Shown piece after piece: positions 1 through 64,000 of a DNA stretch of 64,000 bases (its first letter is position 1; every line of letters begins with the position of its first letter). The position numbers and the translations under genes are program-made. The notes below the pieces were generated by a model. That model was not told the DNA's origin. It did no database searches and worked only from the letters and a program-made list of their open reading frames with translations. This DNA is from Sphyrna mokarran. Its lineage: Eukaryota. The stretch is from the NCBI GenBank assembly GCA_024679065.1, contig JAGIQG010000010.1:62930001-62994000 (forward strand), given 5' to 3'.

Positions 1-3000
1 TATTATAGGGTTTATTTATGAAAAATCTGGTTTAAAGTACTGTCAAAGAAACCCAGTGAAATCCTTATGATATCGGCTTATCCTTGCGATTTGATAGTTT
101 CACGTCCTTTCTAATGTCTGCTTAGCACTGAAGGACGATATTATTAAGATTCCACCCTAGTTGTCTTATCTGTTACAAAATGTACCATCTACCCAGATAT
201 TTCCCAGTGTCAAAATGTTAGGGGTTGGGGGTGGGGTGGCTGAGATGCTGGGCGTAAAGAGATATTTTAAACTATACAATAACCACAAGAGGTGACGAGG
301 CATGTTAGGTTGTTGGCATGCTCTGGGCTGAATTCTTTCTTTCAACAGCTCTGTATGTGACGTCAGTTAAGTGTTATATTGCAAATAGATCTTGGAAAAC
401 CTGACCATGTTGCCGTTATTATTATTATTTCCGCCGTAGCGTTACGTCTTTTTAGGTGAACTGTGTGTGCTGGGTCTATCAGTAGAAAGTTGTAGATTGG
501 CGCAGGGTTGCGTTGGCACTTCTCAGTCGCAGTACCAGAAATTGATAGGTGGGGGTTCACTGGCCGAATGGAAAATTTATCGGCAGCTGCGGTGACCAAA
601 GAACAGCGTAAATAAGTGGCGCAGGGAAATTAATGAATACTAGGGACTGTGAGAACATTAGGGTTTGTTGGTCAGACAGAGTTCTGTTAGCAAATAATAA
701 CACGTGATTCCGTAAACCTATTTTTGCACATAAACTGTGCTACTTGGTAGGAAATTATCAGGGCTGCATAAACCGTGCTGGGGGATGTTAATCCGTCTAG
801 CGCTGGGTGGAATACGGAATGATTTATGTGTCAACCCCGAGTAATTAAAAACTCTGAAAAGCCAGCCTAGTCTCCGATTTCTAAGTTTGATGTTTGCGGA
901 TACATGAAGCGAGGAAGTCAGATTTTATGTCACCGTTGCGTTAGATACTAGGAGAATGGCCAGACAATGGCACGGCACAAGAAACATCATTTTATTCTTT
1001 TTCATATTAGTTCACTTTATTCTGGAGAAGTTACATGCAGGGCCCGCTTTGACCTGAAGCATTCATTGTGTTCAATGTCGTGAAGATCTCGTGAAAAAAA
1101 TAGTTGAAACGTGTAGGGAAAGGTAGAATCGGGGATAAAATGTGACAAGGATGTAAACAATATTTTCGGATGCTGCATTGATTTGTATGATTCTATTATT
1201 CTAATCTGAATCCGGGTTTTTTCAAATCTCTTTTTTTCTCTCTCAAATTTGTGCTTCATTATCTCGTTTCCCTAGCACCGGCCCCTTTCGCTTACTTCAT
1301 TTCTAGATCCGTTAGCCTAAACCCCCCGAATGGTTACAATAAATTAAACATACTGATCAAGAGAGCCCTGCTGCGGAGATATCAAGCTGCATTAATTCCT
1401 GTCTCCTTTATCTGTATCCTTCAGTGACACCTTTAACTATTCCCAGTCACCGGCGGTTCACAGTTACTCAGCTGCCTTAACTCAAGTTTGCCTCTGACAG
1501 TACAGAAGCCTCAATTGTCACTGTCTTCCTCCTTCCAAAACGTGTACCCATCATTTATTTACAGGGTGCATCCGCCCATTAAAGTGCACGTCCAAAAACT
1601 GTAGGAACATGGAATTCACACATGTGCACGGATTGTATATTCGTCCTTGGTACTCCAATCTTAACTTTTAAACTGATTGCTGAATCTATATCGTTCACTT
1701 GTTCCCTTTCTGGTGGTTTTAAAAGTTCTGCTCGAGGTAGTCATCGCTGTCGCTTTCATCCGTTGAAATCTATTGGCTTTTCTAGTACAATAGTCCCACC
1801 CGGGAGAGTGAATTGCAGAAAAGAGCTCGAGGTGCCGAGGTACATTTTAAAATAATTGGCGATTGTTTGGAGCTGAGGCAATCTCCCAGGCTCCTTTCCC
1901 CGCCAGTTTTTGAGTAGTGTTTGATGTGATTAGTCTTCAAAATAAGCAGTAAGCTACAGAAAAAAACATTCTGAAGTTATCCAAACAATCCTTAGTTTAT
2001 GTTGAAGTTGCACTGTCTTAATTAATCAAAACTCGCCAACTGGTGCAACAGGTGTATTTTGCACTGAACGTGTTTAGTTTCAGTGGCATTGATTTTGTAA
2101 GTTTGCCATATGTCTGTATTTTCATTTAAAAAAACACTCCTTTGTGTTGAACACGAATGGCTTATATTTTAAACAAATTACTAAGCCTCTGCTTACTTTG
2201 TTTTGTTTTACCTTGGACGGACATAGGGACAATCTGTGATATTGATGCCTGGTTGTAGGTTGTGTTGTTTAGAAATACAGCAGAATCGGCGTCCAAAAGA
2301 AAAACACACACATAAATTCAACTGGTGATTTTATCACATAACGTATTTTAATCTTTAGGTTTTGTGGGTGGCATCAGGAAAACACTTTCTAGTTTATCAC
2401 CTTGCATTAACAAGGTGTGCAATAACTTAATCTACGCAACAGTTTGACAGCATGTTACACGTCAGTGGCAGAATACATTGTGCAACAATAGTTCTTGAAG
2501 CTTGAGTAAGCGAGATTGACCACTGCGTGTTCCCATAATCGATCTTAATTATTATGAAGATATAAAATACGCGGTGTGCATACCTAATGCTGTGAGGGAC
2601 CGTCTTGCTTACATACCAAGATCAAACGGATTTCATTTCTTTTAGAAAATAATATTGGATTGTAATAGTGAGCACTGAAAGGCGGGGTGCACTGGTATTT
2701 CGTCTGGTATTCTTTATCTTTTCAACCATGACATTGTTGGGAACGGCGTTCAGCATTGCAGTAGTTTCATTTAAGCGCAAGTATATACTTGGATTGTTGT
2801 AAATCTAAACTGCATTTTAATTGCGAGCCATAGATTCATATTCTGTTTCGAGTCAAAAGTGCTTGCACTCTGTTGAGATCGCCCGCTTCCCCATTGCAAA
2901 AAGGCTGCCGTTTCAGCTGTCACAGCTTCCCATTGATTCGCCCAAACCCTTCCCTTGAAGAATAACATTGCAAAAGTCACAGTTTCTCTCTTCGTCCCAA

Positions 3001-3310
3001 TTAACTTTATTTTTGGATGCATCCTCCCAGACATAGTTAGAAAGGCGAGGGTTACAACCCTGCTCACTTAGCACGGGTTGCATCCCCCTGCTGCAGGATT
3101 TGGAGGCCTTCATTGAGGGTGTCTGGCTGAAGCAGTGCTGCTCGATCGCAGGGGAACTGCCTCTCGCCCGCTGAGGCAGATACTGACCATCTTACAAGTT
3201 ATGTTCCTGGGCTCGACCTTTCAGTAAAACTGGGGGAGGGGGGAGGGAGCAAGAGGGGGCCTGGGGAGAGGGAAAAAAATCAAATTTCTCGGGTCGACTA
3301 GCCAACACTG

Positions 3311-3323
3311 GTTGCTTAGCAAC
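3311..3323. promoter_or_regulatory. RFX X-box motif downstream of a G-rich tract
   Basis: GTTGCTTAGCAAC matches the palindromic X-box; G-runs at 3232-3272; CpG-rich context. Confidence 0.45.
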
Positions 3324-3660
3324 AACATTCAAGTGGAGATGAAAGAATATGTATTTTTGTATTACTATTTATTGTTACAACAATTACAATAAGATGACAG
3401 TTTGCCTGACTCATTTGACTGTAGTGTGTTTAATTCAAGCCGAGACGGTATGTTCAGAAGTTGGGAGACCGGATAAAGTTGTAATTTTTCTAGAACAAGG
3501 GAGATGTTGCTGGGATTCCAGTCGGCTTCTGTTCGGTGACACACTATTCAGCAGCACTTCAAACCTGTGGTAGTAAATTGACGTCCACTAGCATTAGATT
3601 TATTTCAAAAATTGCATTGTGAGTGTGATTTCTGGGATACTTGATGAGTTCAGGTGGTAT

Positions 3661-3725
3661 CTGGCAATTAGGGATGGGCAATAAGTACCGACCTAGCCAA
3701 CAAAGCCCCCTCTACGATTGAATGA
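3661..3725 (+). mobile_element. Short 3' tail fragment of a LINE/SINE family
   Basis: GGCAATTAGGGATGGGCAATAAG resembles the tails at ~9017-9045 and ~14017-14037. Confidence 0.55.
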
Positions 3726-6700
3726 TAGTAATAAACAAGCCTCTGTGGTTATCACTTGTTATGCAGTAACGCGGGATACTCCTTAGGCGGCTTTCCATGT
3801 ATCAGGGGCCAAACTGGGTGGGAATTAAACAGGTCACTCCATCTAGTAGCCCTGAAGCCGGGAATTGCGATAAAGCTGCATATAAGCCAGCGAGATTTGA
3901 AAATAAGGCACTTAAAGTGACCATTTTCTATTTATGATTAGCATGCTTTGCAAGCTACGTTTTGAATCCCCAAATTGCACCGATTTCTTTTACTGACTTC
4001 AACCATTCTTTTATTTAACAGCCAATGTCAGACTGGTTGCAGAAGCCAGGGCCACAAGCCTTTGATGCCTATTACATTGCATCTTTTTAAAGATCTATAT
4101 TTAATTTGCCACATTCAAGATGGGATTGTTATTAGAAGTGCAGAGCTGGTATTGCTGAAGGCTCGGACACGTAAGAACTAAGGCATGACTGTCCATAAAT
4201 GCCATAGTTAAATTACTGCCTGGAAGCAACGAGATACTGCCTCAGCACGCCAGCTTATCCCGTTGTAAATATCATTAAGTTGTACAGCTGAAGTTGGACC
4301 ATTGTTGGCACTTTTCACTTTATGGTTAGGGATGCTCACTTTAAAAAAATTATTTGAAGTAGACTTGATTTTTCTTGATCAAGGGCTTCATAGGTAGTTA
4401 TTCTTTTCACTTGGACGAATTGTTCCCACTCATGCCCAGCTTTTTGTCATTGTTTCAGAATAGCTTTTAATGAGGTTGAAGATCAGCCATGATGTTAGTG
4501 AATAACTGAACAAGTTAAAGAAGCCATAGAGACTACTCTTGTTCCTATTTCATTTGTTCCTATAGCTAGGAGGCTGAGTCAAATGGTGCAGCAAAGCTCA
4601 CTGCTTCTAATCATTTGATAATTGGATTTGGTACTTGGACCTTTATCGTCCAAAAGTAATTATTAGATATGATAGTATAACGGATCTGGGCTTGAAGTGG
4701 TACAGTGCGTGGCACTCACAGAAAACTATTTTCAAGAAAAAAATCGGAATTTTGAGCGAATGGATCGGCGGCCCGTGTGGGATCAGCCGTGCCTGTGCGG
4801 AAGTAGAAAGTTCTTTGTTCAAGATGCACTGTTGCACCAGAGGGGAGACAACCTGACTTTGTACAAACTTTATTACAGACCTTAAAGGTATGTTTCTGAA
4901 CTCTTGCTGCTCGAATTAACTGCCGATCCCACAGCATTGGTGCATTTTGTAGAATTTCCACCTGCTAGTTTCATAAAACCACGTTACTGGTTTTTTGGTG
5001 TCACATCAGTATGTGTGATTTCCCGAACCAAAATGTCAATTATGTAAACAAAACTTCCTTAATGTTTCTTTTATTGCATACATCACAGATTGGTTACAGC
5101 TGCACTATTTACACATGTCAACGTGACCTTACAAATTATTACTCCAAAATACAATATAAGTGCTCGTTTTCTAAGCTTGCGTCAAATGCATGTCGTTCTC
5201 CTATCTTTCTTTAGTCATAGCTGACTTTGCCCAAATACTGCATATGGCAAATTATTGATTCAGATACAATAAGCCAAATACAAAGGTACTTCAAACTTTT
5301 TGTTATTGCTTCTACTTCGATGCTGAGATTAACTATCACAGCGGTGCAGTGGAAATAAAATGGGAATGTGTTTTGAAATATTCCGTGACTTGCCTTTTAA
5401 CTCATGATATCGGTCGCTTTGGAAAGTGGTGAGAATTAGTACATGGAGGAGCAGAATATCAAAGTTAAGACAATTCTGGCGAGAGAGACAAAGATGACAG
5501 AATTAAGAGTGGGGGAGGGACAGGGAACATTTGAAACCTCAGCCAGTCCCGGGGCGGATTAACCCCTTCAACCGTAGACTTCACATGCAAATTACATCAC
5601 AAATATTATTGTTTCAATGTTTCCAGGATACTCTTGGACATTAAGTTAACTTCATCATAAATAATACTTTCTTCGAGAATTGAAGAAATGGAAGGAAGGA
5701 TATCTTCTGCAGCTTTTTATTGGCGAGTGAAAATGCAAGATTTGTATTCATTGGTTACTGAAACATTATGTGTAACATCGGATAATTACTGTGATGTCCT
5801 CCTGAGTCCCATTCAATATGCACTAAAAGGTGAATCTCGACATTAAGATGATCAGATTCATGTATTGCTTTGTAATGAAACATGTGACATTAAAGTAAAT
5901 TTCAATGTGAGTGATCAGGATAAGGATTGTGTTGAGCTTTATGGAATATTTTGTCCAGCAGGAATATTGTTCTTGAACTGATGAGGTAGGTGAGCTCAAC
6001 GTTGTCACTGTTTCTAGTATTTGTATTTTTTGTATATTCATTAACTCTTGTGAGGTTACTCTTTGTCATAATGTAAGAAGGTAATCTGCAATAGGAGTGC
6101 ATTGATTACCAGGCGGAAGGATTCAACAACGCAAATTCCTAACGGAGCATACGAGACTTGTAAAGGTACACCGTAGAGAACACTGTGACACTCAGCAACA
6201 TGTGCATAAAAATGGTGATGTGAGGCAAAATGCGTGCATAGAACAGCATGCATACTGCCTGGTTTCTATTCTTATGAACAAAAATGCAGATGACAAGTGT
6301 GTACACAATACATAATCAATAGGCCAGATCGTACACTCATTCATTGTGGACTTTCATTATGAAACATGCTCGTTAGTATGAGTATGATACATATGAGAGC
6401 AATGTGGAGGAAGATGAAGGGGTGTACAGTTAACAGTGAGCCTTAAATCTTGGTTTTGTGATGACATTGAATGAAATTGGTATGAAATGCTTGAACAGAT
6501 GCCTAACAGCGCACTTTTTTTTCTTAAATTGCTCTTCACAATGGACAACATATGCCCTTTGCTATAGCTCCATTATATCCTGCTGCAGAATTTCACGTGA
6601 CACCGAATGATTGGTCAAGTCTGAGTGGAACAGGTATGTGCAATTTGAAATGCATTTGGAAGTTACTTTGAGTCTTGTGAGTCGTATCCTCTATATTGCT

Positions 6701-7634
6701 TAGGTCTCAGTAAAACAGAATCCTTGCTGTAGGGATGAGTTGAACAAGGATAGCATTTCTTGAATGCAACAGAATTTGTTTGGAAAAAGTATTTTTTTAT
6801 ATATGAAATGTAGAGAAGGCGAATTTGGATATTGTAGCCGCTGTTGTTCTTCGGGGTTTGAATCGAAAACATTTTCAGTCTCTAAGAGCCTAAGTCTCGT
6901 TGGCACAAATAATGATGTTAACAGTATCTTACACGTACAAGGATGTTTCACCCGCTATCACCATAGTCCACAAATTGTTTTAATAATTCTGTCAGCGCTA
7001 ACAAATTTCAGTGTGCTTACTGTCTTCATATCAGTTCGATTTTAATATTAATTCGTTAAACATTATCGTTCCGACAAGCCAGAGTAAACAAAGCGTTTTG
7101 AATCCCACACTCTTCACCTCGCTGCATGTACTGTGCATCTCAACCAAAACCTATGGGAAGAAAGACTCCTTCGAGAGCTGCCCCCTCCCTCGCCTTCTGG
7201 TTATGTATCTCAATTGCAATGTTATTTTCCCAATAATATTCCACTAATTAAAAAATGTGCCTAGTTCCACATATTTCCCTCATCTTGCTTGTTAATATTC
7301 AGCGCATCAGAATTAAAAGAATATATGTGAGTGTCTTTTCTTTGAAAAAAAATGTATTTTCTTTCGGTGAGCAAAATCTTAGTATTCTCAAAGGTTAGTA
7401 CTTAGCAGAATTAAATATGACTGGTTAGAGTCAATAATTAGGGCATGAGCCCTTTTTTGAATTTTAACTCAATTATTTTTCACACAAAATCAACACAATT
7501 GCACCAAATTACAACATGTGCAAGTATTCGGGGAAATAAATAGGTTAAGCTCAGCTAGCTTCTATACCTGAGCTTCTTATTGTGGCTAAAAGTCTCCGTG
7601 CCTTAAACCGCGCCAAGAATTCAACCCCTGCATA

Positions 7635-9070
7635 GTTGAACTAGTGTCTCTCCCCAAACTATTCCAATACAACTCCAAACCTGACTTTGCCCAGCACTGT
7701 CTTGTCCACAAAAAAGCAAAACACATCCAATCTAGCCAAACATTCTTCCATCAGTCTACTCTAAACCACCGGCAAAGTGATGGAAAGGATCTAGCATTGC
7801 TCAGTTTAAGCTCCCTTAGGACCACTCGGCTCAAGATCATATTGCAGCCTTGGTACAGGCATGGACAAAAGAGTTGAATTCCAGGGGTGAGGCGAGAGCA
7901 ACTGCCCTTGACACCAAGGCAGCATTTGATGAAGTGTGATATCAATTAACCCAAATATTATTGTGAGGGAATGGGGGCTTGGGATTCAGAACTGGTTGGA
8001 GCCATACCTATCACAGAGGAAAATAGTTGTGATGGTTACAGATCAATCACTTCAGTGGCAGGATATCACTGCAAGAGTTCCACAGGGCAGCGCCGTAGGC
8101 CCAACCATCTTTAGCTGCAATGACTCTCTCTCTCTCTCTCTCTTTATATATATATCACAGGTTCTGAAGTGGGGATGTTTGCTGATAATGAACGGTGCTC
8201 AGTTCCATTCACAACTCCTCATATAATGGAATGGTCTCTGTCTACTTTGTGGCATAACCCATTCTCCTTTCAGTGTTTGGGCTGATAATTGGCAAGTGAT
8301 ATTCACATTGCAACACAAGTGTCAGGCAATGGCCATCTTCAACAGAAGAGTATCCAACCATCACCTCCTGACATTCAATTGCATTGCCATCACTGAACCC
8401 CCAACCACCTACCCAATTATTAACATCCTGGGTCCGGGGGAAGAGGTTACCAGGAGCTAGAAAATGAACTAGACCAGCCATAAAAAGAACTGTACCTATA
8501 GAACAGATCAAAAGTTGTGTATTCTGAAACAAATAGCTCATTTCCTACTTTCCCAAAGCCCATCTACAAGGTATAAATGAGGAGGGTGATGAGGCGCCCC
8601 CCCCCCCCCCCCCGCCACTTGTCTGGATGAATGCAGCCCCAACAACACTCAATAAGTTCAACTCCATCCAGGACAAAGCAGACCGCTTGATTGGCATCTC
8701 CTCCACCGCTGGCACTATGTTGCCACGCATTTACAAACATGCACTGTAGTAACTCGCCAATGCATCTTTGACAGCACTTCCCAGATCTTCGATTTCACCC
8801 ATCTGGAGGGACAAAGACAGCCGGCACATGGGAATACTATTACCCTCAATTTCCCTCAAAATCACATGCCACCCTGATTTGGAAAAACATCCAGTCGTCT
8901 TTTATCCTCGCTGAGTGAAAATCCTGCAACTCTGTACCTAACAGTACCGTGTGGGCGTCTCTTCAGCACACGGGCAGCAGCGCTTGCAGAAGGAGAATGA
9001 CCGCCACCTTTTCAAAGGCAATTAGGAATGCACAATAAATGCTTGTGTTGCCAGTGCCGCCTACATCCCT
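7635..9070 (+). mobile_element. Decayed 5'-truncated non-LTR retrotransposon (CR1-group RT plus 3' UTR)
   Basis: ORF 7936-8226 contains WLEPYLSQRKIVV...RVPQGSAVGPTIF (RT motif), followed by an MFAD-like motif; many frameshifts; ends in GGCAATTAGGAATGCACAATAAATGC. Confidence 0.85.
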
Positions 9071-10256
9071 GTATTTGTTTCTATGTACAGATGGTAGGCA
9101 GTGTACACTGCAACCAGGCAGTATGTTGAAACTAAAACATTTTGCTTTCAATCCATATTACACTTGTTTTCACTATAAATTACAAACATAATAGCGGCGA
9201 ATCTCTCAAACATTTCTGAACAGCACAGCTAACTTTACAAGAGTTCAGTGATTTGGGAAGCACGTCATAGAGAGAAATGCCTAATGTGAACTGTAGAAAC
9301 CTCGATCATTCCAGAAACCTAAAAAAAAATTCTTTAATACTAGCCAAAACCGGTAGGCAATGATGCTCAACAGCAATTGCTATTCTCTTTTGCTCAAAAT
9401 GACGTTGAATATTGTTAGAATGTTCAAACATATTTTTTCTTCGGACAATGTGTCCAATTGGCGATCGGTTCCGAAAGGGGGTTTGGGGTGTGTTGCCTAC
9501 AAGTAAGAACAGCTGTTGAGAACAATGGAGTTCAATTTCAGCGGTTACAAACGTTCCAGATAGTTTGTTTCATTGCTCACGGACACATGGTGAGTGCATT
9601 GTGTAGTGATCACTCCGTTAGCCTGAAGTAAAATGGATGTGTACCATCGTCAGAAAGCTGGCTACGTTCCGGAAACCAGTAGATTTCGCGGCACGCAAAA
9701 GACTCCTTTAAAACGAGTTGCAAACGATGCCGTTCTTTCAACATAACATCCATGTAGGTTGTAGATAAACGTTTGCCTGAGGTGTCTAACACATCCTCTA
9801 TCCCACATTTCTGGCACTTCTCTGTGGAAATGGATGACCTAGGTGGTTCTCAGGCGTGTTTAGGTTAGCTTTTTTCAAAGAAACGAGGTTGGGTTTAACT
9901 TTCCAATGTAGCACAGTTCTGCAAGGCAGGATATTAAATGAGGAGGGTGGTGACTAATTAGATTTGCAACATTTATTGATTTGTATAGACTGAGGACTAG
10001 GGCAATGCGACAGTTAGGCAGCTGTTTGTTGGGTGGCGTTGGAGAGCAATAGTCAAGAAACTGTTAATCTCCGTCACCCCACAAATCGACAGTCCTGCGA
10101 CTATAAAACTAAACTCAGACCAGGAGGATGGAAGTTAAAACGTCAGTTGTTTTAATATATGTATATAGCATCTCTACTATATGTCTTAAAGCATAATGTC
10201 CTCACCAGACAACTAACTTATTCGTTTACTCGGATACCTAATGAACGTCGATTAAT

Positions 10257-10540
10257 GCGGCACTGTGGTTAGTACTTTTGTCCCACAGTGGCCCTGGATT
10301 CAAATCCGGCCTCTGCTCACTGTGTGGAGTTTGCACATTCTCTCCATGTCTGTGTGGGTTTCCTCCGGTTGCTTCGGTTTCCTCCTACAATCCAAAGATG
10401 CGCGGTTAGATTGATTGGCTAATCTAAATTGCCCGTTAATGTCAAGGGTTCTGGCAGGATGGATAAATTGGGAACAGGGCCTCGGCAGGATTGAGATCCG
10501 TGCAGACTCCTTCTGCATTGCAGGGATTCAATGATTCTAG
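10257..10540 (+). mobile_element. tRNA-derived SINE (HE1/V-SINE-like)
   Basis: A/B box-like head, core GTGTGGAGTTTGCACATTCTCTCCATGTCTGTGTGGGTTTCCTCCGG, tail TTCTGCATTGCAGGGATTCAATGATTCTA. Confidence 0.85.
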
Positions 10541-12339
10541 TGCAGGTAAATCTTCGAATCTTAAAGAAATGTGTAGAAGTAAATCTTTCCCCCACTGTGT
10601 CTGTGATTGCCGAAAGAAACTAAACGGCTTAATCCAATTTCCTGTTTTTGGTTACTGGATAGGTAAGGGCACTCCAAGTGCATGTCCAAGTACTTTCCAG
10701 ATTAGATCAGGGGTTTCTGTCACTATCAGCCTCACTTCACACCTCGATCATTTCTTGGGTGAAAACATTTCTCCTCGACTCACCTCTAATCCTTCCGCCA
10801 ATTACTTTAAATCTATCTCCTCTCTGGCTAAGGGAAATGGGTTCTCCCTATTCACTCTACCTAAGCCCCCTCACAATTCAATTAATTAAGTCTCTCCTTC
10901 ACCGCTTCTGTTTCAAAATCCCTACAAATGTCGAACTGATTGTCAATAAATATTAGATTGCCACGAGCATTGTTTTTTTGTTGTGAAGAGAATCCTGCTG
11001 GAACGAGTACATGTTTTTCAGTTATTGCTCAGAATCCAATACAGACAGCAATATAAGTCTTCCTACTTGGGACAATGGCTGTAGTTGGTTTCTGTAAACC
11101 GGAGATCCTGCCAACCATCTTAAAGACGAATGGAATTCTGAAAACTGTACATAAAGTGAGGCAATCCTTCATTGAAGGAAGAAGTAGTTTCCACCTGAGT
11201 TTGGAAGAGTTTGGAAGTGACTGGCGAAGCTAGCAGCTAGTAATCGGTGTCCAATGGTTGGCAATGATGTGTGGGGGCTCCATCACAGATTACTTTAATT
11301 AAATTCAATCGCATAGTGGAATGGATATGATCTCATTGAATATATGTGTTTAGTTTTCTTTTAGATTGACCATTTTGAGTCATTGGCTTTCCCCCTCTTT
11401 TCCTCTTCTTGCTTGCCAGTATCTTATTGAATGAGTAGATATGTATAGGGCACAATGTATAGGGCTAAACTCTCGCAAAGAGCTGAACACACACAAATTT
11501 CTTCCTTCTGCATTGTGCCAGCCTATGATTGTGTGGCTCTAAATCCATTGTGTGACATGATGTGAAGGGGGAGGGGATGATACCATGACTGACCTCTGCC
11601 GGTGCTGCACTGACTATGAACATTAAGAATATCCCAGTAATATTCATGTTATTTGACACAACCAAATCGATTTATGAATGTATTATAGCTTGAATTGTTG
11701 ACATGTTCTATCAATATTTATCAAAAGCCATGTGCTACACTTAAATAATAAAATTGTGAAGATTGCTTACACCTTTATTATGTGTAAAAGTTTGTTTTCT
11801 CTGTATATGTATACCAATGATAATATGCTTAACTTCACCATGATAGTCATTTTCACCGGAATTGGCTGGTACATAGCATACTAACACTTTGCGGTCTAAT
11901 TTGTCTCGCTAGTATGATACTTTATGCGTTGTCTGAGAGTATCAGTCCGTCTGTTTTTTCACCCATCTTCTTTAGTTCACTTGATGCTGACAAAGGAAAT
12001 GGTTGTCCTGCCTTTAGATCTATTTCTACTATCTTCTTACGCTGGGATATTTACTAGGAAGCACCCAACGGTCACAATCATCTGGGGAACAATTTTCCCT
12101 TCAAATGGTCTACCTTCCCAGGAATGTGTCTGCCTCTCCTGATGCAGCAGAACGGTTGAGATAAGGGAGATGGAATCTGCGTGCCAACACCGTGAGTGTG
12201 CATCGCCAGACCATCTGTTCTGGTCGTTCCCGAAAACTTCCGATCGCCGCCTTAAGATGTGATGTTCGTCAGCTGTGTTCTTAATAAATATGCAACCATT
12301 TACAAATGAACAGAAAGTGTTCACCTCGAATGTTATATA

Positions 12340-13000
12340 TAATCTGGGCAAACTATATATATAATATATAGCATGGGCGTAGCATTGTATATATGGCGAG
12401 CGGTAAGATGTTACAAACAGCGTGGTGAATATCTTACCTGGTTTCTCTCTCAAGTGTGGGTAATTGTATTAGATACAGTATGATGAATGGGTCAATGTAG
12501 TGAGAGGAATTGCATCATTGAAGAATGGTATAACTATTATGAAGAAGGGTGTATACGCAGATGAGTGATTTATATTTACAATGTAGAAATCGTATCATAT
12601 ACGGTTTGAACTATATGCAAACAGAGAATCGTACATCAACTACATTGATAATGGTATTCCACATACAGCAGCCAGTATACAAAATATAATAAAAAGAAGT
12701 TATATGAAAATATATGGTTGATAGTATTGCATAGATTATAAAATATCATATATAGTGAGGGAGCTATTTTACTTAAAATGCGTGGTATAATGTCTACAAT
12801 ATAAGGCAGTGTGGGAAGACTGAAAATGAACATAGTGGGAATGGTATTATACAATGTGAGAGATTGAGCTGCACCAAATGGAGGAAAGATGTTACATTTA
12901 GTGTAGAGAACTTTATATACTGGAATTGAAACTATATTGCATATCGTATTGGTTACACATAAACATTTATTTATATATAGAGAGAGAATAGAAATTGTAT
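12340..13000. repeat. Degenerate AT/purine-rich low-complexity tract
   Basis: C-poor on + strand with recurring ATATAG/GAATGGTAT-like words; no clean period visible. Confidence 0.35.
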
Positions 13001-13396
13001 TCTGTCTTATTACCACTGTACTTTTTAGAACGCCTGTATCTTTCTCGCTAAGAAATTCAGTAATATTCTCTAAAAATGTTGCTGGTGCCATTCTGAAATG
13101 AGTTTCTACGTCAATATGTCTGACGTTAAATTTGATACAAAGATTGTGTAACAAACTGTCGCCAAATAAAACTGATTAATTATCTCTGAAGCATTGGCTG
13201 ACTGTCATTTCATTCCATTCATAGCTACCCGTCATTGTCCATAAATCGCGTGTGTGGAGAATTTTCATTTAGCATTTTGCAATTGGTGAAACTTCCTGGG
13301 CGTTTTGAACTGTGGGGAATTCTTTTTGTGATCATACTTCGAAGATGACGTGAAACACTACTGGTAAATTAGCTGAGCTAACAAAAGTCACTAAAG

Positions 13397-13600
13397 CAAA
13401 ACAGAAAATGCTGGAAATGTTCAACAGGTATGCAGTATCGACGGAAAGAGGAATCGAGTTACTGTTTCAGGTCAGCGATCTATAATCAGAAACTGATGAA
13501 AGGTCATCGAACTAACTTTCTTTCTCGCCTTAGGGTGCTACACGATCTCCTGAGTATTCCCAGTGTCTTCCGAATTCCAGCATGTGCAGTACCTGGTTTC
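13397..13600. mobile_element. Old fold-back remnant of Penelope-like terminal repeats
   Basis: Left arm AAAACAGAAAATGCTGGAAATGTTCAACAGG...TTTCAGGTC; right arm CTGATGAAAGGTCATCGA...CCTGAGTATTCCCAG; resembles the Penelope end at ~28840-28910. Confidence 0.6.
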
Positions 13601-13653
13601 TATATAAAAGTTGCCTGAACGAGCAACATTCTGAATTACACCCAAAAGTCTGC

Positions 13654-13685
13654 TAAGTTAAAACTAAGTTAAAACTAAGTTTAAA
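13654..13685. repeat. 11-bp tandem repeat (CTAAGTTAAAA) x~3
   Basis: Seen directly in sequence. Confidence 0.8.
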
Positions 13686-13774
13686 CCAGTTAAGTTAGAT
13701 ACTATAGATTTGTCTACATATAACTATCAAAAAATCAATACACATACTAGAGTCCTTTCACTTCAAGGGGAGAT

Positions 13775-14060
13775 AAGTGGCACAGTGGTATTGTCGCTGG
13801 ATTAGTAATCCAGAGAACCACGGGCAGATGGTGACGCGAATTTGGTAAAAATCTGGAATTAAAAGTCTAATGCTGGCCTTGAAACCATTGCCAATTGTCG
13901 TAAAAACCTGTCTGGTCCGCCAATATACTTTAGGGAGTGAAATCTGCTATCCTTACCTGACCTGCCTTGCATGTGACTCCAGACCCACAGCAATGTGGTT
14001 GACTCTAGTTGCCCTCAGGGATGGGCAATAAATGCTGACGCAGCAGCTGCGCCACAGCTC
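13775..14060 (+). mobile_element. SINE sharing its 3' tail with the LINE at 7635-9070
   Basis: Head GTGGCACAGTGGTATTGTCGCTGGATTAGTAATCCAGAG, core GACTCCAGACCCACAGCAATGTGGTTGACTC, tail AGGGATGGGCAATAAATGCTG. Confidence 0.8.
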
Positions 14061-14665
14061 ATCAGCGATTAAAATAATAATGTATTAACATTCTGGTTTT
14101 CAAAGATGATTTAAACGTTTCGACTTATTTGATCGTGTTGTCTCGTGCTATTTATGACTTGAATTTCAAGATGATTTATTTAAAACATTATAGCAGCCTG
14201 CGAAACGTGTTGCTGTGGTTAATACTGTATTCTATACAAAATACACATGTAAGTCGAAGGTGGGCTTTTAGTTTTTTCATTTTTATGAACAGCGGTTCTA
14301 ATCAGATGAAGGTGCGTTCGGTGTTATTGAACCACCTAATCTCCAACGCTGCCATCTTTTCTATCCTCAGAGACAACTTTTTGGACTTGGAGGCCCAATC
14401 TGTGATGAACTGCGGAGAGATTTTTTTTGTTGCAGATTTGAAGACCGAACCAGCCCGAATCTATTCACATTCTTCGCAAGTAAGGCTTTCAATGATGAGC
14501 AGAGGTGATACTTCCATCACATGTGTGTGCTTGATTCAATCTGAAGTCCTGTATGTTGGGAGATAGTTATTGACGGATTAAACCACCCAGCACCCCATTT
14601 ACCTCAAACACTGTTCTTACTGCTTTGCCATGCAGAGTACAGGATACACATACAACCGTGCGCAT

Positions 14666-14684
14666 TGCTGCCCTCTGCTGCTGA
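14666..14684 (-). promoter_or_regulatory. Candidate CTCF site
   Basis: Reverse complement reads CAGCAGCAGAGGGCAGCA, close to the CTCF core CCASYAGRKGGCRS. Confidence 0.4.
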
Positions 14685-15250
14685 ATATAAAGTTTTAACT
14701 GTGGTAACTTTACTCGCGCTCAATTCATCAGAACTAAAAGTTAAATCTGAGTTTTAATGAGAAAGAGAGAGACACCACTTACGACACATTGATAAAATAT
14801 TTAAATAATACTGGCGGTGAGTGACTTAAGATGGACTGTTTCATTTTAAATCTTATTTGAAAGTGCGGAAGAGAACACAAAAACATCCCATCACGAAACA
14901 ACATATAACTAATGATTTCAAAGGATGTAATTACCAATAAAGAGTGATTCGTTGAGATTGCACCATCTGAGCAATATCTGGGTCGTGTTGTGCGTTTGTG
15001 CAGGTCAAGCTCATTCTTACCAATTGTCTAATAGAGACGTGCGGTAGCTGCAAATATAAGAAAAAATAAATTGAAGTTATCTAAACAATATTTGAATTAT
15101 TAAAACATAATAATTGCATCGACATCATAATGGTGATTGTTTGAAGCATATATCCGGCAAATTCAGTCATGCAATGTCTAAAGGCATGTCACACATTTAA
15201 TGTCGCGCCAAGTTTATAATATGTATATGTTCACATTTTAAATTAATTTA

Positions 15251-15546
15251 CGGCGGCACAGGTGGCATTGCTGCCTCACAGCGCCAGGGACTCGGGTTCA
15301 ATTCAGACCTCGGGTCACTGTCTGTAGAGGTTACACATTCTCCCCATGTTTCCACCGGGTGCTCCGGTTTCTTCCCACAGTCCAAAGATGTGCGGGTAAG
15401 GTGTATGGGCTACGCTAAATTGACTCTGAGCGTCAGGGGATTAGCAGGGTAAATAGGTGGGGTTACAGGATTAGGGCCTGGGTGGGATTGTGATCGGTAG
15501 AGACTCAATGGATCGAATGGCCTTTTTCTGCACTGTAGTGATTTTA
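15251..15546 (+). mobile_element. tRNA-derived SINE (HE1-like)
   Basis: CTGCCTCACAGCGCCAGGGACTCGGGTTCAATTC head; CR1-like tail ATGGATCGAATGGCCTTTTTCTGCACTGTAG. Confidence 0.9.
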
Positions 15547-17655
15547 TGGTAAAGAATTCCGTCCTTTCGTAATTTAATGAATACTTTTGTCTTCGAAAGG
15601 AGAATGTAAGAAATGTGTGTTTAAAACAACCCGGGATCTGAACACAGACTTTTGGACGGCAGAGCGTCACTCCAAACTAGATTCATTTGCAACTCCAACT
15701 GAAATCCCATTCATGTTTTAAACGTAGAGCAAAGCGTTATTTCAACGCATAACTTCTAAATATCAACGCGAGTGTCCTAAATGTCAAAATGTTGCATTGT
15801 CTGTCAAAGTATCCTCAAGCATATTCATTGATGATCGTACATCACCTTGTGTTCCTTAAGCATTTCAAACTTTTGTTTTACATTTCTTCCCGGATGCAAC
15901 GTGCAAAAATACAGGTAAAGATTGAAGCCTGGGGATTACTTTGTGAATTGGCGTTGATTGAGCCCGCCCCAGTAGCACTGTCTCCCAAGTGTTGAACAGG
16001 GATATTAGCACAGGTCTGTGTGGCGGAGTTGGAGGGAAGCATGTGTCTAGTGAGGCAGTCCCTTGCTTTGTAATTATAAAACTAGCCTTGATGTCAAGGA
16101 GAGTATGTTTCGGTCCCTGTGCTGTTTTCAATCTTGTTTCAAATCTAATACATTAAATTGTATCTCCTTTAGTTCCATTCCACCCTCCCCGCCCAGTAAG
16201 TGTTCACGTCAGCCTTGATCGTGGTGTTTTCCACTTGATGTTCGCAGTTTCCCCTGAGCTTTAACTCTGCGTTCATTTTGCCCACATTTTGCCGCGCCTT
16301 CCGGTGATCCAGATTGTTACACTGAATCCTATAACACTCGCAGGGACAATACATCTCACCGCAAAGCTTTCATTTCAAACCGTTTAAAACACATCCATTG
16401 TACTGTGTGCCAAAGTGAAAAAGAAAATCCCTCTTCGACCCCGAGAGATGATTGATGGGCACAAGTTCACAAAATACAACCCCCACCCCCACCCCTACCC
16501 AGGCGTTTGGCAGAATTCATTCGGGGCGCGCTTCCCCACCGCCTCAAATAAGAGCGCATAATACTTCCACTTTTAACATATGGGTGATGTCGGTGCGACA
16601 GGGAAAGTCAGGAGGATTTTCCTCTCGAGTCTTTTAAATTTTGTCAAAGGTCAAGCAAGACGTGTCTTCTATTTATTAGGGCGTAAGCGAATGTGGGGAT
16701 AAATGCAGAGAGGTTTATGCACCATCTTATAGCGTGTCCCGAGCAAAGCTCTGTCGCTGGCAAATAAAACAGGGCTAATCAATGTGGTGAACTTAAAGGA
16801 AAGGACATTTTTATCCCCGCTGGGTGTTCCAAAGGGATTGGCTGGCTTTCTAAAAAGGAACCGCATAGGATCGATATTAAACACCAACAATTGATTTGTA
16901 TGTAATTAAAAGTTGTTTGGTTCCAAAATTTGGAACAACTTTTGTTCTCCGTCATGTGTGTTACCAACAGCAGTTAAACAATATTCCAAAACTCGCTGAA
17001 AGGCGGAAATTCAGCCATAATACATAATGTATATGAATGTATGTATCAAAAATACCCCACCATCACACATAGATTATCCTGCATTTACACACTCTTTCTG
17101 GTGTACGCTCCGAGTGTGAAATGTCTCTGTCGGTTCCTTTGTTCAAATAAAAATAAGTTTACACATTGACCTGATCAATGTGCCTCTCTCTTGTTAGGTT
17201 TCTGTAGAGAGAGGAGTGACTGAACAGGACTAGATGGCAGCATCAAGCCTATCTTTTTTCTTCATACGTATAATAGCATCATGAACAGAGCAAGGCAATG
17301 TTGACCACAAGTAAAGATCCTGCCACCTCGGAGTCAAATCATTTTTCTAGGGATTAGGTGTTTCGAATAGACGTTCAAGAGTTAGAACACATGGACTATC
17401 AGCTATCTACAATGCAGCAGAGTTTCGCAGTCGCATTGAACTTTCTGAGAAATCACTTGGTTGATTGGTGAGCAAGTATATTGTTGATTCATGGAACTCG
17501 TCGAGAAACTGCGTGTTTCCGCCTTGCCTATGCTAACTGGCCAAACAACTGGGCAAATCAGTTGTAGAATGAAAGGTGCAGAGGGGAAAAGACAGCGAAA
17601 TATAGATGTTTATCAAAACTAAAATTGCTCTTGAAAACCAAAATGATAAAATTGA

Positions 17656-17775
17656 AGAACACAGAAACTAGAAGCAGCAGTCGGCCATTCGGCCCTTCGA
17701 GCCTGCTCCGTCATTCATTTTGATCACGCTGATCATCGAATTCAATATCCTGATTCCCCCTTCATCTCATATCCC
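17656..17775 (-). mobile_element. CR1 LINE 3' end fragment
   Basis: GGCCATTCGGCCCTTCGAGCCTGCTCCG; similar to 22387-22460. Confidence 0.8.
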
Positions 17776-17844
17776 AAAAAGAACCCTGTGAACCTCTTCA
17801 TAACTTTCAGTCGAAACGGCACACACTTTTCACATCCTCACACT

Positions 17845-17915
17845 ACGGGATATTCACATGAACTTCATTGCAGTGTTAGTGTAAGCTTATCTGTGACGCG
17901 AATTAAAATAAATAA
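17845..17915 (+). mobile_element. SINE 3' tail fragment
   Basis: AACTTCATTGCAGTGTTAGTGTAAGCTTATCTGTGAC resembles tails at ~35690-35740 and (minus strand) ~23820-23870. Confidence 0.7.
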
Positions 17916-18559
17916 AAATATTACAGTGTCCCGTCTCAGTGTTTGTATCTGATTACATGGCCGACTGTAATTACTGTACTTTAAAAAATATGGTTTGTTT
18001 AAATGTTTTCGACTTGCATGGGTATCATTCTCGATAAAATAAAACGTTGAAACTGGAAATAAATACAGCAATTGCGTGCATTGTGGATGTATAAATATTT
18101 AAAAGCCTACAGAAGAGGGTTAGAAGATTAGCGTTTGTCACGATTTTTAGATTATCTGCAATGAGATTTCGGGTGGACTGTAAAGACTGATTGACTTTGA
18201 GCTGGAGGGATTCTGCAGGATGAGGTGAGAAAGTGCACATCCATGAGTAGGGATTAGAATGGATCTGCGGAGAGATTGCAGGTTCTGACACCAGCGGCGG
18301 GTCGTTACCGCTGGATCTCTGACCATTAAACGACAAATCTCCTGCTCAGTAGATCTCCACTGACTGATGCCAATCCTCGGGGATTTACAGCAGAGGGTGT
18401 CTTTAGGGAGCACTATTCAACGAGAATACGTTCACTTTAAATAAAGCCTGCGATCTGCTTTCATGCTCATGATGCTACTTGTGTTTTCTAATTAAGTTAC
18501 TAATTTTAAGGGAACCTCTTCATCCTGCGCACGTGGCTATCCAACCCACTCCTGGGTCG

Positions 18560-21330
18560 TTTGCAGTTCAGTGGCTGGTAATGGATTCGGTGAGTGCTGT
18601 GAATTGCAGTGGATGCCAGTGACATCCGCGTTCATTCTGACAACTACAAATCCCGAGATCCCTCAGTGTTGCAGAGTGAGCGGCCAATGGCTGGCAAAGG
18701 GGGCTTGGGACTGGCTGTATTTATCAGCTCTCACTCTGACCTGTCAATGTGCCACATGACCTCCCAACGCCTCTTTGTCAGAAAGTGACTTGGAAGAGCG
18801 GGTCAGTGCAAACCTCGAGTTACTAAGAGTCAAGAAATAAAAGCAGCCAGCAAGGTTACCAAGGCACTTGCTTTTATTTTCATCTTGTCAAAGCACCCCA
18901 AAAAAAGCTTGAATCCCCAAATCTCTGCTTCTCTGGTTCATCCCAACAGCGGAATTCCTGAATTTCGTGTATTTTTAAAATCAAGATATCACTAAAACGC
19001 GGACAGATATCACTGTACCGCTGAAGCTCTTGACATTTTTGAGTATGTTCGGCAGCATGATAAAAACAACTCCAAACTCAATAAGCACAGTGGAGAGGAA
19101 GAGAGAATTCCCTTTTCTCCCTCTTTACGGGTATCTCATGGCCTAGAATCACATTTATTACCAACACTTGACTTACTCAGGGATCTCCCGCAACTTGGGC
19201 GAACCTCCGCGTGAGATCGCAAGTGATCACTCGATCCCGGGTTACTAGATATTTAACGATCACGAGATAGAATTGTGTGTAAGAAGGGATTCTGGAGACC
19301 GATCCGTCTGTAAACCCTGGGGGATTGCAGAGATTGTTCAGTTGATGCCACAGTGACCGTATTTCCTGTAGTTTGTTCCATTCGCTGGAGCCTGACACTG
19401 ATCCCATTAAACTGCTCCGTGGCCACATTCGCCCATTTTCAGTCTTTTTAACACTGGTCTCGCTTTCAATCGGAAATATCCCAATGCTATGTTAAAACTC
19501 AAAATCAGCATATCATTTAGAACCCTTGTGTTGACTGCATCTTAAGCGGAAATAATGAGCGACTGTTCCGATTGTTCGAATGTATTTTAAGTAAATTGAT
19601 ACAGTGAAAACAACTCAGAGGACAAACAGAAACGAAATTGAGTCCTTGTCGTTTAAATGTTTGTTAAAGAAAGTCCTCCCTCCGAAAAGAAAAGCTTGAT
19701 GCAGAATTTGTAAAGCCTGGCAATCCTGTCAAGATGAAATCTATAAAGCCAGCTCGAAGGGATGTGATTCCTAACTTCTTTTTGTCCATGTTTGGGGGGG
19801 GGAGGGGAAGGGGATCAGTGATGGCAGAAATCATCACAGTTACAAACGCGGTTTCTCTCTTTCGCATGTCTTACCATCTCACAGGCCGTCACGGGCGATG
19901 TGGGGGGAGGCGGGGAGGGGAAACTACAGATATAAAAAATTAACAACTGTGAAGACAATCTCCTATGGCTGCTATCTGGAACCAAGCAGCCGAATCATTT
20001 CATTCCAAGCAAAGTGCAATTATGAGAGAAACGGATTTGAACTAATTATGACGGGCGCGAGATTTCAACTTTGTCATCAGCTAAGGCCCGTGATTTTTTT
20101 ATTGTCTAATTTAATCTAACATTTCTCGGTGAAGGAATACTCATAAATATAGTTCGTGCACCAACATTGAGCAGAAATGTTTGATCTGAAGTTGTCTGGG
20201 CCTTTCAGAGTGTTAACTCTGATGTGTTGAATCTAAAAATGCGCGGTCGCTATTGGAAATTGACAGTGTGCTAAGACATCCACATGTCCAATCCAATCCA
20301 ATCCTGCTTCCTCGCAGTAAGTAGCGGGGTGCGCTTTAGAAAGGCCGCTTTAAATCGTTCATATACTGTAACCGTTTGGCCTACTATTGTCATGCGATTT
20401 TATGTAACCCGCATGCGGTGTCGGGGGTGCGCGGGGGGGGGGGGGTGGAATCCTTCAATTCCTCCACCATTAAACATCGTTTCTTGTGACAAGTCTCTAA
20501 TGAGAACTTATCGCCTTAGAATTCCATTTAACAAAATGCAGAATTCGAAGGGAAACTCTAGCTGCTGGCCTGAAAAGGGTTAGCAGAAAGGTTTGAACAA
20601 ATACATATTGTTTAAAGGAGTGGACATGACAAGAGTGCAATAAGCAGCAATAAGGTTTAATGTCACTGTCTGCGCAGTCAAATAAATGGCAGCCCTGTCA
20701 CCGCAATGGAATAGCAATTGGAACGTTCAAAATGTAGAGTACAGGTAGCAAACCTACTTATCCCGTTCAATCAATGGAAGGACATCGAATCGGTTGAGAT
20801 TATTGTTACTGATTGATAAACTCTAACCAGCGATGCTGCAGTGTGAAAAACAGTTCAAGGGATAAAGCGAGACTAATCCCTCCACCTTTCCGGTAATTAC
20901 ATGCCGAATTAAATAGATTGGGGAAAGGGGGCGAAATAAGATAAAAATAAAAACAAAGTGTTTAAAAATTGTCACTCCTGTGGACTCACCGATTGCAGGG
21001 CTGCTCCGTGCACAGTAGCAGCAGCAGACTCTGAAATGTTATAGCAGATTTTCCAATCAGCCCAGCTTCACAAATGAAACGCCCTAACAAATTAAAATGA
21101 GAGTGGCCACATTTCGTATACAACGAAGTCCGGCCGAAAAAAAATCCCGTTTGCTTTATTTAAATTGGCACTCGAGTGTCTACAACAGGTCTTTGCAGAT
21201 CCCGCAGAAAGAAGGGGCTTTCTGCTTTGTTATGGAAACGAGAAATCTGTTTAAAGTGAGGAGCAGCGACGGCAGACTGGACAGCAACCTCGCATTAATA
21301 TCATGTAAAGGAAATTCGTAGCAAGAAACA
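18560..21330. promoter_or_regulatory. Cluster of putative conserved non-coding elements/enhancers
   Basis: No recognisable repeats; CpG-rich unique sequence dense in TGACA/TGTCA, TAAT, GATA and Fox-like motifs; conservation is inferred, not tested. Confidence 0.45.
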
Positions 21331-22364
21331 GAACGCATGGAAATCTTTCCTGTGTGTATTTTCGTGCGAATCTGTATTATTTCGATGTTAATGCCAGTCC
21401 TGTTTAAATTTTCTTTTGGAAACGTCATCGATGCTGTGGGTATAGCTTTAAATATTCATATAGAAAGAATGAATTCTTAAAGGAGAACGCGCGCTAGAAT
21501 TGCAGATTTATCCTTAAAGGTACGCATTCCTAATCGGAATATCTCGGACAATGTGGACATGTGTATTTTTCTTCTGCATCATATCCATTCCTTCTTGTTT
21601 GGTGTGATCCCATACATACGAATGTAAATCCAGAGCCATCAATCATCCTTAACGATCTAGTCTGGTCTCACTTTACTAAACCAGTCTCTAGAGACACAGA
21701 AAGCTTTTGCCGTGTTTCGGAGCTCCTTGCTTAAAGAAAAAAAAGGCAAACCAGACAGAGCGAGGAAAAATAAAACCTAAATCTCCAAATCAGAAGATAA
21801 CTATTACAAATGATCCAACATTGACGAATATTCCAAATCGAAACTATTACAATTGATAATTAATTTAGTAACTGGTTATATGAAGTGCGTTTACAAATCG
21901 AATTTATTTGTTTTTTAATGCTGAATAAAATCTTTATTCCTGATTGGAAAGATAAAATAATATGCTAACACGCGTTTGGATGTAACATATTCATTCGGAT
22001 GTAAGTTTGTTTCAATTAGAGTACTTTTCTGTTTAAATGATACATTTGGTAAATGTGTGTAACAATCAGTTGCAATAAGCGAAGGTGTTTGTTTTTAATC
22101 TGGTCAAACTAACCTATATTCTGCTAATAGAATGTTAAAATTACCACAGTAGAAGTTAATCTATGGTTAGAGTTTTCTTTCAAACACTCCAAAAGACATC
22201 CCTTTCTATATGTTCAAAAATCCGCTTCTTGAATGTAATATTTTCCCTAAATCTACTCAATTTACATTTGTTTGATTGGAAAAGGAGCCTGAAAAGCCAT
22301 TGCCAAAGTCTCCAGCGCCATCTAGTGTTGGTATAAATATTACGTGACTCTCTAATCAGTGCAA

Positions 22365-22800
22365 ATATAGACACTAGATGCAGGAATAGGCCATTCTGCC
22401 ATTTGAGCCTGTTCCGCCATTCATTTTGATCATGGCTGATCATCCAATTTAATATCCTGATCCCACCTTCCTCTCACATCTCTTGGTCCCTTTAGCCTCA
22501 AAAGTTATATCGATATATATTCTTCTTGAAGTTGGACAATGTTTTGGCCTTAACTACATTCTGTGGTAGTGAATTCCACACATTCACCATCCTCAGGATG
22601 AAGAAATTTCTCCTCACCTCAGTTCTAAGAAGTTTGCTTCTTATCCTCAAAGTATAGCCCCTAGTTCTGGATTCCCCTAACGTTGAGAACATTCTTTCTG
22701 AATCTAATCTGTCTAACCATGTTAGAATTTTTTATGAGTTCCCTTTTCAGTCTTCTAAATTCCAATGAATATAATTCTAACCAGTTTATTTGGTTCAAAG
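22365..22800 (-). mobile_element. CR1 LINE 3' fragment
   Basis: ORF 22498-22692 SRTRGYTLRIRSKLLRTEVRRNFF..RMVNVWNSLP is the CR1 ORF2 C-terminus; also LYSLEFRRLKRELI. Confidence 0.9.
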
Positions 22801-23310
22801 TCCAAATTGGTGGAAATTTTTGGTGAGCTGAGAACATTTCTATATATTCTGTTACACCAAGGTACACACAATCTGGACAAATGAGTAGTCTTAGATTTGC
22901 AATGAAGCAATGATGCTGATGTTTGACAGGAAAGGAAACTGCCCACAAAGATCTAGTGATTACTGTGGTATGCATTTCTCTGTCTTTGATATTAGTTTGC
23001 TTCTGCCACTAAGAAGGTCTCTAAGTATCAATCAACGGTCATGGCATCCAGTAGGGTAGGCAACCATTTTCACAGACAGCAAACTAGGAAGTGAAAGACA
23101 CTGATTTGCTTTGAATTTAGTTTTAGAAAGAGGGAAATAACTTATTGAACACAACCATTGAATAAAGGCAAAAGTTGAAAAATCATCATCACTTTAATAA
23201 ACTATATAATTATTAAGTATGTTTATTCTAAAGGAGATTCTTGACATTCTATGCATGTAACATTCATTTTCTGGGGCCTGGGAGGTTTTTCAGTCATAAT
23301 TACATGCTTA

Positions 23311-23405
23311 AATAAAACAGAAAATACTGGGAAAACTCAGCTAATTTGGCAGCATCTATAGAGAGGACAGAGTTAATGTTTTGAATCTGTAGGACTTTCT
23401 CAGAG
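23311..23405 (-). mobile_element. Penelope-like terminal fragment
   Basis: AAAACAGAAAATACTGGGAAAACTCAGC...GGCAGCATCTATAGAGAGGACAGAGTTAATG; same family as 13397 and 41561. Confidence 0.6.
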
Positions 23406-23802
23406 CTTAGTATCATGTTACAAACTTCTGGATTTCTGCATTTAACTATTTGGAATATAGTTATTCCAGAAATTATTGTCAGATTCTGACGAGCGATGAT
23501 GGGAATGCTGATGGTTTCAAATTATTTATCACCCAAGATAATTTTGAAAACTTTTGATCTTATAAGAGTTATTGGACAACTAAGTATGGATATTGCTAAT
23601 TTGTATGAATAGGATGGCATCATAGGCAGGCATACTGTAATTTATCGAAATAAACTATAGTTCTATGATCTGAGTACTGTAGACAATACTGCAATCCAAT
23701 ACTGAATGGTTGTCAACATAATTGAGGCATGCGAGCTCACACTAGACAGTAAATGGATATTCCGTGTGGCCATTCCAGTAATTCAGGTTGATGTTAAATA
23801 TT

Positions 23803-24082
23803 TAAAGCTTATTCATTTATCACAAGTAGGCTTACAGTAACATTGCAATGAAGTTACTGTGAAAATCCCTTATTTGCCACATTCAGGCACCTGTTTGGGT
23901 ACACTAAGGGCAAATTTAGCATGGCCAATGCACCCAGTCGGTACATCTTTTGGACTGTGGGATGAAACCAGAGGACCCAGAGGAAACCCATGCAGACAAG
24001 GGGAGTAACCCAAGCTGGGAATTGAACTTGGAACTTTGGCACTGTGAGACAGTAGTGCTAACCGCTGCAACACCATGTTGGC
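23803..24082 (-). mobile_element. tRNA-derived SINE
   Basis: Reverse complement of the family at 35443-35750. Confidence 0.9.
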
Positions 24083-24099
24083 ATTATTAAAAAAAGAAT

Positions 24100-24310
24100 C
24101 CAAGGAGCTCTCTCAGTGCCTTCTCCAACATTCTTCCTTTAACCAACATAATGAAAAACACATTAACTGGTTATTCATTTCATTACTGCATGATCCTGTT
24201 GTTACAACATGATTGCTAGACTTCCCTATAGAATAGCGACTGTACAGAAATAATAGATTTGATGTAAATCACAATGAGACATTTCTGGGAGAGTTGGTTA
24301 AATATCTTTT
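24100..24310 (+). mobile_element. Old Deu-domain SINE remnant
   Basis: GGAGCTCTCTCAGTGCCTTCTCCAACATTCTTCCTTTAACCAACAT...CTGGTTATTCATTTCATT resembles the Deu core and 44275-44450. Confidence 0.5.
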
Positions 24311-24459
24311 TTTATAACCCCCATATAAATCATTTTAAACCAGTTCCCAATTGATGTGGTTTCACAAAAACTGATGGTAATGAAGCAGAGATTGTCACTT
24401 TTATCAAGGTTATCTAAATTCACGCAGAGTTTAGGGTTAAAGCTCATTGCTAAGGCAAA

Positions 24460-25710
24460 CAGCAGGAACTTTTATTTATATGGTACCTTTAATAAACTGA
24501 AACAGCCAAGGTGCTTCACAGGTGTATTATTAAAAAAACACTGAGCCATATGAAGAGATATTACATGGAATTTTCCTGTCCCGCCCACCACGGGAATCAT
24601 AGCGGGGAAGGGGGGGAGGGGGGCGCAGATCCCTTGGGTGGGATCTTACGGTCTTGAGATGATCGTGGCTGGAAAGTCAAGTTATCAAATATTTGGTCAA
24701 AGAGGTAGATTTTAAGGAGTATCTTAAAGGAGGAAAGTGGGGTGAGAGACAGAGAGAAGTAGGGAGGGAATTCAACAGCATGGGGCCCAAGCACAGCTGC
24801 CAAAGGTGAAGCAATGAATACTGGGGATGCACAAGAGACCAGAATTACAGGAGCACAATTATCTCAGAGGGTTGTAGGGCTGGAAACAATTACAGTGATA
24901 GGGAGTGGTGACGCAATGGGGGGAATTGGAAATGAAGATGTTGTTTGACCAGAAACTAAAGTGGGACAGCAAGCACAGCGAATGGGACTGGCTGCAAATT
25001 AAAACATGGTCAGGGGAGTTTTGGATGACCTCAAGTTTACAAAGGGTAGAATGTGGGAGGCCAGCCAGGCCTGTGTTGGAATAGTTGAATTTAAAAATAG
25101 CTAAGGGATGAATGAGAATTTCATCAGCTGATGAGCTGAGACAAGAGCAAAGCCAAGCAATGTTACTTAGATGCAAATTGGCAGCCTTAGTGATGGCATT
25201 GGAACCTCATCTCGAGATCAAATGTGGCATCACATTTGATCGCTAGCACGAGGGGACACAGCTTTAAATTAAGGGGTGATAGTTATAGGACGGATATCAG
25301 AGGCACGTTCTTTACCCAAAGGGTGGTTCGGGAGTGGAATGCCCTGCCTGCAGCAGTTGTAGATGCGCCAAGTTTGGTGGCGTTTAAGAGGTTAGTTGAT
25401 AAGTATATGGAAGAGAAGGGAATGGTTTAGTTTGGAGGGTCATTGCTTTTTATATTGGTCGGCGCAACATCGAAGGCCCAAGGGCCTGTTCTGTGCTGTA
25501 ATGTTCTTTGTTCTATGTTCTATGCATCAATATTGTTGAGAGACTAGAGACTGCAGAGACAGTAGGTAGGGAGCAGAATCTAGTGCAGACACTGAAAACA
25601 ATATCTTAGTTCTTCTCAATATCCGATTGGTGTTGGATATCAAATGCACAGCCAGATAATCAAACGACAATGGAGAGATTGAAAGGGATGGAGGTTCATC
25701 CTGTACCTCA
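24460..25710 (-). mobile_element. L2 LINE 3' remnant interrupted by later insertions
   Basis: ORF 24859-25176 HLSNIAWL..LSSSADEILIH..NYSNTGLAGLPHSTLCKLEVIQNS matches the L2 ORF2 C-terminal region; L2-type tail near 24460-24520. Confidence 0.8.
25240..25523 (+). mobile_element. Young CR1 3' fragment nested in L2
   Basis: TRGHSFKLRGDSYRTDIRGTFFTQRVVREWNALP; TGTTCTA-type tail repeats; CpGs retained. Confidence 0.92.
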
Positions 25711-26394
25711 CCTACTCTGTTCCTCATCAAGCACTACACTGGCAGTGACTCCCAATATTATTTTTTACTCCTTGGAATTGGCATTCCTCATTTAAAGAGC
25801 TATTCTCAGAGAATAAAGTCTTTAGTAACTGAATCCTGTCTTTGTATGGCATTACTATTTTCAGGAGCATGTCAGAGAAATTAGCCATTGAAATGTTGTA
25901 AGCAGTGAGATTTAAGGTAAAAAGTGAAATTCCACCCTTTGTCTTTCAGATCAACCCAGAACTATGGAGAGTTCCTCAACATTCAGTATCCTTCAGACCA
26001 TTATCCTTGCCACACTCTGAGATCCACACTCAATGCCATGTGCTGCCTTCTGCATGCCCTCAACCTCCCCCTTCAAAAGTATCAATTCACTCTATCTAAA
26101 AGCTGTCCTGATCTTCAGTTTCATTTCAGCCTTCTTTCATTTTCTCCTTTCAGGTATGTAGGAAATTAAAAATGTAAAGAAAAGAGCAATTTCACAGATA
26201 CATTGCACAATGCTTTTTAGTGTTTTAAGACATTATCTCTGTTCAAATAAAATGTTAGGAATGTATCCATTTAATAAGCTGGACTATTGAAATGAATGTG
26301 CCTTTAATTCTTCAACAGCTCATGGATAGTGAACCTCTCCAGATTGTTCTTCCCCTTCACTTCATTTTATTCCATTCTTCTTCTATTCTTACCA

Positions 26395-28912
26395 GTTGTT
26401 GTGTATTCAGAATATCTTTTCACTCTAACTCTGAACAATCTGTCCTTGGTAAGGGCCTCAGCTTCATCCCCTTACATTCTCAATGAGTTTTAAGGCATAA
26501 TGCTACTAGTCTGTTGTATCCCATGCCCAATTCTTTGTCTAGGAGTTCTCCCCAGCAGAGCAGATCCTTTTACCTAGCCACAGTAATCTCTCTCTACCAG
26601 GGCAATCACTTTTGGGGACATAGATTTAAGGTAAGGGGAGGAGATTTAGAGGTGATACAGAAGATGGTGGGAATCTGGAACTGAGTGGTAGAGGTCGGAA
26701 CCCTCACAATGTTTAAGAAGCATTTAGATGAGCACTTGAAATGTCATAACATACAAGGCAACAGACCAAATGCTGGAAAATGGGATTAGAATAAATAGGT
26801 GTTCGATGGCCAGCACAGATATGATAGGCTAAAGGGCCTCTTTCTGTGCTGTGGGAATAGCTGGTGTCACATCCCTTTGAACCTGTTGCACTCTGCTTCC
26901 TCAGGTTCAACTTTAACATTATCATCAAACCTGTTGATAAGATGGATACTGTTGACATCTAATAAGCCAAACTCCACTTTGCAGAGACCAATTGCCAACT
27001 CACCGATACTTCCTCCGACCTTCTTTGGCCCATTATCTCACCACTGCACCATCATCTCCTGGTCTGTCATTGACCTCATCACCTCTGGAGACTTTCCCGC
27101 CATTGTTTCCCAATATACACAGCCTGCTTCTACAACCTTCCAAAGGTCTATAAACTGAATGACGTTGATCAACCTATTGATTCAACTTATTTCTGCCTCA
27201 CCAAACTGATTTCTTCCTACCGACTGTACTAATTTCTCCTGTGCTCAGCCTCTTCCCACCTCCATTTGTGTCTCTTCCGATGCTGCCCACCACTTTAAAT
27301 CCTCCCAATTTTCTGGCCCTAACCATCTCCTTTTTGTCATGGTTGCCCAATCTCCTGACAACACCAGTCCTCCTTCCACCGGGATGGTGTGTGCAAACTC
27401 TGCTTCATCCTTGAATAAAGGCCCAGCCACTTTCCATCTACCACTACTCTCCTCTGCCTGACTGAAATTCTCACATTGAACAACTTCTCCTTTAACTCAT
27501 TTACTATCTCCAAATAGCAGGCATTATTATGGGTACCTGCATGGACTTTATGTCAGTCTTTTGAAGGATATGTGGAACATTTCTTGCTCCAGTTTTACTA
27601 GGCTTCCGCCCTCAATTCTGTTTCATTCATGATTGTATCATTGCTGCTTCCTGCTCTCATCCTGGAATAGGAAATTTCATCCATTTTGCTTCTGATTTCC
27701 AACCTCTCACCTGCATATGGTTCATCTCCAAATCTTTCATTCCCTTCCTCAGCTGCTCTGTCTCCACTTCTGTGATGGGCCACCAACTAATAATCATTAT
27801 AAACTCACTGACTCCCATAGCCACCTTGACTATCCTTCTTCACTGTTAAGACTCCATTCCATTCTTCCAGTTCCTCTATTTCCATCACATCTGTTTTGAT
27901 GATGCATCCTTCCTTACCAACTCTCCTGATATGTCTTCTTTATCGTCACCTGAAGACATGGTGAACAGAATCCTTGATTCTGTCAATCTCACTTACTGCA
28001 TTTTTGTTCTCATCCCTTTCTTCAAAGAACACATTAGGCTTCCTCTTGTCCTCACCTCCACTAATTTTCATATTCAATGGATTATGGTCTACCATTCTTG
28101 CTACCCAGCATGATGCAACCTCTATACACACCTTCCCCTTTCCTCCAAAGGAGCTGTTCCCTCAGTGATATCCTTATCAACTCCTCAACCATCTCCAACA
28201 TCCCTTTGCTTACCTCCTTTCCAGGCAGAGGCAAAAGCTAAACATCTACTCCTTCCTCTCTCTTCATCATCAAGATGCCAACCATTCCTTCCAGGCATAA
28301 GAACAGAAAAACATATTTATCCTTCAATTCAGTTTCCTGTATTCACTGCCCAAAGAGATGCCAGCTCTACCTTGGGAGACCAAACATGGATTGAATAAAT
28401 GCTTTATAGGACACCCCCATTCAGTCTGCAAGTTTGATCACAGGTTTCCAGTTCCTTTCCAATTTGCTCTTGTGCTGATTTCTCTGCCCTCAGCCTGCTG
28501 TAGTTCTTCATGTAAGCTTGAGTAACAGCATCTCATATTTTGATAAAACACATGGCAGTCTTCCAGCTCAACATTCAGTTCAATAATTTCAGACTGTTAT
28601 CTGTACTCACATTTTGTTTCCTTTCTCTTTGCAGGTTTCAGTTTTACGCTCATTTTTCTCTTGCTTTTGCTTTCAGAGAGCAGTTGTTCATCATTCTGCC
28701 ATGCACACCTCCTCTAGACACATCTTTTGTCTCTATGCTTGTCCCTTTTGTTCTGCACCATTAATTATTTTGTTATTTAATCTTTGCTGTCTTCCATCCT
28801 TTTCACTGGCTTAGAACCTATTACATTCCTAACCTTTTCCAGTCCTGCTGAGAATTTTCAGCAATTTCTGTTTTTATTTCAGATTTTCTGCATCCACTGT
28901 AATTTGCTTTAA
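26395..28912 (+). mobile_element. Decayed near-full-length Penelope-like element
   Basis: Remnant peptides SEQSVLGKGLSFIPL, IIKPVDK, FYNLPKVYK, GIIMGTCM, YKLTDSHSHLDY; terminal CCTGCTGAGAATTTTCAGCAATTTCTGTTTTTATTTCAG. Confidence 0.85.
26612..26852 (+). mobile_element. CR1 3' fragment nested in the Penelope element
   Basis: GGGGACATAGATTTAAGGTAAG...TTTAAGAAGCATTTAGATGAGCACTTG...GGCTAAAGGGCCTCTTTCTGTGCTGT. Confidence 0.85.
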
Positions 28913-29645
28913 TAGACATGAAAATCAGGTCGTTAGAGAGCAATTTATGTGTTATGAGCATTCAGTTGTATGGTGAACTGATTTCCTTTCTATTGGCTGC
29001 AAGTTTGACTTCTGTCCTATTATGGACTTGCTTTCAGGATTTTCAAGCAGTTAACAAACCTTTCTTCCAAAAATCTGGAAATCATTCCAAAAAATTTGTT
29101 CTCAGTGAGCGACAAATTGTGTGAACCATTCAGAACTGGACCTATCAGACTCAACCTTTCCTTTTCAACCTTCAGATAAGCTCCTAATTTTCCTCGATTT
29201 CATTATCCTCTACACATAATTCATCAGAACATTGTTGCTACCTCCCCTTTTCTTAAATTTCTACTGTATGTTGCTGATTTTAAGTAACCACATTTATATT
29301 GTATTTTTCTCACTTTTTGAGGAATTGGATACCAGAGGCCGTTCACTTTTACAAATGCATATAATTTGTATTCCATTCTCACAGTGCCACCTATTGCAGT
29401 CAAGGGTTTCTTCCCTCTGCACCAGCCAGTTATCCCATCTTTCATTTATCTTTCAACTGCATATTCAGAAGTTGGAGCAGCTATTGGCATGTACTCTTTT
29501 TATATATGGTCATTTTTAGTTCCAGATAACTTATAGATAATAGAAACTTCACTTTCTGCCTGAAAGGGATGACATAAAAGTATCAGTGAGCAGTTCAATC
29601 ATTTCAGTATTGCGTCGAATTTTAAACTTTACTTATTTCAGGAAT

Positions 29646-29787
29646 GGGCAGCATGGTCGTACAGTTGTTAGCACTGCTGCTGCACAGTGCCAGAAACCTG
29701 GATTCAATTCTGGCCTTGGGTCAGTGTCTGTGTGGAGTTTGCACGTTTTTGGGTTTTCCCTGGGTGCTCTGGTTTCCTCCCACAGTC
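29646..29787 (+). mobile_element. 5' half of a tRNA-derived SINE
   Basis: GGGCAGCATGG...TTAGCACTGCTG...GTGTGGAGTTTGCAC...GGTTTCCTCCCACAGTC. Confidence 0.85.
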
Positions 29788-29855
29788 ATGATGTAAAGAT
29801 GCCGGCGTTGGACTGAGGTGGTAAGAACTCAGTAAGAATTTAGCAATACCAATTT
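29788..29855 (-). mobile_element. Penelope terminal tail, same family as the 41.8-kb palindrome
   Basis: GATGCCGGCGTTGGACTGAGGTGGTAAGAACTCAGTAAGAATTTAGCAATACCAATTT is near-identical to 41843-41900. Confidence 0.85.
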
Positions 29856-30032
29856 TAGAATTTCTAGAAAAGCAGAAAAGAAATGCAGAAAAGCATTTCT
29901 TCAGTCCTGAACTGAGATTTCAACCAAAATCACAGGGCACTGTGATCGCTGTGTTATAGTACTGCCCATAAGTCAAACTAAAGCTAGAGAAATCAATATG
30001 ATTCTATTTGTTTCAAAAACATATAGATTAGA

Positions 30033-30361
30033 GGCAGCACGGTGGGCATAGTGGTTAGCACTGCTGTTTCACAATGCTAGGGACCCAGGTTCAATTCCAG
30101 ACTTGGATGACTATCTGTGTGCAGTTTGCACATTGTCTGCGTGGATTTTCTCTTGGTGTTCCAGTTTCTTCCCACAGTGCAAAGAATTGCAAGTTTGGTG
30201 GATTGGCCATGCTAACGGTCCCAAGAAGTGTAGGTTAGGGAGACTAGTGAGGTAAATATATGGGGTTACGGACGATAGGGCTGAGCTAGATAATCTTTCT
30301 GTGAGTTGGTGCAAACTCAATGGGCCAAATGGCCTGCTTCTGCACTGTCAGGATTCAATGA
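30033..30361 (+). mobile_element. tRNA-derived SINE (HE1-like), full length
   Basis: Head GGCAGCACGGTGG...GTGGTTAGCACTGCTG; tail ATGGGCCAAATGGCCTGCTTCTGCACTG. Confidence 0.9.
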
Positions 30362-31207
30362 CATCAGACATTTCTGTGAGCAATATTAGCTTCCATAGAC
30401 TAGTATGACAGACAGCTTTATTTTCAACACCTCATTATTTTACTCTATTATTTTGGTGAAGAATTTATTATTTTCTCTATTCCTGTTTATTGTAGATTGA
30501 CAACTATATTATCATTACCCAAAGACTGGGCTTATTGATGGAGCTCTCTAACAGGTTATAGCAGATTTATCATCCTTCAATTATCATCCCTTACTCCTAA
30601 GGTGGCCTATTTCAGTGCACTACCTTTTCTCAATGACTTGATTTATAGATGCAAACTTCTGTCTTAGTAATCCTTGGCATCGTACATTGGAACTGAATTG
30701 TGTTTCACTCCCTGGTGTCCTTGAAATCCTTAAGATTTCCTGTAACAGCAAATCAAAATGATGGTGCGATGCGGTTTTAATTGTCTGCCATTTAATAAAT
30801 TATCATTACATTTATTTTGTGCTCAAGCTGTGCTTGCCTCATTGTAGCTTTTTATACCACAATATTGTTATCAGATTTACCATTTGTTTTTAAGATACCA
30901 AAACAATTCCATCAATTTTTCTCTTCCTTCTGAAGATGCATTGCAATGTGGATTTGAATAAATTTAGTGAAGTAAGCCTCATCTCTGTCCTCTCCAACAT
31001 TCATAGTCAACATGCAATGTTTTAATTTGCTGAATGAAAGTGGAACCAACAACTGGTGGCAGAATTTCCATTCCTATCAATAATGACATGTGGCATTGTC
31101 AATATTCAGAGTTGGTGCAAGTACTTGAAAGAAATAATTATCTTTTCTATGAGGGTGCAAGCCAATGACTCAGTTAGTCCTAATTCCTGAGGATGGAGGA
31201 CAGAAAA

Positions 31208-31508
31208 TTTAAAGTTTTAAAGTTTATTTATTAGTGTCTCAGATAGGCTTACATTAACACTGTAATGAAGTTACTGTGAAAATTCCTTAGTCACTACTCT
31301 CTGGCATCTGTTTGGGTACCTTGAGGGAGAATTTAGCATAGCCAATGCACCTAACAGCATGCCTTTTGGATTGTGGGAGAAAACAGGAGCACCTGGATGA
31401 AACTCACACAGGCACAGGGAGAATGTGCAAACACCGCCTAACCAGGAATCAAACCCACGACTCTGGCACTGTCAAAAAAGAAGTATTAACCACCGTGCTA
31501 CCATGCTG
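31208..31508 (-). mobile_element. tRNA-derived SINE
   Basis: Reverse complement of the 35443-35750 family with AAAGTTT tail repeats. Confidence 0.9.
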
Positions 31509-34500
31509 CTGAAAACAGGACTCCCATGTTTACTGAGCAAGTTTTCTGCATTAATCCTTAAAGATTTAAGAAAAATAGCAAAATTGTCAGTCAATCACTC
31601 AGATTGAACTAAATGCATGCAGATACAGTTTCACATAATCGTGTTATTTTTCAATATTTGAACCTTTTTTATTTCTACCTGCTGTATGGTATGTTGTAAT
31701 TAAATTGCAATTTAATGAGTTTTGGTGAATCAGAAACTAAAATGCATCATATCAGTTCAAATTTCATTGGCAGTAAGTGTGGCACACTCACTGTGTATGA
31801 ATAAGGATACTATTTGCAATTCAAGAAGTAAAATAACAACTTTTCCACACACCCTCCAAAAACAAAGCAGCAAAAACTTTAGGCTTTCAAATGTATATAT
31901 CATTTGCTGACTATTTAGTAGATGAATAAAGTATATCTGTCTCTGTCGTAATGTTTGATTTATTTCATGTATTTTCAAATGATTGGAACACTGTTTAAAA
32001 ATGTTAAACACTTCTATAATGCCAACCTCCCTATGAAATATTTGAACTTTTGCAAACAAGGTAGTAACATTCACATTTGTAGCATCACTTAATTTTATCA
32101 CAAATGTATTATGAAGTATTACAAAGTAACGTTGAGGTGAAAAAATGCAATGGGAAAACAAACCTCCAAAGGTTTAATTTGTTTGAAAATAAATCCTTTC
32201 AGTTGAAGGGATTTGGTGATTTAATTTGTTGGGAACAGCTTCATTAAAGTGAAGTTGGGCAGTTGGCTTGTGTCGGGACAATGAATGGTTTTAGATCAGT
32301 CCTTGCCCATTTATTGCCAACAAAATGTTGCTCTGCAATTTGTCAATAGTACATGATGGAAACAGTGCTGTGCTCCATAAAGGACATCTGAGATTTGAGT
32401 AAACAGGGTAAGCATTGGTCCATTTTTATAACCAATCAGGTTGAAGCATTTGCAAAAGATTATGAGAAAGAAAGCAATGAGACATAGAGAAAAGGTTACA
32501 AAAATAAATCTCTAATGATGATTGAAACCCAAAAGAATAAGGTTGTATACTTGAAATAGATTTAGTGATAGAGAGGTTGACTGGCAATAATTAAGACTTA
32601 TCAGATTGTTAAATGGTTACTTGGACTTGAGTGACTTGATTTAACTTTGTGGGATGTTTATTTCTTAAGAAATGTGTATATACAGAAACTTCCCATTGCT
32701 CAATGTATTCGAATGAGGAGTCAGAATGTGAATGCCATATCCATGAAATTAACCGTGGATCATCAGTTCTCCAACAGCACGCTTTTGATTTCTGCAATTA
32801 ATTACACAGCTACCCTTTTCTTAATTTACTTTGGAATCGACACATAAATCTTTGTATTAATAATAACTGTAATTTTGACAGAAATGTTTGGCCCAATGTC
32901 TTGGTGAGGACAATGATCTTAAAATTTCAAGTTACCACTCAGCGCATAGTATTTTATTGCCTCAAGCTTTATTATGCAGGCCGATCAAAATAATTGATTG
33001 CACGTGTAAACATGCGTATGTGCATTTTCCTGAACGGCTTCCACAATAGTATAATCTATTTTGCTACAACTGTAATTATGCAGTTATATCACTTCCATTC
33101 TGCTTGAGAATGTTGCTGCTGTAAATTTTTTTATCGTTTGTAGTCATTTGCCTAATCATTTGGCAACAGTGATAATGACAGATCACAGCATCTTAATATT
33201 TCTGATCATAACAATATTTCTGGTCATTAGCATTGAAATTCTAGATCAAATAGTAAAGAGTGAATAAGAAAAGGATGTTACACAATCACCAAGTAGCAGA
33301 AGAGAGAACAAGAACACTTTAAGTTTTATTTTATCTAAGCCCTTCATGCTTCTAGAATTGCCAATAATAACATTATTAACATCTCTTACTTATGTAGTAT
33401 GTACACAATGTGATAAATTAAAACGTTTAAAATATCGTTGCATACTTGAATGACTATTTTTCAGGGTCTTTAAAAACCATTCTGCTATTAACAAATCTAA
33501 ATTATAGGTGATGTGAAGTGTTTTCAGGTAGGCAAATAAAAGTTATTGCGCATTACTGAAAAGATTAAATGACTAGACTTTCAGCAGATTATTAGTTACT
33601 CATTTTACTGTATATATAACATATGTAGCATTCAAATCAGAATGAGGACTACATATTCTTATAACACCATCAACTCAACAGAGTTTCTTTTGTCAGACAT
33701 CAAAGTGAAGTTAAATCTACATTATTATTAAAAGCCATGCCAACAGACAACTGGGAACAATCAAATCCAACACTTTGGAGGAATGTAATTGAATTTCTAC
33801 ACCAAAAATAAAAGCAGAACAGTTCATTTGCCATTTAATGTTAATTAAACAATACATTTGCTGTCCCATGCATTTGTCTAATTCAACATAGTATTCAATA
33901 TTTAAAATTGAAAGACACTATTGCAAAGAAAGCATGAATATATTAAACACATAAAAGTTATTCAGTACCCAAAGGGTTTATATGGAGTAATGCATGCTTG
34001 CATATTTACAAAACAACTTTTAGAGTCAAAGCCTGTAATTACAGGCCAATCACTCAACACAGAGCTCTTGAACCCATTAAAGTTTGGGCATGGTTGGTCA
34101 AAGATTTGGGTCAGATGTCAAGGTCACATATTTCAGCAAATCTGGTTCCAGGCATTTTTCAAACTGTTCCAAAGCTAAACTTTGTTTCAAAAATTATGGA
34201 TACCTGGAAATGATTATAAAGCAGTAATCTAATTGAGGGGTTCAGATGATATCATAAACCATGGCGACTGAAGCTCCAGGACTTCATAATCATCAGATGA
34301 ACCCCAAGATTGCAATTGTAAAATAGGTTGCTGGTGTATTTTTGTTATGTTTCTAGTTTATCAGCTTTACTTTCATGTGAGTGTCTGTGTTAGTGGGGGG
34401 TTGATGGAGTTAGTTGGGCGGGGGGGGGCAGTGTCGGGGCAAGGATGGATGCTGGTTAGGGGTGGTGGGGTTAAAGTATCCTGTTTTTGTTCAGGTTTTG

Positions 34501-34834
34501 TGCCGTAGCAGCTGTCATTACAAACAGCAATGCTAGTGTGCTGTAGGTCATTGATGCATGATGGTATTCACATAAGAGGATTAGTAATTGTGACATAATT
34601 GTTACAGGATTATTTGAAATAATGTGCAAATGATTACTGGGAAATTCATGTCCAGTGTCTATTATTATTATTTTTATTAAAAATATCTTGGTCCTAAAAT
34701 TAAGCTGTGGTTATTTTACTGTTAACATCCCTGCTGAAATTGTGAGAAGGAAAATCTGTGTTATATATTTGCATATTAGTATTGCACCGCTTCTTTTTAG
34801 GATCTTTGTGCCTTTAATGTTGCATATCATGTTG

Positions 34835-35435
34835 CCTATAGACATATAGGCCATTTCCCTACCCCGTCAGCCATTCCAGTACTGAACTAGATCTTTACTT
34901 TAACTCAATTTATGCCTGACATCCCTTGAAAATTCTTCCCTATCAAAAATCTATTAATCTCATTCTTAAAAGATTCCATTGATCCCAGCATCACCAGTCT
35001 CTTGAGTAGAATGTACCAGATATCTACTCCTCTTTCTATGTGAAAATACTTCCTGATTTCATTGTTAAATTGCCTAGCTTAGATTATACTCCATTGTTTT
35101 GGATACACCTCACTGGAGGAAATAATTTCTCTGCATCTGTCCAATCAAATATTTTTTCATTTTAATGATATCAATTAGATTTGCCCTCTCCCCTTCCCAG
35201 TCCCAATAATATACTACATACAAGGAACACAGATCATGTTTATTCAACTGTCCTCACAATTTAATTCTTAAATCTTGGTATCATTATATACTAATACATA
35301 TTATTACAATAAATCAAATCAAATCAAAATTCTGATGAATCTATATTGTAAACCAATAAGGCTGAGGATAGATCCAAAACTGAAAGAATGTGAGGTCTGA
35401 CCAAGGCTCCATAAAACTGAAATATCACTTTCTCA
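34835..35435 (-). mobile_element. Old CR1 3' remnant containing a short Rex1/Babar-type tail at ~35285-35330
   Basis: Diverged similarity to 22365-22800; internal (TCAAA)n tail. Confidence 0.6.
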
Positions 35436-35442
35436 CTTATTT

Positions 35443-35750
35443 GGGGTGGCACAGTGGCACAGTTGTTAATACTGCTGCCTCACATTGCTAGGGACCTGGG
35501 TTCAATTCTCAGCTTAGGCCACTGTCTCTATGGAGTCTACACATTCTCCCTGCGTCTGCATGGGTTTGCTTTAGGTGCTCCAGTTTCCTCCCACAGTCTC
35601 AAAGGTGTGCTGGTTAGATGCATTGGCCATGTTAAATTCTCCCTCGGTGTACCTGAACAGGCGCCAGAGTGTTGCAACTGGAGGATTTTCACAGTAATTG
35701 AATTGCAGTGTTAATGTAAACCTAGACACTAATAATAAATGAACTTTATT
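35443..35750 (+). mobile_element. tRNA-derived SINE, full length
   Basis: GGGGTGGCACAGTGGCACAG head, core and GGATTTTCACAGTAA...GCAGTGTTAATGTAA tail. Confidence 0.9.
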
Positions 35751-36215
35751 TAATGTTTTTGTGACCTTTTAGCATTGCTGGTCGTTTTATGTTAAAATAT
35801 ACTTTGCATAAACCTATCAGTTCCTAAAACTGATTGATATTAATCATGCAGTTCCATGTTCAAACTAAATCCCACATGATTGCATAGACAGCCATTTCTC
35901 ACTTCAATTTTTAAGTTTCCTGTTTTTAATTATCTTGAGCAACATTCTTCTTGAATTCTCTGTCCAAAAACAGGTTCAACACACAGTGCTGCAATCTCTA
36001 ACACAGATGGGGCAAGGAAGCAGATCTGAGAATGGGGATCAGACCCCATGCAGTGGCAACAACATGATTCATACCAGCCATCCAGACATCCAATTTTCAG
36101 AAGAAGTGTAGCATAATGTAGCCCTGAAACAATGGACAATTATAGTAGAGGCTCTAATTTCTTTCTGTTCCACTGCTGACCAAGCATCTCGCCCACTTTT
36201 TCTACCTGCTGTTGA

Positions 36216-36547
36216 TGTATGTGGGAAATATTAGAATATAATCAGTGATAACATTGGATTTGTTGTAATATGACCAATGGTAACAAGTTGTTAGGGTCAG
36301 CTGATCTAGTAAACCATGTAACCAATGACAGAATGATATGATGATCAGTTGACCAGCTGACTCAGTATAAATTAGAACTTATTGGGACTTATGGGGAGCT
36401 TGGGATGATCCAGAGTGAGGTCTCAAGTTGGAGTAATGAAGTTTCTTTACTAAACCTTTTCTTTGATTTATAAGTTGTAGTAAGTTTTGTTATATTTTTA
36501 TTGTCTACGATAAAGATATCCTTCTGGATGAACAGGAAGGATTTACA
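36216..36547 (+). mobile_element. Candidate solo LTR
   Basis: TG...CA ends; two CCAAT boxes, TATAAA and ACTAAA in LTR order; GTTGA on both flanks (one base offset at the 3' side). Confidence 0.4.
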
Positions 36548-38126
36548 AGTTGATACTCAACCTGCTTGGCCACATAACGAATGAATCTATCTTGACCATC
36601 AAGCCCTGGAGTATGACCTGAACATAGAGCCTCTGGCTCAGAGCATGGATGCTATCCACAAGAAACTCTAGCACTCTCTCCTTTCCTAAGTTAGCCAAAG
36701 CTCAAGCAGCATTATCTCTCTGCCCTTCCTGACCCAGGTTTCACCACAGAACCTTCAATTCCAAAATAGTTACTTCACACTGTTTGCCCAAGCCATTCCT
36801 GACTCATAAGAGCTTTTCTACAATGACTTTCCAGAATTAGGGTTAGATTTTCCTGGATTTGGGAAACTCCACCGACCTTTAAAAATGTGAAGGGTAGCAT
36901 AGGGACATTTTCATTTTAACCAGCAGGGTATGGGAGCTGGATATGATCCCCACAAGGAAGAAACCCAAACTCAGTAGGGCCATTTACACTTAGCGCTGAG
37001 TTCAAACAGATCTCATTTTAGCTGTTACAAGGGCCTTAATCTGAAATGTGGGCATTACAAATTGAGTAGATGTAACTGCTCTTAAAACGTGGGTAAGGTC
37101 TGCATAACTGTCATCATCTGAAGTTTTTTTTTAAAATCTCCCATTCCATTGAATGTAAAAAAAATAGTGATTATCAAACAAAAGTCCCCTGGACTGCTTT
37201 GCTCAACCGGCCAGCTGGGGTAGCACCTTTTAAACAACTTCAACAATGTCCTTTTATTGATCATCATAAATGCTTGATCGAGCTTCAAAAGCTACAATAT
37301 CTCTGCAGGAGGTTCTGTATTCACAGTTTGATAGACTGATTTAAAAATGCTATGATACGATATAGGGCATGAACAGAAATTTGTTTGCTTTTATTATCAA
37401 TTAGCCACTTGAGATTTTAAAGATTAGATGCCTTTTAGTTCAAGCCTTTCAGTATCAAGACTATATGGTGAGATCTATATAGATTTTTAAATTTTCTTTT
37501 TCATTTCCACACGGCCCCTGAGGTATGCCTATCGTGGATATTGTTTGAGTTGGCATTGCATTAGCAAGGAGTGGGTATGATGAGCCATGGCAGATGGTTG
37601 GGGAATGAAGAGGTGAGAAGATGAGAATCTAAAGCCTTCTAAAGCAAATGGGACCAAGTCCCAGAGAACGATGATAAGCTTATAATCAGCCCATCTTGGT
37701 ACTCGTCTGCCCTATGTCCTCATAGCACTTGTTCCCAGGTTTGACGCACATCAACACCCAGTATAGCATTCTTAGGGCAAACTTTATAACTGTTCTTTTT
37801 AGTAAATGCTTTAAGTTTCAGTTTTTTTTAAAACGGAAATTATACAGGGAGATAGCATTCTCTTGCCTTAATTTTCTCTTTGGGGTGTATTCGAGTGTAA
37901 AGCGCATTGGAAAAACATTGACAATTTTAACAACAATTCCAAAATTTTGCATTCATATAACACCCTTGGAAACTTCACAGAAGTAACACTAAACTACATT
38001 TGATACCATGCCACATAAGGCAACATTAAGGCAAATATGCAAAAGCTTGGTGAAAAAGATAGAATTAGGGAGTCCCTTAAGTTAAGAAAGAGAGTTATAA
38101 AGGCAAAGAGTTTGTTGGAACTACTG

Positions 38127-38722
38127 AGGGGCCTCATTCTGCCTCTGCTGCCATTTTACCTGCTGCAAGAGGTGAAAGTTAGGCTTTTACTGCATGGGCT
38201 GCTGTTAAGCAAGAACAGGGGATGAAGAGAATCTCCTTGGGGGAAGTTCACTGTGTCAATCGGAACATTCCCCCAAAATCATACCTCACTTTACCATTCC
38301 CTCCCCCTCCCATGTGCTTCTTAACCTCCCCCCCCCCCCCCACCCCACACACACACACACACACACACACACGTATCCTGCTCCCCACATTGGGGTCTGT
38401 TTTCTAGTCTGTCCAAAATCTCAGACTTACTTTGAAGTCTGAGCTCCAACATTTCTCTTTGAGGATTGCCTGTAATTCCAGCAGTGGTCACTATTTGAAC
38501 TTAGTGCAGCTGAGACTACAGAGCTGCCAGCCAATTGGATTGGCCAGCACTTCTCTAAGGCAGGGCTTCCTCATACATGGCACAGAAGCCTGATCCTGAA
38601 ATAATTAAGGCTTCTCTTGGGGTAAAATGACCTGGCAGTTTGTTTTTAGGTGGACTAACTGTCTGCCAACTTTCTAGTCAGGTGGGGGCGCATGGAATAT
38701 GATATCCTGTAAAATCCAACCC
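38127..38722. mobile_element. Degenerate MITE-like non-autonomous element with internal C-run and (CA)n
   Basis: Ends GGGGCCTCATTCT... and ...GTAAAATCCAACCC resemble the termini of 46195-46330. Confidence 0.35.
38346..38372. repeat. (CA)n microsatellite
   Basis: Seen directly in sequence. Confidence 0.95.
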
Positions 38723-38894
38723 AGTGTTTCTATTGAAATATCAGACAAAATAAGTCATTAAATGTTTAAATGCCAATAATGCAGCGGCTTATTTCAATTT
38801 TTAAAGTTAGGGAAACTTTCAGAAAGCATTCTTTCTGGTTATATCATAGCTTGATATGGCTCCTGCTCTGTCCAAAACCATTAAAAACTACAAA

Positions 38895-39035
38895 GAGGTA
38901 CACCCTAGCTATGACTATATATTCGGCACTTTCACTTTTCCTTCTCTATGGACTGTATACTTTGTCTGTATAGCACACAAGAAACAATACTTTTCACTAT
39001 ATACTAATGTGACAATAATAAATCAAATCAAATCA
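38895..39035 (+). mobile_element. Rex1/Babar-type LINE 3' UTR
   Basis: TTTGTCTGTATAGCACACAAGAAACAATACTTTTCACT...GTGACAATAATAAATCAAATCAAATC. Confidence 0.6.
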
Positions 39036-40699
39036 GAAAGAGTTAAAAAAACAACCTCTTACATTTCAAACAATTTTCTGATAACTGGATTCCCGTTTTT
39101 GTCAAAAAGCTTAAGGACATATTTTAATCTTATCATCCTACAGAAACTGGATAGGTAATTAAAATGGGCAACGTAACTTACTCACACTGATCCACTGCAC
39201 TATTATTCTGCTGTTATGAAGGCAAGACGAACACCCACTTGAGACAGTTGACTCTTCCTTTAAATATACTGATCTGATTCAAATGGTAATATAGCTGTAG
39301 GAGTAATGTTGGAGACATGCACCAGGTAGAAGTTGCCTTGCTAGGACATGCTGGTGACAAAATGAGGCCTAAAAAGCTAAGTGGATTTTATGTTTTTTAA
39401 TGTTCTTGGCTTACAAGGAAATCTTGGGTTTCTCTGCCCTGTTTTTTTTCCTGTGATTCCCTCCCAACCCTTTATTTAAGCACTAGGAAACATTTCTTCA
39501 AGTCTCCTAATGGTGGTCTCTTGGGGCTTGACATCGCACTTCTATTTGCTGCTTAACTTCTACTTCTAGTTGGGGTTTGGATGGGAGAATGAAGCCGCCT
39601 ATGCAAATGATGACTGCCAGTTAAAATCTCTGAGTTTAATGCTACAAATGTGCTGGCACTTTGCCATCTGCTGCTGTCCTACCCACATCACCTTCCACCA
39701 CAATCTCTATCTCCCCCTAGCAATGGCTTATCCCAAGTTAAAATAGGGATTAGTATTTTTGAGTTTCATCATTAAAAATGCTGTCTGTTAAATTTTTTCA
39801 ATAATTGTTTAAGGCAATTAATGCCTCTAATCCAACTGGACATATGGAAACAACGTGCAGTTAATATAGATATTGGGGAAAGAACTTGAATACCTAATAC
39901 GTTCTAGTTGAGCAAATGTTTTAGAAGTTTTCTAGCATATATGAGTACCAAATAATTGCCAGAAATATTTTCCATTAGAGGAATGCATTGTTTTTTTGCT
40001 AATCAATCATTTCATACACTGAATATCTCGAGTTTCACCATTTGCTCTGTTAGTGTTTTTGCTACAAGAGTAGCTACCAGTGCAAATATCAGGGCAATAA
40101 ACTTCCATACAAAGTGACCTCTAATTAACCTCTAATTAGATGCAACATGATAAGCTTTGAAACAGATTTTTTTGTCTTGCTCTGATTTGATTCACTGTTC
40201 TATGATAACACACAATGAATGAAGAACTAAACTTGCTGAATAAAAAAAAAATTAAAACTGTAGCTTTTGGGAAAATTGTTTTACGCATCTTGCACTGATG
40301 TGTAAACGGCCCTATTTATATAAATACAACAGAAATTCACTAGTCTTCTAGAAAAATTTAATGACTCCAACAACTGTTGTAAAGGAAGAGCACAGCATGG
40401 ATCAGTTGTCTTTTTATGTGGCTGTCTTCCTTGTTGGGGAACTCCAACTGAATAACAAATCTGTGTTCAGAAAAGGTGAGATGATCTGAGGTTTCTTCTG
40501 TTGTCAACCTTTGGCCTGATGTCAGGTCTGCACAACAGCCACCAGCTTTATGGTGTTCCAGCTGGAGGGCCAGCAGTGCCCCTCATGACTGGCAGTGGGA
40601 AAGGGAAGCAAATTTCACTTTGACACTTGGCAATGGCAAACATTTCTACAAATTTCTATTCCATTTGCAAAATACCTTGATTGCATTTTAATTTAACCA

Positions 40700-41260
40700 A
40701 AATCTTTGGAAATAACATGGCACCTTGAATGTGTGAATGCTGATCCATTGTTTCCCATTCCTCCACATCACTGTGCACATGTCCATCAACTTGTAATAAC
40801 CCACAAAATAATGACACTTCCTGCTGACCTCTTCAGCCCACCTAAAGTATGACTCCCATGAAGAAGGCCAATCTGGAAAAACCCTCCCACACAGGACTTT
40901 AACACAAATTCTACCTAGACAAATGAATAGGAATCATTGGGCATAACAAATAGGTACCTGTCTCAAACTCAACCCAGCAGCTGCTTAGTTTCAAACTTTC
41001 GAAGAAAGTATGGTCTACCCTAAATAGGTTCAGGACCAGACAAGGCCCCTGTTTGGCCAACTTCCACAGATGGGCCATTAGTGTCAGCCCTTTATGTGTA
41101 TGTTGGCAAGAGCAAGCTATGCCCAAATAGAAGTGTATCCAATCCATGGACTTGACAGAGGTCTATACAACTCAACACAGCAGGGCTGGGAGAAACTGCT
41201 TGGTTTAGAAACATTGCTTTTGCTAAATAAATGATTATTCATCTTGTCTGCTACTTTTTT
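40700..41260 (+). mobile_element. Vingi/Ingi-clade LINE C-terminal remnant
   Basis: My translation from ~40984: LSFKLSKKVWSTLNRFRTRQGPCLANFHRWAISVSPLCVCWQEQAM; upstream DLFSPPKV*LP*RRPIW. Confidence 0.7.
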
Positions 41261-41560
41261 AGATGTGTTAATCCTGGAGTGTGGTTTCAATGATAATTGA
41301 CATGTTTCACTACCCTGTTGTAGTTCACATTTGTGAACCTTTACAGTGAATTTCAGAAAGCTTGACAGAGAGACATTGCGAAGAATTATGAACCTGTCTC
41401 AGTTCTGCTCTAGTGTGCATGGTTCAGCTAATCATCGGCTGAGCTTGGTGAAGTTATTATATCTGTGAACAAGCTTTCTCCATAAATACTATCCATTTCA
41501 ATATAGAAATGATGTGTGTATTGCCTCTATACGCATGATGGATGGCAATATTATTGTCTG

Positions 41561-41660
41561 ACAAAATACTGCAAATACTGGAAATTTGAAATCAAACTTG
41601 AAAATTCTGGAAACACTCAGAAGATCAGGCAGCACCTGAGAAGAGAGAAACAGAGTTTGT
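41561..41660 (-). mobile_element. Penelope-like terminal fragment
   Basis: CAAAATACTGCAAATACTGGAAATTTGAAAT...GGAAACACTCAG...GGCAGCACCTGAGAAGAGAGAAACAGAGTT. Confidence 0.65.
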
Positions 41661-41931
41661 TTACTGACATAGGGAAAGACGATTTAGCAATGTATGTTCC
41701 AATTGGCCACTCAGATTACATTGACACTTTCATGCATATAGAACAAATCTAAAATGTTTAGTCAGTAGATTACTCAGGTCACAATCTTGGCAGGGCATTC
41801 TGGAGTTGTGGGCCTATGGTTCCATCCAGAACATGATATACAGATGCCGGCGTTGGATTGGGGTGGTAAGAACTCAGTAAGAATTTAGCAACACCAATTT
41901 ATAATCCAACCGATTTATTTGATAGTAAAAA

Positions 41932-41965
41932 TGCAAGCTTTCGATTCCTGTGTCTTCCTCAGGCA
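41932..41965 (-). ncRNA. Minimal hammerhead-ribozyme-like motif (mirror copy)
   Basis: TGC-CTGAGGA-AGACACAGGAATC-GAAA-GCTT-GCA on the minus strand; one stem II mismatch. Confidence 0.5.
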
Positions 41966-42000
41966 AATGCAGTGTTCTGGTCAGACCAGAACACTGCATT

Positions 42001-42034
42001 TGCCTGAGGAAGACACAGGAGTCGAAAGCTCGTG
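42001..42034 (+). ncRNA. Minimal type I hammerhead-ribozyme-like motif
   Basis: TGC-CTGAGGA-A-GAC-ACAGGA-GTC-GAAA-GCTC-GTG: CUGANGA and GAAA boxes, short stem II, palindromic AGCT in place of stem III, as described for Penelope hammerheads. Confidence 0.6.
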
Positions 42035-44084
42035 TTTTTACTATCAAATAAATCGGTTGGATTATAAATTGGTGTTGCTAAATTCTTACTGAGTTCTTTC
42101 CATCCAGAACTGACATTAACCAAGTTTGTAGGATCACTGAAGCTGGGGAAGTATCCCATTGTGTTGGAGTTAGTGGGTGTTAGGATCCACTACCCAGTGT
42201 ATCATTGTTTCTGACCAAGTCCATGCCCAAGGAAACTCACTATTTGCCTACCCTTGAAAAGGGTATGAGAATTGCTGACCCACACCAACACTCTCTTCAT
42301 CCCCCTGCCAAATGTTCGCCCACCCCGCTACCCTCCACCATTCTCCCCCACCATACTACCACACCCATCCTATGTTTTCAAAGCAATCTGAACAAAAGGA
42401 ACAATCTGAAACACTCTGAGGTCTTTGTTGACTTAGGACCTTGTTTGGCCTGTACCCTAAAAACTGGTGCTCAATATGGGTGTCATCAATGAAGGATGGT
42501 AATGAAAATTCTTTAAGTGAAGTTGAATTATAGAATGTAGCAGTGAAATAGATCTCTGGTTATCAACACTAGAAGGATGTTTAACAAACACTGTTTAAGG
42601 AAAGCAGGCTTACAGATCTCATGTTGAAATGATACTCTACCTTGCAGCTCTGATGTTGGCCATCATTACTCATAGTGCTGACAGGACTGATGATAACCAT
42701 GAAGTTGTTTATTCAGTCTGATAGAACATCTCATTTCACTGTAATGTTGGTAAGTTGTCTCTCCCTTATCACTGATTATCTCCTTTTGTATCCTGAGGTA
42801 TCTCATATACAGATGAGACAAAATCCCCAGATTATTTTACTTACTATAATGAATTGTTAAGTGTATTTGTACTGCAGCAAGATCACAATTTTAGTACTTT
42901 GAACTTTGTCTTTCTGCAATTTGCCTATGTCCCAAAAACACTGTACAATGCAACAATATTTTAATAACACATCCTATTTGTTTTAAACCTTGAAATGACA
43001 GTGGAGAAGGCTAAGATCAGTACTTTCTATTCATGCACATACATATTTTCAATGCATACACATACAATACATAAACCACTCTAATCTTAGCAAATTGTAT
43101 ATTTATTGCTTACTCATTCTCTCATTGTTTTAGAATGGGATTGTGTGGAGAGCCGTGTTCATGTTTGAAGTAAGTGACATAGCCAACAACATGCAGTTGA
43201 AGTTTATGTAAAAGGGAACACTATCAGCTGCTCACTGCTCACGAACTTTGTGTAAGAATTACTACACTGTAAGTTGTAATGCAATGACTTCAGTAGTTAG
43301 CAACTTTTTTAGCTATGAAATTAAATGTTGGAAACAAAATAATGAAACAAACTTGGCAACTCCTGTAGAAACATATAAAGCCAATATCATTGAACATCAC
43401 CCTGAAAGTAACATTTTATGTACTATAATAATTAATAGTTTCCTTAATGGCCCATGAGTTGAACTTAGCTCAAGTTATCAGATACTTAATGAAATATACA
43501 TGTTTCCGATCACAGGATTCCTCTCTGAAGTAATAAGGAGAGATACATCAATACTACCAACAAGGTGCTTCAAATATTGCCAAGCAAGTATTCTTGGCTT
43601 CGATGAACTTCAGCTTAATTTGGAGAAGCTTGGAAAAAGAAATTGTATATCGTGAATTTATTGTAAATTATACTGCACCAATAGGCTACGGTCTGGTGCA
43701 CCATTCAGCACGTATTTTATTACCGCAAATAATTAAATGCAATGCTCGACGTAGATCCTTGTTTTTAAGTATCATAGTCAAATCAGTCAGCAACTACTAC
43801 TATATCCTAATTTAAGTAGCAACACCCCGTTTAAAAATTCACAGCTTTGGCTTTTGCTTCAAAACAGCAAGAAAGAATACTGTTAGGTAAAGGCAAAATA
43901 CTGCACATGCTTGACTCAGAAACACGCCACTTGCTTTGTGGAAGGAACTATCAACTGCCCATTCTCCAGAAAAAGACCGTACAATTGCTGTCCAGATTGT
44001 ATCTCTAAAAACAGTGAAAATGTAGCTAGAGCTTGCCTTGCTAATATTTAATTATGTTTTAATGCAAAATATATGTTTATCAGC

Positions 44085-44455
44085 TGAGCAGTTGTTCAGT
44101 GGGCAGTATTCTTGCCTGAGTCAGAATGTTGTTGATTCAAGTCTCACACCAAGACACGAGCACAAAATTCAAAATCAACACTTTATTGTGGTATGCAAGA
44201 AATGGTACATCATTGAACATGCTGTCTTTTACATGAGGCATTAAAAAAAATCCATGAAGCCATTTTGAAGAAGAGCATGAAAGTTATCCTTAGTGTTCTG
44301 GTGAATATTTATCCCTTCCCAAAACAGGTTAACTAATTCTTGTGGGAGCTTGTAGTGTGTGAAATTAATTGCCATGTTTCTGAGACTTCGTTTTCTATAA
44401 AGCACTTTGAGACATCCTATGTTCGTGAAAGATGCTATATAAAGACATTTTTTAA
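44085..44455 (+). mobile_element. SacSINE1-like Deu-domain SINE
   Basis: tRNA-like head (GAGTCAGAATGTTGTTGATTCAAGTC), TTTTGAAGAAGAGCA...AATATTTATCCCT core, L2-type tail AAAGCACTTTGAGACATCC...GTGAAAGATGCTATATAAA. Confidence 0.8.
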
Positions 44456-45794
44456 TGTAAATGAACTGTTGAGCTGACAGATGTATATATAAATTCCCAA
44501 CATGAGATTCTGCTGCGACAACCAATATTATGTAGAAACTTGCAGTGCAAAAGAGCACAGGAATGGCAGAAATAGTAACAAAGATGCACATGGACAGGTA
44601 AAATGCAGACTGTTTCACCACTTTCAACTTTGACCAAACTTTGCCAGTTTTTGATGCACTTCCCATAATTCAGTGAATTAACACACCTGTAAGTGTCTGG
44701 TATATTACTCCAGACAAGAAGATCAGTTTAATGTCAATTGCCTTTTTGTTCAAGGTTGGTGAGGAAAAAAACATTTATTATGATGCCACTCTAATTGATG
44801 TGGAAAACCTGTACTGTCTGAAATGAAAAATGGCTTGAGCTTAATGGTAAGAAGCAAAAAGTCGAAAGTCACATGAAGTCAGGGCCAAGATTTTCTGAGT
44901 GGATAGGGACAATCCAAAATACTTAATATTTAGCCAATGACAGAGATTGATGTGGGAGCATGATAGACCATGGTTTACCTCTTCTCTATCACTGCAATTC
45001 TGGAAACTTTAAACCAAACACTGCATCAGGATAGAAATGCATGCAGAGTAAAGGTAGGTGGCTAATCAGCAATATACTTATAAAGGTATTGATTTACCCA
45101 CTTAAAGAGTCAAGTTAAAGTAGATTCCCTACGGATGGTTATGCTAAAAAATAACCTTGGATTTTAAAACACATTGAAACAACATCTGGTAACTATCTCT
45201 GTTAAGCTCAATCAGTTCCCAAGTAAGGGATACCTGTGCAGTTTGAAAAATATGCATGAACTTGTCATGTTAGATGCTAATATACCAAAAGATCAGGGGC
45301 CGCAGTTGCCTCTGAAAAAAAACAGCAGGATAAACTTCATTGCTCATGAACAAAATTGCACCAAGAAGATATATTTAAAAAATATAATTTCTGTGATAAT
45401 GAATTTATTGGCATGAATAACAACCTGCTATGATGTACATGTACCAATGATTTTTAATGCTTAAGCAGCTAAAGCCACTTAAGCAATATATGTGAAGAAC
45501 AGTTTGTTATTTCATTTTGTTATGAGCAGGTGGGAAGAGTGAATTGGCTCCCCTCCTATTCAACTATCTTTGTTAGTCACAATAAAGGTTAAAAGTTTAT
45601 TTTTTCACAAGGATATTTCTTTTCCAAATCAGAACGTATTTCATTATTTAAGCTGTGAGCAATGAGGAGCCAGTCAAACAAGGTTTCCTTGAGTCAAAGA
45701 AAGACTAAGTTTAATAACCACTATACCTGAGGGAAATACTAAGGAAATGTTGTTAAAGCAGTCAGCTCTCATGTAATTTTTTGGACACACTCAA

Positions 45795-45822
45795 ACACAC
45801 ACACACATACACACACACACAC
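45795..45822. repeat. (CA)n microsatellite
   Basis: Seen directly in sequence. Confidence 0.9.
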
Positions 45823-46194
45823 AAAAGGTGAAATAATATATCGGTAATAGCCTTTGTCCTTGAGATATAAATTGCAAAACTTGCTGATGATTTATGTTAG
45901 CTGGTTTCTTGAATGCAATTAGATTTAGAAGATGGTGCAAATATTAGGCAATCTGGTTTCACTGGTAGGATTTTGCAGAGCTAGCTTCTCAAAATGGGTG
46001 GCATGTTTATTCCAAAAGAGAGAGAGGGAAAGAGAGCAGCCCTCAGCTTGTCATTGCCTATGTCATTTGAAATTTCTCTCTAATGATTGACAGCCTTGCC
46101 TTGAAATACTTCACCTCTTGTTTATTTCCAAGATGTTTTGGGTGTGTCTGTCTGTGCAACCATTATTTCAATATCCAGTACTTTGCATTTTTAA

Positions 46195-46330
46195 TGGATG
46201 GTGTTCTCCAGCTGTTCACACCAACGGGAATCTCTCGTCCCACTGCAGTAAATGGAGATTTGGCAGAGTGTCAAATTCTCCATTCTCTCTGGCAGCATGG
46301 TGGGTGTATGTGGATGGGAAATTCCGGCCA
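46195..46330. mobile_element. Short MITE-like element
   Basis: Internal inverted repeat AATGGAGATTTGGCA/TGTCAAATTCTCCATT; end GGGAAATTCCGGCC; related to the insert at ~24567-24675. Confidence 0.5.
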
Positions 46331-48759
46331 TTGTCTCTTCCTCAGTCAGTTACGTATTTCAACGGATGTCTGGATTTTCGGAAATGCCTCTCTCTTCACT
46401 CTCCTGAGGATGATTTGTTTGGTCTTCACCTTTATCTTACATTTGGAAGCAGTTTGTTCTGTCTTTGTTCAAATTGAAAAGTTTACAGTTAGTTCAAAGT
46501 TGAAAAATCATATTTTCAAAAACAAAGGGATATAGTCTTGTAACCACCTTTAGTGTGCACACATTTTCTACAATTTGTACACTGGTTAGATCAAGAAAAT
46601 TGGTTTGTCAATTAGCTCTGGATATACAGGTTATTCTTGTCGTGGAGAAAGATATTTTTGGTCTGAAAAGGAAGGAACAAGATGCAAATGGCCTCGTATC
46701 TGAAAGACTGCGTAGCTTACAAAATAGTGCAAGGGCAAAGTATGTTACTATTGTAAAGATATGATGTTGTCAATCCAGGAGCTGATTTTTGAAAGCTTAC
46801 TGCTTATCTCATTGACACTGCAAAATAAACAATATACAAATGAAAATTTGAAACAAAGGACTATGCATTAGTTCAGACCAGATATTTTAAGTGTGCCTCA
46901 AAGCTCTCTGCACCAAAACAGATAAAAACTTTACTTAAATACTGGAATAAGGATCCTGTATCCACCTAGGATTCAATGGGCGGGTGGAGGTAGGGGTAAA
47001 GACAAACACGAAAACTGACTTTTTGTCAGCTTATTTTTACTTTTCACAACATCCAAGGATGTAATTACAGCCAGCGACAACTCCTCATGTGCACGAGATG
47101 ACATAAATCTTAAAGATGTAGCATACACTAATCAGTCCTCAAGATGGTGGTTGAAACCTTGTAAGCTTAAATGATTCTCTCTTGATCCAATAGAGAAGAA
47201 TGCAAGTCAGAGATTTCAGATGATGAGCTCACACTTGTTCAACCCAAACACCAACAGAATTATGGTTTTCAGTTGGTCGAGCACCTCTAGTGAAGAACTA
47301 TAAACTTGCAGGTAAAATAAATAAGCCCGCTTCTATGCCTAAAGTGATTTTTGAGGCAAGATACAGAGCCTCTTCATTGTGGTGAAAATCTAAGCCCTTG
47401 TATTTCTCTACTAAAAAATTCCACAATAGCCCAATTCTGTCTCTTCATCAGATTTCTAATCAAGATAGCCTTTGACTAACTTGTAGGCATTAAACACATC
47501 ATTAATTGTACCACAATCTGCAGGTTGCTCATCTGAAAGAATTAAATACACACTTATGTTTTTTGTACCAAAATACTTCTAAATAAAATTTTCTGAATTT
47601 CTTATGGCCATTGTAATTTCATAGCAATGTTCTCAAACTAAAAATTTAAGTCTTTCAAGTCTTCCTCCTGAATTTAAGCATTAGGTGAAATTTCCTCGCC
47701 AAAATCAAAATCTGACTATTATCAAGTACGTCTGTTCACGTAATAAAGCTTTTCTCTATCCAATTCAAGTTTCTATGTGTCCCTCTCTCTTAGCACTTCA
47801 GGGTGCTCCCTGTCCCTTTCTCTTAAACATTCTAATTTCAGTTTTCAATTTCCCTTTCTTTTTCCTTTCTCTCTAGTTCAAGATATTTTTCACTACTCTT
47901 CCTCTAATTTAATTCTTTTGCTTTTTCGCCTTTTTCCAATTTGAGTTGCTTCATTTGTAACTGATTCCTTGTAGCCAACTCGACCTATATTTTATCTACC
48001 TTTCTCTTCCTCGAGGTTCAAACATTGCACCAATACTTCTAGTGCCTACTTTTTAACTTTATCCCCGGATTTTCTTCTATTGCCTTCAAATTTACTTTTG
48101 GAAAATAATACAAGACACTTCAGCAACAGGCAGCCATTTTTGACTTCCCAATAAATACAATAAAAAACACTGTTAAACCATACTCATTTGAACTCTGGCC
48201 AAATCCAATATATTTGTCTCAGCCTGTGCATTCAAAATTTCATAAAGTACTGAGCTGATTATAACTCACGCAGAGACTGATAAGTTTAATAAAAAGAAAT
48301 TAAAACTTCCAGTTATTAGCTGAAAAAATGAAATATCTCAAAAAATGAAATCTTGACAATTACTGTAACAAATTACTAAAAACACTTAACTAAATGCTGG
48401 AGTGAGTGCTGTGGGAATCATTACAGACAGGAAGGACAATTTGTTGGAACATTTAAAGGTCCGTTAGCTATGGGCAGGAATTTCTGGTTTTGGGCATGAC
48501 TGGAAAATCCTATCTGCCATCTTTGGAGGCAATTTATACTTTAAACCATAGAATGTAACACCCCTCTTAATCTTAGTCCAACCAAAAAGACAGACACATG
48601 GGTGTACATTATACTGAACTTTATAAAGACATTCACTTTTCCTAGAATAAATACAAACTGATTCTTAGCTCCTTATTTTTTTCCTTTTTCTCAACTTGGT
48701 AATTTGAAATCTTAGCACTGCCTTTCACACTGAGGTTTTATTTTCCTCCATTCTTAATG

Positions 48760-50772
48760 TTACAAAGCCAATGTGCCAAATGGACTTGGCTTCTGTTAAA
48801 GGAGAAGAAAACATGCCAAGGGAAGAATGAGGCATCCATAACTGATGAGGGAAGTCAAGGACAGCATAAAAGCAAAAGAAAACGCAAACAATGTGACAAG
48901 GATTAGTAAGAAACCAGAGGATTGGAAAGCCTTTAAAAGCGAGAAAAGGACAACTAATAAAGCAATAGGGAGAGAAGATGAAATGAGTGTAAGCTAGCTA
49001 ATATTATAAAAAAAAATAGGAAGAGTTTTTGTCAATATATAATAAGTAAAAGAGAAGCAAAAATAGACATTGGACCACTGGAAAATGAGGCTGGAGAAGT
49101 AATAATAGGAAACAAAAAAAAAAGAAAGAGGAACTGAATAGTTATTTTGCATCAGTCTTCATGGTGAAAGACATCAGTAGGATGCTATAGCTCCAGGAAA
49201 GTCAGAGGGCACAGGTAAGTGTAATGGCCATCATTATGAAGAAGGTTCTGGGAAAACTGAAAGGTATGAAGGTGAATAAATCATCTGGACCGGATGGACT
49301 ACACCTTAGGGTTCTAAAAGAGATAGCTGAGGATCTTTCAGGAATCACTGGATGCAGGGAACTGGAAAGTAGTTAATGTAACACTGCTGTTTAAGAAGGG
49401 AGGGAGGCAGCAGATGGGAAATTATAGGTTAGTTAGCTTGACTTTGGTCAAGATTTTAGAATGCATTATTAAAGATGTGATCACGGAGTACTCGGATGTG
49501 CATGATAAAATAGGACTGAGTCAGCACAGTTTCATCAAGGGAAGATCATGTCTGAAAATTCAATAGAGTTCTCTGAGGAGGTAACAAGGAAGTTAGATAA
49601 AGGAGAGCCATGATTTATTTAGATTTCCAGAAAACCTTTGAGAAGATGCTGCATAAGAGACTGTTAAATGAGTTAAGAGCCCATGATGTTAAGAATAAGA
49701 TCCTAGCAGGGATAGAGGATTGGCTGACTGGCAGGTGGCACAGAGTGGGGATTTGGGGTCTTTTTTAGGATGGCAGCCAGTGACTAGTGATGTGCCTCAG
49801 GAGTCAGTGCTGAGACCACAACTTTTCACAATATACATTAATGATTTGGAATAAGGAACTGAAGGTTCTGTTGCTAAGTTTGCAGATGATAGAAAGATAT
49901 ATAGAGGCTCAGATAGTATTGAGGAAACAGGGGATGGGGTGCTACAGAAGGACTTGAACAGACTAGGAGAGTGGGCAAAGAAGTGACAGATGGAATACAA
50001 TGTGGAAAAGTGTGAGGCTATGCACTTTGGAAGGAGGAATGGAGGCATAGATTATTTTCTAAATGGGAAAATGCTTAGGAAATCAGAAACACAAAGAAAC
50101 TTTGTTCACGATTCCCTTAAGTTTAACGTGCAGGTTCAGACATCAGTTAGGAAGGCAAATGCAATGTTAGCATTCATGTCAAGAGGGCCAGAATACCAGA
50201 GCAGAGATGTATTTCTGAGGCTGTATAAGACTCTGGTCAGACCCTATTTGGAGTATTGTCAGCAGTTTTGGACACCATATCTAAAGAAGGATGTGCTGTC
50301 CTTGGAATGGATCCAGAGGAGGTTCACAAGAATGATCCCTGGAATGAAGAGCTTGTCGTATGAGAAACAGTTGAGGACTCTAAGTCTGTACTTGGAGCTT
50401 AGAAGGATGAAGGGGGATCTGATTGAAACTTAGAGGATACTGCGAGACCTAGATAGAATGGACATGGAGAAGATGTTTCCACTAGTCGGAAAAATTAGAA
50501 TGAGAGGGCACAACCTCCAGCTAAAGGGACAATCCTTTAAAAGAGAGATGATGAGGAATTTCTTCAGCCAGAAAGTGGAACTCTGCCACAGGAGGGGGCC
50601 AGGTGATTAAGTGTCTTTAAGACAGAGATAGATAGGTTCTTGATTAATAAAGGGATTGGGCATAATGGGGAAAAGGCAGGAGAATGGGAATGAAAAAAAT
50701 ATCAGGCACGATTGAATGGTGGAGCAGATTCGATGGGCCAGTACTCTAATTCTGCTCCTATGCCTTATGTTC
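48760..50772 (+). mobile_element. CR1 LINE, ~2 kb 5'-truncated, RT domain decayed
   Basis: ORF 49990-50433 MEYNVEKCEAMHFGRRN...LYKTLVRPYLEYC..QRRFTRMIPGM; VPQESVL and KFADD motifs upstream; CR1 tail TTCTGCTCCTATGCCTTATGTTCT. Confidence 0.95.
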
Positions 50773-51398
50773 TAAAATAGCATGACATAGATGTTTCACT
50801 TCATTTCACCAAAAGTGAAAACGTTCTCTAATTGAGATGACTGGATCTGTGTCTGGACTCAGCACAGATGTCATTAAATAATGCAGAGAAAGTGGGAGGG
50901 GACTGTTGCAACTCTCCTGGGAGTCCCAAATTTGGCTGTGTAAGTTTCTCCTGACTTTCAGACTTAATGGGGCCCCTTTCAGCAAAATAAAATTCGTGCT
51001 AATGAGGTGTTCCCTTATTCACCTACATTAGCCAGTAAGACATAGAAACCCAGTTTGTTACCAAAGTTACAGCAGGCAAGTTGGTGAACCCAACTCATGC
51101 TGAAATTTACCCCCACAGTGTGTTTGCACTTACAAATTCTCCCCTCACAAAAGACACAATTTACAACACATTCTGAAAAACAACCAATTCCTCTCATGAA
51201 GCAGTTTAAGGCAGTTTACACTTTCTCCATAGTCATGCATTGCTCAAACCAGTAAAATTAAGTGTGGGATTATTTTTTCATGTTTTATTAATTTAATTTC
51301 CTCCCCCTCTCCAAAAGTAATTCCTTGGAAAATTGAGCAAGGTCAGATACCTCGTTTGTCAGGTCCTGCACAGTTGGTGGGCCTTAGAGAATCAGAGC

Positions 51399-51480
51399 CA
51401 TATGACTCAGAGTTATATGAGTCATATAACTCATATGACATGAGTTATATCATCACATCACAGAGTCATGTGATGATATA
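51399..51480. repeat. Cluster of overlapping short palindromes
   Basis: GAGTTATATGA-G-TCATATAACTC; TATAACTCAT..ATGAGTTATA; TATATCATCACAT..ATGTGATGATATA. Confidence 0.8.
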
Positions 51481-52249
51481 AAAGCAATTATTAATATGGG
51501 GATCAAATATATTCTGCTATCTTGCGATTACTAAAGCAGCAACAGAAAATAGGTGTTGTTCTCGTGTTTCTGGTAATTCTAACTTTCAAAACTGATTATT
51601 ATTCAAAGTAAGGTTGATAAAAGGCTTTAATAATTAATTCCATATTATTTCCTTTCTCTTCCTTTTGTGCAAAGCTTACATAGAGCCTTTCATATGGTAA
51701 AGCATCCTAAGGTGCATCATTGGAATGTTATCAGTAGATAGCTACAAAGTTGAAACTAAAGGCCATCTTAAAGGATGAAGGAAAAGTAGTGATGTGGGCG
51801 GTGCTAAGACAACTCAAAAGATGCTCCATATTTCTTTGTTAACTTCTCTCAAAATTAAAAAAATTAAAATTTCTCTGAAACTTCATTTTGTTTACCATTA
51901 TAAGAAGGCTTTTGGTCCAAAACAGCTGTCTTTTTTTTATATTATTAGTACCTTCGCAACCATACAATTTTTCCCTTGGTGTAGGATCCCCAGCCTGTTG
52001 AAACACATTACGAACACTTCTTCACTGGGACTTTAACCTATTGCAATTTCACATATTGTAGTCAATAAGTTCTGCCATTGGATTTGAGCCCAGTGATAGG
52101 GACACTACAAGAAAGCCTCAGTTGCCAATTAATGCCAGTAGATGTGCAGAAAAGGCCAAAATATGTGACTCCATTTTTTTCATTCTGCACTTTTTCCAAC
52201 AAAAATACCAATGAACTTCAGCATTACTTGATTTTAAAAGTTTAAACAT

Positions 52250-52480
52250 AAACTGTGGTTGGATTTGAACCTAGGTCCCCAAAATATTACTCTGGATTAC
52301 TACTCCAGTGACAATACAACTATGCCATTGCCTGTGGATTTTGAGCACAAATTTCAACAACAATTGTAGTTGGATTTGAACCTGTTTATGGACAATGGTT
52401 TAGTGATATTGTCATGGACTAGTAATCCAGATACCACGAGTAATGTTCTGGGGAGCCACGTTCAAACCCAACACAGTTGG
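52250..52480. mobile_element. Two SINE head fragments in opposite orientation (13775 family)
   Basis: Minus: GGATTTGAACCTAGGTCCCC...CCAGTGACAATAC; plus: GTCATGGACTAGTAATCCAG...GTTCAAACCC. Confidence 0.6.
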
Positions 52481-52779
52481 TATTAAAAGTTTAAGCTAAG
52501 TTTTATTCTATTGGTAGCCATTTTTACTTAATTATTCACCATTTCAAAGACTGACTTTGTGCTTACATTCTGAAGGTCACATATATGCTGTGTTGCTAGT
52601 GGAACTCTGAACTGATTTCTTTCAAACTCTGTCTCGGAATATAGTGAGAACTAATTACCTGCACAGTTATGACATAAATTTATAAGTATTGTACTGGATG
52701 AAACTCAGAATCCAACATCAATTCTTCGTCGGTGTTTATCTTTCATAAAATAAGACAGTAAAAGCAATAGTTTTCCAGG

Positions 52780-53360
52780 TATTCAATCATTCTCTCGGTG
52801 TCACAGGAGAGGCAGTTTGGGAATGAGTCTGCCCACAGTTCACAGCTGACAGCACTGAGATGGAATCATAAAAGTCAATTAATCATTAAAAGCTGTTACA
52901 AGCGCACATCGAACAGCTCTGGCATGAAATGTTAATCAGTCCAGTATCAATATAATAAATTCCTCCAAATTGGAGGGATCAATAACTCTGAAGCTGAGAA
53001 GATCAATTGCAGGGCATCAGGTCTCTCCTTTGGGCCCTGGTGACATGGTTGCCACGCGAATAAAACACCTCCAGGCATGTTGCCAACAGAGGTCATCTTC
53101 CCAACAGGCTGTTCACTTCAGCAATTGTTACCACGGTGACAGCATGTCACAGTTGCCCTAGTGTCCTGCTGGGCTGGGTGGAAGCCAATGCATCACTGGC
53201 TTTGATGGATTTGTCAATAATACTTAGCAGGGGAGGAGAACTGTTCACATAACACTTGCAGGTCTGCTGTCCCAGAGTGGGTCAGGCTGATTTAATTGTT
53301 TGCGAGGAGGTGTGAGCCTGCATACATACAAGGATTAAATAATGTGCACAAAAAGCACAA
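52780..53360. promoter_or_regulatory. Putative conserved enhancer (RFX, Pbx-Hox, Meis motifs)
   Basis: Unique, GC-richer block with retained CpGs; GTTACCACGGTGAC, GTTGCCCTAGTGTC, TGACAGCATGTCA, TGATGGAT-TTGTCA. Confidence 0.55.
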
Positions 53361-54011
53361 GGTTTTCATCTGAAATTGCTATAGGTTAAAGCCCCAGTGA
53401 AAAAAGAACAATAAGCAACGCACACCAGTTAACTCTCCCATTCAACAACAAAATATGGAACTATTATAAGCACGCTTATGCCAATATAGTATATCAGGGT
53501 TTTAAAGGGTAAAAATTAATAAGTTACTCATATCAGTTTTACATTTAAATGGATGTCAGTAGATCATTAATTCTCCAATGGTTGTGGTTCTATGAATTTA
53601 TTAGAGCCAAAGGATTCCAGAAGCAAATTTGTCTTACATTGCAAGTTGAAAGTAGAAATAGCTTTAGAAAAAGGTGAAATTATACAGAACGACTAGAAGA
53701 AAATGCTATTAAAAATCTTAATTAACTGCCCCATCTTTATTTCCATGCTTTATTAAAGTTTGTAAATTCAGATTAGTTGAAATATGCAGCAGAGCAGAAT
53801 GTTGCTTTTTGACCTCTAGGTTCTGTAGATAAATTATCTTCCATTCTGAATCTGAGTGAGAAACCAATATAAGCATAAGACAAAACTTGTAACTGGAGCC
53901 AATATACAAGTGTGGTAGAGTGGCCCTCTAAGGCAAAGATCTGGTGAGGGACAGTCGAGGTATTCTGACATAAACTTACTCAGTACTACACCTAAACTGG
54001 GCAAACTTTTA

Positions 54012-54305
54012 AAGTAAAGTTTTTTTTTTAAAGTTTATTTATTAGTCACAAGTAAGGCTTACATTTACAATACAATGAAGTTACTATAAAATTCCCCTAG
54101 CTGCCACAATCTGACATCCGTTTGGGTCAATACAACTAAACAGCATGTCTTTCAGACTGTGGGAGGAACCAAAGCACCCAGAGGAAATCCACACAGACAT
54201 GGGAAGAATGTGTAAATGCCACACAGACACTGCCCTAAGCTGGGAATTGAACCAGGTCCCTGGTGGTGTCAGAAAGCAGAGCTAACCACTGTGCAATGTG
54301 CCATG
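54012..54305 (-). mobile_element. tRNA-derived SINE
   Basis: Same family as 31208-31508. Confidence 0.9.
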
Positions 54306-54849
54306 CCACCGCCACCACCCCCCCCCCAACTTCTTAGTAACACTTGATATTGCCACAAGGTAATGTCCTTTCTTTTGCCTTCTAATTCCCGCAAATTCAA
54401 TCACCTCACTTAGAAAAGGTACATACATTATAAGTGCTTCATGTCATGCAAATTTTGTGTGGCTCATATGTATAGAATGATCCCAACAGCAAAGATAGCT
54501 TAACTGACAGAAAGATGTTAAAAAATTAGATGATGCGAGGGGCCATTTTCCGCTTTCCTGATGCTAGCCGAGAAGCCTCATCTACCAACCACACATAACA
54601 GAAATTTAAAATGTACTCTCAGCACAATTTTCTTCCCATGTATTTAAATGATTGGAAAATGATCCACAACGCACAATTAAATTTCTGAAATGTGGTCTTG
54701 TAGAGTGAGGTTCCCTGTCAGAAGATAGAAATAAGAACATTACCCCAATAAATAATATCTAAATAAAGTGAGACAATGGCAACCAGATCAGCTTATTTGT
54801 GCTACAACTGCCTGAAAAGGCTTGCATGATTCTTCATTCAGTGTCCTTG

Positions 54850-55780
54850 TCATGTTAGTGATGGGTAAAAGAATAATGAAGAATCACGGATAAAGGGGCT
54901 GGGCTGGAAAAGGCAACAGTTCAGCGAGATTAGAAAGAATCTGTTCTGAATTAAAAGGGCATAAAAATTAACAGACAATAGATCAGCAGTGAACAATCTT
55001 CAAAAATGAGGTGGATAAAGTAAACAAAAAAATCAATCTTTAGAAGGCAAAAAAAAGGGTGCAGCAGAGAACAGACTTTGCTTAATTAGTACTGATTAAA
55101 ATTAAACTGAAGCTTTATCATGAGAGCAGAAACTAGCTATGAAGATGCAGGTATGGTGCTGATATTAAGTAATTTTTTTGTGACTATAAATAGGAGCCAA
55201 AGTAAGAATATAGGTACAATAGAGTATGGAAAAATAATTAGAAATAATCATAATAAAGACTTGGTGCTGAAAAGTAAAATTAATGAGGTAAAATTGTTCT
55301 CAAGCAACAGCTCAGCCCAGGCAATAGCAAATTGGCAGACTGATTGACTCGATTTTTTTTACATTGACTTTGATAAAAGGGATATTTGAGTGGTGCGCAA
55401 AAGGTGCAACTAATACATTATCACTTGCTGCATATTACCACTCAAGATATCACCAATATACCATAAGTCTGTATGCCTTGATAGGATGCACCCTATGCTA
55501 TCAAAGAGGAAATTGTTAATCTCCTTTTCAATCCTCCTTAAATCTGCAAATTGAGCCTGTGGAACTGTAGACATGTTAGTCTAACATCAATTAAGGACAG
55601 ATTCCTATCTCAAGATTAATTTAATAAACATTTAGAGATGTATGGATTAATGCGGGGCAGGCAGTACAGCTTTATTACGGTCAAGTTATGTTTGACAAAA
55701 CTAAAAGAAGTGGTCAATTAGAGATTTAAAGGAAATGCTTTTGATGTGATGTATATGAAACTTCAGAAAACATTCAAGGA
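54850..55780 (+). mobile_element. Very old CR1-like remnant
   Basis: A-rich; faint RT-like words near 55560-55775 (YRHVSLTS, DVMYMKLQKTF). Confidence 0.4.
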
Positions 55781-57424
55781 TGGCAACATGCATTCATATG
55801 GTGCAACAAACAAGGTTCCAAGATTCACACTGAAATGTTATTCAAAGAAAATTGTCCATAAATTTCAGCAAGGCATTCCATATGATTTTTGTAATAAAAA
55901 TGCAACTAAGAGACAAAATGTCCCAACTTGTATCAAATGTTGGTTGACAATTGATAAACAATGTATTAAGAAGTGTGGTATGGATTGTAAAAAGATTGGA
56001 AGTGACTGTATGATGAGTCTACTTTTATTCTTCATATGTGTAGATTATTTAGATTGGCCTATACTGTAAATCTCTGTGGTTCTATTGCCCCTTTGATCTT
56101 CACATGCTTCCACAACATAGCTGTACCACATTTAATTAATTGGTAAACAATCACAGGGAAGATGGATTGGTGCACATGATTTGTAGAGTGAATTATATAG
56201 GTTACCAGAAGCTTCTATCCCATCTGTACAGTGGATACAAATTGTGGCCTTGTGTGGTAAATTAGTGATGAAGGCAGAACTTCAACTTATCCTGGGCAAG
56301 TTTTGAAATTTCTAATTGTATGGCAGATAAAATCTGTATCTAGTCCAGTGATTTAAAAAACATTCCACACATCTTAAATCAGAATTGTGGCATTATCTTG
56401 TGAATTCATAAAAGATATTTGTGAGAAAACTAATTAAAAATAAATCAGGTTTGCCTGTATGAATATAAAGATGCAATTGTTGGAAAAATCCCCAAAAAAT
56501 TGCACCTTATTTCTATGGATAATGAAATATTATTTTCTTCCATGAAAAAATTTGGAAAGACTGTTGAATAATTAAAGTACGTCCAGATATTAGCCTTGGT
56601 TCAGTCAGAAAGCATTGAGTTCAAGCTTCATCCCAGAGACCTGAACACATCAATGCAATAGAAAGATGTCACTTTAGCAGAGATGTTGTGTGGTATCATC
56701 TGCGCTGGAGTAAAATTGGGTGGCAGGAGTGGAAATGAGAGTGACTTCCATTCAGGGGCAGGATAGCTGACTACACACAATCTTGCTCTGGTCAGCTCAT
56801 TACATGTGTATACTTGAAGTGTTTGGCAAATCTTGTAGCGGGGTGGACAGGAGGTCGCCATCCCAACCCTTACCTCGGAGAGGTCCATGTCAAATGTCCT
56901 GGTAACATATTTAAAGAACACCTGAACAGCCATTCACTCGACACAAGCCAGGAGCTCTTGATTATTCATCCAGATAACGTGTGGCCTCACTGGTATATCA
57001 ATATTGGAGTGTCAAGTCTACTGGCACTTTGAATTCTGGCTATATACCTAAAGTGGAGTGGAATTGAATTTGTGAAAAAAAAGGAATCTGGTGAAGAGAT
57101 ACCTACCTTTGAGAAGTTAATTTAGACTATCTATCTTCATTGCTAAATAGCCTTCTCACTTGTTCTTACCTCCACCAACTACACTTTCACAGAAACTCCA
57201 GGAATTTGGTTTCTTGACTATCATCCTGAATCTGATCCACCTTCTGCCATTTTCCTGTCGTTGTGCCTTTGCTCTGTTCTCTTAACAACTGATTGCCTCT
57301 GGCCCTTAAGCTGCAACTGTCTTTTAACATTAGTAGTTATGTGACATCTCACTCCCTCCCAGTAAGGGAGGGCCGTTCAACAGCACGGTTCCCAAATTGA
57401 AGCTACCCTGCATGCTTACTTATT

Positions 57425-57783
57425 GTGATCTGGAGATGTTGCCATTGGACTGGGGTACACACAGTAAGAAGTCTCACAACACCAAGTTTATTTGGAATCA
57501 TGAGCTCCTTCATCAGGTGAGTGGAAAGGTAGGTTTCACAAACACGGCATAGAAAGACAGCAACACAATTGCAAGTTAATGGTTGGAATGTGAGCCTTTA
57601 CAGATAATCAAGTCTTTACATGTAATAGACAGTGTGAGTGGAGAGAAGGATAATTATAGTTTAAAGAGATATGAATTGTCTCAAGCCAGGACAGTTAGTA
57701 GGATTTTGCACATGGTGGGGGTTACATATAGTGTGACATGAATCCAAGATCCTGTTTGAGACCATCCTCATGTGTACGGAACT
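57425..57783 (-). mobile_element. Penelope-like 3' end (GIY-YIG C-terminus plus terminal repeat)
   Basis: Minus strand encodes FRTHEDGLKQDLGFMSHYM*; homologous to ~61010-61360; hammerhead stem II/GAAA deleted at ~57500. Confidence 0.85.
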
Positions 57784-57789
57784 AACCAG

Positions 57790-58275
57790 ACTCTTCAACG
57801 CTGCCCCGCCAATCCCTACACCACTGATCACTGGGCTCCCAGATGGATCCAAGCCAATCCTGACATCCCACTGTGCACCTCAGTCTTGCTCCAAAGTTCA
57901 CCCCCCCCTCCCCCCCCACACACACACCCCCGTGCAGCTTCCATTAATGCAGAGTTATTGTAAACCCTGCTGAAGTGAAACACTCCCTATGGGATGGGGG
58001 GTGGTGGGGGGGTGGGGGCACGGGGTGGGGGAGGCAAGTGGGCCTCAACACTTCAGTCCCGGACTTGCTAATGACATTGAAATTTGAATATAAATATTTC
58101 AAGCAGCTCCGCACTGATTTCTGGCGTTGAGCTGACAACAGCAGAATTCCGGTGGCCAAAGTTGTGCAGAGGCCATGGCGTCCAGCAGGAGGCCCACTAC
58201 ATGGCTTCCACTTAAATCTCTCGGAGACATAAGCAGTTAGAGCAGCACTGTGGGCTGGGAGAATCGCTCCCCCCC
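57790..58275. mobile_element. GC-rich MITE-like remnant with G/C runs
   Basis: Ends GGAGAATCGCTCCCC; internal C-run and G-run in inverted arrangement. Confidence 0.35.
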
Positions 58276-58559
58276 CCAATCTTGCATTGGATCCTGCCAT
58301 AAAGGTTTGCCGCTTTCCTAGTGCTGTCTCAGTCTCGGTGCTCACCATTGGCTACATACTGCACTTATGGACACTGCCACTCTCCAATTCTTGACTGATC
58401 ATTTTCCCCGTCAAGCTCCTTACTCCACAGTGTCTGTAGGTAGCAGCATCACAGTACAACACAGTCTTATGTCTTGACACTCATTCACAATGTCAGTTTG
58501 TTATTTGTGAAAGAAATGGTTGTGGCATTCTATTCCTAGTAATTAGGTCATGAGATAAA

Positions 58560-61500
58560 GTCTCTTCTCCCTCCAGTGTTTCTATTAGTGTGGCCATTTC
58601 AGCAATCTTTCTCTGGCAGGCATGTAATCTCAGTTTCCTTTTCTGACTGAATTGTTGCTTTGTCTAGTTCTCCCTGACACAACACCTTCAACTGAGTGAC
58701 TCCATTTTCCAATTTTTTCCTTTAGTCTTCTGCATCAACCAATCTTCTGCATCAACCAGTCTTCTGCTTGAACCTGAGTAGTTCTTTATTCCATGCATCC
58801 ACTTCCTAGTCCACCTGTATTTTGCACTCTACGTTCACCAGTTCCAGTTTGATCTAAGCCATTTCCAGTTCCAGCTTCTGCAGCAACTTTTCTCCTTTAT
58901 CTTGATATTCATTTGAAGTGCCCTGAGATCAACTGACAATTTTAAGTGGCCCCTCTTGTTAAGAGAGTCCTCTGCAGCAAATGCAGTCTTTTGGCCTGTT
59001 TCTGAATTTGTTCTAATTTAGCTTTATTTTGTTGCTTTTCCAAACTGTCACTCAATTGGGAGCTGATTTGTTTGCGTCTAATGATTCTGTTCTTCTTGGT
59101 TTCTGATTTTTATTTTCAGTATGTGCAAGTTTAACTCTTAGTCCATTGCTTTGCTTTTGCAATCCATTCAGCTTCTCCATTTCTGAGCTTCTTCCAATGT
59201 GAATCATTTTCTTCCAACAACATTTAATAACAATAACAGACACATTCCTTTTGTTATAAATTCTACTTCTACGTTCAGCATTTCTTCCTTCTACTTATTA
59301 AATTTATTAGATAATTCTTCTGAATTGTTAACTTGTTCCAATAGTTGTGTTCTTTGAGTTGTTTCATTGTTATGTCCTCAAATATCAGACAGTTTTTACC
59401 TCTTTGCAGAATTTTAATTTCTCAAGCTCATTTGTGTATTCCAGGTGACTGACTATTCAATCATTCAATTGGATCTCTAAAGAATTTCTAATAGTGGCTA
59501 TGATCTAATTTCTGCTTCAACAGTTTAGCGATCCCTGCAGTAGATGATACAGGATGTCTCACGAGTGCACTGGATCAAATGTTTGATGCGTTTCATTCTG
59601 GGACTAGCAGTTCTCTTACACATCACAAAACTGAAAGCATTCATTGCATTGGAGTTCCTTGGCTTTTCTCCAGTTCCGTGCTATGACTTTGGTTGCTGAG
59701 TTCCGTTTGTGCTTATTCTCTCAACCCTTTTTACCTTTTAGTCACATCTTCATGCTTTAATTTCAGTTCTTTCATCACTTGCTGGTGAATATTATACTGT
59801 TTCTTACTAGTCCTAATAGATTTATAGTTACTTCCACCTTTCTCATTGTGTTTGCATTTTCCCTTGGCCTTGAAGTAAGTGGGCTGCTTCTCATTTAGAT
59901 TAGAGTCACAAGCTTTTACTTCATTTTCTATTTGCTGTGAAGTTTATCCAACTCATTTTTCTTCACTCTTACCTACTCTGCTGTGGCTTGTCTTACTTTC
60001 TGACTAATTACAGCTTTATTGCTTGCTTGTAATTTATTACTAAAATGTTAAAGACATTTCTCACTACAGTGCAAAAGGATGGGACACGACTAAGTCTTTC
60101 TTGCTTTCAGCTCTTCAATTAGTCATTTAGATACTTCTGTTGCCTTCTTTCTGCGTCTTTTGTTATTGTCCTTTTTTTGGGGTTTTCCATTGCCCTCTTT
60201 TTAGGATCTTCCAATGCTCCACCCTCTTCAGGGTTCCTCAGCATCAACTTCTGTGGAGTCTTTCACTGCCTATATGTGGATCTGTGAGTCTGACACTGCC
60301 TTGTCCTTAAAGGCCTTATTATTACTTCTGAGCTCCAGCATTGCATCTTCCCTGAGGTCTTAATTTCCTCCACTGAGGTCTTGCATTACTTACAGACCCC
60401 CTTTTGAGAGTTGCTCTCTACCTAGGCTCTTCTCTCATCTTCCTGTCCCTTGTCCTTTGTTCCTTCTTGCAGTTGTTACCTTAAACATTATACAACTTTA
60501 AACTTTAGCCTTCAACATATCATCAATGAAGACAAAATCTCGCTAAGGCCATCCCCAAACCCTCACTATTTACCTTCAAACAATCGCACTACCTCAAACA
60601 AACTATTGTACGCAGCAAACTACCTAATCTTCAGGAGAACAGTGATCACAACTCCACACAATCCAGCCATAGCAAGCTCTGTAAGACGTGCCAGATCATC
60701 AACACTGATGACTTTATCTACATAAGAACACCATCCACCAGGTACACAGTACATACTCTTGTGAATCGGCCAACATTGTCTACCTGACATGCTGCAGGAA
60801 AGAATATATCAGGGAGAACATGCAAATGCTATGGCAATGTATAAACGGACACTGCTTAACAATCACCAGGCAGGAGTGTTTCCTTCCTGTTGGGGAGCAC
60901 TTCAGTAGTCATTTCATTCAGCCTCTGGTTTTCGGATAACCGTTCTCCAAGGCAGCCTTCTCAACATATGATAATGCAGAATTGCTGAGCAGAAACTGAT
61001 AGCCAAGTTCTGCACACATGAGGATGGTCTCAACTGGAATCTTAGGTTCATGTCACACTATCTGTAACCCTCATGACTTGCCTGGGTTTGCAAAATCTCA
61101 CTAAATGTTCTGGCTGGAAACAATACACATCTCTTTAACCCGTGCTTAATCCTCTCTCCACTCACATTATCTAAACCTGTAAAGTCTAGATTACCTGTTA
61201 AGACTCAAATTCCAACCATTCTCTTGTAATTGAGTTTGTGTCTATATATGCCTTGTTTGTGAAACAAATCCTACACTCACCTGTTGAAGGAGCTGTGCTC
61301 AAGCTCATGCTACCAAATAAACCTGTTGAACTTTAACTGGTGTTGTGAGGCTATTTACTAAACTTTAAATGCATTATTCCTTTAAGACCATCAACTTTCC
61401 TTTTTTTAAAAAACTACCACAGCTGCTTTTCTTTCTTTTTCTTTCTGTGCTTTTCTTGTGCTTCTTGAATTTTGCCAGGAATCTGCAGCCCCTCCTTTTG

Positions 61501-62330
61501 GACCCATTTTAAACTATCTCATTTCTCATTTTAGTTGGTGGAAGACTTCTTCAATGATTTCCACAGCTTTTTATGTTTCATGACTGCCTATGTAGTTTTT
61601 TTGATCTACCATTCTGTTTGATAATATGCTTACTGTTGGTGCTGTCCATTTCGGGACCATAATTTTCTTAAACTTTTAAATTTATACTTTAAGCAGGTAA
61701 AGGACTTCTCTTGTTCTAAAACTTCAAGTCTTCAATGGTTTCAGTGCCTCAATGCAGAGATGGTTCAGTTCAAATCGAGAGATCTGCAATCTCAGCTTTT
61801 CAATTTCCTGTGCTAATGGGACAGGCTTTACAGTTCCCTGAGACATTTTCCCTTTTTAATGCTGAACTTATAGCCAGAATCTGCTTTTTTTCCAGATTTC
61901 TCCTTTTTTAACTTTGAAACATGGCCTTTTTTCCACTGGAAATATTTCTCCTTTATTTCAAAAACTGCTGTCTTTTTTTATCTTTTCCTAAAGTTTTATT
62001 TCTCTTGCTCCTGTAGACTAATCCCTCTTTTTAATTTTCTATATCTTGCCTCTTGCGTCACTGGATACACTGGGTTTGTTATTTTGTCTGCCCCTCAGGG
62101 TCTGGACAACTCTCTCTGAATCTATTCACCCAAAAACAGGCACTTGGTTGAGTATCCCTCTTTTCCAAACTTCAATTAAATCAAATACTTACAGATAGGT
62201 TGTGCCATCACAATTTATTTGCCTCATCTCCAATACATTAGATAGTGCCACTTCAAGTATTGTCAATGGGCTTCAGACTTTGTTAGGAGCCCAAAGTATT
62301 TATTGATAAAGAGAAATTTGGTACAGATAT
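58560..62330 (-). mobile_element. Possible heavily decayed retroelement gag/ORF1-like region
   Basis: Sustained pyrimidine skew on +; minus-strand E/K/L-rich fragments such as LLQKLELEM; no intact ORF. Confidence 0.3.
60503..61360 (+). mobile_element. 5'-truncated Penelope-like element with GIY-YIG remnant and 9-bp TSD
   Basis: LQHIINEDK, LKQTIVRSKLP, LCKTCQII, SCESANIVYL, LPVGEHFS, AEQKLIAKFCTHEDGLN..FMSHYL*; AACTTTAAA at 60494-60502 and 61361-61369; degenerate hammerhead at 61278-61309. Confidence 0.9.
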
Positions 62331-62721
62331 TGCAGCCCTAGGATGTCTTGGAGCAGCATTCCGGATCTTATATGCTTGCTACATGGTTTCAAGATGTATT
62401 CTGCCCGAGAGAGGACTACATCCTCTGGGCTGATCACTCACTCTCGGTTCCATTAGTCCCTCAAGTCAGTTGACCCTGTTTTCCAAGCTGTCTTAAAGAG
62501 ATAGAAAGCACGATCATGACAGGGTGAAATCAAATGACTTTACTGAGGTAGAAATAGGTGGCTTAGTACTGGCACAAATATGAGGCCAGAAGCACATCTT
62601 AGGATCAAATATAACAACAAAGTTGCAAACAAAATGGTTTATTCTCAGACTGTTCCTAGGGAGTCAATAGCTAGGAACTGGAATTTAAAGTGGAGACCAA
62701 TAATCTTCAGTCTATTTCTCT

Positions 62722-63040
62722 TTTATTCATCATTCATGGAATGTGGCTGTCATTGGGTAGGCCAGTATTTATTGCCCATCCCTATCTGCCCTTCAATTGC
62801 ATGGCTGGCTCAGCCATTTTAGAAGGCAGGTATGAGTCAACTATATTGCTGCGCATTTGGACTCCCATATAGGCTAGGTCACTTCAGTGAATCAGACAAC
62901 AATCAACATTGATTTCATGGTCATCATTCGACTTTCAATTCCACCATCTGCAATGGTGGGATTCCAACCCGGGTCCCTACAGCATTCCCTGGGTCTCTGA
63001 ATTACTAGTCCAGTGACAATACTGTGATGCCACTGCTTCC
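62722..63040 (-). mobile_element. SINE of the 13775 family
   Basis: GCCAGTATTTATTGCCCATCCCT tail and CTCTGAATTACTAGTCCAGTGACAATAC head in reverse. Confidence 0.8.
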
Positions 63041-64000
63041 CTGAGTATTTAGTACACCAAGAATTGCCCACCAAATCATGAGCTCTATTTTCCTATGGAG
63101 AAATGCTTCATCTCAAGATTCTCCATGATTTTACAAATTTGCAATGTAAAGAACTACAAGACAGTGAGGGAGAAGAAGCCAGTCTGTGTGCAGAGCTACA
63201 CAACAAGTTTTCATTATCTCTCTATACTACAAAATGTTAATTCAATCCTGCAAGTCATATAGAGTTGGAATTAACATACCTTTAAATCCAGAATCCAGAC
63301 TTCATGTTTTATTTCCTCTAAGGGAAGGGTTAATGCACAATTGCAGTTAGCTCCACCCCCCCTCTCGACTCTGGAAGGAGGGTATCAATGAAACCCTGTG
63401 CCTGCACGATAAATCACACACAAGTGTGCAATTTGGCAGTTTTCTGTAATGCTACTTACTTTCTACTGATGGAAAAAATCCGTCAGGACAATTAAAATCT
63501 CAAGCAAAACTGTCTCTTGGAAATGGTGACAGTTCAATGAAGGAAGGTCCTTAAATATAAAAAAGAAAATGCAGCAATCATTCAATGGGTCAGCCAGTCT
63601 CAATGGGTCAACCACTCTTTGAAGTGTTAGCCCAGGTTGGAAGAGGAAACAGAACTCAGTATGTCCTAATAGGACTCCGTGAGTAATTTTCACCATGAAT
63701 TTGTAAAACAAAAGCTGCCTCCTTTCTAAGTCAAATGAATTTTAACCCATTTGGGGGCTGAATGGTTTACAATACACCAGGATATTTTGCTTTATTTTTA
63801 TTGACAACAAGATCTGTTTCATTGTTGTATTCCTTCCATCTATTGAGTGATGGGAAATATCTGAAGGATTAAGAGATGTGGAAACATTTTAGAACTGTGG
63901 AAGTAACTGTTTTTTTTCCAAAGAATGTGAATCAATACCTCAACTTTTATCTAAAGTAGTGTGAAAGTAAAAACCGTGCACTTTTTTTTGCAAAAATTTA

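Follow-up and report, generated by a model that had tools for sequence, protein, structure and literature searches.

The question raised by this locus, which lies in a window of Sphyrna mokarran DNA (the whole 64,000-nt stretch that was analysed), is whether a 231-bp fold-back carrying two hammerhead-like motifs is a minimal Penelope insertion product or a non-autonomous, MITE-like family, the two options left by a sequence-only reading. Sequence self-comparison recovered the arrangement described there, i.e. two 115-bp arms (41868-41982 and 41984-42098) flanking the single base A41983 and differing by only four transitions, at 41945/42021, 41935/42031, 41933/42033 and 41932/42034, which appear on the + strand as three G-T mismatches and one A-C mismatch. 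When judged against natural family copies, three of these four differences are attributable to decay of an ancestral CGCG, in agreement with the earlier interpretation, and the remaining one, in the left arm, is a G>A outside any CpG. The 35-bp one-sided tail on the left and the 13-bp TSD, TTCCATCCAGAAC, were also confirmed, with both copies of the latter found and a single copy present at empty sites. One TSD base overlaps the element at each end, namely T42098 and G41832, the latter matching the family's continuation; the suggested microhomology between the TSD and the element therefore stands at 1 nt per end, and beyond that there is just a loose 6/8 likeness on the right. A41983 is the family base preceding position 1 and therefore belongs to the tail-less arm, and the two arms meet at a junction where the microhomology amounts to 1 nt. 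The insert thus consists of the last 150 nt of the element (pLTR plus tail) and an inverted, tail-less copy of positions 0-115 (Table 1).

Table 1. Coordinates of the fold-back insertion and its target site within the window.
Feature	Position	Strand	Remark
Left TSD copy, 13 bp	41820..41832		Present once in the empty sites of runs X2 and X6
Penelope tail, 35 nt, family 3' end	41833..41867	-	All 30 family loci compared end here
Tailed arm, pLTR family positions 1-115	41868..41982	- (sense on -)	Matches family copies
Left-arm minimal hammerhead motif	41932..41965	-	C-A mismatch in stem II; H17 is U
Central A, part of the tail-less arm	41983	+	Family base preceding position 1
Tail-less arm, family positions 1-115	41984..42098	+ (sense on +)	Stops at the inner edge of the tail
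Right-arm minimal hammerhead motif	42001..42034	+	Core intact, C17 at 42031, stem I weakened
Right TSD copy	42098..42110		First base common to the arm
Left dyad half-site TG	41817..41818	+	With CA at 42114-42115 gives TG-N17-CA before insertion
Right dyad half-site CA	42114..42115	+	Pairs with TG at 41817-41818

Long palindromes are a known assembly risk, and no sequencing-run contig covers the entire insert. An artefact of assembly can nevertheless be dismissed almost entirely, given that the arms differ at four sites, the TSD frames the insert, and contigs of run X1, which may be the assembled sample itself, span both junctions (by 17 and 23 nt) with no differing letter. Runs X2 and X6, representing two other organisms, have a single contig each that joins 41819 to 42098 and so presents an empty site with one TSD copy, in flanks that are ~6-7% different from the locus. 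The 278-base insertion and its TSD are therefore real and younger than the splits from these organisms.

Searching the 2.77-Gb genome with the tailed arm placed the insert within a larger family. Out of 1496 candidates, the best 40 are 97-100% matches, the majority of which extend upstream into one common element. The autonomous partner that had been sought was found in the natural copy L083, which contains a 449-aa frame with matches to RVT_1 (E 1.5e-6) and GIY-YIG (E 1.6e-4), each scoring ~1 bit or less below the Pfam cut-off, and a CX4CxxC linker at residue 311. Longer but broken copies of the family were also found. As in a 3' pLTR, the hammerhead motif is located within the final 150 nt, downstream of the ORF stop. 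By its domain content, the parent is a young EN+ Penelope-like element with RT and GIY-YIG domains and a linker of the Neptune/Nematis type. The family match, the inverted 5'-truncated copy, the single tail and the TSD together support the first of the two options and identify the insert, with near certainty, as a Penelope insertion product. A 24-nt word from the tail has 334 exact matches in the genome, and a manual tally of the first 30 yielded 24 with an inverted arm, 5 simple and 1 unresolved; the head-to-head stub layout is the commonest product of the family. Copy L007 was removed as a duplicate on the basis of a flank match, which probably reflects a common host repeat.

Several family copies have features of their own. 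L082 (700-4570, 6040-6490 and 9190-9500 in reverse-strand numbering) is a long copy within a diverged minisatellite array, and on its sense strand, ~70 nt upstream of position 1, donor-, branch-point- and acceptor-like words bracket a possible short pLTR intron. The proposal of a pLTR intron ending at the locus centre, based on words picked out by eye, was not supported, with 0 matches for a spliced genomic copy. A further proposal, that unit-length copies start at -2540, was dropped because three loci continue further upstream. In L005/L085 and L016, a single TSD encloses either a pair of inverted arms or a recurring inverted/direct block, which suggests repeated rounds of priming.

An alternative reading is that the 231-bp hairpin is itself a non-autonomous, MITE- or retrozyme-like unit that is copied whole, and both the 22 genomic copies of the locus's exact centre and the complex centre common to L036 and L037 are in keeping with such copying. 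However, the genome-wide search for the GGTC-A-GACC centre found these 22 copies to span many subfamilies and both polarities. They differ in stem II type, polarity and outer ends, and the locus's own stem II type is absent from the other same-centre copies (22 read). The central A belongs to the tail-less arm in 13 copies and to the tailed one in the other 9, some of these polarity assignments being uncertain where an arm is broken, and the centres of L036 and L037 are of opposite polarity. A pattern search for head-to-head arms returned 135 places in the genome, and the first 50, chosen by centre alone, were fetched; these contained 42 distinct centres, so that the MITE-like option fails the check on variable centres that had been set beforehand. 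There do not appear to be homogeneous copies with a common interior and fixed ends, as in MITEs, among these fold-backs. Non-LTR retrozymes (PMC7229834; bioRxiv 10.64898/2026.07.22.740005) resemble the locus in being non-coding, hammerhead-bearing and PLE-related, but are described as tandem direct repeats, whereas the locus is an inverted pair that does not provide two sense ribozymes per RNA and lacks the at least two tandem units with complete hammerheads that characterize retrozymes. Copying as a unit is thus largely refuted and very unlikely, and the centre of the locus is a 1-nt-microhomology junction that has arisen repeatedly.

A sharp hot spot for junctions at the locus centre was also considered and rejected. 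Counting windows with anchors from the same subfamilies held 9, 41 and 135 fold-backs, the next window held 31 (its anchor being present in 9/50), and a window near the cleavage site, with an anchor common to older subfamilies, held 183. Fold-back density climbs toward the ribozyme front, and these window counts demonstrate neither a peak at the locus centre nor a tie to ribozyme cleavage.

Target sites were rebuilt in three sets from those sites with a TSD of at least 9, which led to 3/50, 20/51 and 9/40 being dropped. The dyad TG-N16-CA, centred on the 12-13-bp TSD, was present in 61 of the 109 rebuilt sites, against a genomic background of 2.3%. By set, it occurred in 30/47, 15/31 and 16/31, compared to shuffled means of 0.45-0.75, and a TG/CA gap of either 16 or 17 was seen in 41/47 and 27/31. 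The half-site consensus is approximately (G)CCAG. The TSD begins at spacer base 3 in 17/30 cases and finishes at base 14 in 19/30, i.e. in a symmetric register, and outer-junction microhomology amounts to 1.44 nt (n=18) and 1.68 nt (n=28) versus nulls of 0.39 and 0.45. The target of the locus itself, TG-N17-CA, is a weaker match to the family motif. A limited search of open-access literature listings, along with PMC12910113 and PMC3681739, found no published dyad target for Penelope elements.

Independent insertions were observed at the same host-repeat spots, all fitting the dyad (L031, L074 and L156), as were further common-spot groups that fit it (L032, L037, L068, L121, L129, L135 and L141, along with L041 and L069). 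The repeats hit repeatedly by the family are presumably CR1-like and SINE-like. Within the window, a 69-bp piece of the same family at 29787-29855 (tail and 3' end, 93% identical) has its tail adjoining the same SINE spot struck by L041 and L069, with no TSD seen nearby.

The layout of the fold-backs bears on how they were formed. In all 50 fetched, one arm ends at 144-158 and the other is shorter, mostly ending at 101-120. Among 40 further fold-backs there were 0 two-tailed cases, with 33 passing the tail score on one arm and the remaining 7 being older and below that score; if each end were free to pick its start site, the one-tail layout would arise in at most half of cases. The arms are of the same subfamily in 45 of 46 typed fold-backs (shuffled mean 10.4, maximum 21). 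A more direct comparison by rare variants is weak, 6 being common to both arms (shuffled mean 2.7, maximum 7) with only 12 loci usable. Templated insertions at the centres show a modest excess, with a mean longest match of 6.0 versus 4.3 when shuffled (n=21). The one-tail rule, the arm concordance, the dyad target and the microhomology together favour a staggered double cut in which both ends served as primers. The locus is a dead-end, 5'-truncated head-to-head insertion of a young Neptune/Nematis-type element, for which, on balance, both strands of a loosely symmetric target were probably cut and one RNA was copied from both ends. More tentatively, the family as a whole may act as a dimeric, site-preferring nuclease that recognizes a CTG-N16-CAG dyad, cuts both strands 12 nt apart and copies one RNA, bound at its two start sites, from both ends simultaneously.

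In double priming, each strand would be nicked by an endonuclease dimer ~2 nt 5' of its CA(G), leaving 12-nt 3' overhangs, the nick positions and overhang polarity being those implied by the TSDs. One cut end would then prime at the outer edge of the tail, at ~position 150, and the other at its inner edge, at ~position 110. Both cDNAs would end early, microhomology-driven repair would unite their ends, in many cases adding short templated insertions, and gap filling would produce the TSD. Some considerations count against priming from both ends. The equal strand start sites in the account of Frangieh et al. (PMC11167929) do not by themselves yield the one-tail rule, palindromes lose central DNA once inserted, such that the uneven centres could be secondary, and agreement between the arms would equally be expected if a hairpin had been copied, if a single source were active at any one time, or if conversion had occurred.

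The main rival of double priming is that, after the same cut, the first cDNA folds and copies back until it is blocked at the tail's inner edge, following which the copied-back end joins the other overhang and later deletions reshape the centre. This is the less likely course of events, although it explains the single tail and the same-subfamily arms, as well as the near-symmetric centres seen among 29 inverted copies, in which the arms were within 5 nt of each other in 9/29 and the tailed arm was longer in 11/29. Palindromic junctions have also been interpreted in print as products of self-priming, in that case on an antisense template (PMC3846280). However, a hairpin copy of a tailed cDNA cannot give a longer tail-less arm, and in 9/29 of the inverted copies the tail-less arm extends upstream beyond the tailed one by 9-253 nt, a pattern that later deletions at palindrome centres could mimic. 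The occurrence of the central A on either arm among the 22 same-centre copies likewise argues against copying back, and the stop at 101-120 would be without an independent cause, but matches the second start site reported in vitro (PMC11167929).

In line with the sequence-only reading, both arms read outward as a minimal hammerhead motif, TGC-CTGAGGA-A-stem II-GAAA-GCT-Y-GYR, in which H17 is C42031 for the right arm and T for the left one. Stem I of the right arm comprises one C-G and two G-U pairs, and the left arm has a C-A mismatch in stem II and U17. The core, the bulged base, G10.1-C11.1 and the palindromic 15.2-16.2 are present in both arms and in the natural copy L082, in which stems I and II are 3 + 3 bp. 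Minimal PLE hammerheads as described by Cervera and de la Pena (2014, PMC4209133) share with the locus this core, the extra base between 9 and 10.1, G10.1-C11.1 and the palindromic 15.2-16.2. In contrast, the locus subfamily has stems I and II of just 3 bp, versus 4-5 and 7-8 bp in Schistosoma, and both copies at the locus are mutated, unlike the minimal hammerheads described there. An Rfam scan of the 64-kb window returned no hammerhead at E<=1, with a single chance-level match elsewhere. Across the subfamilies represented by L031-L080 and L157-L178, stem II changes fast (from 5 bp to 3 bp, with differing loops) and the hammerhead core and GC palindrome stay constant.

The RNA fold of the insert (-212 kcal/mol, z -30.6, equalled by 0/200 shuffles) and the arm mismatches agree with the claim of a ~115-bp hairpin with 3 G-U and 1 A-C on the + strand. 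All four arm mutations are within the hammerhead region and in part damaging. The motifs are on opposite strands, and therefore no one transcript has the pair that a dimer needs. Ribozyme activity at the locus is unlikely because there is one sense motif per transcript, the stems and H17 are damaged, and the motif is buried in the hairpin; the cut predicted after C42031 is correctly positioned, but cleavage is not to be expected from damaged motifs held in a hairpin. Judged from these features, the locus is likely not a working ribozyme, and its hammerheads are decaying passengers of the pLTR.

That the host has retained the locus as a working, regulated ribozyme or as a source of small RNAs is a reading to which a through-transcript, which would give a 115-bp hairpin, and the siRNAs yielded by inverted Penelope copies in Drosophila (PMC3681739) lend some appeal. 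It is nonetheless highly improbable, as the insert is absent in two related organisms, four mutations have accumulated per 115 bp, all in the hammerhead region and partly damaging, and each strand has one sense motif, with minimal hammerheads described as needing a partner and cleaving weakly (PMC4209133). No host gene was identified by Pfam annotation of 73 stop-to-stop frames of at least 82 aa, which gave one weak, unrelated match. Among the sequencing runs listed as containing the sequence, none was an RNA run, which bears neither way on expression. The locus is one of hundreds, without sign of function.

An inverted 5'-truncated copy, a tail at one end, a TSD and a junction palindrome constitute the published Penelope layout (PMC3846280, PMC8557442). 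Like the locus, Pen2a_Av and others (Arkhipova et al. 2013, PMC3846280) have a head-to-head inverted copy with a 30-40-bp tail at one end, and units of this type also have the TSD, junction palindrome and pLTR hammerhead seen here (PMC3846280; scheme in the Fig. 2 legend of PMC8557442). They differ from the locus in that the ORF body is wholly missing from the latter, with both copies cut back to the pLTR, and in TSD length, which is 12-13 bp here versus 8-10 in Pen2a_Av-type units (PMC3846280). A dyad target is not mentioned in the passages describing these units (PMC3846280, PMC8557442). Neptune and Nematis (PMC8557442) share with the locus family a C-terminal GIY-YIG and an upstream CX2-5CxxC linker, here CX4CxxC. 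Neptune is reported to have a microsatellite bias (PMC8557442), whereas the locus family prefers a spaced dyad and is, by its linker, of either Neptune or Nematis type.

A biochemical counterpart is the Poseidon protein PAc of Anolis, a predicted dimer that is reported to cut and extend both strands and to start at two sites delimiting the tail (Frangieh et al. 2024, PMC11167929). Two tail-delimiting ends, the use of both strands and a pLTR hammerhead are thus common to PAc and the locus family. However, PAc is from another clade and is described as having an ATT preference and priming without homology in vitro, whereas the locus family has a CA(G) half-site and 1-3-nt microhomology (PMC11167929 for PAc).

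Other Penelope-related sequences are present in the window. An older Penelope of another family at 61006-61380 retains a GIY-YIG frame end, a pLTR and a decayed hammerhead (61255-61380), and the claim that the Penelope near 61288 is of a distinct family holds, this element being both different and older. An inverted piece at 57503-57783 is related to it (77%). A second, much older fold-back of ~256 bp at 52237-52492 is 68.5% self-complementary.

The stub structure was already known and the locus is ordinary, being moderately useful within the family record of Penelope integration. The origin of the Penelope tail and of the inverted ends has been stated as an open question (PMC8557442), which the target motif, the predicted nick positions and the one-tail rule turn into a simple in vitro test. 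If true, the dimeric-nuclease mechanism would explain why there is a tail and why it is one-sided, along with the inverted pLTR, the 12-13-bp TSD and, without special targeting, the CR1/SINE hot spots. Short fold-backs such as the locus at 41820-42110 would then be a direct record of integration.
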